A stretch of DNA of 64,000 nucleotides from positions 186,001 to 250,000 of the forward strand of contig MU008205.1 in the NCBI GenBank assembly GCA_010909165.1. Reading direction: 5' to 3'. The translations under genes were made by a program, and so were the position numbers. The notes beneath the pieces were generated by a model, which did not search any database, was not told the DNA's origin, and saw only the letters and a program-made list of their open reading frames with translations. This document shows positions 1 to 64,000 of the stretch, in pieces (the stretch's first letter is position 1; the number at the start of each line of letters is the position of its first letter). Origin of the DNA: Anthoceros angustus. Its lineage: Eukaryota; Plantae; Anthocerotophyta.

Positions 1-7
1 CCGATAT

Positions 8-120
8 GGCCAGGTACCGAACCTTCAACCCCGCTTCGAATCTGACAAGGCCAGGTCCCAATCCTTCAATCCTGCTTCGAATCTGACATGGCCAGGTCCC
101 AATCCTTCAATCCTGCTTCA
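8..120. repeat. 41-bp tandem repeat (about 2.8 copies) downstream of Yip1
   Basis: ggccaggt..caatccttcaa..gcttcgaatctgaca recurs at 8, 49 and 90. Confidence 0.85.
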
Positions 121-168
121 ATACCAGAACCACAACCAGAGCATGCAATTCCCATTGCAACCTGGACC

Positions 169-963
169 CTAATTATTGGCAAGGACAAGGAAACCTATAG
201 AGATGTATAAGAGAAGAACAGGAAAGACTGCCAGGGCTCTCCGGGCAGGAGGCACAGCTCCACTCACAAAGGGATAAGCTGCCCAGGAGCTCCACATCAG
301 AGTGACCAAAACCGCGATGCCGCGAAATAGCTTTGGCCAGTTAAACATGCAGAACACAGCTCCAACATCCAAAGGGAAAAGACAGTACCCCAGCACACTG
401 AGGCTCTGGAAAAATATGATGGTCCCCCCGAGCAGCTGGACATTCAATGTGAGTAAAATGGCGCCAGCAGAGAGCGTCGCAAATACCACAGCAAAGGTCT
501 CCGACCTATTCTGGCTGGCAGAAGTGGACAACACAAGAGCCAGCAGGATGATGAAGAAGAAAGGCCCCCACAGATCCCAGTCCCTCAAAGCCTTGCCCGG
601 ATCCTCGCGATACGGGTTAGGAAACACGACATTGAGCAAATTATTCCACACCCGGAACAGATCTCTCTTGATGGTCTCCCACACGGGCTCCGTGAGCGTG
701 TCGTACTCGTGGCCGCCACCAAACCCCTGCGCTGCGATCGTCGGCTCGGAGGTGGAGCTCCCAGATCCCGGTATCTGAGACGACAGCGAGGAGTAGAGCA
801 GCGGAGCCGTGGACACCGGCACCGTAACCCGCGGCGGGCTGGACGGCCTCGCCGGCTGCTCTGCCGACGCTTCCTTCCTGGGAGGCGGCACCGTCAGGCT
901 GAAGAGGCTCTCGATCTCGTCTATGTCCGACTGCGAGGTAGGCACCTTGGCGTAGGGATCCAT
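169..963 (-). CDS. Yip1-domain Golgi/TGN membrane protein (YIP4/YIPF6 type), intronless, 264 aa
   Basis: ATG at 963 (MDPYAK...); motifs [43 protein letters not shown]; about five hydrophobic helices; stop at 169. Confidence 0.93.
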
Positions 964-1395
964 CTCCGCTGCCACTGCAGACTGCGCGAGAGAAGCACAC
1001 ACTCCCACGCCACCGCTGAACCCTGCCTGTTCTATTCCGCACCAGCTGCAGCAAAGCAAAGCAACGGCAAGGCAAGCAGATCAACACTCCTCCCTCCCCC
1101 GCCTATCCCGCAGCAGACGCAGTCCGCACTGCACCATCTCGGATGCAACAAACGCCCGGACGTGACCACGCTACGGAGCCCTATCCCAGAGCTCCATCAC
1201 TCCCCGCTCAGCATGTTTCACGCCTCACTTTCTCGCATGCCCCGGGTTTGCCAAGAGCCGACACGGCATTCCCAGCTGTGCATCTCCTTTCAGTGTAACG
1301 CGCGAGCCTAGCCTTGTGGGTCTTACCTCGTACACATTTTACCCTTTACCTTTACACCACAATTTACTGTATAATTACCGATACCCGTCGGTAAC

Positions 1396-1704
1396 CGCAG
1401 GCGCTAATGGTCACAGTGCTCTTAATGCGAGCACGGATACCAAAGCGCCAACTCACCATGGTGAGCATGTCACATCGCAGCGGTCATGCCATAGCTCTCA
1501 TCCACTCTCCCGTTTGGCGCGACGGCATTTCGCGTGCCCGTCGCCGCTTCACTAACCCTAATGTAACGTATAATATAGCTATACCATATGTATTCTATAT
1601 TATACCCATATATCTACGTATTCCTAAACCTGTCTTTAGTTTGAAGAAGTGCAAACTCTGAAGGTGCCCTATCCCGCGCGCTAGTGAGGCCAGGCTCCAG
1701 TGCT
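1396..1704 (+). repeat. Left TIR of the MULE
   Basis: Reverse complement of 20581-20889; near-identical spurious ORFs 1407..1661(+) and 20624..20878(-). Confidence 0.92.
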
Positions 1705-2586
1705 CGCCGTGACCGAACTTGCAGAATGAAGCTCGACTTGAACACAGTGGTCGCTTAGTTGGAGGAGGATGAGCCTACCCAGCTCAGCTTTCTGCCTCTG
1801 CGCATCAGTGTACAGGATTACGATAGAGGCTCACATGTCTATAGAGGTTGCGTGAAATGTTTCACTGGTATCTCGCCGGGAGGGTGGTGTAAAAATGTAA
1901 GGTCATGAATGAGGCACTGCCTCTCGACTCCTCCTTCTGATTCGATTGTGAGGGCGCACGATTCATTGCTGGTAGAGATTTTATTAGGCTCACGCCTGAA
2001 GAGTTTAGCTTGAAGGAATTACGAGGAGAAGGTACAGAAGTCTTGGACCGGCTGCTGCACAAGAGTTTCCTATGCCTCTTCTCCATCAAAAAGGCGTCAA
2101 GTTGACACCCTTCCAACATCATCATTCTAAGGGCTGATGCAGTCTACGTTCAGGAATTGTTTCCTGACCTTGGTGTGATGGACAGCCACACGCTAGCCCA
2201 CACACACAACGCACGCCTCTAGTGCAAACAATTACAGCTTTTCATGCGGACACAAATGAGTGTAGAGCCTGTGAAGACCTTGTGAGCAAACATGTGAACA
2301 AGCCTTTGTCAATTGTTGTGCCTCTTCTTGTTTGTTGTTCTCTGTCTATGGTTGTAACTATTGTGCTGGTTTCACTTCCAGCAAAGACTCTTGCTGCGAT
2401 ATGTCTCGTAGTTTCTCTTGCAGCAATTATAGTGTTCAAGCTTTTGTAAGCGGTCAAAGATACAAGCTGTCCAACGTAAATTACAAAGTGCCAACTACAG
2501 TTGGTTCTCAATTGATGTCTTATATGTCCATGTACCACAAATAGGCTTGCATTCCCTACCACATATTACGGAACAATGGTGTCCAC

Positions 2587-4799
2587 TCATCCAGCAAGCT
2601 CCACGAAAGTGGGCTGTTTCTTCTTAGATGGCAGCTTCCAAGTACTACTTCTTTCCCAAAAAGCAAGCTTCCTTTTCAAGCTGTTATCTGAATTGTTATT
2701 ATCAGCTAGCACTGATAGTGTTGGAAGCATGGTGTTACCTACTGCACCAACTCCCATGCCCTCTAGTTGTCTTATCATTTGCTGGAATAAGCCCTTCGCG
2801 TGCTGCTCAAGAAAAGGCCACTTTTCCAAAACGAGTGTCAACTGCTGGCACAAAGCTCCCAAACTTGGAGAAGTTTCCAATCTACCTACTGTGCACATGG
2901 TTGCTTGCTCGAGAACGGGAATGCCAGTCTCACCTTGGCTACTTGTCCCCAATCATGTGGGAGGAAATTCTCCCACATAGAAGTGTCCTCTTCAGTACTA
3001 GGTAGAAAGCTGTGTTGGAACTCAGTTTGAGCAACTGCAACCTCGGAATACCTAACAACCAGCTTTTGAGTGGGGACTACCTTGTCCATGAGCAGCATAA
3101 CCTTGAGCTGGTGTTTGCACATGAAACCTCGCGTCCCTTTCTTACATGCACAATAACCCCAAGGGGTTCCAGCACCACTCACAATATATCTACGTGCTTT
3201 CCCATTGTCATGACATAAGCAATATTTGGAGAGTCTGGAGTTGGTAAGACCACATGGCTGTCTAATATGGCTGTTGCTTTTTGGAGAGCACTCCGCTTAA
3301 TGTCCTCTTGCTTGGAATTTCGAAGCATGCCAACTGCCTTACACTGGGCTACATACCAAATGTTCCTATTAACCTCTTCGAACAAAATATGCAGCAGCCA
3401 ATCCAATCGCCGATTACGAAGGGTTTTCTTGGAAAGCAAACATCTGTACTTCAGATGTTTGTGATATGCTTCTATGGACGAGTTGCAGTCTTGTCCAACA
3501 TGTGGAATTGTCCTAACTGCTTTAATCCACTGTAGCATGTTAGAACCCCACTGGTCTTCAAAATACTTCAAAAAGCTGCTAGCAGACTCCTGGAAGGTAG
3601 CATAAAACAGCTCAAGTCTTTGGACGCATGCTTGGTTTACCTCTACCCCGACATTAATGTCCATATGCATGATGTCACCTAAGGATTTCATAATTGCATG
3701 CCTGGTGTTGGGTGCCTTCACTTTTTTTAGCAATTGCTGCAGCCAAGCCCTCCGAACATGCCATAGACACAAGAAAACCAATACGTTACTTCCAAACACA
3801 GCCTTGATGCCATTAATTTCTGCCATATAATCGTCTACCAGAAAAGCGATCGGGTGCCAATCTGCCCTATGAAGCAGCATCCTTGCTCGTAAGCATTCCA
3901 CCAACTATGAAATATTAGCTGCCGTAGCCTTGCTGGTAATCATCCAAGCGACAGGGATATCGTTCAAATGATCGTAAAAAACCAACAAAGTGAATAGCTG
4001 GAACTTCCACTTATTGGTGCCAAATGTGGCATCCATAGACATCACTGACTTGTAACCCCGACGTAACATGGACTGTAACTAAAAATCTGTTTGGATGCCT
4101 AACATAAAATCCTTGGCATGCTGTTCTTCTCCCGGCAAAGGAAAAAACACTTCCTCCCTATGGACATCCATCCACAGCTTGATGGACATCCATCCACAGC
4201 TTGACACTCACCTCATCGTTTACATGGAATCGCCACACCCTGGAGTCCAACTTTGCCTGCAAATTCCTTATGTCTCTAGGCAGCAAAAAATCATCGCTCA
4301 AGGACTGCTTGCACATCACGATGCTTCCTTAAAAACACCTTAGGCAATTAGGATCTGAAAAGCAGTCGTCTTACGTAGCAACTTATACTTCACCCACTCC
4401 TTCTTAGCTGTGGACAGGTAAGGAGCAAGGGTACAATTTGAAGCTGAATCACTCGCTAGCAAACCATGATAATACTCTCCTGTTGAATCAATGTGCTCCC
4501 TTTGATGTAGTCTCAGTTCAGCAACCTCAGGAAACATCTCCAGCTATGTTACAAACAACAAAAACTGGCACCCATGTTTCTTACTTTCTCCACAGGCAAT
4601 CTTGGAGCGCGTGCTCCCTTTGCCTAACTTCGGCTTGTTAGTTATGTACGCACAAACTGCAGAATCCAGAGGAGTTTGCTTTCGGTAGCCATAAGCACAG
4701 CAAACTTGATGTAGTCTTAGAGTGGTAGATGAAATTCCTCTTTGCCTCACACCAGATCTGGTCCAAACATTGGCCCTTATCAATTTGGTGGGGAAGAAC
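2587..4799 (-). pseudogene. MULE transposase with SWIM zinc finger, central and C-terminal part (stops and frameshifts)
   Basis: MDATFGTNKWKFQLFTLLVF (about 4040-3980), FLVDD..AEINGIKAVF..FLCLWHVRRAW, CNSSIEAYH, SWIM CACKKGTRGFMCKH. Confidence 0.88.
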
Positions 4800-5707
4800 C
4801 ACTACTAGGAAACCATGCCCTTTACTAACATCTGTTTTTTAGAGAGATGAGAGAGCGGAGCACCTGTTCGTTTTACTACAGGGCTTTATTTGCCGAATTA
4901 TTCTCCTAAAGTATACAACTAGACTTTACAACATGGGTTGCGGTGTTTTACTACGGTTGGGTTTCGCCGCGACTCAATACGATTACATAGCAGTGGCGAA
5001 AGTCTCTTATTACGAAGGCAATTTGGATCACAACAAGATAGAAAACTTTACTACGCAAGTATGGAATTTACTACCTGGAGTTTTACTGGTGGGTTAGTTT
5101 TTTCAGGTTTAGAAGTGTTTTACAGTGAAAGTTTACCTTTTCCTAAGACTCTTATTTACTATCCAGCTATATTTTTTTACTACATGCCTGGATTTACAAC
5201 GGATGTACCTTTAACCCTACACCTTCTGCGCATGTGATCACTATGGGTGTATATGTTACTTACCACGGGCTGTCTTTTACTAAGTTATCAAAAGCATTAC
5301 AGCATGGTTTTTTTTGCGAATTTTTAGGGGTTGCCACAAACCCTAAATTGCACACCCTATATATGCTCACACTAATGGGGGTTTGGGCCAAAACGCGCCT
5401 TTATGGCATCCCATAGAAGGCACATGGTATGTTGCTGCTCGTCCACCCATGTGAGTATCCCAGGCGTCCACGGCACAGGCATCAATTCCAGCATTGAATC
5501 TATCTCCGAAAGGCAACGGCCCACTACCATGAACCGCATGCGGAACTCGAAACTCGCTGGACATGAACAATTCTATGGGCGTCCTCTGCGCTCACGATGG
5601 TGTCGCGTGGGGGTAGTTGACCCCGAACCGCCCATGCGTGATCAAAGGTGGCGCGGATGGTGGCCTCGCACTGAGCAGTGTATTCCGGCCATCCATCTCC
5701 GGGAGAT

Positions 5708-6081
5708 TGTCATGGCATGCAGTGGTAGAAAGAGGTAGATAAGAATCTGAGGGTGATGGTGTGTGTGTGCTATGTGTGTGGTGGCATGATGAGTGGCATG
5801 GTATGGAAATAGGATGGTGTCGTGGTTATGTGGACCATACAAGCGTAATCACAAGCGCAATTAAGGCTCGGCGGCGAAGATCTCCGACATGTGCGGGTGT
5901 GATCACGGCGCTTGAATTCGGGCCAAGAATTAAGATCGGCGGTGTAGGCTACAAAGTCCAAAGAATCATTGAGGCGGATTGTTGATGTCTGATTCAATAG
6001 AACAGACATCCCAAGCATTTTGAGCACCTTGTGATGCTTCACCGTGTGTGCAGAGGACAACCATCCCAAGTCGAATTTTGC
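5708..6081 (+). repeat. Terminal repeat A1
   Basis: Aligns with indels to 15290-15688; similarity ends at aattttgc. Confidence 0.9.
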
Positions 6082-6419
6082 ACATCAACAATCCGCATCT
6101 TTGGTGAAGCCACACAAGGTAGCAACGCGACTCGAAGGTCAGAGAGGGGCCCGAGATTCGGGAAGACGGAGAGGCTGAATCGGTGACCCCAAGCCGGTGA
6201 ACGACACGTATAAGTCCATGGTAGTCGAGAAAACACCTTGGATTATTCACTACTGCTTTATGCGCATCCATTCAGAGTGGGCCGATCCGTGGAGCCGGAA
6301 GCGATTTTTGGCAACGCCTGGAGTGAGGTGATTGACAAGTCGGCATGGTTGGCGGGTGGGCCGGAAGGCGGCACCAACTTTGACGGAATGCCTTACATAG
6401 TCTCTCGCAGGGGGAGGGA

Positions 6420-9400
6420 TTGATAGTGATGGTGTTGTTACGGTCAGGGTGGACGAACGAAAGCACACCGACAACGGAAGCTTACAATCCCGGGGCACAG
6501 CTTCCTTCGGTCCGTAGGACAAGTGGTCAGTTTGAGTGGAGTCACACTCCTATCAGATCCATTGACTTTGAAGAAAATCGTGGTGGCGCCAGGATGGATT
6601 ATGAACCAGCGCCCAGCAAAAATGATGTGTTCACAGGTAGACACGGTAGTATGTCTCTTGCTGACTTTGAAGAGAAGTTCAGATGGGCGATTGATGAGAT
6701 GGTGCTCAAATACAAGTCTGAGTTCACACCGGAGATGGCACTCAGAAAGATGAGCACGTTTCTAGCCGGTGAAGCTTTAACCTGCTATCGTGACTGCAAA
6801 GAAAAGATCTGCAGGATGCACACATGTCGCTGCGAATGAAGCGGGCAAGGAAAGGCTCCAAGGTCGATGATGAAGAACCAGGATCATCGGGTTCATCGCA
6901 GTCCGAGGTCATCACTTATTTGGTGGACGAGATGTTCGTCAAGTTTGGTGAGATGTTTCCAGTAGCTTCCATTGAGAAAATCCAAGAGTTGTCAAAGTTT
7001 GTGATCAAGCCAAATGAGCCTCTAAGATCTGCATATCTACGGTTGAGGCGGTGGTGAAAGACACCAAGGTGAAGACCATGAGGGAGGCAGCAAATATACA
7101 TTGCCGACCGCCAGAAGACAGAGGAGGGTGATCGCCAACTTTGCATATGCTACATGGGCGATTATGAGTTGGAGCAGCGTCGAGATGGCCGAAAGAGTTA
7201 TGAAGGAGATCATCACCAATGCTTCGGGAGGAGCACAATGTGATCGGAGGTCACACCAAAGACTTCAACATTGAAGCAGCCGGAAGTCACATTATCGCGA
7301 GCATGTGCGGTGAACGCTCAACGCAGAGCCGCCATCAAAGGATCAAGTGGCTCATGTAGCTTCAAGACATCCGTAAAGTGTTTACGGTGCAAGGGGCCGC
7401 ATAAGGCGTATGAATGTGAGCATCGTGTTGGTGGGTCAAAGGAGAAAGAGGCGTGCGGGCATGTGGTAAAACCGGACATACGGAAGCCGCCACGGGCAAG
7501 CCCATCCCGAACTCAAACCCAAGGGCCTAGGAGACCGAGCAATGGACAAGCAGAATCGGTGCGAGCTACACTCGGAAGCCTTAGTGAGGTGCAAGAGCTA
7601 TGAGCGTGAGCATAAACAAGGACTCATGTCGGCGAGAAACCTATGACTCGGACGAAGATGTGTTTGCGTTGATGACGGAAAGGTCAAGGCGGACCAAAGT
7701 GGGAAGCATTGATTTCGGCAAGGGTGTAAAAGTGAAGGCCGATGGGGATAGGAATCATTGAGAATGCCCAAGTCATTCGAGCGAGATCCGGGGACGACGT
7801 CACACATCGAGGATGAGGTTGTTCCTAATCTGATTACATTGGAAAAAGCCATGGATGTACCGGTAAGTTTGCGGGACACAGGGATCCGGACACAACCGTT
7901 CAAGCAAGCAATGCGGGCATGGATTAAGAAGGAAGCCCGAGTTGAACATGGTGTCCGGGCTTGTCACCACGTGGTGATCACCTAAAGCCGGCTAGGGAAA
8001 GGTGGAATAGCGTTAGTGAAGAATCGCGAACGAGAAGTCACCGTCAATGGCTTTGCACCGAGTGTGTGTTAGTAGACACCGGTGCCGATCCGGTGTTGCT
8101 TGGGCGCAGGTGCAAGCACTGGCTGTATGGAGACAAGTCAAGCCGGAGGTAATGGATCACCACATCTGCAGCACCAAAGAATGTGATGGGGATGACTCGC
8201 GATCCGATTCGGATAGAGTATAAGCCGAGATGCGATGCGTGTGTGGTGGAAGTACATTGTTTGGTTTCGGATGCATGAAACTATGATGTGTTATTGGGTG
8301 CGGATGCTACGCGACGGCCAATGGGGTGGATCCGCACTCTGGCATTTTATAGGCCAAAGTGGCGGGATGGAGATTTCACATGTCGCTGCGAATGAAGCGG
8401 GCAAGGAAAGGCTCCAAGGTCGATGATGAAGAACCAGGATCATCGGGTTCATCGCAATCCGAGGTCATCACTTATTTGGTAGACGAGATGTTCGTCAAGT
8501 TTGGTGAGATGTTCCCAGTATCTTCCATTGAGAAAATCCAAGAGTTGTCAAAGTTTGTGATCAAGCCAAATGAGCCTCTAAGATCTGCATATCTACGGTT
8601 GAGGCAGCTGGTGAAAGACACCAAGGTGAAGACCATGAGGGAGGCAGCAAATATACATTGCTGCCGCCAGAAGACAGAGGAGGGTGATCGCCAACTTTGC
8701 ATATGCTACATGGGGCGATTATGAGTTGGAGCAGCGTCGAGATGGCCGAAAGAGTTATGAAGGAGATCATCACCAATGCTTCGAGGAGCACAATGTGATC
8801 GAGGTCACACCAAAGACTTCAACATTCTGCAGCCGAAGTCACATTATCGCGAGCATGTGCAGGTGAACGCTCAACGCAGAGAGCCGCCATCAAAGGATCA
8901 AGTGGCTCACAGCGCTGTAAGCTTCAAGACATCCGTAAAGTGTTTACGGTGCAAGGGGCCGCACAAGGCGTATGAATGTGAGCATCGTGTTGGAGGGTCA
9001 AAGGAGAAAGAGGCGTGCAGGGCATGTGGTAAAACCGGACATACGGAAGCCGCTTGCTGGCAAGCCCATCCTGAACTCAAACCTAAGGGCCTAGGAGACC
9101 GAGCAATGGACAAGCAGAAATCGGGTGCGAGCTACACTCGGAAGGCACTGCTTAGTGAGGTGCAGCCGCAAGAGCCGCTATGAGCGTGAGCATAAACAAG
9201 GACTCATGCGCGCGTAAACCTATGACTCGGACGAAGATGTGTTTGCGTTGATGACGGAAAGGTCAAGGCAGACCAAAGTGGGAAGCATTGATTTCGGCAA
9301 GGGTGTAAAAGTGAAGGCCGATGGGGATAGGAATCATTGAGAATGCCCAAGTCATTCAGGCAGATCCAGGACGAGGACGACGTCACACATCAGGATGAGG

Positions 9401-11340
9401 TTGTTCCTAATACAGAGATTCTGTTGGAAAAAGCCATGGATGTACCCTTGGTAAGTTTGCGGGACCTGGGGATCCGGACACAACCGTTCAAGCAAGCAAT
9501 GCGGGCATGGATTAAGAAGGAAGCCCGAGTTGAACATGGTGTCCGGCTTGTCACCACGTGGTGATCACCTAAAGCCGGCTAGGGGAAAGGTGGAATAGCG
9601 TTAGTGAAGAATCGCGAACGAAGTCACCGTCAATGGCTTTGCACCGGAGTGTGTGTTAGTAGACACTGGTGCAGATCCAGTGTTGCTTGGGGCACGGTGC
9701 AAGAAGCACTTTGTATGGAGACAAGCGGGCGTGTGAGGTACGGATCACCACATCTGCAGCACCAAAGAATGTGATGGGGATGACTCGCGATCCGATTCGG
9801 ATAGAGTATAAGCCGAGAATGAGATGCGTGTGTGGTGGAAGTACATTGTTTGGTTTCGGATGCATGAAATTATGATGTGTTACTGGGTGCGAGATGCTAC
9901 ACGGGCCAAGAATGGGGTGGATCCGCTCGCCGCATTTTATAGGCCAAAATGGCGGGATGGAGATTTCACACATGTTGCCAGAATTCCTCTGGACATGAGG
10001 AGGCATGGTGAAAGATCAAGAAGTATGCTGGCGTTCACGGCGTGCGCAACCGAAAGTGTTCACCGAGGGGAGGTGCGGGAAGAGACACAGGACCTGGCAC
10101 GACACGAGGTGTCGGAAGAAGGCACAACATCGAATGATGTGCGTGTACCCACCGTGAGGAAGCTTTGGAAAGAGGCGTGCAGGGCATGTGGTAAAACCGA
10201 CATACGGAAGCCTGGCAAGCCCATCCCGAACTCAAACCCAAGGGCCTAGGAGACCGAGCAATGGACAAGCAGAATCGGTGCGAGCTACACTGAAAGCCGC
10301 TTAGTGAGGTGCGTGGTGCAAGAGCTGGCTATGAGCGTGAGCATAAACAAGGACTCATGCGTAAACCTATGACTCGGACGAAGATGTGTTTGCGTTGATG
10401 ACGGAAGGTCAAGGCGGACCAAAGTGGGAAGCATTGATTTCGGCAAGGGTGTAAAAGTGAAGGCCGATGGGGATAGAATCATTGAGAATGCCCAAGTCAT
10501 TCGAGCGAATCCAGACGAGGACGTCACACATCGGGATGAGGTTGTTCCTAATAGATTCATTGGAAAAAGCCATGGATGTACCCGTAAGTTTGCGGGACAC
10601 AGGGATCCGGACACAACCGCTCAAGCAAGCAATGCGGGCATGGATTAAGAAGGAAGCCACCGAGTTGAACATGGTGTCCGGGCTTGTCACCACGTGGTGA
10701 TCACCTAAAGCCGGCTAGGGGAAAGGTGGAATAGCGTTAGTGAAGAATCGCGAACGAAGTCACCGTCAATGGCTTTGCACCGGAGTGTGTGTTAGTAGAC
10801 ACCGTGCCGATCCGGTGTTGCTTGGGGCACGGTGCAAGAAGCACTTCTGTATGGAGACAAGCCGGGCGTGTGAGGTACGGATCACCACATCTGCAGCACC
10901 AAAGAATGTGATGGGGATGACTCGCGATCCGATTCGGATAGAGTATAAGCGACAGATGCGTGTGTGGTGGAAGTACATTGTTTGGTTTGGTCGAAACTAT
11001 GATGTGTTATTGGGTGCGGATACTACGGGCCAAGAATGGGGTGGATCCAGCACTTGGCATTTTATAGGCCAAAGTGGCGGGATGGAGATTTCACACATGT
11101 CGCGAATTCCTCCGGACATGAGGAGGCATGGTGAAAGATCAAGAAGTATCTTTGGCGTTCACGGCGTCTGTGGCCGAAAGTGTTCACCGAGGGGAGGTGT
11201 GGGAAGAGACACAAGACTGCACGACACGAGGTGTCGAAGAAAGCACAACATCGAATGATGTGCGCGTGGTACCCACCGTGAGGAAGCTTTGGAAAGAGGC
11301 GTGTTCGGCGGATGCAAATATGGCGAATCACCGAGCAATT
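6420..11340 (+). pseudogene. gag (two zinc knuckles) and aspartic protease, as three overlapping tandem copies
   Basis: DVFTGRHGSMSLADFEEKF..FLAGEALTCY; CLRCKGPHKAYEC; CRACGKTGHTEAAC; VLVDTGADPVLLG; copies start at about 6821, 8377 and 10165. Confidence 0.85.
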
Positions 11341-11399
11341 GTCGAAAGAAGCTCGCCACAATGACGATCATAGAAATCTGGGTTACAAATCGATAACCA

Positions 11400-13320
11400 A
11401 GTGATTCGTTAGCGGTGGGAGCGAAACATGAACATGCTTGGCGGGAGTTAAAGGATCAATTGTCGAAGGCCCATGCTCAAACGGCTGATTTTGACAACCG
11501 TTCACTCAGATACCGATGCAATCTGGAATCGGGCTGTACTTGCAGGTGGATCGGGAAGGAAAAGAAAGAGTGATTGCGTGTCTGAGTAGGTCGAACAATT
11601 CCGGAAGCCAATTATTCGTCGTATGAGGGTGAATGTTTGGGCATGTGGCGATTCTACATTTAATTTATTTGTTCGGCAGAGCTTCCAACTCGTGGCCGAT
11701 CACCGGCTGCGTTAATGACGAACATGAAGTTGAGTGGCAAGCTCGCAAGGTGGGCGTTGCTGCTGTCAGAGTATGATATGCACATAGTGCACCGGGCAGG
11801 CAAAGTACATCACAATGCGGATGGACTTAGCAGGAACCCAGTACTTGATGACAAAGATGGGACTGGTGCACGGCAGGATTTTGATCATGCTCGTTACATG
11901 CCAAGCATGTATATGGCTCTCATGGCCACAAGTCAGGAAGGAAGAAAACAACTCAATGAGGGAGGACGAGACATATGGAAATCTGGGCATGCTATTCAGC
12001 TATTGAAGGAAGGACAAGTAGTTGGACTAGAGCCATGGTTCAAAAGCTACGGAAGGTCATGAGGTATACGGAGGGATGGCAAATTGTTAGTGATCGTGGA
12101 GTGTGTAAATGGTCCCTCCCATAGAGGAACAGGAGCAGATAGTGAGTAAAGTGCACAAGACACTTGGGCACTTGTGTAAAAAGGACGCATCATATCTTTT
12201 GAAGAGTGCCTATTTTTGGTCCGGAATGTACTCAGGCGAGCGAGTGGTGTCGAGATGTGCTTGTGATGCGCCAAAGCAAGGTTCAACGGGATGTGGTGTT
12301 GCATTGCTGCCTATTCGGGTCTTCTTTCGATGGTCCGTTGACCTCATGCGAGCTACCATTGACCAAGCAAGGCAACAAGCATTGTATGCTCATGATAGAA
12401 CACTTCTCCAAGTGGGTGGAATTGGCATTCCTTCCGATCGAACTTCCCAATTCACGACGAGCTTTCTTACGGTGCGTTTTGAGCGGATATGGAAGGCTGC
12501 GGTCGCCGGATCAAGGAAAGCGAATTGGAGGAGAGTTCCAAGCGTTGTTGGATCGGAGTTTGATAGATCACAGGGCCGCGTCACGGATCATCCTCGTGCG
12601 ATGGTTTAGCAGAAAGGCTGGTGCAAACTTTCAAGGATTCACTTCGTAAGTACTGCACGGAAATCGAGCCTAATTGTTGGGATGAGTTGCTACCTTACGT
12701 TGCCACAGGCTGAGATCGATGTCTGCAGCCACAGGCAACCTCCTACTACATAATGTTTGGCAGGAATGTTGTGCTGCCCAACATAGTGGCAGACACATAT
12801 TCCAAACCAGTGGACTGGACACAAGATGTGGATGAGTGTTGCTCAGAGTTACGAAACCGGGCCAAGTTGTTACAACGAGTGATACCCATGGCGATGGACA
12901 ATCGCCGCCATATGAGAGATCAATTGAGGTATGCATTCACACGAGGAGGATCATGGAAGCCAAAGGCCGAAAGTTCGTAGGTGATTTCGTATCTTCAACA
13001 TCGCCCTTCCGCACTTGGGCGTAAACACGGACGGTTGATTTTGAGAGTGGTGAGCGTTGGTGAGCAAGGGTCATCGAGTTGGAAGGGGCAAGATGGCGGA
13101 TGCAAGGAGCACATGCGACATCCGCCCTGCCACTTGCCGAATCTTGATACGCGCATACAACCACAAGCATGGAAGCCACCTGCCGTGCGAACATGTGGTC
13201 AAATCACGACCCACTAATCTTTGTGTGACCGGTGCAACCAAGGACATCATGTCTTTTGTCTTCGACCGCCGTTGAAAGCGATCCCGGAAGGAGAATGGTT
13301 TTGTCACAAATGCACGACGG
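11400..13320 (+). pseudogene. RNase H - integrase - PHD finger (frameshifted)
   Basis: ANYSSYEGECL; KLARWALLLSEYDMHIVHRAGKVHHNADGLSR; HKTLGH..AYFWSGMY; RWSVDL..IEHFSKWVEL; LCDRCNQGHHVFCLRPPLKAIPEGEWFCHKC. Confidence 0.88.
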
Positions 13321-13999
13321 AAAAGTTAGGGCGGAAAGAAGCTGGGGGGCCAGGTAAAACGCGCACTCACGGTGTGGGCGTGCGGGAAGAGAGTCACTAA
13401 AGGGGAAGGTCTGTAAAACCCGTTACTTGCCTTATCGATATGCGGGTTGTGTGAGACGTACAGCGGGGTTGGCGAGCGCAAGGGAAGTAAAGGTGTGGAC
13501 GGAGGATTGGCGGGCACGAAGGAGGATTCTACAATAGACTGGAGGATTCAGCGATCTATTGGAGAAGGCGACAATTCTTGGAGAAATACAGTGTGAGTGC
13601 ATCGATGCGGTGGCAGTGCGAGAAGGTGAACAGGGGTCCACGGTGCATGTGGGAGAAAGCTAATTGCGGTGACCGCCGTGTGGGTGCGAGAAGCAAGGAA
13701 GGCGGCCTGATCCGGGACATCAACAGCGAGTTGTTGCAGGTGAAGGAAAGGCGATGACGATGGAACATCAGGTAGCCGAAGCACACGACTGAGCGGTAAT
13801 CAGAGTTGTTAACAGTGCATGTAGTTGCAGGCTGTAGATAGGGATAAGAGGCAGCTCAAGTGACGAAAAGTGAAAAGGCGGTGATCACAGAAGAATTGGG
13901 GTGAAGAACAAGCGCGAAGGTGGTCATGGCATCAAGTGTCTGGATGTGAGCACGAGCAGTAGAGGGTGCATGGTATGTTTGTTATGTAGACGGCAAGTG

Positions 14000-15073
14000 A
14001 TGGCGGTGGCGGGGCGATCACGGGTAAGACCAAGTGACATTCGATCGTTGCAATCGGCCACTTGTGTTGACTAACAAGCAAGACACTCGCTTTGCAAGGC
14101 CGATTGCAACATAGGTAGTCTTCAGAATCAACAGTTCATATGGTTGTTTGACCAACACTAACAACACCCGTTTTCCAAATTCGAGAGCATCAAAGAGGGG
14201 TTCTCGTTGGGGACAACACTGGTTGACATGGATATGGAAGGCACCACACTTGCAAATCATGCTTCGGAGAATGAGCACAAGTGTTCCACAATTTCCAGCC
14301 ATGGGAAGACAAGTGGAAAACACCGTTGGTAAGGAAGTATCACTAAACCCCAACCCGACGACCCGAGACATTTCTGGAGTTGCAAGCATTTTTGCTGTAT
14401 ATGGAATCACACCATGAGGGCTGCAACATAGAGAGTTTTCCTTATGATCATAGAGATCTTTTTGAGCTGGCAGGAAGGGGCATGAACAGGCAAAGCTTCG
14501 TGTGGACCAGTTACTGTGAAGGGGCCTTTCGAAAACTGGAACATCACCTGTTCATGCATCAGGTGTTTGATCACTGGCCCACTGAAGGGTTCTTAATGTA
14601 CAGGCACAAGGAAAAACCAGCTGACCTACGAAGTCTGAAAGTTTGGCTAAGTCACTTGCAGAGAAAAGGCGGGCGTTTCGCCATGGTACCCACGAGCTTT
14701 TCTGAGGTGTTTGCTTACATGAGTGTTGGAATGGGATGAAGCCACTCTGGAATCTTGGTATCTTGACGACAATGTGGGTGATTATCCGAGGCATGTATCG
14801 AAAAACGATTATGTAAATGGTTTGAATGGGTGGCAACTGCCTAGGGTGAAGACTGAACTAGATAGCGATGAAGAAGAAGAACTCATGGCGCGGCATCGAG
14901 CGAAAGAACGGGCACGGTTGGGCAAAGCACAAGTTGATGAGTATTTCGATCCGGAAGAGCGACGTGTGGCTGCGTTATTAGCCACAGGGAGAATGGATCA
15001 TGATAAACCGTCGGAACCACAACTGAGGGATGGCATGTTCCGAAGGTTTTACCGACGATTCTACGGCATTTGA
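14000..15073 (+). pseudogene. Extra sense ORF of unknown function in the retroelement 3' region (frameshifted)
   Basis: Consecutive overlapping ORFs 14148..14417, 14380..14739, 14723..15073 with protein-like composition, ending just before the purine tract. Confidence 0.5.
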
Positions 15074-15139
15074 GAGTGCCAAAGTGGTGCTTTCACAACA
15101 TGACGCCTGCCATACGAGCAGCCCAACTTTGGCAGGGGG

Positions 15140-15287
15140 GCCATTTGCAAACGCAGTGAGACGGAGGTGGTGATGACGCATGTGGCCCAAGGTTACGAGT
15201 TGATAGCAAGTAGTTGAAAGACTTTTGTTTTGTGGATTTTGATAGGATGGCATGCTGCCATGTCCGCTATGCGGCCGTGGCGCGACA
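15140..15287 (+). repeat. Repeat B1, preceded by purine tract ggcagggggg
   Basis: Near-identical to 15687-15835; ends CGACA. Confidence 0.92.
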
Positions 15288-15289
15288 GC

Positions 15290-15835
15290 TGTCATGGCAC
15301 GCAGTGGTAGAAAGAGGTAGATAAGAATCTGAGTGTGATGGTGTGTGTGCTATGTGTGTGGTGGCATGATGAGTGGCATGGGTATGGAAATAGGATGGTG
15401 TCGTGGTTATGTGGACCATACAAGCGAGAATCTGGTCAAGCGCAATTAAGGCTCGGCGGCGAAGATCTCCCGACATGTGCGGGTGTGATCACGGCGCTTC
15501 GGGATTCGGGCCAGTAATTAAGATCGGCGGTGTAGGCTACAAAGTCCAGCAATCCGTCATTGAGGGCGGATTGTTGATGTCTGATTCAATAGAACAGCCA
15601 GACAGATCCCAAGCACTTTTCGAGCACCTTGTGATGCTTCAGCTGTGGTGTGTGCAGAGGACAACCATCCCAAGTCAGTAAATTTTGCCATTTGTAAACG
15701 CAGTGAGACGGAGGTGGTGATGACGCATGTGGCCCAAGGTTACGAGTTGATAGCAAGTAGTTGAAAGACTCTTTGTTTTGTGGATTTTGATAGGATGGCA
15801 TGCTGCCATGTCCGCTATGCGGCCGTGGCGCGACA
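15290..15835 (+). repeat. Repeats A2 (15290-15688) and B2 (15687-15835)
   Basis: A2 matches 5708-6081; B2 matches 15140-15287. Confidence 0.9.
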
Positions 15836-17582
15836 AGATCCTGCTTCAGGCGCTGCGGCCATCGATGCTTGTTAATCACAACCACAAAACTTGGAAAACC
15901 CTGGAAAAGCATTCACATATGTCAGGACTAATGGCGATTAGGTTTTTGGGGAGTCGCGATTGGGTTGCAGACATGGGCAACACCAAGGCGCGGCCATGGT
16001 TAAAGACATGGCCGAGGCATCAGTATGTGCCGCGGCTCATGGCCGAGGCACAAGCATATCCCTCGGCTCATGGCCATGGCATGCGCAAGTCCTCGCCCTC
16101 GCATATGGTCGCCCTTCAGCGCGCCTCTCAAAACAACCCCTGGTACACATGTAGATACGCAAGAGGGTGCATCCATGCCAACCAGAATCAACAAGCGAAA
16201 ATTGTCGCCATGTGAAGGGAAATTGGGACATGCTCACCGTAATTCAGCGCTCCAAACTTCGAGTTCGCAGACGCCAACTGTAATCGTCCGCAGAAGCTTA
16301 ACCTACACCCAACGATGCGAAGGGGAGGCGGTGGCCCCTTCTTATGGCTTGGACCGGCCAATGGCTCATCGCCACGTGTCTTTAGTTAGACAGGCGTTTC
16401 AATGCTACATTGAACGGCATGCCGACACGTGGTCTATGCACAGGCGCGTGCTTCTTAGAGAACTCGAGTGGTCAAATACACCAGACTGTGGTCAAAGCTT
16501 CACATAGACACATACATGTACAATGTACAATGGCTCCATTAAAAAGAGTTCCCTTCAGTGCCTTATAAGCTAGATTTCCTTTCCTTGGGTCTCGGGGTTT
16601 CCATGGAATATCCCATTTTTACCATGGTCAGATAGTATAGGTTATATTCTAGGATTACCGAGGCCTGAGGACAAGCACTGATAGGGTTCCGGGCCTCAAG
16701 CGTTGAAAACGGCGAGGCCGCGACTGATGCCCTTTACCCATGGCCCGAGGACAAAAAAATAATTAAGGTTCCTTGCGCTGAGAACGCGACAGATCTGCCC
16801 TTTTCCCATGGCTCAAGGACAATATAAAACTACATATAGTATCAATACAAGCAAACGGAATTCAAACGGCAAGAAAGCGGTGGATGTAGGAATGATATCT
16901 GGCGAACTCACCTGTTGCGACCACGTTCCCGCCAAAAACCCCAAAAACCCTAAACGGCAGCGAATTGGGTGGGTCTACTCGATTGATGTCGATTACCACG
17001 TTGGTAGAGATAACAGCCAGCTACAATTGTGGGTTGTGAGGGCACTTGGCGTCAAAACGCAGGATTTAGGATTGAAGCCACATCACCCTCTTTGGAGACT
17101 TTAGGACTTAGGGTAAGGATGCAAGTTTTATAGCAGATGCGCCTTCTTCGCCATTTCAAGCTTCAAGTATGGGCATGCCGTTCTTTCCATTGCTCTTGTT
17201 AATCACAACCAACCATGGGTCCAGATGCCAAAATCGCAGAAGATCGAGTTGCGCGCAGAGGCGAACAAGGACACTCGACGGCTGGCGACGGTGGCAATGG
17301 TTGCCGGAGATGCTGCTGTGGAGGCAACTGTGGAGGGATGACTGGTCTGGACCCAAAGTTGGTTGCGCTTGACAAGAACCTGGATGTGGCTGCCAATTTA
17401 CTCGGACCAACCCCCGAGAGATTAAAGGGCACCTGGCGGAAGGTTAAAGAATCACGGAAGATGTCTATGTCTCAGAGGGAAATGAGGATGTAGAGCTAAC
17501 AAAGAACCGGGCTTCAAGGAGGCCTGGGGTTTCTCGCGGGCGCGAACGGGGCAGTGGGAAAAAAAGGGATGCATCCCAGTGG

Positions 17583-19510
17583 GTGTCCTTAATGGCAGGT
17601 TTAGGTTGCAATGGCCATGGAAGAGCTTGGAGTAGCCAAGATGGCGCGAGCAAGCGTGGCCGTGGGTTCTCACATGTTCCAGAGTCGCGGCGGCCCAAAA
17701 CCCGTGCTGCCACCGCTAAGGCAAAGGCCGCCGCCGAGTGCTCGAGCTTGAATGATGATGTGGGGCAGGAGGCATGGTATGCGGACAAGGTTTCTGATGA
17801 GGATGCCGTGGACGAGGAGCGTCCGCGTTTCGAGGGGGAAGACGCCGAGTCCGATTCAGACATCGACGAAGAAGGGCGCCGCAAAGTGAAGCAAACAAGC
17901 CGGATCTATGCCCCGGGCGTTACGGACGATGTCGATTTCACGTGCAATGGGGTTCGGTCAATCACAAGCAACACAACCGGTTTCGCAGATGCGACAATAG
18001 AGGTTACCTCGGCAACCACGATGCCTTGATTGAGAATGATGGGGCAGACCGATGCTCCACCGAACTTTGAGAACGAAGCACATGGCGCAGAATGCCGTGT
18101 ACCAGACAGTCCTAAAAAACCAACTGTGTGGGCGAATTTCGTTCGCCATGTGAAGGCTGCGAACCACGAGAACCCTGCTGCTGAAGATGCATCTACAGAG
18201 CCTGCCAATTCTAACAGGTTGAATGCTGAATATCCGGATGCAGGTGGCTTCATTGGGGAATGCCGCAATGTGGAGGAAAATGTGGACACCCTTCCAACTG
18301 AATGTCGTGATGTAGAAGACGATGCAGACACCATTCCACCTGAATGCCGCGATGTGGAGGTGAAGGGAAAGAGAGGCCCAAAGCGGAAGAGGGTTCACGA
18401 TATGTCACGGCGTTTCCTTCACATCTCGCACTTTGGTAAGCACGCTAGTTTGTAGCTCTTGTTATGGTTTTTATTGTAAGAGCAGAATGGTGGCCGTGTG
18501 TGCAGGAATTAAATTTCATCCCCATTTCACGCCTTGCTGTTTCAAGCCTTGCTGTTTCAAGCCTGGCTGTTTCATGTCTGAAACAGCCATGATAACAGCC
18601 ACGTTCACAGCCATCAAACCTGTTAACGTTGTCATTGTGCTAAGCCTGTTTGAAGACTGAATTAGGCCTGATTAAACTCTAACTTTGTTGGTGTCATAGT
18701 ACTAATCTTGCTGCAACTCCTCGTGTTTTTCAGGGTTTATATACCAAGAGAGTCCCTCATTCATACCCATGAAGGATAGAGTCCATTTTGCGGTCCGGTA
18801 CATATGCAATCCACTCATATATCCCTTTTGGAAACAAACAGACGCCACCCTTCATGTTGAGACGTGTATCGTGCAAACTATGACTGGGCCATGGGAGTTT
18901 CAGCCTATTGTCTTGCGCTTTTGAGCACTAATTTGAAGTATTGGAGGAACAATGTTAGAAAGGAGGCCCGTTATTTTTGGGGAAGAAGTCTAACCCCAAG
19001 ATGTCCCGAAGGTGTGAAGCAAGAGTATTGGGATGTGTTTTTGAAGGAGGAGCAAGACAAGATAAGCGGAGTTGTGGCCCTAGTCAAGAAAAAACCGGCC
19101 GCCATGAGCGGGATGAAGGAGGTAGGAAGCACTACATATTCTTGCTTTGGATATGGTGGTCAGAAGGGGTTTCTGCAGAGGTTTAGAGCAAAGTACAGTA
19201 GGGAACCAAGCCCGGATGAGATAAAGGCGAGGTAGCAATCATGGGTCTTGGCTGTCGAGAGTGTTTTTGAGGAGTCCAAAACCGGACAGAGTTGGGTCCG
19301 CAGTTGGGGCAAATGGGGAGAAGGAGAAGGCTATTGTGGTGTGGGACATGTTGAAGGAGGCGGGATACCTAATCGATGAATGCGACGGAAGATCATGGAA
19401 GCCATCATGAAGCTAAATGTTGCCGATGATGGGTGGATGGTGAGGATTATCTTCCCGCAAATTGGCGAAGGATCTTGAGCCGAGGATGCATAAGCACACT
19501 TTTAGGTGAG
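17583..19510 (+). pseudogene. CACTA-associated TnpA/Ptta-like ORF remnants
   Basis: Acidic low-complexity ORFs 17583-18455, then KYWRNNVRKEARYFW..CPEGVKQEYWDVF..FGYGGQKGF..KYSREPSPDE; lies inside the CACTA TIRs. Confidence 0.55.
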
Positions 19511-20317
19511 AGTCTTGGTTCGTGTTGCGAGACAACCTCTTTTTGTCTATGCTTGTTCGAATTTGCTAATGGCATCCTTTTTGGAAGTTGGATTATTCTT
19601 GGGGCCATGCATTAGAGTTGCGGTGGAGATGATGAATTGCACCTAGTGGAATGTAGGGATGAGCTAAAGACTAGAGTGTAGAATAGTTGCGTGATCCGTC
19701 CGGATAGTAGATTCGCCATTTTTGTCAACATACTCCCAAACACCCTAAACTCTAAGCTACTTATACTACGGATGTTTTACTCGCCTTTTTCTAGTTTAGC
19801 AATCGAAACCCTTGTAGTATGCACTACAAGTGGTTTCCTGCAGAGCTTTTACTACAAAGTTTTACTATAGGTGTTTATTATAGTCGTTTTACTACATGGC
19901 ATTTTACTACGGACGTTTTACTACATGGCATTTTACTACAGACGTTTTAAAAGAGACCCCAATTAACAAACCATAGGTTAAATAATACCAGTTAATAAAT
20001 CATGGTTAATTAACACTAGTTAACAAACCTTGGTTTATTAACCGTGATCTAGGTTTATCGTTTTACACCCGTAGTAAAAATGGGGTTAATTTATGTAGTA
20101 AAGTAAACTATAGGTCCATTTAACCTTATATATAAAATAAATTACTCCGTATACATGCCGTATTAAATTATAGTATATAGCCCGGTATACGGTATGGGGA
20201 CATTACCACGGAAATTAACGCTTTGTGTTTACTACGGGCGTTTTACTACTGTAGTAGTAACCCTGTTGTAAAACCCGTTGTGAAGTCCGTGTTAAAGGGC
20301 ATGGTTTTCTAGTAGTG

Positions 20318-20538
20318 AACGTCGACTTCTCTTCGCCACCAATGAAATCTGGGTACCTCATCCAGGGAATGTAGCAACGTTTCACACGAGTCACCGTCTG
20401 CTGGACAAGATGCTCACCATTCTGCCATTTCAATGTCTCCTTATAGAAAGGACCGGGACCCGGATTCTGCACTTCAAAAGGGCAAGGTTGAGGCAGGATG
20501 GGGGCACCCACAGGCCTTCTCGGAATTGATTCATCCAT
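20318..20538 (-). pseudogene. N-terminus of the MULE transposase
   Basis: MDESIPRRPVGAP..YIPWMRYPDFIGGEEKST; joins in frame to sequence below 4796 once the CACTA and one TSD are removed. Confidence 0.85.
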
Positions 20539-20580
20539 AAAATCTACGGGATTGTCTTCTCTGTTTGCTCTGTCACGGCC

Positions 20581-20889
20581 AGCTCTGGAGCCTGGCCTCG
20601 CGAGCGCGCGGGATAGGGCACTTTTAGAGTTTGCACTTCTTCAAACTAAAGACGGGTTCAGGAATACATAGACATATGGGTACAATACAGAGTACATACG
20701 GTATAGCTATATTATACGTTACATTAGGGTTAGTGAAGTGGCGACGGGCGCGCAAAATGCCATCGGGCCGAACGGGAGAGTGGATGAGAGCGATGGCATG
20801 ACCGCTGCGGTGTGACATGCTCACCATGGTGAGTTGGCGCTTTGGTTTCCGTGCTTGCATTAAGAGCACAGTGACCATTAGTGCCTGCG
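20581..20889 (-). repeat. Right TIR of the MULE
   Basis: Reverse complement of 1396-1704. Confidence 0.92.
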
Positions 20890-22869
20890 CTCGGTAACAG
20901 ATAACAAGTCTGTAAGGTGCTTTTTCCTTACGCTAAAATTACACAGTATGGTATGTTTACACCTGTAAATATAGGAACATTATATTACATATATAATTAA
21001 TTAATAATATATTATAAATATATAAAATAAATGTGAACATCATAATTTCGTCACTGTTTTCACTCTCCTCTTCAATTCTCCAAATCTCTCACTATCGTCA
21101 TCGTCTTCCTTTTCAGCTTGATAAATATCATCTATATCACTTGTGGAGTTACTTTTATAGGATGATTATCTCACAGGGTGCATATTAAACCCTAATGTCG
21201 TTATAGGTTTGAGGTTCTTTCCCATGGGAGCGTACCTTGCCTGAATTGTATATATCACTTGCGGTCACACCACACAATACCACGCACGTGTCTAATCCTA
21301 AGACGAGAGGCCAACTTCCCCCTAATCTACACTCTCTCTCAGTTACACACCCCATGACGTAGTTTCCTACGGCATCGCAGAAGATGTCATAAGGGACGTT
21401 GGCGACGTGGTGGGCTGCTAAGTTAGTACCAGTCTTTACCTTTCCATAGTGTTTCACATATGTAGTTACGTCATAAGGAGCCTGAATCTAAAAATAACTA
21501 ATAGAATTAATAATTTATGGTAGACTAACGAAAAGTAAAATAATAATCTTATACCATAATGACATAGAAAAAACAAGAAATATAATACATCACGAAGGCC
21601 CGTATGAAAGCTACGGGACAGCCGGAAGCTTCATATGGGCCTTGATGTTTTTCATCGTTTTTGGGAGTACTGGTGTGAGCAAATACCACCAGACAGGTGG
21701 TGGCATTTGCTTGCACCCGCGCAAGAAAGAGCAACATCTCCAAAACTAGAGCACCCATGGCTCTAACACGACTGCTCCCTCCACACACACAATACCTGCT
21801 CGATGTGCTTCTTTTGCCATGATGGGGAGGCTGGAGCTAGGATTTGCACCTCCTCTTGCCCACGCCTGAGCCGTGCTGGGAATCGAAAAAAGGACGTGTT
21901 GGGAACCTTTTCTGAGCTCACACATCGCCGGACAACTGGCATTTTCTAGCGATTTTAAGCAACACGCTGCCCATGGCCTCTTAGATGACCCTAAAGATAA
22001 TTAGATTGGCATTACAAAAATGAGAAGAAACAAAAAAGACAAAAGCAGAAGGGAATGAACTTAGTAGCAAGTGATCTTAATAAAGAGTAAGAAAGTTATA
22101 TGTTTTATTTACAAGAGAATAGTTATCATTAACAAATTTTGGTAGAGGCAAGAAGGTTGCCTTCATAACAACTGCAGACAATTGCTCAAGAATTCCAAAG
22201 CGGTTTCAAGGGAGCCTACATACTTGCATTGGAGGTGACTAAGAAAGGAAGTTGGGAAAATTTGGTATATCTGATTAAAGGGGTTATTTATTCATAAAAT
22301 TATTTTTTGTTGTATTCTTACTGACATAGCATGTTCATTCAATGAACACTTAACTTCATTTTTGTTTAAGTGAATAGATATGTATTTACATTCGACTTAA
22401 TTTAGAAGACCTCGAACGTGCGGTGCTCTTTCCAAAAGATGTGAGTGCTGCTGCTTGCTCATATGTAATGAACCAATGCATGCACAGACCTTCCGAAGGC
22501 AAGCTAAAGTAACATGGTCAGCCACAATTAGGCCCCTCCTGCTCCTTTGCCTGTACATTACAAGCACTTCTTGCCACAATGAAGAGCTCCCCTAGGCCTT
22601 CGCCTGACTTTCGGTATAAGAGGTATGTTCCCAAGGCCATAGAAATAGTTTGCGTTGCATATATACTCTATGAGCATCCAATTATAGGCTTGTACACTGT
22701 GCATACATGTTTACCAAACTGCAGGGAACAGAGTCACTTGGAATGCCCAGATTACAAGCCGCACATGTGCAAGAGAAACCCAAAATATGCCCAAATATAT
22801 GTGTATATAATTAATAAAATGTCTTCAACCCATAGGCAATGTGCATGGGAAAAAGCAAGATACACACAA

Positions 22870-23240
22870 TGACGGGCTCTCTGGCCATCTTAAATAAGTA
22901 CATATACCTTTGGACGGAACAGGGAATTACCCTGGCCCAGAGGACCTAAGTTGTACAGGACTCTACTAACAAGCAAGTTCAGAGCAAGTAATATGCATGG
23001 AAGAATACCTACATACAATAATGGGCTCTAATATCGACACTCTGAACATGTACACCTCTGGACGGAACAGGGAATGCGGTAATCTAAAGGACCTAAACTT
23101 TACAAGTGCATACTAACCAGCGAGAAGAGACTGCAATGTGCATGGAAGAATACCTACAAACAATAATGGTCACTATCGACATCCTAAATATTCTACACCT
23201 CTGGATGGAACAGGAATCCAGAGGACCTGAAGTGTACAGT
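22870..23240. repeat. Degenerate tandem repeat, about 145-bp unit, about 2.5 copies
   Basis: acct(t/c)tgga(c/t)ggaacagg at about 22906, 23054 and 23198; gcatggaagaatacctaca twice. Confidence 0.7.
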
Positions 23241-23517
23241 ATAAGACACTGCAGCAGCAACAAGAGAAAGCATGCTGCTGCAACTTGCAAGGTTTAGCTT
23301 CCCCCCTCCGCGGGCACAATGCGTGTGTATAATCTACCTGACGTTCTTCTTGATCCTGGATGAGGGAAGCATAGAAATCTATCTGCTCCAGTTGGAAAGA
23401 ATAAACACCTGAGGCGATTTGGAGCAGGAAGGTTGGAGTGCCGGAAGCACCTGACTCTACCCGTTCCTGGAGCAGCATCTGCACGATCACCCTAAATTTC
23501 GGCCTCCCCCTGATTCA

Positions 23518-24099
23518 TCATGTGGGAGACGAATTCGAGCTCCCCGTCTCCGGCAGCTTATCAACGGCCCCATCCGAGGCCGAGTCATCGTCCTCCTTCA
23601 CGGCCGACGGTGCGCTAACAGTCTCCGGATCCCGCCTGCTCGCTATCCTCGCGGCCATAGCCCTCTTGATCGGCGGCCCTAGCTCATCCGACATGGTGCT
23701 CGTCTCGAAATCCGAATCGTGATCACGCGCCATCGGATTCGTGGAATTCACATGCTCCAAGATCTCCTTCTTGAACCTCAGCGGCTCCCCCTCCTGCACA
23801 TCCTTAAGAGCCTTCATCATCCACTTTCCCATCTGGTTGTAGTCGATTCTCGAAGACGAACCGTGCCGAAGATGCTTGGCGACCTCCGTCCCGCTGAAAC
23901 TTACCTTCCCGAACCAGAATTCCACCTCCTCCTTCTCCATGTCCACATACACGACGTCCTGCGCCCGGATTTCAGGCATGGGAGCCAGCGTCGGATCCGG
24001 CAACTGTACCACGCCTTCCCGCTGCACCTTTTCATATTCATCCTTCGTTACATCGAGGAGAGCCTTCCAGCGGAATTTCTCCCGGCCTTTAGGATACAT
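23518..24099 (-). CDS. Orphan protein, shorter paralogue of 26459-27529
   Basis: Shares VDxEKxEVEFWFGKVSFSGxEVAKH and GKxMMKALKD..GxPLxF..EIL.HVN; upstream DNA also homologous. Confidence 0.6.
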   Translation of the reverse strand: MYPKGREKFRWKALLDVTKDEYEKVQREGVVQLPDPTLAPMPEIRAQDVVYVDMEKEEVEFWFGKVSFSGTEVAKHLRHGSSSRIDYNQMGKWMMKALKDVQEGEPLRFKKEILEHVNSTNPMARDHDSDFETSTMSDELGPPIKRAMAARIASRRDPETVSAPSAVKEDDDSASDGAVDKLPETGSSNSSPT

Positions 24100-26458
24100 T
24101 TGTTATCGTCGCTGGTAGAAAAAACGAGAGCAAGTCCGAGCCAACCCCCGTCCCTGCTGCTTCACTGCTCACAATTCTTGCACCACAATCGCCCCCGCCT
24201 TCAAGCTACAAACCTCCCAACAGCATTTCTCCGCGCTCGCATTCAGACTCTTCACGGACGGAGGCCGGCATCTGCTGCCTGACCTGATACGGAGAAATTA
24301 GTTCCCCCGACAATAGGAAGGCTCTCAGTGTGCACTGCCGGCGGAATGCATGCAAATCATCGTATTAATTCCTGTCGCGGCACCGTCGTGCTTGCTTGCC
24401 GAGCTGAGGAATAATGTCTTGACTGCAGAGCGGTAGAGACGTTGCGCTCCTGTGCATACTTATGTATGTATGTAGATCTGGTTTCCGCTATTCGATCCTG
24501 TAACAAGTACTAGGTGCAGGTCCCGTCGTCATCGTCATCCTTCACGACCGAATGGCACCCGCACTTTCAAAATCGCCGCAAGCCGACGATCTATTGCATA
24601 TATATTGATCGGTGGTGCCGATTCGTGAGGCTGGAAGCTGGAGGGAGCGACGCCTTAGCTGCGTCCTGGGAGGAGAAGAAACCTGAAGTCCTGAACGCAA
24701 ACATAGCTTCGTAAAAGTAGGAACGCGGAGACTTTATAGATATGCTGAGATGGGAAGTTCCATCTGCACCGAGGGAGTGGGAAAGAACCCACTCAAGGGC
24801 CCTACGCCAAGGGGGGCTTCTCAAAAGTCGAAGTATGGAATCCCGCTTGCACTATTCTATATATTTTTCAGGGAGTAGATAATTAATTTCACATAAACTT
24901 TATAATAGTATAAGATGCTTTTCAACGTATATTATTTTTAATGTACTTTAATATAGGTGATTTTATTACGTATTTATTTTATTATATAAGTATTTATTTT
25001 ATTCATTTTCGATAATAGAAATTGTCTAACAATTATAAATACGTATGTTTCCTGACCAGAGCGAGTTGACAGCGGAATTGGATCACATTCCCTGGAGGGC
25101 ATGGGCCAGGAACCCCAAATGTCCTCTCGATACACTCTGCTCACTCACTCACACAAGCGGACTCTCTCCTCACTTACTCTCACGAGCTAAGTCCGCATAA
25201 TGTCCCAGGCTTCCTCTCTGAAGTCTCTAGACTGGCTGCCTGCCCCGAGTGAGAAGTGAAAGGGTGATCACTGTCGGCGCTATCTGCAGAAAGGATCCAG
25301 GGCAAGCGCATGGGTCACCGTCCGTACATTCTAACCATGTGCACTAGTATGAAGAGCCACGAAGACTTGTAGGAAGCGTGCCTCTGCTGGAAACCAGACG
25401 AACGTGGCCTTTCAATCGCACCAGCCAGGACAGATTTCCAAAATTCCTACCACGATCCTTCAAGCAAGGAACAGCGCACACCTGACACGAAAAAGTGCAT
25501 TGAAGAGTTTGTGCTTGGTGCTGACACAGTGACCCAGACGAGGATGACAGGGCAATGTAGTATTGCGGCATCACCCTACTGAACAGGCAACGAGTATGGT
25601 GGCATGAAAATTTCCAAGATTCGTTGGACTGAAGAAGGCGGAGTTCGCCCTCACACCTAAACTAGTTGGTGTAGGTTCTGGCCATTGCAAGCAAACGGAC
25701 TGTTACAAGACGTGAATTCTGTAGGACAGGATTTGGAACAGCCAATACATGACTTGCACCTGTCGCTACCCGTGGAAGCATGCTTGGCAGACATAACACA
25801 CCAGCCCCCATGCTCGACAAAAGCTGGCAATTATGTTGATTCAACAATAATGCTGATCCTTAAATCCACAGCAATGTGACCACCTAAACCAGTGCTGCAT
25901 GCCTGGAAATAAGCAAGCAGAATTAGACACACTCTTCGAGTTCTGCTGTTTAAGTGGAGCATGACTTTCCAAGAGAGGAAGTCTTACCTCCTCCGCCAGC
26001 ACGCTGCCGAGCACGAACAGACATTGCACAGGAGACGCACAAACTTGTTACGTTTCAGACCACACCAGGAGCTTGCAACCAGCGCTGAAAATAAGAACCT
26101 GATTTCCATACACCATTTTTGAGCACACTTCCAGCTCACAGAGCAACAAGTACCAAGGGCTATGTTATCATCAAAAGTCCATACCAATTCTTCAAATGAC
26201 AAGCAGCCTCCCAAAGTCCTCAAACTTTGCACAAGTGATGCGACAGCTTATTTGCTGGTCGATTATACACTCGTCACTTTAGGTCTTGTTTTACCACAGA
26301 GCACTGTGATACTCAGCTGCCATCTTGAGCTTGACTCACACGCTTGTATCAAGGGAACAGGTACCCAGGAGATCATCCGAATATCCAGCGATTCCTCAAA
26401 ACTGAGAATTCCACGTTCTGATGCGGCAGACGATGCGACAACAATTTCCTGATCCCGC

Positions 26459-27529
26459 CTAGCCCTCAAGCTCCTCCGTCAAGTTTTTCGTGATCTGAAA
26501 ATCATCATCAAGCTCCTCCGTCAAGTTGCTCGTGATCTGCAAACCATCATCAAGCTCCTCCGTCAAGTTGCTCGTGATCTGCAAATCATCATCAAGCTCC
26601 TCCGTCAAGTTGCTCGTCTGCGAATCATCATCAAGCACCACCGCGCCATTCACATGCCTCAAGATCTCGTTCTCAAATTTTAGCGGGCGCCCGTCCTTCA
26701 GATCCTTGAGAGCCTTCATCATCCTCTTTCCCACTTCGGCAGAGTAGTCCACGGGCTGCTCCAATTTATGCTCGTACCACACCGCGCTCAGATCGCACCA
26801 ATGAACCTTGCATGGCAGAACCGCCTTCTCCTCCCCTGTCAAGATGATGTGCCTGAAGCGCAGCAGGTCCTTCAGCCGCTCGCTGGGGATCCAGCTCTCG
26901 TTGCACTTCCATCCATACTTAGCTCCATTATGCGTGATCTCAATTTCCTCCCTCAGTTCTTTTCTTCTAAACATCGCACTGGCAACTCTGTAGGGAATCC
27001 CCGAAGACGGACAATCCTTATAATGCTTGGCGACCTCCTGCCCGCTGAAACTCACCTTCCCGAACCAGAATTCCACCTCCTTCTTCTCGAGGTCCACTTT
27101 AATGACGTCATCCGCCAGGATCTTCTTCAGTTTACGATTCGGCTGATCCATAACCTCGTCCCGCGGAGGGTGCCCTGGCCCTAGCGCGGCCCTGTCCGCA
27201 TCGGATTCCGCCGCGTTCGATTCGGGGAACTGTGCCCCGCCTTCCAGCTGCACCTTCCTTAGCTCATCACTCGCTCCAGATGAGACGAGTGCAGCCAAGC
27301 GGGCCCCCCGGCGTTTACGAACCAGGATTGTCCCCGCCACCATTGCCCCCGCCACCATTGCCATCACAGTTGCCCCCCCCTTCCAGCTACGTACAAACCG
27401 CACAAGAACATTTCTCTGCGCTCGCATTCGGGCTCTCCACGAACAGATGCCTGCATCTGCTGCCTGTCCAGACATGGTCAAATTCGGGAAACAGGAAGGC
27501 TCTCTCTGTACGCTCCAGGCACAATGCAT
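26459..27529 (-). CDS. Orphan protein with hydrophobic N-terminal segment and acidic C-terminal repeats (start codon uncertain)
   Basis: 356-codon ORF; paralogous blocks with 23518-24099. Confidence 0.65.
   Translation of the reverse strand: MHCAWSVQREPSCFPNLTMSGQAADAGICSWRARMRAQRNVLVRFVRSWKGGATVMAMVAGAMVAGTILVRKRRGARLAALVSSGASDELRKVQLEGGAQFPESNAAESDADRAALGPGHPPRDEVMDQPNRKLKKILADDVIKVDLEKKEVEFWFGKVSFSGQEVAKHYKDCPSSGIPYRVASAMFRRKELREEIEITHNGAKYGWKCNESWIPSERLKDLLRFRHIILTGEEKAVLPCKVHWCDLSAVWYEHKLEQPVDYSAEVGKRMMKALKDLKDGRPLKFENEILRHVNGAVVLDDDSQTSNLTEELDDDLQITSNLTEELDDGLQITSNLTEELDDDFQITKNLTEELEG
26465..26635 (-). repeat. 42-bp coding tandem repeat (DDDxQITSNLTEEL, about 4 copies)
   Basis: tcaagctcctccgtcaagtt recurs with a 42-bp period. 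Confidence 0.9.
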
Positions 27530-27938
27530 GCAGATCTTCCTATAATGGAATTCTCTCGCGGCACGGTCGAGCTTGCTTGCCCAAGCCCCGGAATACTGTC
27601 TGACAGCACACGGGTAGAGGAGACTTTGCGCTCTTGTCCATACTTATATATTTAGGTAAATCTGGTTTATTATGTAGGTCGTATAAACTTTTATGGATAT
27701 GCGGACATCTAAAGGTATGTGAGCTTAATATAATTATAATATGGTATCATATAATATAATATTTAGAGTATATATATGATATAATATATATAATAGGCTA
27801 CCTATATAAAATTAATTGATCTTGTATTAATTTACCCATATATTTAGGTAAATAATTATTTATATATCTATAAAATAATAAAAAAATATGGCTATACGTA
27901 TGAAGATTTCAAAAAATCCTGGAACGACAAGTAAATAT

Positions 27939-28634
27939 GGAAAACCGATCTGGTCATGCGGCATCCACATTTTTTTAGGGTTGTGAACAGAAAGAAATAG
28001 TCCTGCCGCATACGGCAGAACTATTTCGGTATATCACACATGACCACATCGGTCGGGGATGCAGCCACCTAGTATACCGATGTCGTCAACCTACTCCATG
28101 ATGCACACAAAGCTTTCACGATACATAGAAACTTTTCTTCTCTCGGGTTTAGGGTTGCGTTTAGGGTCATTTGCGTTGTCGTGCCATTGCGGCACTGGAC
28201 GCCATATGTGAGCGGTTGCCTTTGCGCTTACTCGCTTCGCGCTGGCTGTAGTGTTTGCACTCGCCGCAGGGCTGCAACGCTTCTAGGCCTCGCCTTGTGG
28301 GGTGTAGTATGTGTGTCTTAGTGCTGCTTAACATGTATGTGTGTCTTAGCTGCCTGTTTAACATGTATGTGTGGTGATCGGAACCCTAAAACACTAAATA
28401 AGAAAACATGTGCACGACACAATCGGAACACCAGGCTATCATCGTGTCATAGAAAGTTTTTGCCCCAAGTACGAACCTATAGAAGCTGATGTGGCACGTA
28501 TTATACGTGTATTGTATGCAAGTATCTGAAAGATGCCGTGGCATATTTCTGTAGCGTACACCCAGAAAAACAAAGTCACACACACAGAAAAACAAAGTCA
28601 CACACACGATGCCAAGTGACTAGATCGGTATTCC
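27939..28634. mobile_element. Non-autonomous TIR element (MULE-type MITE)
   Basis: ggaaaaccgatctggtcatgcggcatc versus reverse complement of the right end ggaataccgatctagtcacttggcatc; flanks acaagtaaatat / ataagtaaatat. Confidence 0.75.
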
Positions 28635-29406
28635 ATAAGTAAATATTCGAATCATTCTTTATTATTGTTCTGAAGATATGAATATAAGTATGCATCATTA
28701 TTGAGCTACATACTACCTATGTCCCTAAGGTTAATATTTCATAATTAGATTTTATATATAACTTATAAATATATTCAAGAACTAAACTAGGTATATGGTA
28801 GGTGTTTATGCATGTCACTCATTATAGAATTAGATTGGTAAGGTAGAAATACACTATCAATTTTTGCAAGGAGGTAGTTCGGCTGTGAAATTTCATTGGC
28901 AATCATGCTGTGAAATTAGTTTGGTTTAGTTGGATAGTGATATGCGTATAATATTAAGATAACTAGAATAGAATTAGCTTTGATAGATTTATGTGCCATG
29001 CATTAAAAATATATATGGTTTTCAGAGTATTGCACAAATCAGAACTAAGATTAAGATGTGAATGGCTCGCAAATTATATTGGAGATTAAGATGTAAAGAT
29101 TGCTTATGCAGTGGTGCACATCTAGATAATAGTAATATAAGATACCAAAATTACATCAATTGCACTATTCTGGTGTAATTGATATAATTACTATTCTAGT
29201 GGTGTCATCCTTGAAACTAAGTTCCTTTTGCGAAACTACAATGACAAAGATGTTGTCCTAATGACTTAGGGAGGAGATAGTATGAAGTAAAAAATAATCT
29301 AATTATTTTTCATGATTTTCTTAGAGGGCAAGTTGTTTCTTATCATCACTTTGTTTGTAAAATTGTAAATATATAACAAAGTATTTGATTCAAAAATAAA
29401 ATAAAA

Positions 29407-30477
29407 ATGGTATTGAAAGCCTCTAGAAATCTTAGATTCAAAGAAACTTGTTTACCCCTGCTCGTGTCATTTCTTCGTCCTAGTGTGTGTTTTTCATGGG
29501 ATCCTTATTCAAAACAATGGCAACCTATGCCATGTTTGTCTTTTCTTCCACGTTGTACAATACGTCCAGATTTATCACCCAAGGTTTTGGCAGGCGATAA
29601 AGGTTTACTAGTCACTAAAAATTACTTTCAAGATTTTATGTATGTTTGTAATCCAATGACAACCCTTTATAAGAAATTATCACCCATGGTTGGATCTTTT
29701 AACCCAAAGGTAGTACACATTATTACTGACATTAAGAATAAAAAGTACAAAATTTATGCAATCTCTTTTAAGGATGATACTATTTGGGGAGGCTGGAAAA
29801 AATTGGACTCTAATTTCATAGATTTGAATAATAGTTTCTCAAGAGTAGAAGTATATGATTCCTCAATTTGTTCATGGACCTTGATGCCTAGCACTCCTCC
29901 TACTTCACATGCCGCAAAAATGATGCAAGATTTTTTGTTTTTGCCATTATGCATAGGTAGTGTATACTATGATGGACAAATTTTTTGTCTATGTCAAAGG
30001 ACAACGGGAGATGTACAATGTTGTTTGATCCGGTACAACATCCAAGAATGTAAATGGAAAGGTCCCGACGAAGTTCCCCTCAACCTAGGTTGGTTTCCTG
30101 AAATAGTTGTATGTGGAATTCATGTATTTTTATTGGGTTATCATCCTGAACTTTTTGGTCAAGTGTTTAGTATCTATAAATTTAACCTGAAACTAGAAGA
30201 AATTAGGCTAGAAGTAATAGCACCTCCAGATAAAAATGAAATGATTGTGCAATGGAATGGTTTCAAAGCTGTAGCATTCAACAACTTTATTTGCATATCC
30301 TCTCCAAACTACGAAAGGGGAATTTTATATAGTGTAATTGATAAATCTTGGGAAAAATGGGAGCATCATACTTCACTCATATGGCCAAGAGATAATGAGT
30401 TTTTTCCCTTTGCACCCAATACTGTAACAACACACTTTTTGGCATTTGAAGCACGTATAACTACCTCTGTAGATTAA
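29407..30477 (+). CDS. F-box-associated/Kelch-like beta-propeller protein; F-box motif not seen in the ORF
   Basis: 356-aa ORF; WDPYSKQW..LSFLP, GLLV..YVCNPMT..YKKL, VEVYDS..SW, C-terminal F.FE..I. Confidence 0.65.
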   Translation: MVLKASRNLRFKETCLPLLVSFLRPSVCFSWDPYSKQWQPMPCLSFLPRCTIRPDLSPKVLAGDKGLLVTKNYFQDFMYVCNPMTTLYKKLSPMVGSFNPKVVHIITDIKNKKYKIYAISFKDDTIWGGWKKLDSNFIDLNNSFSRVEVYDSSICSWTLMPSTPPTSHAAKMMQDFLFLPLCIGSVYYDGQIFCLCQRTTGDVQCCLIRYNIQECKWKGPDEVPLNLGWFPEIVVCGIHVFLLGYHPELFGQVFSIYKFNLKLEEIRLEVIAPPDKNEMIVQWNGFKAVAFNNFICISSPNYERGILYSVIDKSWEKWEHHTSLIWPRDNEFFPFAPNTVTTHFLAFEARITTSVD

Positions 30478-30806
30478 TTTATGCATACTAAAAATTTTTG
30501 GTGGATATTCAAGAAAGAGACGTCATAGCATATCAAACAGCAAGCAAATATTACAGGTAACATGTCTATTCATGCAGCGATATTTGATGTTTAGCTTAAA
30601 ATCCAAAATATTAGTTATCTCTTATTTGTAAAAGACTACATTTAAGATATCTACAAATAATTATTCACTCTTTTGTAGAATAGGTCCCACAAGAATGGTT
30701 TTATTACTACGCTGTACTATTATCATGTGAGGGATAAATAACCTCTCTTTTCATCTGGTATATATGGTACTGAAATTTACTGAAATTTTCTTAAAAATTC
30801 AAGAGT

Positions 30807-32252
30807 ATGCCTATAACACCTGTGTACAAGTGGAAAGAAAGCAAAACATGGGTGACAATTGATGTGAGCTTTGGATCTGTTACTCCAAATTCGTCTGATG
30901 TAACATCAACCGAATGCTTTATTCGAGTAACCTGCTTTCCATATCTTTTCCAAGTTGACCTCAAAGGACAGATTAATAACCAAAAGAGCTCGGTCTCCAT
31001 AGGAAGAAATCATGTAAGTTTTTATTTAACAAAGAAGGAAGAAGGACTATGGGGACGACTCACAGCAATAGGTAATAAGGAGAGGTTATTAGAAAGGCGT
31101 GAAAATTCACTAGAAGCATATAGATTACACACACAACAAGCCAAAGAATCAAGAAAAGCTAATGTTGCTCAATTAGGAAGAGCTATAGTAGGAAAGCAGA
31201 TCAGTATTGAGGATTCTAAGCGTCAAATTATTGAAGATCGAAAGAACCAAGAGCTCACTATAGAACGGAATGCTTTACAATCTTGGCAAACGGCTACTAG
31301 CCAAAAGAATGTAAAACCTACAGACAAGAACCATGCACCACTAAAGGTTGATTTCAATTTTGACACAAAAATCGAAGTGGAACAAAAACCATTTGAAGAG
31401 GAAGCTAAATCAACAGATGAATTGTGTGCTAAATTTGAGAACAATAGTTTTCAACCCTATAAGGAAAGGATACAAGAAACAATTCTTCCAGCTCCAAGAA
31501 CATACACTGCCGTTCCTATAAGGTTCACAGACAAATGTATTCCTCTCCATTTACCAGCTCGGGAAAGCAGAAACACTGAAGTCAAGTTGAAACCAAATAC
31601 ATCTCATTTAATAAGTGATACAGATAAAGACAATGATGCTTCTGAAATAGTTCCTATATTCCAACAAGATCAAGGAAATCGATGTTTCAAAAATGCAGAT
31701 TTTGGTGCAGCTATTGACCATTATACTTCAGCTATCCAGAAAGATCCCAGTATGATCCTTTGCTATGCCAATCGAGCAGCTTGCTATCTACAAAGAAAGG
31801 CATTTCAAGCTTGTGTGGATGATTCTACAATTGCAATTGATATACTAAAAAAAATCATTTCCACAACACTTCAACCACCCCGCTCTATTCCGGTTAAGAT
31901 AAACATTTCTCCACTCCTCCATGAACAAACATTCTCCTCATCCAATGTATCTCACTTTTCACACACTCTTTTAAGGCATGGAGATGCGTTGTACCTATTG
32001 ACTCCTCTTGTTGAACCTCGTAGTCTTAGAATGAAGAATGATGATGAAGAAATATATCAATGGAATGTAGCCATGTTGAGTTGTGTTTTACTTAGAAGAG
32101 GTGTTGCAAAGTGTGAGTTGGACCAATTACATGAAGCTTGCTCAGATTTAAAAGAGGCATTGCATTTTGATCCTGCGAATGACTGCATTGTTAACTCTCT
32201 TAACGAAGTGCGGTGTAAGATAGTAGTGAAGAGTGATAATTTTCATAACTAA
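30807..32252 (+). CDS. DNAAF4: Dynein axonemal assembly factor 4 (DYX1C1) homologue, intronless
   Basis: N-terminal CS/p23 domain (MPITPVYKW.E..FPYLFQVDL..LTKKEEGLWGRL), coiled coil, LPAPR..F....P..LPARES, C-terminal TPRs (GNRCFKNADF..AIDHYT..YANRAACYL; LLRRG..DL..AL..DP.N). Confidence 0.85.
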   Translation: MPITPVYKWKESKTWVTIDVSFGSVTPNSSDVTSTECFIRVTCFPYLFQVDLKGQINNQKSSVSIGRNHVSFYLTKKEEGLWGRLTAIGNKERLLERRENSLEAYRLHTQQAKESRKANVAQLGRAIVGKQISIEDSKRQIIEDRKNQELTIERNALQSWQTATSQKNVKPTDKNHAPLKVDFNFDTKIEVEQKPFEEEAKSTDELCAKFENNSFQPYKERIQETILPAPRTYTAVPIRFTDKCIPLHLPARESRNTEVKLKPNTSHLISDTDKDNDASEIVPIFQQDQGNRCFKNADFGAAIDHYTSAIQKDPSMILCYANRAACYLQRKAFQACVDDSTIAIDILKKIISTTLQPPRSIPVKINISPLLHEQTFSSSNVSHFSHTLLRHGDALYLLTPLVEPRSLRMKNDDEEIYQWNVAMLSCVLLRRGVAKCELDQLHEACSDLKEALHFDPANDCIVNSLNEVRCKIVVKSDNFHN

Positions 32253-32383
32253 GTAGTATCTTAGGATTTGGTATAGATACATAAAACTATGTTGATTAGA
32301 ATAGTTCATTCCCCAATCTGAAAACCCAAACCCTCAAGACCATATTATGTCCTGTATTCAAAGACCTAAAGATATTCACGATT

Positions 32384-32552
32384 GTTGTTCGTTGTTTCTG
32401 CTATGAGCTTCTACCGTGATGCAAGTTTGCAAATAGCATTCACGTTATTCGTTGTTCCTGCTTTGAGCTTCTACCGTGATGTAAGTTTGCAAATAACATT
32501 CACGTTGTTTGTTGTTTCTGCTGTGAGCTTCTACCGTGATGCAAGTTTGCAA
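32384..32552. repeat. 60-bp tandem repeat, 3 copies
   Basis: gagcttctaccgtgatg(c/t)aagtttgcaa recurs with a 60-bp period. Confidence 0.9.
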
Positions 32553-33065
32553 TCCACTCACTCAAATATCTTTACGGAAAGCCAAATACATAACTACTAC
32601 AAGAAAAAAAAAAGTTTAGACTAGGTTTTAATAAACTGCTAAATTATTAAACCCTTACTAAGAGCAACGCCGTAGTTAAGCAACGCTGTTGTACAAGAGC
32701 CCCGTCTCGTCGGCGCTTATTTCCTCTGATCAAAACTGTATGTAGCCTGAGTGTTTGTCGTGACATGTGGCAGAGGTACTGGGCTCACGTAAGCCTGGGA
32801 CGCCACGCAATGCGTAGAAAGCAGGAGCTCCCTTAGGTCAAGTCACGAGTCACGAGTCACGACTTACACACAGTTCATGGTGTGCCATGGAAGCAGCCTG
32901 TGAAGGCTGACGACTCGGCTCTTTGCTATCACTGCCCCGCTCTACTTTGCTCTGCCGCCGGCATGGCGTGCTCGCCATTCGTTGCCAAGCTCGCCGCCAG
33001 GTAGAAGAAGCGATCTAGCCGGTGCCAAGGCAATTTGGCTGGGAGCCCGCTGATCTGGCCCCGCC

Positions 33066-35552
33066 ATGGATCGCGCTTTCGGGCGCCTGCTGCGCTCGCG
33101 GACTGCGCTCTCCCGCGCGGTCCGCCATGTTGCCAAGGTGCGCGTGCGCTCCCCCCTCTGCTGCCCGTGTGCATTCCTTTGTCCCAGCATGGATCGCGCC
33201 ATGGCAGCTCTCTGTCGTTGCTTGCCCGTGTTGCCAAGGGGCGATCTGCAGGCTGCAATTCTGCGCACTGCTCTGTTGTGCTCTGGTGGAGGCTCACGGT
33301 GTGGTTTGTCGATCTGTTTGCAGCCGAAGTCCAAGCCGGCGACAGCGACAGCTGTGCGACATTTGTACGTGCTTTCCTCCTCAGGTGTGTGCATCCCTGG
33401 GAACGCTGTCTTGTGATCTGCCATCCGATTGTGGCTGTCGCATCCGGGGCTTTGGCCGGGGCTGATAGATTGTCCCTCCGTTCTGCAGGCACCGGGAGAG
33501 TTGGAGCTGAGCTAAGGTACGCTTTGTCAAGCTGAGGTGCGATGGTCCAGATGATGTCTGCCCCCGCCGTTGCTCATTGTTGGACTTTGAATGGACGTGG
33601 AATGTTCGGCAGGGGGGACGCGCTTGTGTTTCAGAGAAGTCCTGCTTGGCAGGGATGCATCCGCAATTTTGCTTCCGAAGGTGTGCGCCCTGTGCTGTCT
33701 CCCGTTCTGCATGGTGGAGAACGTGTGCTCGTGCCCTAATTCCAGCAGTGTCAAGTTTGCAGGTGGTCCGTTAGATGTTGTGGTACCATTCATGGGGGAT
33801 TCTGTGCCAGATGGAGTACTTGCGGCATTCCTGAAGCGTAGGTTATCTCTTTCTGGCCGTTGTCTTGGTTCCTGTTTGTGCTTGATCTGTATTTGTGACC
33901 TGCAATGGTTACCCGTGGCTTTTCTTTTTCTCTGTAAATGCTTTCTGCACTCTTGCTGACCGGTAGTTCACCTGGGCTGAATTGCAGAGGAAGGAGATGC
34001 TGTGGCGGCTGACGATGTCATTGCGCAGATTGAGACAGACAAGGTGACGATAGATGTGCGCGCACCTGAAGCAGGCGTCATAGAGAAGGTATGTCGAGTG
34101 GCACTTAAGTATGTTACCTTGTTTCTGCTGCATCTACCAGTGTATTCACATTTACAGGGCTCATTCTGCAGCTGACAGCTAAGCAAGGTGACACCGTTAC
34201 ACCTGGTACAATAGTCGCAGTGCTTGCCAAAGGCCAAGGCGGTGGGAAGCCTGCTGAGAAGAAAGCAGCACCAAAAGCATCAGAAGTTCCTGCAAAGAAG
34301 CCAGAAGCACCTGCGAAGAAAGAACAAGAGGCACCACCACCTCCACCTCGTCCAAAACCAGCTGAGAGTGCTGCATCACCTCCACCTGCTCGAGCTAGTC
34401 CCAGTGAACCTCAACTTCCTCCCAAGGACAGAGAACGAAGGGTAAAGCTGTTTTGCTATGAAATATCTCTGGAGCGGGTTTAGTGCGATGCAAGTTTTGA
34501 AGCTCCATGACTTTCTGCATGTCTTCATGTTTGAGGTCCATGTCTGATTGTAGGTACCTATGACAAGATTGCGGAAAAGAGTCGCTACACGATTGAAGGA
34601 CTCTCAAAACACATTCGCCCTGCTCACGACTTTCAACGAGATCGACATGTATGTGTGCCCCACCTGCTGGTTTTTATGTTTTCCGAAAATAATCTATTGT
34701 ACTCACAGGCTTGCTTGTCTGCAGGACTAATTTGATGGCACTTCGTAGTGATTACAAAGATGCCTTTCTGGAAAAGCATGGTGTTAAGTTGGGGTTTATG
34801 TCCGGGTTCGTCAAGGTGAGTCTAAAAAATTTGAATTAGTTTACTTCGAGCACTCTTGCGTTGAGGTTGAACTAATGAGATGCGGGTCATACAGGCGGCT
34901 GTCAGTGCCTTGCAGCAACAACCAGTTGTCAATGCTGTCATAGATGGAGATGACATCATTTATCGGGACTATATTGATATCAGTATTGCGGTTGGCACTT
35001 CCAAGGTGTGTTTCGTGATTCAATCTTATGAGGAGGCACAATACGCTTGCCTCCGGATTATTTACGAGCATGGCGATGTATCTTGCAGGGACTGGTTGTG
35101 CCTGTCATTCGAGGAGCAGATAAGATGAATTTTGCTCAAGTTGAGAAAACTATCAGTGACCTTGGGAAGAAAGCAAATGACGGCACTATCTCCATTGATG
35201 ATATGGCGGGAGGCACCTTCACCATATCCAATGGCGGTGTCTATGGGAGCTTGATTAGTACCCCAATCATCAACCCTCCTCAGGTATTCTCTCGAAAGAC
35301 TGTTTGCTGCAAAAAACTCCCAGCTCAAATTTTTCCTAAATCCACTTGCTTGTGATGCAGTCGGCGATTTTGGGGATGCATTCAATCCAGAAACGTCCAG
35401 TGGTTGTTGGGGCCAACATCGTGGCAAGGCCCATGATGTACATTGCCTTGACTTACGATCACAGGCTTATTGATGGCAGAGAGGCCGTATATTTTCTCCG
35501 TGCCATCAAGGATGTTGTTGAAGACCCTCGCCGGCTGCTGTTGGACCTGTGA
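33066..35552 (+). CDS. DLST: Mitochondrial 2-oxoglutarate dehydrogenase E2 (dihydrolipoamide succinyltransferase), multi-exon
   Basis: Presequence-like [12 protein letters not shown]; lipoyl domain [20 protein letters not shown]; [18 protein letters not shown]; [23 protein letters not shown]; [12 protein letters not shown]; GT-AG introns. Confidence 0.95.
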
Positions 35553-36007
35553 AGCGCTGGCCAATCATTCCTTTATAAACCTCCGGGTTTTGATAGTAGA
35601 TCTATCTCCAGGAATTGACACTTTTTGTTTTGAGATAAAACGTCTGTATCATGAGTAACCTGGTTTCGTTGATGCCGCGACGCTCCGTGCGGATCTTCTT
35701 TCCAGTAGAAGCTTCATTTCACGATACCAGACTGAGTTTTGCCTGAAGAGTTCTGTTGCCCTAATCGAATACCGTACATGCCAACGGACACCCTTGAGAG
35801 CATTCACTAGTCGAAGCCAGTCCCATTTCCACTAAGCACACGGAGATCTACATTATATCAGACAGCAATCAAGTTCGAAATCAAGAGTTCTCTACTACTG
35901 GCCATTACGATAACTCAACGCATGGCGCCTGAAAGCTAAGCCATGTCCTGTAAGTTCAATAGCACACTAGATCTGTCCGCAGTGACTCAACATATGCGTC
36001 AAACACC

Positions 36008-36761
36008 TTAGATCCCCTGCTCACTTAGGTAGTCTCCAAGGCGCTCGACAACTACATTGCATTCACCAGGCTGGACTGGTTCCTGGTAGACTCCAATAAC
36101 CAATGCGCTGTTGGTCTTCTTGACTGTTATCCCTCCAGAACCCTGGTGCAAACAACCAAGACAATGAATACTCAACAGCAAATACACGATACTACAGATA
36201 ACAGCAGAGTCACCACCAGCAGTGTCCCTACTTTTTTTCCGCGGACAACAGCACCGGGCTCTCCCTGGATCACCATGTACTTCTCGCCACCAAGAAGGAG
36301 GCCTGCTTGTGCGAGGGCAGGCACACCAACATCAGGGTCCACTAAAGCTTTCACGATCTTTTCAAACTCACCGGGTTTTGCCTGGCACAACAGCCAATCA
36401 CTGGTTAGGTTGCAGCACCGGACGACCGGCGGTGGGGTTTTAAGGGAGTACAGGAAGAGCAACTCAACATGATCAGGATCTGCATCAAGGACCACTACCA
36501 GAGAAAGCCATCCGCAGCTCACAGAACGAAATCAGCCACTACTCAGCACACTAACCAACCCCTCCACGTTGCCAACAGTAGCACAGATCAAGTCTCCTCC
36601 AGCAGCAGGAAAACAAGGCAAAGGAGAGTGCGTACAGCGGGAAACGATGCGGACTGCGCCCAGACATTGCCATCCTGGCCGATGATGGCGGCGCTGGTCA
36701 GACCGTGGCCGTGGCCAAGGTCACACATGAGGTGGTCATCCACGTACGACTGCCACGACAT
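36008..36761 (-). CDS. Profilin, 136 aa; exons 36761-36636, 36381-36232, 36142-36008
   Basis: [27 protein letters not shown]; [17 protein letters not shown]; [24 protein letters not shown]. Confidence 0.96.
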
Positions 36762-37483
36762 GGTTTGCTCCTGCTAAACCAATTCCTCTGCGCGGCAAAG
36801 AGGATCCCTGGCAGGAGGAAGGGAAGGACGCGGAGATCAAGGGCGCGCGCGGAGATGCGGATGGAAGCGTGCGCTGCGTACTGAGCTTGGCAGTGAGAAG
36901 TGGCAGCGAAAGTCCGGATGAGAAGCCCAAATCACAGTCCTCGCACTCCTTGCTATACGACCATTGGAAAGAGAAAACAAAAGCAGCAATACCGAAGTCG
37001 ATATTTTGCGGGGGAAGATATTCAAGCACTGCAACACCCTACTAGGGTCAGGTTGGAGCCACGGGCCACGCGGGATTTAACAGGATAAGAAGTAAGTTTG
37101 TCGTCTACATATCGGAGCCCATCGTGGCCACTCACACACTCAATATTAGGACGTAGGGCGCTGTGGAGCAGTGGAGTGCTATGCTCCTTGCATTCCGCAC
37201 TTCAGGCGCAATTGCTTAGATTTGCCCGATCAGTAGGGCACTAGTATATCTCATGTGCTTCAATATCTATAAACTTGAAAGTTCTAGATGTAATTTGATT
37301 TGCCCGATCAATAGGGCACTACTATATCTCATGTGTTTCAATATCCCTAAACTTGAAGATTCGGGACGTAATTTGCAAGTTGTTAAAGAGGATTGGCCTA
37401 TCCAAGCCTCGAGTTCGACTGTCATTATGTTCTATGCTTTAAGATACGACTCTTCACTTTACCGCATCATGGACTAACATAAC

Positions 37484-40000
37484 TGTCATGTTGTGTGACA
37501 CTAATCTCTACACTTGGGTTTAATGTTTGATTAGCATTAATTAATCTAATTATCTATCTTTAAGTAAGTAATTAATATTAATTAATCTAAATTACTTATG
37601 TTAATTAAAAGTTGATCAGTGTTGATTAAATAGGAGTAGCAACAGCTAAGTGGATAAGCACAAGTAATATGCTTTAGCATATTCTTTGCATATTATAGTG
37701 TATTCTTAGGATATTTCCGGCATATGCTGATGCCATTAGGATATGCCGATGCCGAGGGCTAGTATATATAAACCTTTTCACCGAGGACAAGCTCATATCA
37801 TAGCTTGTCCTCTAGATATGCAATGCAAGAGTGTTGTGAGGAGGCCAAAGCTATGACTCCGAGAGCGATGTGTGAGGAATTTGCGTGTGATTTTCGTGGG
37901 AAGAGTGTGTTTGTGCCACAACGTGCGAGCTACTCTCTCCTATGTTACAAGCTATGAGCTCGTGTATACGGTAGACAGGCGTGTTAGGATTGATAAGCTT
38001 GCTAGGCAAGTTAGGCTATGCAAAGCTTAGTGTACTAGGCTTGTTAGGCGTACTAGTGTACTAAGTGTGCTAGGCGATGCTAGGCCGTGCTAGGCTTAGT
38101 GTGCTAGGCTTAGTGTGCTAGGCTTATTTGGCATGCTAGGCTTGCTAAGGAGATGCTAGGCTTGCTAAGGTAATGTTAGGCGATGCTAGCTCTTTAGGCA
38201 AGTAGGCAAGGGACCCTCTAAAGCCAAGGTGGAGCTTGAAGAGTGTGCCCAATGCTTAGAACAAGAGAGACTCATCGAAGAGGCCAAGTCTTAAGGCTTG
38301 AGGCCAAGAGAGGGGACCAAGGCCAAAGGAGAGGCCCAAGTTCGTTGGCTTAAGGCCAAAAGAGCGACCAAGGCCAAAGGAGAGGCGCAAGTCTCAAGGC
38401 GTGAGGCCAAGAGAAAGGACCCAAGGTACAAGGAGAGGCCCAAGTCCCAAGGCTTGAGGCCAAGAGGGGGACCAAGGCCAAAGGAGAGGCCCAAGTTCGT
38501 TGGCTTAAGGCCAAAAGAGGGACCAAAGCCAAAGGAGAGGCGCAAGTCTCAAGGCGTGAGGCCAAGAGAAAGGACCCAAGGTACAAGGAGAGGCCCAAGT
38601 CCCAAGGCTTGAGACCAAGAAGAAGAAGAAGATCAAGCACTTGGCAAATCCAAGGAGAGGAACGAGGCCTCCACAAGGTAGTTTGGTCTTTCAAGGCCAA
38701 CCAGCTAAGGGAGAAAGAAGAGTAAAATACTCTTGGACGCCGGATTTCAAGGGATAAGGGAGGAGAGGATAGAATTTGGTAAGATGCCAATCCATTCGTT
38801 TTCGAAATCTGTTCAAAACTCCAAGTTAGCAGACATCCCATCCAAGTATTGATCTACCCTGAGGGTGCTTAACCATGGAGATCTTATGTATGAGCTATCC
38901 AACAATAACAACAAAAACTTTATTTATGTCCACTAAGGATGGAAAGACCATTATGGAAGGACCATCATGGGACAAAGATAGTACAATGTAAAAGAGATTT
39001 AAACATCAAGTAACATACATACATACGTGTGAACTAGAGAGAGAAGTAGATCGCAAGATGGAAAAAGGGAAGGAAAGCTATAATAGACAGAAGATCTATA
39101 AAAAGTCTAACTGGGTTTACCGAAAATCAAGAAGCTCAGAGAGACATAGGCCAATGAGCTTCGGAATATGAAACGAGAAGAATCTGCACAAGGAAAAACC
39201 AGCGCACTAAAAAAGAAAAGTGTAGCGAGCCCTAATAGGAGCATATACAAGGCAATAAAAAAGGAAGTGCGATTCAGATTCAAGGTCAAGGGAGCAGAGC
39301 TTACAAATGCGGCCAACTTGAGAAGCTTATCCAACTCACCCACCTCAAACCCTTGTCTTGCAAAGAAACTAAAGAGTATTTGTATGTAATTTAGACACGC
39401 ATAGATACTTAGAGGTTTCACTAATCACGACCTAAGTAAATGGAGTATGTTAACCTTGATTAAGGGTTGTGATTTAGTCACTAATCACCTTGGAGTGCAT
39501 GCCTGGATAGACTCGATCCGGACGGAGCTACGTACCAGTCAGTTCATCGAAGTGAATTCGAAGTTCCGACCAAGAGAGAGAAGTACAAACACCTCGATTT
39601 TGGCACCAGCGAAGAACACAGAGGAACCCAGGTTAATCAATAATCTTTGAAGGATCTAAGAGTGGCAATACACAAGATACGTCGGTACCGTCGGGACAAC
39701 TCAGCAAAAGCGATAGCAAAGAGGACTTGTCTTTAGAAGTCGTCAAGATGAGAGGAAACAAGGACCGAATGGAGTTGTTCACGGGACAAGCGGGCACCTT
39801 GCCGCTGGAGGACTTCATCGAGAAGTACGGTGTGGTATGTGCCGAGATGGAATTGAAGACTAGATACACGAAGCGATACGAGTTCATCCAAATGCCAAAG
39901 TACTTGGAGGATGAAGCAGTGGCGTGCTATCGAAAGCACAAGGCAAGGTTGTTGAGCGGCACAACTAGAGGACTAGTGAGTGCAGCCGAGTTCGTGAAAC
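37484..40000 (+). mobile_element. 5' part of an LTR retroelement: LTR-like region, PBS-like tggcaccagc (about 39601) and truncated gag
   Basis: TGTCA start similar to the LTR start at 53024; gag ELFTGQAGTLPLEDFIEKY..YLEDEAVACY resembles the gag at 6594. Confidence 0.65.
38020..38612. repeat. Short tandem arrays: tgctaggc-type (38020-38200) and a 156-bp higher-order unit built from aggcc(c)aag (38293-38612)
   Basis: Periodicity visible directly in the sequence. Confidence 0.85.
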
Positions 40001-40024
40001 CACGGCATCACCACACGTTAGGGA

Positions 40025-41030
40025 GTTCGTCACCAAAACCTGGATAGTTCTCTCCGGAGTAGCCCGCCCGCTCGGAGACTCGGGACTTGCGTAAGTATTG
40101 ACGCCAGAGCAAGGCTACACCGACATCAACCCTAAAAGAAAAATCGACACTGGAGCAAACCCTCTCTTATCCGCTTCCCAAGGCAAAGCGCTTTATTACA
40201 TCCCTAAAATGTGGCTTTCACGCAACAACCATCATGCACACGCGAGTGACCCCACATCCCTATGCGTGTCTAGCCACATCTACGGCGGTGAGGCTACTGT
40301 TGGATCGCGGGCCGACTCGACTGGCCGACTCCCGACTGCAGCCCATTCCAACTGCACCTGAGAGGTGCCCAATCTGATTATTCTTGACCCCATCCCGCAG
40401 AGGCTCCACCCTTCTCCTTAGCTGACAGATTATGCTATAGAGTCAGAATCACTACTTGGCCACAGAGGGAGACACACGATGAGCAAAACACGCAAATCTA
40501 CGTGGTTTGATTCACGGATTGCGCAAGAGTCACAAGGTGCTTTGGTCCCTAACAAATAGCTCGCACGACCAAGATTGAACTCTCTGATCCTTGGCTCACA
40601 ATTTTCATTCTCACGCTCGCCATCATTTACACGATTCTATCACTGATTTCCAAATAATTCAAGCTATGCACCATATGCAGTCATGCTATGCCTCTTCCCA
40701 AGTTGAACACGCACAGCACTTAGGGCCTTTACTTGGCCCATTTCACACCTACAGCTAAGCAGCTATTTCTAACCTAGCTGTCTATTTATAGGGCCATATT
40801 TCTTGGTCCTTAAAAAATAATAAAGGAAACTAATCCTTGAGTTATGGACCAACCCCAAAAAAAAAGGATATTTCTCTATGTCCTTGGTTAGCGAACATAT
40901 CTAAACTAAGCAAAAAGTGTAAAAGAAAATATTGGTTAAGTTTGTATTCATTTTCCTTACCTTAGCTCGTGGTCCAATGTCGATATGGTTGCTGGGATAG
41001 TCCCGGCAATCTCGACTATGGACCGCTACA
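40025..41030 (-). mobile_element. LTR-like segment in reverse orientation followed by PBS-like tggtgac
   Basis: Minus strand starts TGTAGCGG at 41030; ctataaatag TATA box at about 40790; ttttggtgac at about 40038. Confidence 0.45.
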
Positions 41031-41474
41031 TTTTAAAGCCACCGACAGCCTCCAGAGTCCCGACTGCGGAGGATCATCATGTCCCATGACCGGGATGTAC
41101 CAGCGCCCGGCAATCTCCTCGACAACCGTGAAAGGCTGAGGATTGGGATTGCTCATTGTCCCGAGTGCATGGCCGGACAACCCACTACCCCGCTATAAGG
41201 GCTGAGGGACGACCATGTCCCTGGTCGGTCCCGGCAGCCCCTGCCAGGGACTGCCATGTCCCATGACTCGGACGGCCCTGATAGTCCCGATGGATCGCCT
41301 CGCCCCAGTCGATAACAGAATCTCCGCTCCTTCTTACTTGCCCATATATTGTTAGTCCAGTATTCGGGACTGCTGTAGCTTGAATGGGGCAAAAGTTTTG
41401 GCAATCCCGAGTATGGCTTCGCCACAAAGGGTCCTCCTTGCAAAGAGTGAAATTAGTTGGGAGAGCATCTGCTC

Positions 41475-42161
41475 CTAACCTCCACGGAGGACTCGTTCCT
41501 CCTCTCCCTCCTTCAGGAGGTTATGGTGTCCCCAAACATGCAAGATGAAAGGGGACAGCGCTGATGGGGGAGGCCGCTCGTTGCGTAGCTTCCGGGCCTC
41601 CTGGGCTATCCAGGCAAGAATGATCTGCCCCCAATCCGCCCTTTTGCCCCTCAGGAGGGCGTGCAGGAACACCAGGAGGTTATCCCCAAGGTGATCCACC
41701 TTGGTGAGCATGTTCCAGCGAACAATAATTTTTGCCACTGCCCTCACCCGTCAGTCCAACAGGTCCGACATCAGCCACTCGTTGGAGGATCTATGGGTTC
41801 CTGGCTTCAATAAAGCAGCCTTCGCTGCTTCCAACTTTCCCTTTACCTTCGTGGCTCGCTCTCGACCTCCTCCGGGCCGGTTGTACAAGGGCGACCTCCA
41901 CCGTCCATCGCCAAGGGTCCTCCCTTAGACTCTTCGAGCGGACGGCTTTGCTCGCCGCCGCCAGCATCTTCCGGGCATATTCCCGAATTAGCGTCACATT
42001 GTCGTAGGTCCATACAGCTTGGAAGATGTCCAGGTGCTACTCCTGAACGAGCTCACCCACCTCTTCAAACCAGAGACCTAAGTCGGGGTAGCGCCTGGTG
42101 ACTATGTTCTTCTCCACCAAGCGCCATGGCTCCAAGACCTCTTCTGTCTTCTTGGGCCCCA
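41475..42161 (-). pseudogene. Retrotransposon accessory ORF remnant (Tat/Athila extra-ORF-like)
   Basis: MGPKKTEE..; LHALLRGKRADWGQIILAWI..LSPFILHVW; purine tract aagggggag on the + strand at about 42833. Confidence 0.5.
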
Positions 42162-43424
42162 TGTGCGCTCGCCGCTCGTCTTGCTGCTCAGGTAGGACAG
42201 GCGTCGATGCTCTCCGCTGCGCTCTTGAGGTGGAGAGGAATTTGCGCACCGAAAAGGGTCGAAGGCCACAGGGCGTTGCGCTCGAGCCCCGGAAGAGAAA
42301 GCGCCAAAGAGCTGGTTGCCTAAGCGCGAGCAACTGAGAGAATTGCCAGGAGGTTGCCCGGGAAGATGACTTTCTCTCAGCAGCGGGGCGTCGGGCGTAA
42401 TCGGTGGATGGGAAGGTGTCCCTTCGCTGCCAGCCACCGTCCTGCATCCTATACCGTCACTTCACGCCCGCCGCCTTCTTGGCGCATGTCCTTGGGTCGT
42501 GACTACTTGCCTATAACAGCGATTGACAACTCTGAGGTTCTGGTCTGCTGCATGTCAGTCATCCACTCGGCACCGTCCACGTGTCATTCTTACCAAATTA
42601 CGCCCCTACGCCCAACCCCAAGGCCTCTCCTTCCTTCGGACTTCACTCAGGTCTGCGCTGGAGTTCCTTTGGAGTCGCTCCGGAGTCACGCCGGAGTCCC
42701 CGACGCTGCCCAGCGAGGCCCTTTTCCCAGGTCTTCCCCGTTTACCGTGGCTAGGCCAGTTTAGCCTTATTTCCCCCATATACCGCCTTATTCTTCACAC
42801 CAAACACAAAAAAAACTCCTTTTTACCTTTCTAAGGGGGAGTCTATCGTTCTTCCCTTGTCCACACCTACAATCAGTAGGAGCTTGAAATCGAGTGAGCG
42901 AGTAGCATCTTGGTTCATTCTCGCCCGCGTTCAAACAAAACCTTCCGTTAGCCACATCACTAGAAGGTGTTGTCTTTGTACGCTCGAGGCTGAAGGACGG
43001 TGATAGCATTGGACTGCACGGTGCACTTGCACAACTCCTTGCAGATGCTGGGTTACCACCAAGTCGTGGTCTTAGACTCATTAATTCGTTGAACAGGGTC
43101 AACACTCTATTCTCGCATTTGAGGCAATCTGGCCGATGGAGTCCTCAAGGTGTATGTCTCATATGTACATAGGTAAATTATAATTTATCAAAATCCAATT
43201 ATAATTTTGTATCCGGGAAAGGGGTCTAAGCCGTATTCCAGTGGGGCTAGCTTACTCACACCACAAGAGCCGCGGGAAGTCACATATCTATTCACCATAG
43301 AGGAGAAAGCCATTAATTTGGAAAATCATTTTACTTCAACGAAACAAGTTTTACCTACATATGTGGAGAAGCTTACTGGTAAAAACCTCCTGGGGATTAA
43401 TGATCCCCCTGCTCCTTCTTGTCC

Positions 43425-43850
43425 TGGTGGCAACACAATATCGGAAGTTGTTTCCGAGACGGCGGACCGTGTTCGCCGTGCTTTGAACTTGAGAATTTAT
43501 GGTCTTGGTAATGACATTGTTGCACCACTTGTGGCTGCTAAGGAGTTTCTCAATAGGGTAGAGGTCGATGTGGTCGTTCCTCGAGCCTTCTAGCTTGGAA
43601 AGGATCCTGGTAGGGAACGCATATTGATTATGACTTTTCATTCTATGGATGATCGCCTCCAAGTTATGAAGGCTAGGTCTATGTTACGGACAACTCAGTT
43701 ATATATCAATGAGGATCTTACACCATTGCAATGGAAGACTAAGAAGGAGAAGTAACCCGCTTTCAAAGCAGCTCGTGCTGCAGGTCAAGTGGCTTTCTTT
43801 CGTGGGGATGAATTGGTGGTGTTTGGCCCTCGTTCACGTAATTTCATTGA
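43425..43850 (+). pseudogene. Non-LTR retrotransposon (LINE) ORF1 remnant
   Basis: DRVRRALNLRIYGL..R.LIMTF..LR...LYINEDLT..AFFRGDEL; two in-frame stops. Confidence 0.7.
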
Positions 43851-44564
43851 CACTATTGATTGATTGAAGATTATTTGTCTTGTTTGAATTTTACCTTTAC
43901 ATTCGTCCAGAAATATATATAGTTATTATATTTCAGTCCCATGACGAAAATCCGTCCTTAATGGACTTTAATAAAATTCTTCTTCTTCTTCTATTCGCAC
44001 CTACCGAAAAAAATAATATGAGCCCGGTTATGGTGGTCGCCCACCATGGAAATGGAACTTTAGAAGTAAATATATATGTAGGTGACAGCAAACGGTAGAT
44101 GAGCGGACAGTGACATTGCTTGATGGATTGATGGATAGACGGAACGGTGTCGTATGGGACGGATGAGGTTAGGCGAAATGTGTGGATCACTCCTTGGATG
44201 TGGATACTTGGAGTAAGGGGCGGCGTTACTTGAACTTTTGAAGCACTTGCTTCATGTGGTGGTTGGGAGGAGGAGGAAGCAGCATTTTTTGTTGGTGTTA
44301 AAAGAAGCCCGCGCATGTCCTCGGTGCCCCGTATGATGAAGGCGCGCTCACCTTGCCTCGGATGCTTCTGCCAACTCTGGGCGGAGCATCGGAAACAGGA
44401 ATCCCTCCACTCCGTATGCTCACAATCCAGGCGGAAGGAGGCGTTTTGAGCTTCCGGGCTCCCGCTTTCTCCTGTCCTCATGCTCTGAGACTGGAGCTGT
44501 GGCTGTAGGGATTCGTCGGATGGATCAACTGGATGAAGTGAAGAAGATTGTGGATAACAGTGCA

Positions 44565-47231
44565 ATGCTGCGCTTTGCAGCCATTGCAATGACAGACTGG
44601 CTTGGTTTACCGTCATTCCCTATGGTAGCCAGTGTTGCCCCTCCCCGCCCTGGTCCGGTTGCGCCTTGTTCCAAATGCTGGGGTACGTCCAGGGCAGGGA
44701 CTCGTTCCGTGCAAGTTCCGGGGCTCCAGCCTGGGCATGGTCTCGGCACCTCTACTTCGTCGGAATTCCACCCGTTGATGAGACTGGTTGAAGAGTATGT
44801 GGCTGGAGGTCGGTACAGGCTCGAAGGTTTCGGAAACAGGAAGCCGGAACCGCTCTTTCAGACTGTGCGAAAGCGAGGTGTGTCCAGTACCTCCCGCCGC
44901 CTTCGGCGAGCCCTACATCGGCTTGCATCCAGACATCAGCGGTAACCTCAGGGTAGCTCGAACATTTCCTCACATCCGGATGCTTGAATTGCGCTCGAAG
45001 CATCTTGAAGCCTGTTATGTGATTCGATGGGGTGGTGGTGTTGTTTCTCAAGCTTGAGTTAGCGCCTGTGTGTGTTGTACCGTGAGACGAATGTTGCTGA
45101 CGATGGGGTCGCGTGTCTGTTTACAGGGACATGCGTGTCGGAGTACACGTCGTGCATCTGGCAAGTGGCGAAGAAGTATCCCTTCGGAGTCGTGCAATTT
45201 TCCCTCTTGCCAGCATCGCCAAGCTGCCAATCATGGTCGAGGCAGCTCTGCAGTTGCAGGAATCAGAGGTGAGCTTGAGACGCTGCTGCTTGGTGGGAAT
45301 GTGTGGTGGGCGCCTGGTGAGAATGAGGTGAACTAGCTAAGGCAGTGCTTGAGGTTAAGTCTGATGTATGGTCGACGGTACTCCACTGCAGAAAAGAAAT
45401 GGCTCCCTGAAACTAAACTCGGCAATCACCGTGAAAGAAGGAGACAAGTGCATTGGTAGTGGCCAACTGTGGAAGAGGCGAAGGTTTGCGTGCTATGCAG
45501 GCCCAGTTTCTGGTGGAGTTCCATGGGCTACCATCTCCAGCTAATACACTTTCGTGTTCTCCGTTGTGTGACTGCCAGTAATTCCAAAGTAAGTTTCGGA
45601 AAATGTTTGGAGCTCATGCAGACAATTTCTGACAACACAGCAGCCGACCTGGTTAGTGACATCCTGTCTCCCATTTTTCTAATAGGCGGACTCTTGTTCA
45701 AAGAAAATGTCTATAGGCAATGAAACTTGTGTGTAAAGTTGTGGCTGTTTGATTGCAGGTGCTGCAAAGAGTAACCCTCGCCAGAGTCCAGCAGCGTATT
45801 GTGAATCTTGGCTTGACTGCAACGGATATCAATCTTTCTCAACGGCAGGTGACGCATGTTCTGCTGTACTTCTGCTAAGCCACTCGCTCCTTTCCGACAT
45901 CATCGAAGCAGTCCTTCGCCCGTGATGCCAATAGCTCTTGTGCAATCCATTTTAACATGAATATTCTAATCAGTTTGCATTTTTGGACTACAGGCTTACC
46001 TCGTGGCTATGGGCAAGGCTCCTAGTATGAAGGGGATGTCATCCCGGCAGATAGCCAATATGTATGTTCCATAACAGACATTCTTGGCTGATCGTTGTCT
46101 GCTCTTGTCGGTAGACAAAGCCCCTTTCTTTTCACTTCTCATCCTATTCCCTGAAAGTAGTGGATGTTGCTGTCTTGTAGTCTTGACAAAGTCAAAGTCA
46201 ATCTGTTTAGCTTCTCCTCTTGACATGCTTTCTAGCCCAGGTGGAAAAGATTCACACCAGATGAACGCCTGCAAGTAGCACAAGAAACTGAGGCTGCAAA
46301 TAGAAATTTAAGCTTCCTTGAGTTCAATGGGATTGAGGTCTCTGCTGAGAAGTTACTGGAGGTACTGATTGACACTGCTGGTACTGATTGATTGATCTGA
46401 TTGACACTCCTGGCACTGGGTGGCCACATGGTGGCAGTGAATATCTTAGTTGTCTCACACATGGGGACGTCTGCAGCTGGAGAAAAGCTCCCGCAATTGG
46501 AGAGACAATCTAGCAGTTGCTGCAGCTGTGGACAACAGCGGCTCTCCTGCCGACATAGCACACTTACTGTCGATGCTGGCACGTGGAGAAATTCTTTCGC
46601 AGGCCTGGACGAGCCACTGCCTATCTATTCTTGCCAAACAGGTTTGCATCTCAGAAACACAAGCTACTCTAACATGTGCTGTTCCCATCTGACCTTCACC
46701 CATCACGTGCATTCAACTTAAGCTGCTTGCTCCTACTCATGGCTCTGACGAACAGAAATGTGGCCAACGACGTCTCCCTTGCTACCTTCCTGAAGCCACC
46801 CCAATCTACCACAAGACCGGGAGGTAATGTTTTTATCCCAACTTTTTTTTCACCCTCCCTGTGAGAAACTGTCCATTGCTCCAACAATCGGCAGTGTTTT
46901 GGTAATCAGCGTTGCAGGGGTTGCACATGATGCCGGCATTATTCAAGTCGGAGGTGGACGTGATCATGTCGTTGTCTCGGCCTTTGTGGATGGCATCCAG
47001 CGGGTACGGCCAGCGTCCTTCTTTCCAGCTGTTTGGCGTCTTTGTGTTGTGGACCCCTTAGACGCCACGCTGTTGTCATATTTGTGAATGTTTGCTGGAA
47101 CTGACCTGCTGGTTCTCCCTCTGGGTACTGTGCAGCATCACGAGCGGGAAGCTGAGGCTGTTATTGCGCGAATCGGCCGTCTGATATATAAAGCATACTC
47201 AACCCAAGAAATGCGCCCGAGAGCTGTCTAA
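44565..47231 (+). CDS. Class A beta-lactamase / PBP-like serine hydrolase, 11 exons, N-terminal extension (start codon uncertain: 44520, 44565 or 44622)
   Basis: Exons: start-44941, 45127-45268, 45392-45483, 45579-45651, 45759-45848, 45994-46061, 46241-46337 or 46361, 46477-46641, 46756-46823, 46910-47003, 47136-47231. All introns GT-AG and phase-compatible. Motifs FPLASIAK, SDNTAAD, HKTGS..HDAG. Confidence 0.88.
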
Positions 47232-47404
47232 AGTAGAGTTTGCCGTTCGTCTTCGCAGGATTCGCGTACCAATTCTTGCCCACGTATGTGGCTCATTTTT
47301 TTTGGTCAACTGTAAATTCTGTAAGAATGGGCAGTACCCAAATGGAGTAACAGTATTCCCTCTGCAGTCCACTTGCCAAACTACTGCAGCTCCCTCCGAA
47401 GTCC

Positions 47405-49030
47405 ATGGCGGTCGTGGGATCTCTGCCTATGCCTGTGGCGACCGGCGAGTCTTCTTGTGAGGATCGAGCACTGAAGCCTCTTTGCTGCCCTCCCAGTGAG
47501 TCTCCTTGTGAGGATCGAGCACCGAAGCCTCTTTGTTGCCCTCCCAGTGAGTCTCCTTGTGAAGATCGAGCACCGAAGCCTCTTTGTTGCCCTCCCAGTG
47601 AGTCTCCTTGTGAGAATCGAGCACCGAAGCCTCTTTGTTGCCCTCCCAATGGGGGAAGACAAGCGATGGCTATGGCCAAGGCAATTGCACAGACGAAATG
47701 GGAGGGTGAGCCCTGGGAAAAGCTGGAGTTGATGCACAAGGAGATTCTCCTTGGTGCAAAGCCAGGACATGTGCTTCTGAGGATGCAGGCGAGGGGTATC
47801 TCGCATATCGATATAGACCTCATCCGCTTCAACCACTTCAACAAGAATGTTCCCCAAGTTGTCCATGGCGTTGAGGGCCTGGGCGTCATAGAAGTGGTGT
47901 GCGAATTCTCGGGGCCCACATGTGCAACTCTGCAGCACAGTGTTGTTACGCATCTTTACCCGTTTTGACTGTTGGGTGTTGTCATCAGGTGGGAGATGGC
48001 GTGACTGGCTTCACAGTGGGCCAGAGAGTATGCCCTTTTCAGCTTCGCAGGTTCCAGGCCACAGGCCAAGGCACATGGCAGCAGTATCTGGAGGTGCCTG
48101 CAACCGAAGCCTTTCCCGTTCCAGATCACATCACCGACGAGGTTGCAGCCCAGATCTTCGGAACTCCCTTCACGGTGGTCTCCCTCTTCGAGCAGCTGCA
48201 GATTCCCAAGGGCGAGTTTCTGATCCAAGCCGCTACCAACACTGTAGCCGGCAGGTACGTGCTTCTCTCTTTCCAGGAAACGCTGAGTGCAGCTTCACGT
48301 GGTAAGGGGGTGGCGGTGGGTTGGTTTAGGATGGTGATCCAGTTAGCCAAACACCTCGGCATCAAGACCATCAGTATCATCAGAGGACTTCGAGGCGGCG
48401 TGAAGGAGGAACTGCAGGAGCTGGGAGCAGATGAAATCATCACAATTGCAGACGGTACTCGTCGGTGAACGTTACCGACTCGAACCGTTATCGTTCCATC
48501 CAAGCCTCTCAGCTGAGGTCCTTCGATGACTGTGCAGACATACCGGAACGAGTGAGGCAAATCACCGGCGGCAAGCTTGCTTATGCTGCTGTAGATGGAA
48601 TGGGAGGAAAACTCACACAGGTTTGGTTCATAAAATGTATCCACAGCTGGCCAGTATCAGGTTTCAGCAACGTTAACCTACGTTGTACCAACTTCAATTT
48701 TTCATGGCTTGGTGGGACTGTGGCCAGCAGCGAGTGGCAGCTGCCGTGAGAGATGGGGGACAGCATTTCGTGTACGGGCTTCACTCTGGAATCGACTTCG
48801 AAGTGCCGGAGTCTGAGCTGGCAAGGCATGTCAACGTCCAAGCCTTGTCGCTGGCCAGCCACTTGAAGACGCCTGGAGACTGCAATCGGCTTGGCAACAT
48901 CGTACTGGACTTGTCGAAAAGTGGGGCTCTCAAGCTTTCTGGGGAGAAAACCTTTGGACTGGAAGCCTTTCAGGAAGCTATCAAAGAGTCAATGATAGCT
49001 AAAGAAAGCAAAGTTTTGATCGTTGGCTGA
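47405..49030 (+). CDS. Medium-chain dehydrogenase/reductase (quinone-oxidoreductase / enoyl-reductase-like), 5 exons
   Basis: Exons 47405 (or 47666)-47896, 47989-48254, 48330-48454, 48538-48620, about 48731-49030; GVEGLGVIEVVGDGVTGFTVGQRV, GTWQQY, IQLAKHLGIKTI..ELGADEII, AVDGMGG. Confidence 0.88.
47447..47650 (+). repeat. 51-bp tandem repeat, 4 copies (ESPCEDRAPKPLCCPPS)
   Basis: Four near-identical units, in frame with the MDR coding sequence. Confidence 0.95.
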
Positions 49031-49336
49031 AACCTTGATGTGCTCATCCAGTTCCCAGGGTGGTTCCTCCAGGTACACACGGAAATTCTGTTACAGTAGC
49101 TGAAGTTAACTTGTGCAGTGCGGATGCTGGTGTTCATTCCTCCTCCGCCGCCGGCACTAACACTGTGTGCATCACGAAAGTCTCATCACAAAAGAATACA
49201 TCAAGAATTTCCAATTTCGAGAGGCAACATGACTAGAGGCTCACCTGTCTTATAACGGTATCCGGATAAAGGAATGATGCGCGTTTCCAATTTGGGCCCA
49301 CCTCGACCTGTGCTTCCCGATCTGGAATCGGTTGGT

Positions 49337-49497
49337 CCCCGACTTCCTCTCGACTCCCGACTCCCGACTCCCGACTTTCGCTCGACTCCCGACTCCCGAC
49401 TCCCGACTCCGGACTCCCGACTCTCTGCCGACTCCCGACTCCCGACTCCCTCTCGACTCCCGACTCCCGACTCCCGACTCCCGACTCCCGACTTCCC
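49337..49497. repeat. Heptamer minisatellite (CCCGACT)n
   Basis: About 20 units with interruptions. Confidence 0.95.
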
Positions 49498-49859
49498 AAT
49501 TCTCTGCGCTAAAATATTCCGATGACCCTCGTACGGTATACCAAACCAACCACACCCGGTCCCCCAGGTCATCCATCCGGGCCAGTCGCCTTAGTTTTGA
49601 AATGTGGTCTTACTTCAACCCATAAAAACATAACATATTATATTAAATATCTCTTTATTTGTAATTTATTGCCTATATAAAATCAATTGACCTCCCTATG
49701 ATATAGGATAGTCACAATAGGCGAATGTGGAGACTTTATAAAACGAATGAGATGGGAAATCCCATCTACTTGAGACGAAAAGGGACAACCCACGACGGGG
49801 CACCAGGCTAGGGGGGCGTGCCCCCGCACTAATCTACCTTATAACCCCCACCCGCCCCC

Positions 49860-51340
49860 AAGATGTCGCCGTCCGAGATAGGGAAGGGCCTATCACTAAT
49901 CGGTGCTTTGCAGATGTCGCATCTCCAGCTCGTGATCATCCTAAAGATGCGGCCCGCGCCTTCTGATGGCGGAAACCCGTTGCAATATGCCGACCTTTGG
50001 AAAGGGGGAGGCCAACCCCACCCCTATCGTTGTGGTAGGCCCTTCTGTGCACTCCTTGAAAAGCGAGAAAAACCTTACCCAAGGCCCCATAGGTTTCAAT
50101 GGCAAGGGGATGAAATGTGACCTTCTTTGCATGGGCTGTTCTGTAAATTTTCTTAGGTTGCGCTCCTTCCGCACCAACTGGAGGGTTTGTTGACATAATT
50201 CGCGCAATGAATCTCCGGGTTGGTCGGTGACAACCACGTCCGCAACCGAAACCTCGTTCCCCCGCATCAAGAAAAGGTCAGCCCTGGTAGAGACGCCATT
50301 GAGCAGAGTATATTGCCGCTCCTTGAAAGGGAAGAAACCGCTCTCCTTGGCCATCGAGTACATGACGTCTTGAACGACGTCGTATGTAGCAATACATTGT
50401 CCACCCATTGGACAACCCGCTAAGCGGGCCCCAGGGTCATCGATGGAGGCTCCACAGCAGCACGTCGGAAGAGAACATGCTAGTGGTTGGACCAGACCCA
50501 GGCGAAACCCATCGCGGTAGAAAAAGAAGCTGGTGCGATTCGGAATGCATGGATGCGAGGGCGGGCCAGGATCCATGAACCTGCACCCTTCCCTGAGCAA
50601 GATCGCAAAAACTTAATGAGATCCTGGATGTGGGCCAGATTTATGGAATTTGTACCTATTTGTGTTTATTTAGTAATCAGTTTGCCACCTCCTCATGCAA
50701 ACCGTAACCTATAAATCAGGGATGGTTGTTCTTCTACACTAAACATGGCCGAAGAGGTTCGAGCTCTAGCGGGACAAGGAATAGAAGAATTCAGAAGAAG
50801 ACCCTGCAGCACCTGCCCATAATGCTTCTCCTGGAGAGAAGCCTGCAACCACCGAAACCCATCTGCGAAAACAAAGAAAAAAAAGGCATGGCCTCCCTGG
50901 CTAGAGGGGTTAAGAGGTCCCTAGCCGACCTTAGGGACACTTGGACGGGAAAGCACCCCTCCTCAACTCCTGCAACCAAATTCTTCAAAATGTTGCTATA
51001 TTGGATAAGGAAGCGAGAGGCCAAAACTGGGCCGAGATGGCCCAGCTTCCTAGAAAAGCTGCTGGCGCCGAGGCCTCCATGCATGGCCAAAAGACTTGCG
51101 CCCCCAAAAGCGATAGGGAGGGACGCCTGTCACCGCGCCAAGTCCCCGGCCGCACATTCGAAGGAACCTGGGCCGATAATGTCTCCTAGAGACTGCATAA
51201 CCTGCTTGTCGAAATTTCCAAGTTGAGAAAGAAAAACTGGAGGGGGGGGACAATGCAAATGAGGTACCCATGGCGGCGCACGAAGCAAGAAGAGAGAATG
51301 CCAAAGGCCACTTGCGAGTCGCCTAACCTAGAGAGGTCGT
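49860..51340 (-). mobile_element. 5'-truncated RLE-type non-LTR retrotransposon (CRE-like), degenerate
   Basis: Post-RT GGLG motif; FRLGL..C.CG..D....LAGC; RADL..VADV; FHPLAIETYGALG (PD-(D/E)xK endonuclease). Confidence 0.75.
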
Positions 51341-51415
51341 CGATATGCGCAAGATCCTAATGTAAGATATCCAATGAAGGATATCGGCAATGAAGGATAT
51401 CGTAAGCGCAAGATC

Positions 51416-53140
51416 TTAATGTAAGCGCTTTAGATTAATTAATACTAATTACTTAAAGACAAGTCATTAGATTAATTAATGCTAATCAAACACTAAACCC
51501 AAGTGCAGAGAGTAGTGTCACACGGTATGACATCCCTTAAGTTCCCCATATTTGCGGGCTTTGATTTCAAGCCCACGATGTTCCATCTACAGGTCATAAA
51601 TCTTACTACTACCACTCTCAATCGGCTCTATTTTTGGCCTCAGCTCAATCAGGACGTCCGAGATTATGTCCTCCTTTGCAACTTATGCCAATGCAACAAA
51701 GCTTGTCACCAACGCCTTGCCGGCCTGCTCCAACCCTTGCCTGTCCCTTTACTGCCCTGGGAGCAAGTCACACTTGACTTCATAACCGGATTGCCTCGCA
51801 ATGCTACTGGCTTTGATGCGTTGCTGGTCTTCACGAATAAGCTTACTCATCAAGTGCTCCTTGCCTCCACTCGAGACATGCTCTCCGAACAAACCGACTT
51901 ATTGGAAAGTGGTTTATCGTGCCCATGGCCTCCCTCGCTCTCTTGTGAGCGATCATGATTCAGTTTACGCCCCGCCTCGCAAGCGGTTCATCGTGTCTTG
52001 GCACCAAGCTCGTATGTTCAGCCTTTTATCCTCGACGGATGGTGCTACTGAGCGAGCTAATCAAGTTTTAGAGGATATACTCCGTGCTTATGGTGCACCA
52101 AACTCGGTGGCTGGACTTTCTCCACCTCGTTGAGTTTGCCTACAACAATGCCCCTAACGCCTCAACCCGAGTTACTCCATTCTTGTTCAACAAAGGTTTT
52201 CACCCCGCACTTTCGCTTCCTTGCCTTCCGCTGCTTGTGTCCCTGCTTGTCGATTTTCTCACCCAACGTGTCCAAATCGCAGTAGGCTCGCTTGCCCATG
52301 GAACCCAAAACCGCCAAGCCCAATCGCCAATCATCGTCGTCGTCCTCAAGAATTTGCTACGACTACATTAATATGGCCTAGAATCAATGAGTTTAAGGGG
52401 AACTTGAAGGGTGAGCAAGAGAGACGGCATGTGGCTTGATGCCCGGAGGACGTATTGAGATAGTCNGTGGTTTATCGTGCCCATGGCCTCCTCGCTCTCT
52501 TGTGAGCGATCATGATTCAGTTTCGTCCGCCCGGCAAGCGGTTCATCGTGGTCTTGGCACCAAGCTCAGTATGTCTCGCCTTTTATCCTCGACGGATGGT
52601 GCTACTCGAGCTAATCAAGTTTTAGAGGATATACTCCGTGCTTATGCGGTGTGCACCAAACTCGGTGGCTGGACTTTCTCCACCTCGTTGAGTTTGCCTA
52701 CAACAATGCCCCTAACGCCTCAACCCGAGTTACTCCATTCTTGTTCAACAAAGGTTTTCACCCTCGCACGTTGCTTTCTGCTTCCTTGCCTTCTGCTGCT
52801 TGTGTCCCTGCTGCTTGTCGATTTTCTCATGGCCACGCATTGCAGGCGTTCTCGCATGTTGAAGTGTCCCTTGCATTTAAGAACTTGGAATCCTGCACTA
52901 GGCTTGCGCAGAATCAAATAGCTCCAGCTGGCCGCCAGACGATGCGCGGATTGCTGCGACATCCTCATGAGGCACGTAGAGCACGCTGCCCACAAACACT
53001 CCGTACCCCATATCGAAAAGGGATGTCATACCGTGTGACACTACTCTATGCACTTGGGTTTAGTGTTTGATTAGCATTAATTAATCTAATGACTTGTCTT
53101 TAAGTGATTAGTATAATTTAATCTAAAGCGCTTACATTAA
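51416..53140. mobile_element. Gypsy integrase fragment flanked by inverted copies of purine tract + LTR start
   Basis: YFWPQLNQDVRDYV..C..CQ; PWEQVTLDFITGLP; TDGATERANQVLE; VEFAYNN; 51416-51538 is the reverse complement of 53018-53140. Confidence 0.8.
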
Positions 53141-55365
53141 TTAAGTATTGATTAGTGTTAATGAAACATGGTTAGCAATAGCTGACGGGATGGCTTTCAA
53201 GGTCACTAAGCATAGGGCAATGCATGCAAGCCACCTCTTCATCCCACTTGGGCTTTGGGATTGCTCCTATCTATAGCAATCCTTGCGATCTTCCTTTGAT
53301 GTCCTTTCATAGATGGATGACCCAATCTATTCTCTTTCTTTAATAAAACCAATTATTTTTCTCCCATGCGGTTTGCATTCACATCCAATGTAGGATATCG
53401 TATGCTATGGCTCTCGAGGCGTGTCCATCTCCTCCACATATATATACAATGCACGCTTTCCCATGTGCACTTTGCACTCATATCCAACGAGAAGATGCCA
53501 AAATCGCATATATACATATGTATGTAGATTCCCGCCGCAACATGCTATTGGAAAGCTGTTGGTGTCCACTAGAATCTTACGAGGAAGTCGGACTCGTTCG
53601 GAAGAAAAGCGACGGAAGAGTAGACTTCCAAACCGAAATAATTCTTTACAAGAAAGATTGGTACAGCTCTAAGTGTTATATGTGCATACAAATGTGTAAA
53701 AGTTGTGGTTGGTTCATTGATTAGGAGTTTAATATGTATATAGGCGTGTCTCTTATGTCCGCCTAGTATATCGATACTATGGGTACCGTGAAAACATTGT
53801 CATGGAGGAATAGAATTACAATAGCCAAGTTAAAAAATTATTAAGGAGGAGTAGAATTATAATAGTGAGCTTAGTTACAATATTGGTATTATGGGTACCA
53901 TGAAAGATGTTGTCATGGAGAAATAGAATTATAATAGCTAGCTTGGTTACAAGTCATATGTAGTTCGTGGTATACCTAGACTACTAAGGTGTGTACTCAA
54001 TTACGTATAATTAACTCTTGGTGCGGATATATCAAGTATTTTACTATGACTTGCAAAAATGAAGTGCATGAGGCATATTGAGGATCCAGCCCACGTCAAG
54101 ATATAGTGAGATGTGCATAATCTTTGAGGTTAGGGTCAATGTGTGAGGTTATCGAGACTAAGTTCATGTTTTTTGAGAATATGTGTAGTCTAAAGGCTAT
54201 ATATGTATACTCCCATTCGATAATTAGTAGAGTCAACAATGACCTCTAAAGTAGGAGCACTACGGAGAAGATCGGCATGATATGTGAGTAGAGAAGCACA
54301 AAGATTGGCATCACGAGTGAGTAGAAAAGTGCGCATCCGATTGGCATCGGTGTGTGTAGAGAAGTGCATAAAGATAAATTAAGCATATTGTATCATAATG
54401 AAACTAACAAGTTTACTAGTCCACATATGTATACGACTTGCACTAATCTCTCGGTGATGATTGTTGCATCTAGCGATGTGGTGATCGAACATGCATCTTC
54501 ATCATGATCGAACATGCATCTTCACATAAAACAGGCTGCACATAAGTGCAGACTGTCGGTGGTGTTGGCGATCTTTTTGTGTGGATCGTGCGCAGGTCTT
54601 GGATGGCATCCCTACGAGCCCAAGCATATTACGGACAGCCCAAAGATCTGGGGAGAAGGGATAGGGCCACCCACACCACTTGCCGATGAAGTGACCGCCT
54701 TGAAGCCAGCAACTTCAAGGATTTATTGGATACACCTTCTCCCAACCTACCACTAGAGGAGCCGTTGCATAATGTGGTTGTGGATTCCTGCTCCACTCAC
54801 GTAGATATATCCACCGACGGCTCTATATCTATCCATCTCGATCATGATTGCGGTGAACTTGGAATTCATCCCAAGATTGATGCACACTAAAGCCTTCTAT
54901 TTTACTAAATGTCACTGGAATTCTCGACCGATGGATATGTTTTGTCTTGTAGGTGGCAAGTTCCATTCCAACGACCACCTTTTCTTCTGGTGTGTTCACA
55001 GCCGTCATCCAAGCGCCTTCAAATGCTACAGGCGTCCGCAGTGAATTCTTGGTAGGTTTTCGTAAACTCCTCACTCAAAATAAGATCGATATCATAGGCC
55101 CCTTGTTTCATTTTTGGTACATTGGAATTGCAGATTGCTTCTTCTGAGGACCAGGTATCAGATGGTATTAGTTTTGCTTTCCTTGGGATTATCCAATTCC
55201 TTGTAACCAGCTATTCACACCTAAGTTCCAAAGACAAGTAATGAAGAAGTTATAGTGGCGTGGTTTGATACCACATCCTCTTCTCACAAGTATGCCATCA
55301 AATGGGACAGTCATTCTATAGTGTAAGATTCATATTCTTTACACCAAGTAATTGAATATTATTAT

Positions 55366-56340
55366 TTGTTAAAAGTAATTTTGTTAATAATTAAAGTTGT
55401 GTCATGTTGCATTTATTACGGATGGCTAGTAGATGATATGGTAATTCGCTCCATCTTATATAGTGAAACACAAACATATCCTACTAAACCTAGAAGTATC
55501 TATGGTTCCATTCAAGATGATTCAAACACGGAGAAGAATGGAGTTGATTGGAATAAGGCTCCATTTTATACGAACTTTAGTTCTATATCAATAGTATCTC
55601 CCTTATCTGAGGGAGCATGGAGTCCTCCTCCCACAATATTTGGGCAAACAAATTCATTGGATCTCCTTATTCTAAACTATTGTAGCGACCATGTGGCTGT
55701 GGCATCCACCAATTTATGGATCGACTTCGACGCAAGTTGTGGTAGCCGTTTTCAATCTCGTCATCGTTTTACTTCTGGTACATTTTCAAGTAATATGAAA
55801 TGTGCCGCTGGTAATACCACTGGTTTGGTAACGAGCATTTATGTTTCTTCTCAAGAAGGTGACACTCATCAAGATGAGATTGACTTTGAATGGGTTGGAA
55901 ATAAAAAAACTTTTGTCCAAACCAATTTTTTTGTCAATGGCATCTCTAATCCTGAGCACATAAGTCAGACCCACCTAGGATTTGATTGTTCTCAAAGTTG
56001 GCATACTTATACCATATCTTATACAGACGAACAAATACAGTAAGTACTATATATTATTGCTTCTTCTTTAAATTGTGGGGATAAGTATTTGTTGCTAATA
56101 TTTAGCTTTTTTTACAGATGGCTTGTGGACGATACTATTATTCGAACTGTGACAAGAGAACAACAATTATCAATCAATGATACCTATCCAAGCCAACCTA
56201 TTTATTTGTATGGTTCCATATGGGATGCATCGGCCATAGTAAGCGGACATTGGTGAATTTGGGACCACAAGGATCAAGCTTATGTTGTACAATATAACAA
56301 CATCACTCTTCAGGGTCAAGTTGTAGAATTGGAGATTTGA
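55366..56340 (+). pseudogene. GH16 endoglucanase, EG16-like, with premature TGA (5' end uncertain)
   Basis: SGTFS..KC..GNTTGL..SSQEGD..QDEIDFEWVG..VQTNF..LGFDCS..H.Y; intron 56040-56117; GSIWDAS..W*IWDHKDQAYVVQY. Confidence 0.8.
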
Positions 56341-56487
56341 GTTTATATGTAGCTATAGTTCATATTGATAGCTCAATAGGTGAACCTCAAACAAACTAAA
56401 AAACATTGCAAATTCTCTACAGAAACTAGTTGGATGAGTAATTTATTGAACTAAATTGCGATGCTCTTGGAACGAATCGTAGAATCC

Positions 56488-56885
56488 GATGACGTTCCTA
56501 TTGGTGATTCAGCGGCACAAGACTAGTAAGGTAACGGTAAGCAAAGATTAGTTTGATTAGGGTATCACTAGTCATCTAGGAGCGATGGCGTTCCTATTGG
56601 TGATTCGGCGGCACAAGACTAGTAAGGTAGCGATAAGCAAAGATTAGTTTGATTAGGGTATCATAACTAGTCATCTAGAGCTGATATTACTATGTGGAAA
56701 ACACATAGGGAATCAAAACCCATGTTAAATGGTTCTCCTTTCAATGTTTGATTTATTTTCATAATACTAAATTAAAACATCTAGGAGCTCTTTTTTTATG
56801 TGGAAAACACCTAGGAAATCAAACGCATGTTAAAGGTTTCTCCTTTCGATGTTTGATTTATTTTAATAATAAAAAAATTAAAAAC
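56488..56885. repeat. Two adjacent tandem duplications (about 96 bp x2 and about 107 bp x2)
   Basis: cgttcctattggtgattc..gcacaagactagtaagg twice; tatgtggaaaacac..ttctcctttc twice. Confidence 0.8.
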
Positions 56886-57499
56886 AAATGTTGAAGCTCA
56901 CCATCTTCCTCCTTCGCACCGCTACACCCAAATATCAGTTCGTCAAGGTACGGCCTAGCAAACCGCCTAACATTGCCATGACATGACCTTCTTCTCTCCA
57001 TTCCCCTTGAAGTTCTTCTTCATAATGCTGGACATGGGGAAATGGACTTAGGATATGATGGCCGGGATGGCTTTGAAGGTCACTAAGTATAAGGCAATGC
57101 ATGCAAGCCACCTCTTCATCCCACTTGGAGTCTTTTGGGGCGTTTTTCAAGGACTTTGATAAATTTATCAAGTCCTGCATCAACGTACATGCCATGCAAG
57201 GAGATACGAAGCCGAGTTGGGTCGCTTTCATTTCACGGTATATTGTCCATTGTCCTTCAAAGGCAATTATAGAAGCCATCTTATTGACAACGATGGTCTT
57301 CGAAAATGTATCCTCAACAACCAACAATCTTAATCTGGTTATGACATTCTCAACAACAACTTTAGTAATAAGTAGGCCATTCAATCTCCCAGGTTATAAA
57401 ATCCTAACAACCTCGATATCATGTAGGCCATTCGAGCTCCCCAAGAACCTCAATATCATGTAGGCCATTCAATCTCCCAGCCTGGGACATGCTAAGCTT

Positions 57500-60400
57500 G
57501 GAAGGGGTTATACTGATGAGGGGTTTTCAGCAAATATCGTCGGAAGGGGTTTGGGATGGGTCGCATTCTGTTGCTTTGCAACATCGGTCGAGGCCTGAAA
57601 ATAAGGGTCGATAAGGGATGAAATTGACGTCCGGAGGCGTCTCCATCACACAAAGGGTTAGCGTGGTTCGCCAATTTGGCATATCGACCCATGCTTGCTT
57701 ACCATAAGTACCGGAAGGACTAAAGGAGGCGGGTTGTTGAGGCAGTCTAAATAAACAAGGTCTTTTGAAGACATTGCGGGCAATCTTCACATCATCATTG
57801 GTAAAGAATGGTGCTTCTTTCCGAACCGTCCGTCGAACCCATAGTCTTTTGTTTTGGCAAGAAGGGGCGCTCGAGCGTGGGCGCCACAGCTATCAGTTTC
57901 CACGATTTAGGATTTAGGCATGCGTCGGATGGGTTATATACGGTTTCGAACAAAATGTACAATACAGGGGCGTGCGGAAAAGCGGTTTCCATGCTACTAA
58001 AGGATGGTGAAAAATGGGCGGCACCGGCGCCGCCATTTGTCCTGTCGCCACGCAACCTACGGCGGGAAGTGACTCCAACTTCTTCAACTTCCGATCACGA
58101 ATGATAGCACCAGGTGATTCCCTATCACTAACGCGAGCTCCCACTTTGAGCCTAACACTTGGCGGTGACACGCCATCGGAGTAAACCCTCTTGTCTCGAT
58201 GTCCACCGATGTTTGCCTCCACTTCATACATCTTTTCACTCATCTCCCGAATTGACACCTTCCATGTCCAAGGGCCCGATGTCCTCACCGTCTTCGTCAC
58301 TGTCTTCTGGTGCACTTTGGCTGGCTGGCTCGATGAAGCCCGCAATTCATTCAACTTATCACGATCGCTTTTTGTCAATGGAATAGAGATGTTTACGGAA
58401 TTCAAAGAACCCATAATACAAGATGAGCGGTTTTATTGATGAAGACTTCTTGAACATTCTTGAAATTTGCCTTCCCACCCTTTTTCCTTCCAATCCCAAA
58501 TGTCTCTGGAAGGGTCCGAATCACATATTCTTCCACGTATACGCCTTCATATGCATCTGTGCTCGATCTGTGCAGTGAACGGAAATGAGGCTCTTCCACA
58601 TCCAACCTCACCTGATTAACTTTCCCAATCCAGAAAGGCCGATTATGCGTATCGCTGGTACAAGTCTGCGATGAACATCCCTTCCTTTATGTCTTTTACA
58701 TCTCCATGCAAACGTGCCATTTCCTGCTGCTGCCTTCCCAACTGTCGGTAAGGCCCCAAGTACATATCCCGTTGGGGGAGTTCTCTTAGCAACGCCTCCT
58801 CTAGGATAGCTTCATCGGGAACTTGGAGTGGTTGTCTGTTTCTTCCGATTCAGAGAACCATTTCCACGGCACTTCTAGTGCGAGCCCAATGTTGTTCTCC
58901 ACGATTATTGCGATTTCTTCTTGGTCCACCGAATGCTTCCCACCATCCATATTCTGTCACATATGGCCCGCAGACCGGCCTCAAATGTGCCACTCCTTGT
59001 CGGAGATAACCCCGCCGACGTCCCTTTCTTGTCTCGAGCCGGAGGGGCCGATGTTATGTCGTTGGAGGGACAAATTTCAAAAACTCCAACCCGGCGGTTT
59101 CCCAATACATCGATGTCGAATATTGCTTGCTCCTAATTCATCACCACCACACCGTTTGTCTTCTGGTGATTTTAAAGCGCTGGAAAGATAAGTTGTTCAA
59201 TTTTCTCACCGATGAATATGCTGGCGACCATCGCCTTGTCTAATCGGCCATACATATGACCAAGTCCGGACCTCCCGCAAAACTTTGATCTCCGGTGTAG
59301 GCGTGTATGCATGAACCAGATCGGCCAACGCGGAAGAGTGTGTGCCTCCTTGTGCTTCAAGCTTTTGGAAAAGCAAGAGAACATGGTCGATTTGGTCGTG
59401 AGTGTGCCCAACAAGGAGGAACCCAACCTTCACCTTGAAAAGTTCCCATATCAACTAGCATGTTCAAATCACGCAAACAACAGCTGGTTCTTGTTTTCCG
59501 GCAAGTGTTGTCAAGTGCAAATAGAGCACTTTGGGTAGCACTCCTTTATAATTAAGAATAACATCTTGAATAATCCGATTGTCGATTCGCATCGTTCCTC
59601 AAATTGGCATAGTGCAAAAACACTCTTGCACAGACGTATAATTGTGGATCATGCAACCCACTACGATGTATACACGGCAGTCCTCATCAAGATTCTTTGG
59701 CCAACGAAAGTGTGGAATCTCAGTCTTCTTCTGGTCCATTCCGTCTATAGCGAGGAGCATGTACTTATCCGGTTCCCTGTAACTCTTTTCACGGTGTTTT
59801 GCCATTTTTCCCCGCTCCTCCTGCAGCTGCACGCGGTGTGCCTCCAACGCGGCCTGATATTTTTCTGTCCACAGCCAAACACGTTCCAAGTGTCACATCC
59901 TTCCAAGTTTTCACGTTCCCAATTTCACACATACAAACACGCTTCTTCCACACCACAAGCGAAGACAGAATCCATGAAACCCATTGCATACAACAAACCG
60001 ATGTCGTGGACTATCACCTCTTCACACATACATTTACCATCTTCCCCAATCTAAAATCTACAAAACGTCCACCTTCTAGGTCATATATTATGGTTGGCGA
60101 GTTTGAAGGTGGATGGGGGGCGCCGCAGGCGCCGGGCCCGCCCCCACAAACTCGACCAATCAAACCTACAACCCAGGGCCATCCATGAACAAGGACTGCG
60201 AGTTTCAAACATGGTACTCGAGCAACTGCAGCGGTCGGTCATCCGAGGGTGGGCGCCGGGCGCGCCCACCCCGCCGACACTGTTTTTGAACCATCCGCAT
60301 ACCATGCTCATTCGAACTATGGGATGAACACGAAAACTCCTCCCACCAGATGGGTTGTACTAGTGGTAGAGTGATATCTACCTTGATCAACCTTCCGAGT

Positions 60401-63400
60401 TGTATTCGAATGGTGGTCTTTAACCTCAAGACATATTGAGGTGTCGAGAACTGTTGGATTTGGGAATCTTCACTCTGAAGTTAGATTTCCATAACTTCAA
60501 AAACCAGCGTCGTCACAAACCGCAGACGAGCTTTGACACCCGCTTTGTACAATGACCATATCTCCGCTTTGTATAGGTGTCGCGTTATACACCACGTAAG
60601 TCTTCACCATGAATGAGCATTATCCATCCACGCTAGAGCACCAAGTGCATGACGGGACTTATGAATTGGGTTGGTTCGAACACTATCCCACGGGCATTCC
60701 TCATGACCCTCCCTTTCAGTTCCTCGTATCTATTGTGCCCCATACAATATACTCTTCAAGGCCTTCACGCAGTAGCAGAGGAACCGATCCCATAACATGC
60801 GTAAAACTCTTTCTTTGTTAGTTTGACTCGGGTCCCGATGTACGAGGCTTTGAAGAAATGTCTCTTGCTCTTGCACGCATTGTGAGGAACCTATATCGTT
60901 GCTCTGAAGGCCTTGCTTGGTCAACCTCTGCATGCACATTTGGTTGCAACACGGTTTAAGAAAGTCTCACCTTCTCCATTCACATTTTTGCAAAGACACC
61001 CCTGCCGTCGCGCTTGTCCGAGCTTTGTTGTCATCAATGTCTCACTTAAAGGCTTGGGATGGAATGTTCCGGATGCACCGGAGGAGGGTGAACAAAGTCA
61101 TCATCCCCATCCTCACCACGGATCATTTGCTTGTGGGAAGAACTCGATCCTGCGGTCATCCTCGCATCGCTCCTTGGCGGAACAAACCACGACGGGATTG
61201 CACCCCATCTCCCTTCCTTCCGTGTCTTCGCTGGATGGATTCCATCAATGGCGCATATAAGTTCAAGTTCACGGGGTCATGGGCACCCCACGGAATGCCG
61301 GAGAGGACGCTTGTCGATGGCGGAGCATTACCGCAATACCACTTGTGCGGTGTGCATGAGATGGAATCCGCCACGGATGGGGTGGACTATTCGGCCACAA
61401 CATTGTCTTCACCGCAAACAAGCTTTGTTGAAGGCAAACTAACCTTCCGGAGTTCGGACTCGTTTCGTTGCTCATGATCGGGAAGGGCGCCCCCCAAGAC
61501 AGCCCCATCCTTCTCCTCACAAGAGAGTCACCTACCATCCGGAAATCAAAGACCCCTCTTCCTCACACTGCCTGCGACAACATCAATGTCGGTCATCCGG
61601 TGGGCGGCCGCCACCCTCACACTCAGTTTTGAACCATCCGCATACCCGGCTCATTCGAACTATGGGATGAACACGAAAACTCCTCCCACCAGCGGATGGG
61701 TTGTACTAGTGGTAGAGTGATATCTACCTTGATCAACCTTCCGAGTTGTATTCGAATGGTGGTCTTTAACCACATATTGAGCGGTCGAGAACTGGATTTG
61801 GGAATCTTCACTCTGAAGTTAGATTTCCATAACTTCAAAAACCAGCGTCGTCACTGCAGACGAGCTTTGACCGTTTGTACAATGACCATATCTCCGCTTT
61901 GTATAGGTGTCGAGTTATACACCTGCACGTTGAAGTCTTTCGACCAACGAAGCATTATCCATCCACGCTAGAGCACCAAGTGCATGGGGACTTATGAATT
62001 GGGTTGGTTCGAACACTATCCCACGGGCATTCCTCATGACCCTCCCTTTCAGTTCCTCGTATCTGTTGTGCCCCATACAGTATACTCTTCAAGGCCTTCA
62101 CGCAGTAGGAACCGATCCCATAACATGCGTAAAACTCTTTCTTTGTTAGTTTGACTCGGGTCCCGATGTACGAGGCTTTGAAGAAATGTCTCTTGCTCTT
62201 GCACGCATTGTGAGGAACCTATATCGTTGCTCACGAAGGCCTTGCTTGGTCAACCTCTGCATGCACATTTGGTTTACACGGTTTAAGAAAGTCTGCCGTC
62301 ACCTTCTCCATTCACATTTTTGCAAAGACACCCCTGCCGTCGCGCGCTTGTCCTGACTTTGTTGTCATCAATGTCTCACTTAAAGGCTTGGGATGGAATG
62401 TTCCGGATGCACCGGAGGAGGGTGAACAAAGTCATCATCCCCATCCTCGATCCACGGATCATTTGCTTGTGGGAAGAACTCGATCCTGCGGTCATCCTCG
62501 CATCGCTCCTTGGCGGAACAAACCACGACGGGATTGCACCCCATCTCCCTTCCTTCCGTGTCTTCGCTGGATGCGGATTCCATCAATGGCAGCATATAAG
62601 TTCAAGTTCCTGGGGGTCATGGGCACCCCACGCGGAATGCCGGGAGAGGACGCTTGTCGACGGCGACGAGCATTACCTGCAATACCACTTCGTGCGGTGT
62701 GCATGAGATGGAATCCGCCACGGATGGGGTGGACTATTCGGCCACAACATTGTCTTCACCGCAAACAAGCTGTTTCTTGTTGAAGGCAAACTAACCTTCT
62801 GGAGTTCGGACTCGTTTTCGTTGCTCATGATCGGGAAGGGCGCCCCCCAAGACAGCCCCATCCTTCCTCCTCACAAGAGAGTCACCTACCATCCGGAAAT
62901 CAAAGACCCCTCTTCCACACACTGCCTGCGACAACATCAATGTCAGGTCATTACATGGACTGAACAGAGACGGAGAGACTGATGCAAACCCAACACTTGT
63001 TCTCAAGTACATGTTCCCCCTTGATCGCACAAACGAAGTGAGGAATGCACTTTGTGGACGACAAACTCTGACCTCTTCGACAACTGATGTGTGGGTGGCG
63101 CGCAACATTGTCGCCGGCCTGAGGACTCCGCACCTCTAACCTCTGGAAATATGGTCCTCACTCTTCACAGAGCGTGGTATGCCATGACATAGGCGACCGT
63201 GGACTGAAGGTAAGGTGGAAATGCCATTATGAGCAAATAAACCGAAAGATCTTCACCGGTAGAACTTGGCGTGAGGCACACCGCCTCTTCATTGTTTTCT
63301 CGGCATTGGGGTTCACATGTACGCTTTTGACTTAGGGTCCTATAAATGGTTTTCCGTAAGCATTACCTTAATTGACATTTATGGTTAGGGTTGCGCACAT

Positions 63401-63940
63401 GTGTATGGCGTGACCGAGCAGGCGTCATACTTTCGATTCAGTGGAGAGTAACCACGAGAGAGGCGAGCAAGTTCTTCCAGCCAGAAACGGTGGCGGCGCC
63501 TCGCGAGCCTCAACAGCGAAGGACTTTTGCCTCCAAAGACGCGACTTCTCCACCGCGATCCTCCGCCATTTCCTCTTCGCGATTCACATAGTCTTGCGGT
63601 ATGGCCCTCCCCTTCCTGCTCGCAAATTTCCTTCAAGTTGTGCGATTGATTCCTTGAATTGCGGCTTCCTATGGCGATTGTATCTAATCTCTTGAGGATG
63701 GCAAGCGGAAGGCAAGTAGGAAGGAACGTGGAGAACGAGGCGAGAACATCGACCCGATGCCCAAAACCAAGAAATCCCCCCAGAAGAAGAAGGATGCGGC
63801 GGAATTTCGTGTGGATGTCGGAGAAGGCCGGCCTACCTCCGGTGGAGGCGCGAGATACAACCCAGCCATCAAGCACCACAGGTAATTTGTCAATTGGGCA
63901 TGGGAAATCGGGCAGCCTAACATCTGGGAAGGCCAGCACA
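57500..63940 (-). mobile_element. Degenerate DNA transposon, Sola-like DDD transposase; ends not resolved
   Basis: LAIDGMDQKKTEIPHF; frameshifted YL.LDNTCR.NKN; VGFLLVGHTHDQID. Confidence 0.7.
60234..62951. repeat. About 1.35-kb tandem duplication inside the Sola-like element
   Basis: 60234-61596 versus 61588-62951; copies differ mainly by small indels. Confidence 0.85.
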
Positions 63941-64000
63941 ACGAAGGAGAAGGCTGCGCAAGGAGGAGACCGAGGGAAGAGACCCCACAGGCAATCAGTG

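Follow-up and report, generated by a model that had tools for sequence, protein, structure and literature searches.

Gene structure and expression

The window, that is, the whole 64,000-nucleotide stretch of Anthoceros angustus DNA that was analysed, carries an 11-exon gene on its + strand, with two plant-type neighbours downstream.

44300-44519, + strand: 5' leader of at least 220 nt; the RNA contig of run X2 enters exon 1 from position 44300 or earlier
44315-44449, 44362-44508 and 44480-44488, + strand: examples of upstream ORFs within the 5' leader
44520-47231, + strand: gene, 11 exons
44520-44941, + strand: exon 1, probable start at 44520; conserved N-terminal helix (residues ~1-30), disordered linker rich in Ser, Pro and Gly, then a conserved basic stretch running into the first domain helix
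44942-45126, + strand: intron 1, skipped in RNA contigs
45127-45268, + strand: exon 2, SxxK motif; PF13354 profile positions 1-41, E 4.7e-7
45269-45391, + strand: intron 2, skipped in RNA
45392-45483, + strand: exon 3, family-specific D-K-C-I-G-S-G motif (alignments A1 and A3)
45579-45651, + strand: exon 4, SDN motif; PF13354 profile positions 71-93
45759-45848, + strand: exon 5, equivalent of Ambler 166 as Gln (45840-45842) within L-S-Q-R-Q
45994-46061, + strand: exon 6, encoding with exon 7 most of the helical insert
46241-46361, + strand: exon 7, insert with invariant Trp (46242-44) and invariant Glu (46335-37)
46477-46641, + strand: exon 8, end of the insert, A-A-V-D-N motif, then helices; PF13354 profile positions 119-167, E 1.7e-6
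46756-46823, + strand: exon 9, H-K-T-G, with KTG at 46813-46821
46910-47003, + strand: exon 10, beta strands after KTG; RNA-supported
47136-47231, + strand: exon 11, C-terminal helix and stop codon TAA (47229-47231); RNA-supported
47405-49030: neighbouring ADH-like gene, intron-containing, plant-type
55366-56043: neighbouring GH16/XTH-like ORF, plant-type

In the hand-rebuilt gene model, every exon reads through without an internal stop codon, and the ten introns all run from GT to AG with phases that fit together. RNA contigs of run X2 skipped all ten introns exactly, at 100% identity, and DNA contigs of run X1, from the same sample, kept them; RNA contigs of two sister species likewise skipped all ten, and a low-depth contig retained intron 6. 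Intron 9 splits a Ser codon directly after KTG, with its acceptor (46909/46910) confirmed by RNA, and the RNA contig extends to 47358, giving a 3' UTR of about 127 nt. The exons are collinear with the orthologue P0092 (482 aa, 72% identity), a Logan transcript on which the whole-protein scans and the AF2 model were run, whereas the hornwort gene itself entered the searches one exon at a time. The intact 11-exon structure with ten phase-compatible GT-AG introns that had been proposed from the sequence alone is thus borne out by the RNA contigs and by open exons collinear with P0092, and the splicing itself by same-sample RNA. Bacterial contamination, which the sequence-only reading had already argued against, and a pseudogene were both ruled out by the introns, their splicing, the plant-type neighbours and strong purifying selection (dN/dS <=0.08, with synonymous sites saturated). 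The gene is genuine, expressed, nuclear and eukaryotic.

The reading frame is open from 44340, and its first in-frame ATG lies at 44520, 45 nt upstream of the ATG at 44565 that had been taken as the start. This Met is conserved, P0092 beginning at the homologous residue, and the first 33 codons from 44520 gave a pN of 0.13 versus a pS of 0.65. Because the ATG is conserved and the codons that follow it are under purifying selection, translation most likely begins at 44520 and would yield a product of 476 aa, which lengthens the extension ahead of the domain from the approximately 100 aa first described to approximately 140 aa. The leader of the orthologue (L001:1-485) is, like that of the hornwort gene, rich in upstream ORFs.

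Penicillin-binding domain and relation to class A beta-lactamases

In the predicted layout of the protein, which is some 476 aa long, the conserved N-terminal helix is joined by a disordered linker of some 90 aa to a penicillin-binding domain of some 345 aa. The SxxK, SDN and KTG motifs reported previously are all present, as SIAK (catalytic Ser at 45212-45214, Lys at 45221-45223), SDN (45628-45636) and KTG, and the predicted acylation machinery (Ser-x-x-Lys, Ser-Asp-Asn, Lys-Thr-Gly) is complete. Membership of PF13354 (Beta-lactamase2), to which the sequence-only reading had pointed, was found for exon 2 alone (29.8 bits) and exon 8 alone (27.9 bits), both above the gathering threshold of 22 bits; exons 2, 4 and 8 matched the profile in collinear order, and P0092 reached 156.5 bits over profile positions 1-213.

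The AF2 model of P0092 (pLDDT 93.5) matched best, by Foldseek, the cyanobacterial PBP-A (Tll2115 of Thermosynechococcus elongatus, PDB 2J7V/2J9O; TM 0.91), and VIA gave Z scores of 33-34 to both PBP-A (33.8) and LRA-5 (33.9), a soil-metagenome class A beta-lactamase 'precursor' (PDB 8EO5). PBP-A was also the best PDB match of the family profile (E 3e-58), aligned in two pieces on either side of an insert, and single exons gave only marginal matches against the PDB. The suspected kinship to cyanobacterial PBP-A was therefore upheld by the family profile, Foldseek and VIA, by which it is the nearest solved relative. The two proteins share the class A fold and the SxxK, SDN and KTG motifs, and neither has Glu at the 166 position, but they are just 22-28% identical; PBP-A is bacterial and periplasmic, lacks the N-terminal helix and linker, and has a short loop where the family of the hornwort protein carries a helical insert, about 75 residues long. 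At the 166 position PBP-A has Leu whereas this family has Gln or Asn, and the substrate-selecting Glu96 of PBP-A (PMC11189452) aligns with an invariant Gly of the family. LRA-5 (27% identity) has the same fold and is likewise non-Glu at 166, where it has Val, but its omega-loop is of normal length and it has neither the insert nor D-K-C-I-G-S-G.

The insert stands in place of the omega-loop, is predicted to be helical with a pLDDT above 90 in the P0092 model, and corresponds to profile positions 165-243, for which solved structures offer no equivalent. This helical subdomain of about 75 residues is confined to one subfamily, which also has two near-invariant Cys residues; in the exon 3 motif I-G-S-G is invariant and the Cys near-invariant (alignments A1 and A3). 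The same subfamily includes uncharacterised 'serine hydrolases' from metagenome-assembled genomes of Eremiobacterota (Xenobia/Vulcanimicrobiota) and Armatimonadota, which are 37-42% identical to the hornwort protein and likewise have the insert, D-K-C-I-G-S-G, A-A-V-D-N, Y-H-K-T-G and Asn or Gln at 166; they differ in being intronless, 350-400 aa long and equipped with a Sec-type signal peptide in place of the plant helix and linker.

In true class A beta-lactamases, Glu166 is what allows the drug to be released. Canonical members (TEM, CTX-M, PER, TLA; NF033103) belong to PF13354 as well; the hornwort protein matches them in fold and in three of four catalytic motifs but lacks Glu166 and Asn170, and its omega-loop is replaced. 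In the profile alignment, V166 of LRA-5 and L158 of PBP-A (numbering checked against PMC11189452) face a column that holds Asn in bacterial members and Gln in streptophytes, and the ExxLN omega-loop motif is absent from the subfamily. Scores against the NCBIfam bla_class_A equivalog NF033103, which has a cut-off of 200 bits, were 108.9 bits for P0092, 122.1 for Klebsormidium and 114.8 for the bacterial P0010. With Gln at Ambler 166, no ExxLN omega-loop and an orthologue score of 109 bits against that cut-off, the protein, judged by these features, falls outside the canonical class A beta-lactamases. Of the class A beta-lactamase/PBP-like assignment made earlier, the PF13354 domain, the SxxK, SDN and KTG motifs and the class A fold thus stood, while the beta-lactamase part, in its canonical sense, did not, Glu166 being Gln, the omega-loop being replaced and P0092 falling below the NF033103 cut-off. 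PBP-A itself is a DD-carboxypeptidase/endopeptidase without the omega-loop Glu and a very poor beta-lactamase (PMC11189452).

These observations bear on the proposal that the protein is a working beta-lactamase, which would shield plastid peptidoglycan synthesis from microbial beta-lactams by using another general base, for example a Glu of the insert. This Glu is invariant in 15 of 15 sequences and near-invariant among 72, and might take over as the general base; the full motif set and class A fold are also compatible with such an activity, and the carriers have beta-lactam-sensitive plastid division or the peptidoglycan toolkit. The subfamily-wide Gln or Asn at 166, the absence of ExxLN, the sub-threshold score of P0092 and the lack of Glu166 in PBP-A and LRA-5, the closest relatives of known structure, nevertheless make this proposal improbable in our judgement. 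Of the two functions offered by the sequence-only reading, peptidoglycan remodelling and protection from beta-lactams, the missing Glu166 and omega-loop together with the low NF033103 score leave protection as the weaker.

Distribution and bacterial ancestry

The streptophyte copies (Mesostigma, Klebsormidium, Mesotaenium, Closterium and the hornwort) formed a single clade with support of 100/100, nested in a clade of Eremiobacterota and Armatimonadota (100/98); its placement inside Eremiobacterota had support of 93/97, which is not maximal, and the tree was built without cyanobacterial PBP-A-like sequences. Among the GTDB species genomes, 95 confirmed matches reduced to 79 distinct loci, none of them cyanobacterial. 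Our searches found the insert-bearing family in no Archaeplastida outside streptophytes and matched no named moss, liverwort, lycophyte or fern protein. Exon 8 served as the query of the large sequence search, five matches of which (P0001, P0004-6 and P0008) were discarded as low-complexity, Ala-rich false positives. A word search with the Mesotaenium sequence P0002, a mis-annotated model without the SxxK exons, returned few relatives. Literature searches on the family, covering plants, hornworts and HGT surveys, turned up just a passing, undescribed 'beta-lactamase' in an HGT list.

Eight of the ten intron positions and phases are common to Closterium and three to Klebsormidium, and the length and phase of exon 4 are identical in Closterium. 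Because these introns are shared, the gene is, on this comparison, evidently ancient and vertically inherited. The data favour an ancient horizontal transfer from Eremiobacterota/Armatimonadota-like bacteria to the streptophyte stem over endosymbiotic descent from cyanobacteria; the bacterial ancestry posited by the sequence-only reading held up, and of the two routes it had left side by side, the tree and the GTDB matches point to the horizontal one and disfavour the cyanobacterial one. A bacterial relative of present-day Eremiobacterota or Armatimonadota would have passed the subfamily to the streptophyte lineage, probably in a single event that preceded the divergence of Mesostigma; introns would have been gained next, followed by vertical descent into Klebsormidium, Zygnematophyceae and the hornwort lineage.

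Many plastid peptidoglycan genes are cyanobacterial in origin, and the closest solved structure is cyanobacterial, so that the gene might instead descend from the plastid ancestor, the likeness to Eremiobacterota reflecting sampling gaps or later exchanges among bacteria. We regard this as very unlikely, given that PBP-A, at 22-28% identity, has no insert whereas the proteins of Eremiobacterota and Armatimonadota, at 37-42% identity, have it, that 0 of 79 GTDB loci are cyanobacterial, and that our searches yielded the family from no Archaeplastida other than streptophytes.

Possible role in plastid peptidoglycan turnover

What is known of the plastid peptidoglycan of algae and non-seed plants comes chiefly from the genes for its synthesis (Mur enzymes, MraY, Ddl and the class A PBP); enzymes for trimming, opening or recycling it are, to our knowledge, poorly catalogued. 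Mosses, liverworts, lycophytes and ferns also have plastid peptidoglycan, and since they gave no matches in our searches, the enzyme would not be a universal part of the pathway. Surveyed hornworts retain peptidoglycan synthesis genes (PMC8964177), and chloroplast division in Closterium is sensitive to inhibitors of peptidoglycan synthesis (PMC3398972). By analogy with PBP-A, the hornwort protein may be a DD-carboxypeptidase/endopeptidase that is sensitive to penicillin and acts on stem peptides, either in plastid peptidoglycan or in its turnover products, in which case beta-lactams would acylate and block the enzyme rather than being destroyed by it. Both this function and the plastid location of the product are what we infer.

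The N-terminus bears on that location. In the AF2 model of P0092, a helix spans residues 3-26 (pLDDT 74-78) and residues 27-118 fall below a pLDDT of 50; residues 1-15, within the conserved helix, are acidic, and the helix is followed by the disordered linker. As modelled, this is not an obvious transit peptide and differs from the classic type, which would suit a different role altogether: a hydrolase or binding protein acting apart from plastid peptidoglycan. Its targets would then be other D-amino-acid peptides, esters or amides, or else bacterial walls, those of associated bacteria, and it would work in the cytosol, on a membrane or extracellularly. The patchy distribution, which does not track the peptidoglycan toolkit, points the same way, as do the large insert, which in the model reshapes the surroundings of the active site, and the Gly in place of the substrate-selecting Glu96 of PBP-A (PMC11189452). 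Set against such a role are the strictly conserved catalytic motifs under strong purifying selection, the DD-peptidase activity on peptidoglycan of the sole close relative to have been characterised, and the signal peptides of the bacterial members, from which it follows that these probably work beside the wall. The gene neighbourhoods of bacterial P0010, P0023 and P0063 were not conserved and offered no peptidoglycan link. On balance, we consider a role apart from plastid peptidoglycan rather unlikely, although it is the most serious of the alternatives.

The reading that we prefer, with evenly balanced confidence as a whole, is that of a genuine expressed gene for a PBP-A-like enzyme without Glu166, acquired from bacteria a single time by streptophytes and acting as a DD-peptidase on plastid peptidoglycan. 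A bolder version, which is possible but somewhat doubtful, would make this streptophyte-wide, bacteria-derived enzyme, with its helical domain in exchange for the omega-loop, an unlisted chloroplast peptidoglycan hydrolase and one of the direct beta-lactam targets behind antibiotic-sensitive division, kept among land plants only or mainly by hornworts and derived from Eremiobacterota-like soil bacteria rather than from a cyanobacterial source. The set of streptophyte wall enzymes may derive in part from non-cyanobacterial bacteria, and the gene offers an expressed, strongly conserved candidate for the trimming of plastid peptidoglycan that is testable in a transformable hornwort such as Anthoceros agrestis (PMC8717380). 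The insert-bearing subfamily without Glu166, uncharacterised in bacteria too, also bears on the divergence between class A beta-lactamases and DD-peptidases.

Gene structure, transcription and N-terminus

The gene was modelled by hand from the region's sequence and its three-frame translation, giving 11 exons.

Exons of the PF13354-type gene, from the hand model and RNA contigs
44520-44941, +, exon 1 (first modelled from 44565)
45127-45268, +, exon 2
45392-45483, +, exon 3
45579-45651, +, exon 4
45759-45848, +, exon 5
45994-46061, +, exon 6
46241-46361, +, exon 7
46477-46641, +, exon 8
46756-46823, +, exon 9
46910-47003, +, exon 10
47136-47231, +, exon 11

All ten introns start with GT and end with AG, and an exon-by-exon script returned compatible phases and no internal stops across the 11 exons, with the intron 9 acceptor at 46908-46909, yielding K-T-G-S and differing from a naive reading. 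Run X2, presumed to be RNA and derived from the same sample as the best-matching DNA run (X1), contained 54% of sampled words, approximately the expectation for exons plus UTRs. Over 44300-47500, its contigs lacked exactly the ten modelled introns at 100% identity, and the X1 DNA contigs were unspliced. The sequence-only reading had proposed an intact spliced gene with an open frame and had named missing RNA support for its splicing as a possible refutation; stop-free exons, compatible phases and RNA contigs confirmed the gene and its ten introns. In sister organisms C and D (~95% alike), transcript joints matched at the majority of the ten introns, and displaced joints fell at divergent exon ends: for D at introns 1 and 3, and for C or both organisms at introns 3 and 6 and over the segment spanning exon 9. 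A transcript contig of D (run X21) showed the intron 1 donor shifted 11 nt downstream (44942-44953), which on the window sequence brings a TAA into frame and may be a non-productive isoform or a change particular to that lineage. Separately, intron 6 was retained in a low-depth RNA contig (46034-46270) in all three species (X2, X19, X21); either pre-mRNA or regulated retention of the intron may account for this.

The exons and introns of the earlier model stood, while its start at 44565 was replaced. The transcript reaches upstream of 44300, and the reading frame is open from 44340. Because 44520 is the first in-frame ATG (15 codons upstream of 44565), the 482-aa orthologue P0092, from a Logan transcript contig, has its first Met at the homologous position, five codons downstream of an in-frame stop, and the first 33 codons show pN 0.13 versus pS 0.65, translation most likely starts at 44520, predicting 1431 nt and 476 aa. 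Several uORFs lie in the leaders of the window gene (44254-44508) and of the orthologue (contig L001:1-485), the longest spanning 48 and 108 codons, respectively; conservation of their peptides between the two was not obvious, and the presence of uORFs in both leaders hints at translational control. The full-length P0092 model comprised a helix at residues 3-26 (pLDDT 74-78), disorder at 27-118 (below 50) and the domain thereafter. The Ser-, Thr-, Pro- and Gly-rich linker is the fastest-evolving part (dN/dS 0.25). Given this disordered linker, the modelled helix and the 27% acidic content of window residues 1-15, the predicted N-terminus has no obvious resemblance to a transit peptide.

Relatives, age and origin

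Searches were run exon by exon, with P0092 as a stand-in for whole-protein analyses. Matches to PF13354, the profile proposed as a check in the sequence-only reading, were collinear for exon 2 (profile 1-41), exon 4 (71-93) and exon 8 (119-167), and NCBIfam bla_class_A matched the window exons weakly; P0092 scored 156 bits against PF13354, which places it in the family. All window exons aligned end to end with P0092 (overall identity 72%).

Full-length relatives, found by exhaustive search with exon 8 and then named by word searches
P0007, Mesostigma viride
P0093, Klebsormidium nitens KFL_000850290
P0002, Mesotaenium endlicherianum (mis-modelled)
P0116 and P0117, Closterium, two proteins
P0092, 482 aa, encoded on a Logan transcript contig
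Many 350-400-aa "serine hydrolase" proteins, Armatimonadota and Eremiobacterota MAGs

The word searches yielded no named protein of a moss, liverwort, lycophyte, fern or seed plant, which is suggestive of the subfamily being missing from these groups. A 5-kb Logan contig of another species carries a gene (L088:1713-4331) whose product, P0118, shares 81% identity with P0092; short introns occur in its 3' half and residues 1-214 are contiguous, so that introns 1 and 2 were either lost or already spliced out in a partly processed transcript.

The annotated Klebsormidium and Closterium genes were rebuilt exactly from their genomic loci, and introns were mapped on a common alignment. Eight of the ten window introns are shared with Closterium at the same column and phase, with identical exon lengths of 73, 90, 68, 121 and 68 nt, and three of ten are shared with Klebsormidium (another two are no more than a few nucleotides off). 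These common positions indicate that the intron-bearing gene predates the split of Klebsormidiophyceae from the lineage leading to land plants. Coding sequences of the window gene and P0092 gave pS 0.71 (saturated), pN 0.16 and dN/dS ≤ 0.08; the gene is under strong constraint.

A motif scan over 185,579 GTDB species genomes confirmed 95 stretches, of which the best 80 (79 distinct loci) were kept. Their sources were Eremiobacterota (under the names Vulcanimicrobiota, Xenobia or UBP9), a single Armatimonadota, Thermoleophilia, Chloroflexota, Acidobacteriota/Aminicenantes and Bacillota, with no cyanobacterial loci among the best 80 of 95. All six streptophyte rows of an 87-row tree grouped together (SH-aLRT 99) inside a 47-row clade otherwise composed of Eremiobacterota and Armatimonadota. 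A careful 46-row tree recovered the streptophyte clade at 100/100 with Mesostigma basal and its enclosing clade at 100/98, and placed a Xenobia trio outside the streptophytes and remaining bacteria (93/97). The wider bacterial diversity outside the enclosing clade argues for passage from bacteria to streptophytes. Of the endosymbiotic or horizontal origins offered by the earlier reading, this nesting favours the horizontal, bacterial one; cyanobacterial descent is disfavoured only, since the trees were built without cyanobacterial PBP-A-like sequences, and the source was probably not cyanobacterial. Proteins of "uncultured Burkholderiales" MAGs (L004, L005, L008, L015, L044) are near-identical to, or nested among, those of Candidatus Xenobia/Eremiobacterota, and one protein cluster (P0151) bears both names; these titles are probably taxonomic mislabels.

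Fold and active site

P0092:112-482 was modelled by AlphaFold2 from an alignment of 72 sequences, at pLDDT 93.5 and pTM 0.92. In Foldseek, the top match was Thermosynechococcus PBP-A (TM 0.91 on target), followed by LRA-5, a soil-metagenome class A-like protein, and class A beta-lactamases, while VIA-align tied LRA-5, PBP-A and others at Z 33-34. The family profile matched PBP-A at E 3e-58, the match being split in two around profile positions 165-243, which span exons 6 and 7 and the first part of exon 8 and had no counterpart in any solved chain by profile comparison. The model gives this stretch as confident helices, and this insert, of which PBP-A has no equivalent despite the shared fold, occupies the expected omega-loop site in the P0092 model.

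The position-166 column was assigned by residue counting in printed alignments. LRA-5 chain V163, which is Ambler V166 per the title of 8EO7, and PBP-A L158, numbered from catalytic S61 (PMC11189452), align to one family column, occupied by Asn in bacterial members and Gln in streptophytes (L-S-Q-R-Q; Gln at 45840-45842). From this column, the subfamily is judged to lack both the deacylating Glu166 and the ExxLN motif. PBP-A, likewise missing Glu166, is a DD-carboxy/endopeptidase without an omega-loop Glu and a very poor beta-lactamase (PMC11189452). Subfamily-specific conserved features are D-K-C-I-G-S-G, A-A-V-D-N, Y-H-K-T-G and an invariant Trp and Glu within the insert; it is a possibility that this Glu serves as a substitute base. 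P0092 scored 109 bits against NF033103, below the cut-off of 200. Thus, of the class A beta-lactamase/PBP-like assignment, the PBP-like part held (PBP-A fold, intact acylation site) and the beta-lactamase part probably did not. Two Cys, in D-K-C-I-G-S-G (exon 3, 45392-45483) and W-T-x-H/Y-C (exon 8, 46477-46641), are nearly invariant across the bacterial and plant subfamily and could form a disulfide or redox switch.

Candidate function and neighbouring loci

The gene is expressed and strongly constrained, with an intact acylation site, no Glu166 and a PBP-A-like fold. Its product is probably a PBP-like enzyme of bacterial origin and probably not a beta-lactamase; the bacterial-origin PBP-like core of the earlier interpretation therefore survives, and its beta-lactamase and cyanobacterial-source options are both improbable. 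By analogy, we infer a DD-peptidase that would act on plastid peptidoglycan. As supporting context, surveyed hornworts retain peptidoglycan synthesis genes (PMC8964177), and chloroplast division in Closterium is sensitive to inhibitors of peptidoglycan synthesis (PMC3398972). Against this role stand the atypical N-terminus, the patchy land-plant distribution, the gene neighbourhoods of bacterial members, which were uninformative on function, and the potential substitute-base role of the invariant insert Glu. The gene is a new, testable candidate for a role in remodelling plastid peptidoglycan, and it exemplifies ancient transfer from putatively non-cyanobacterial bacteria.

Loci downstream of the gene
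47405-49030, +, ADH_N/zinc-dehydrogenase-like gene, beginning ~50 nt past the mapped 3' UTR end (47358)
51500-53100, +, integrase-like ORFs, retroelement remnants, downstream of the ADH-like gene

One of the integrase-like ORFs holds an X, corresponding to N in the assembly. Exon 1 of the ADH-like gene contains a 51-nt unit four times in tandem (47447-47648; copies 96% alike), encoding a 17-residue repeat rich in Cys and Pro. Contigs of both RNA and DNA contain a joint going back 51 nt at this repeat, so its copy number may be variable or collapsed in the assembly.
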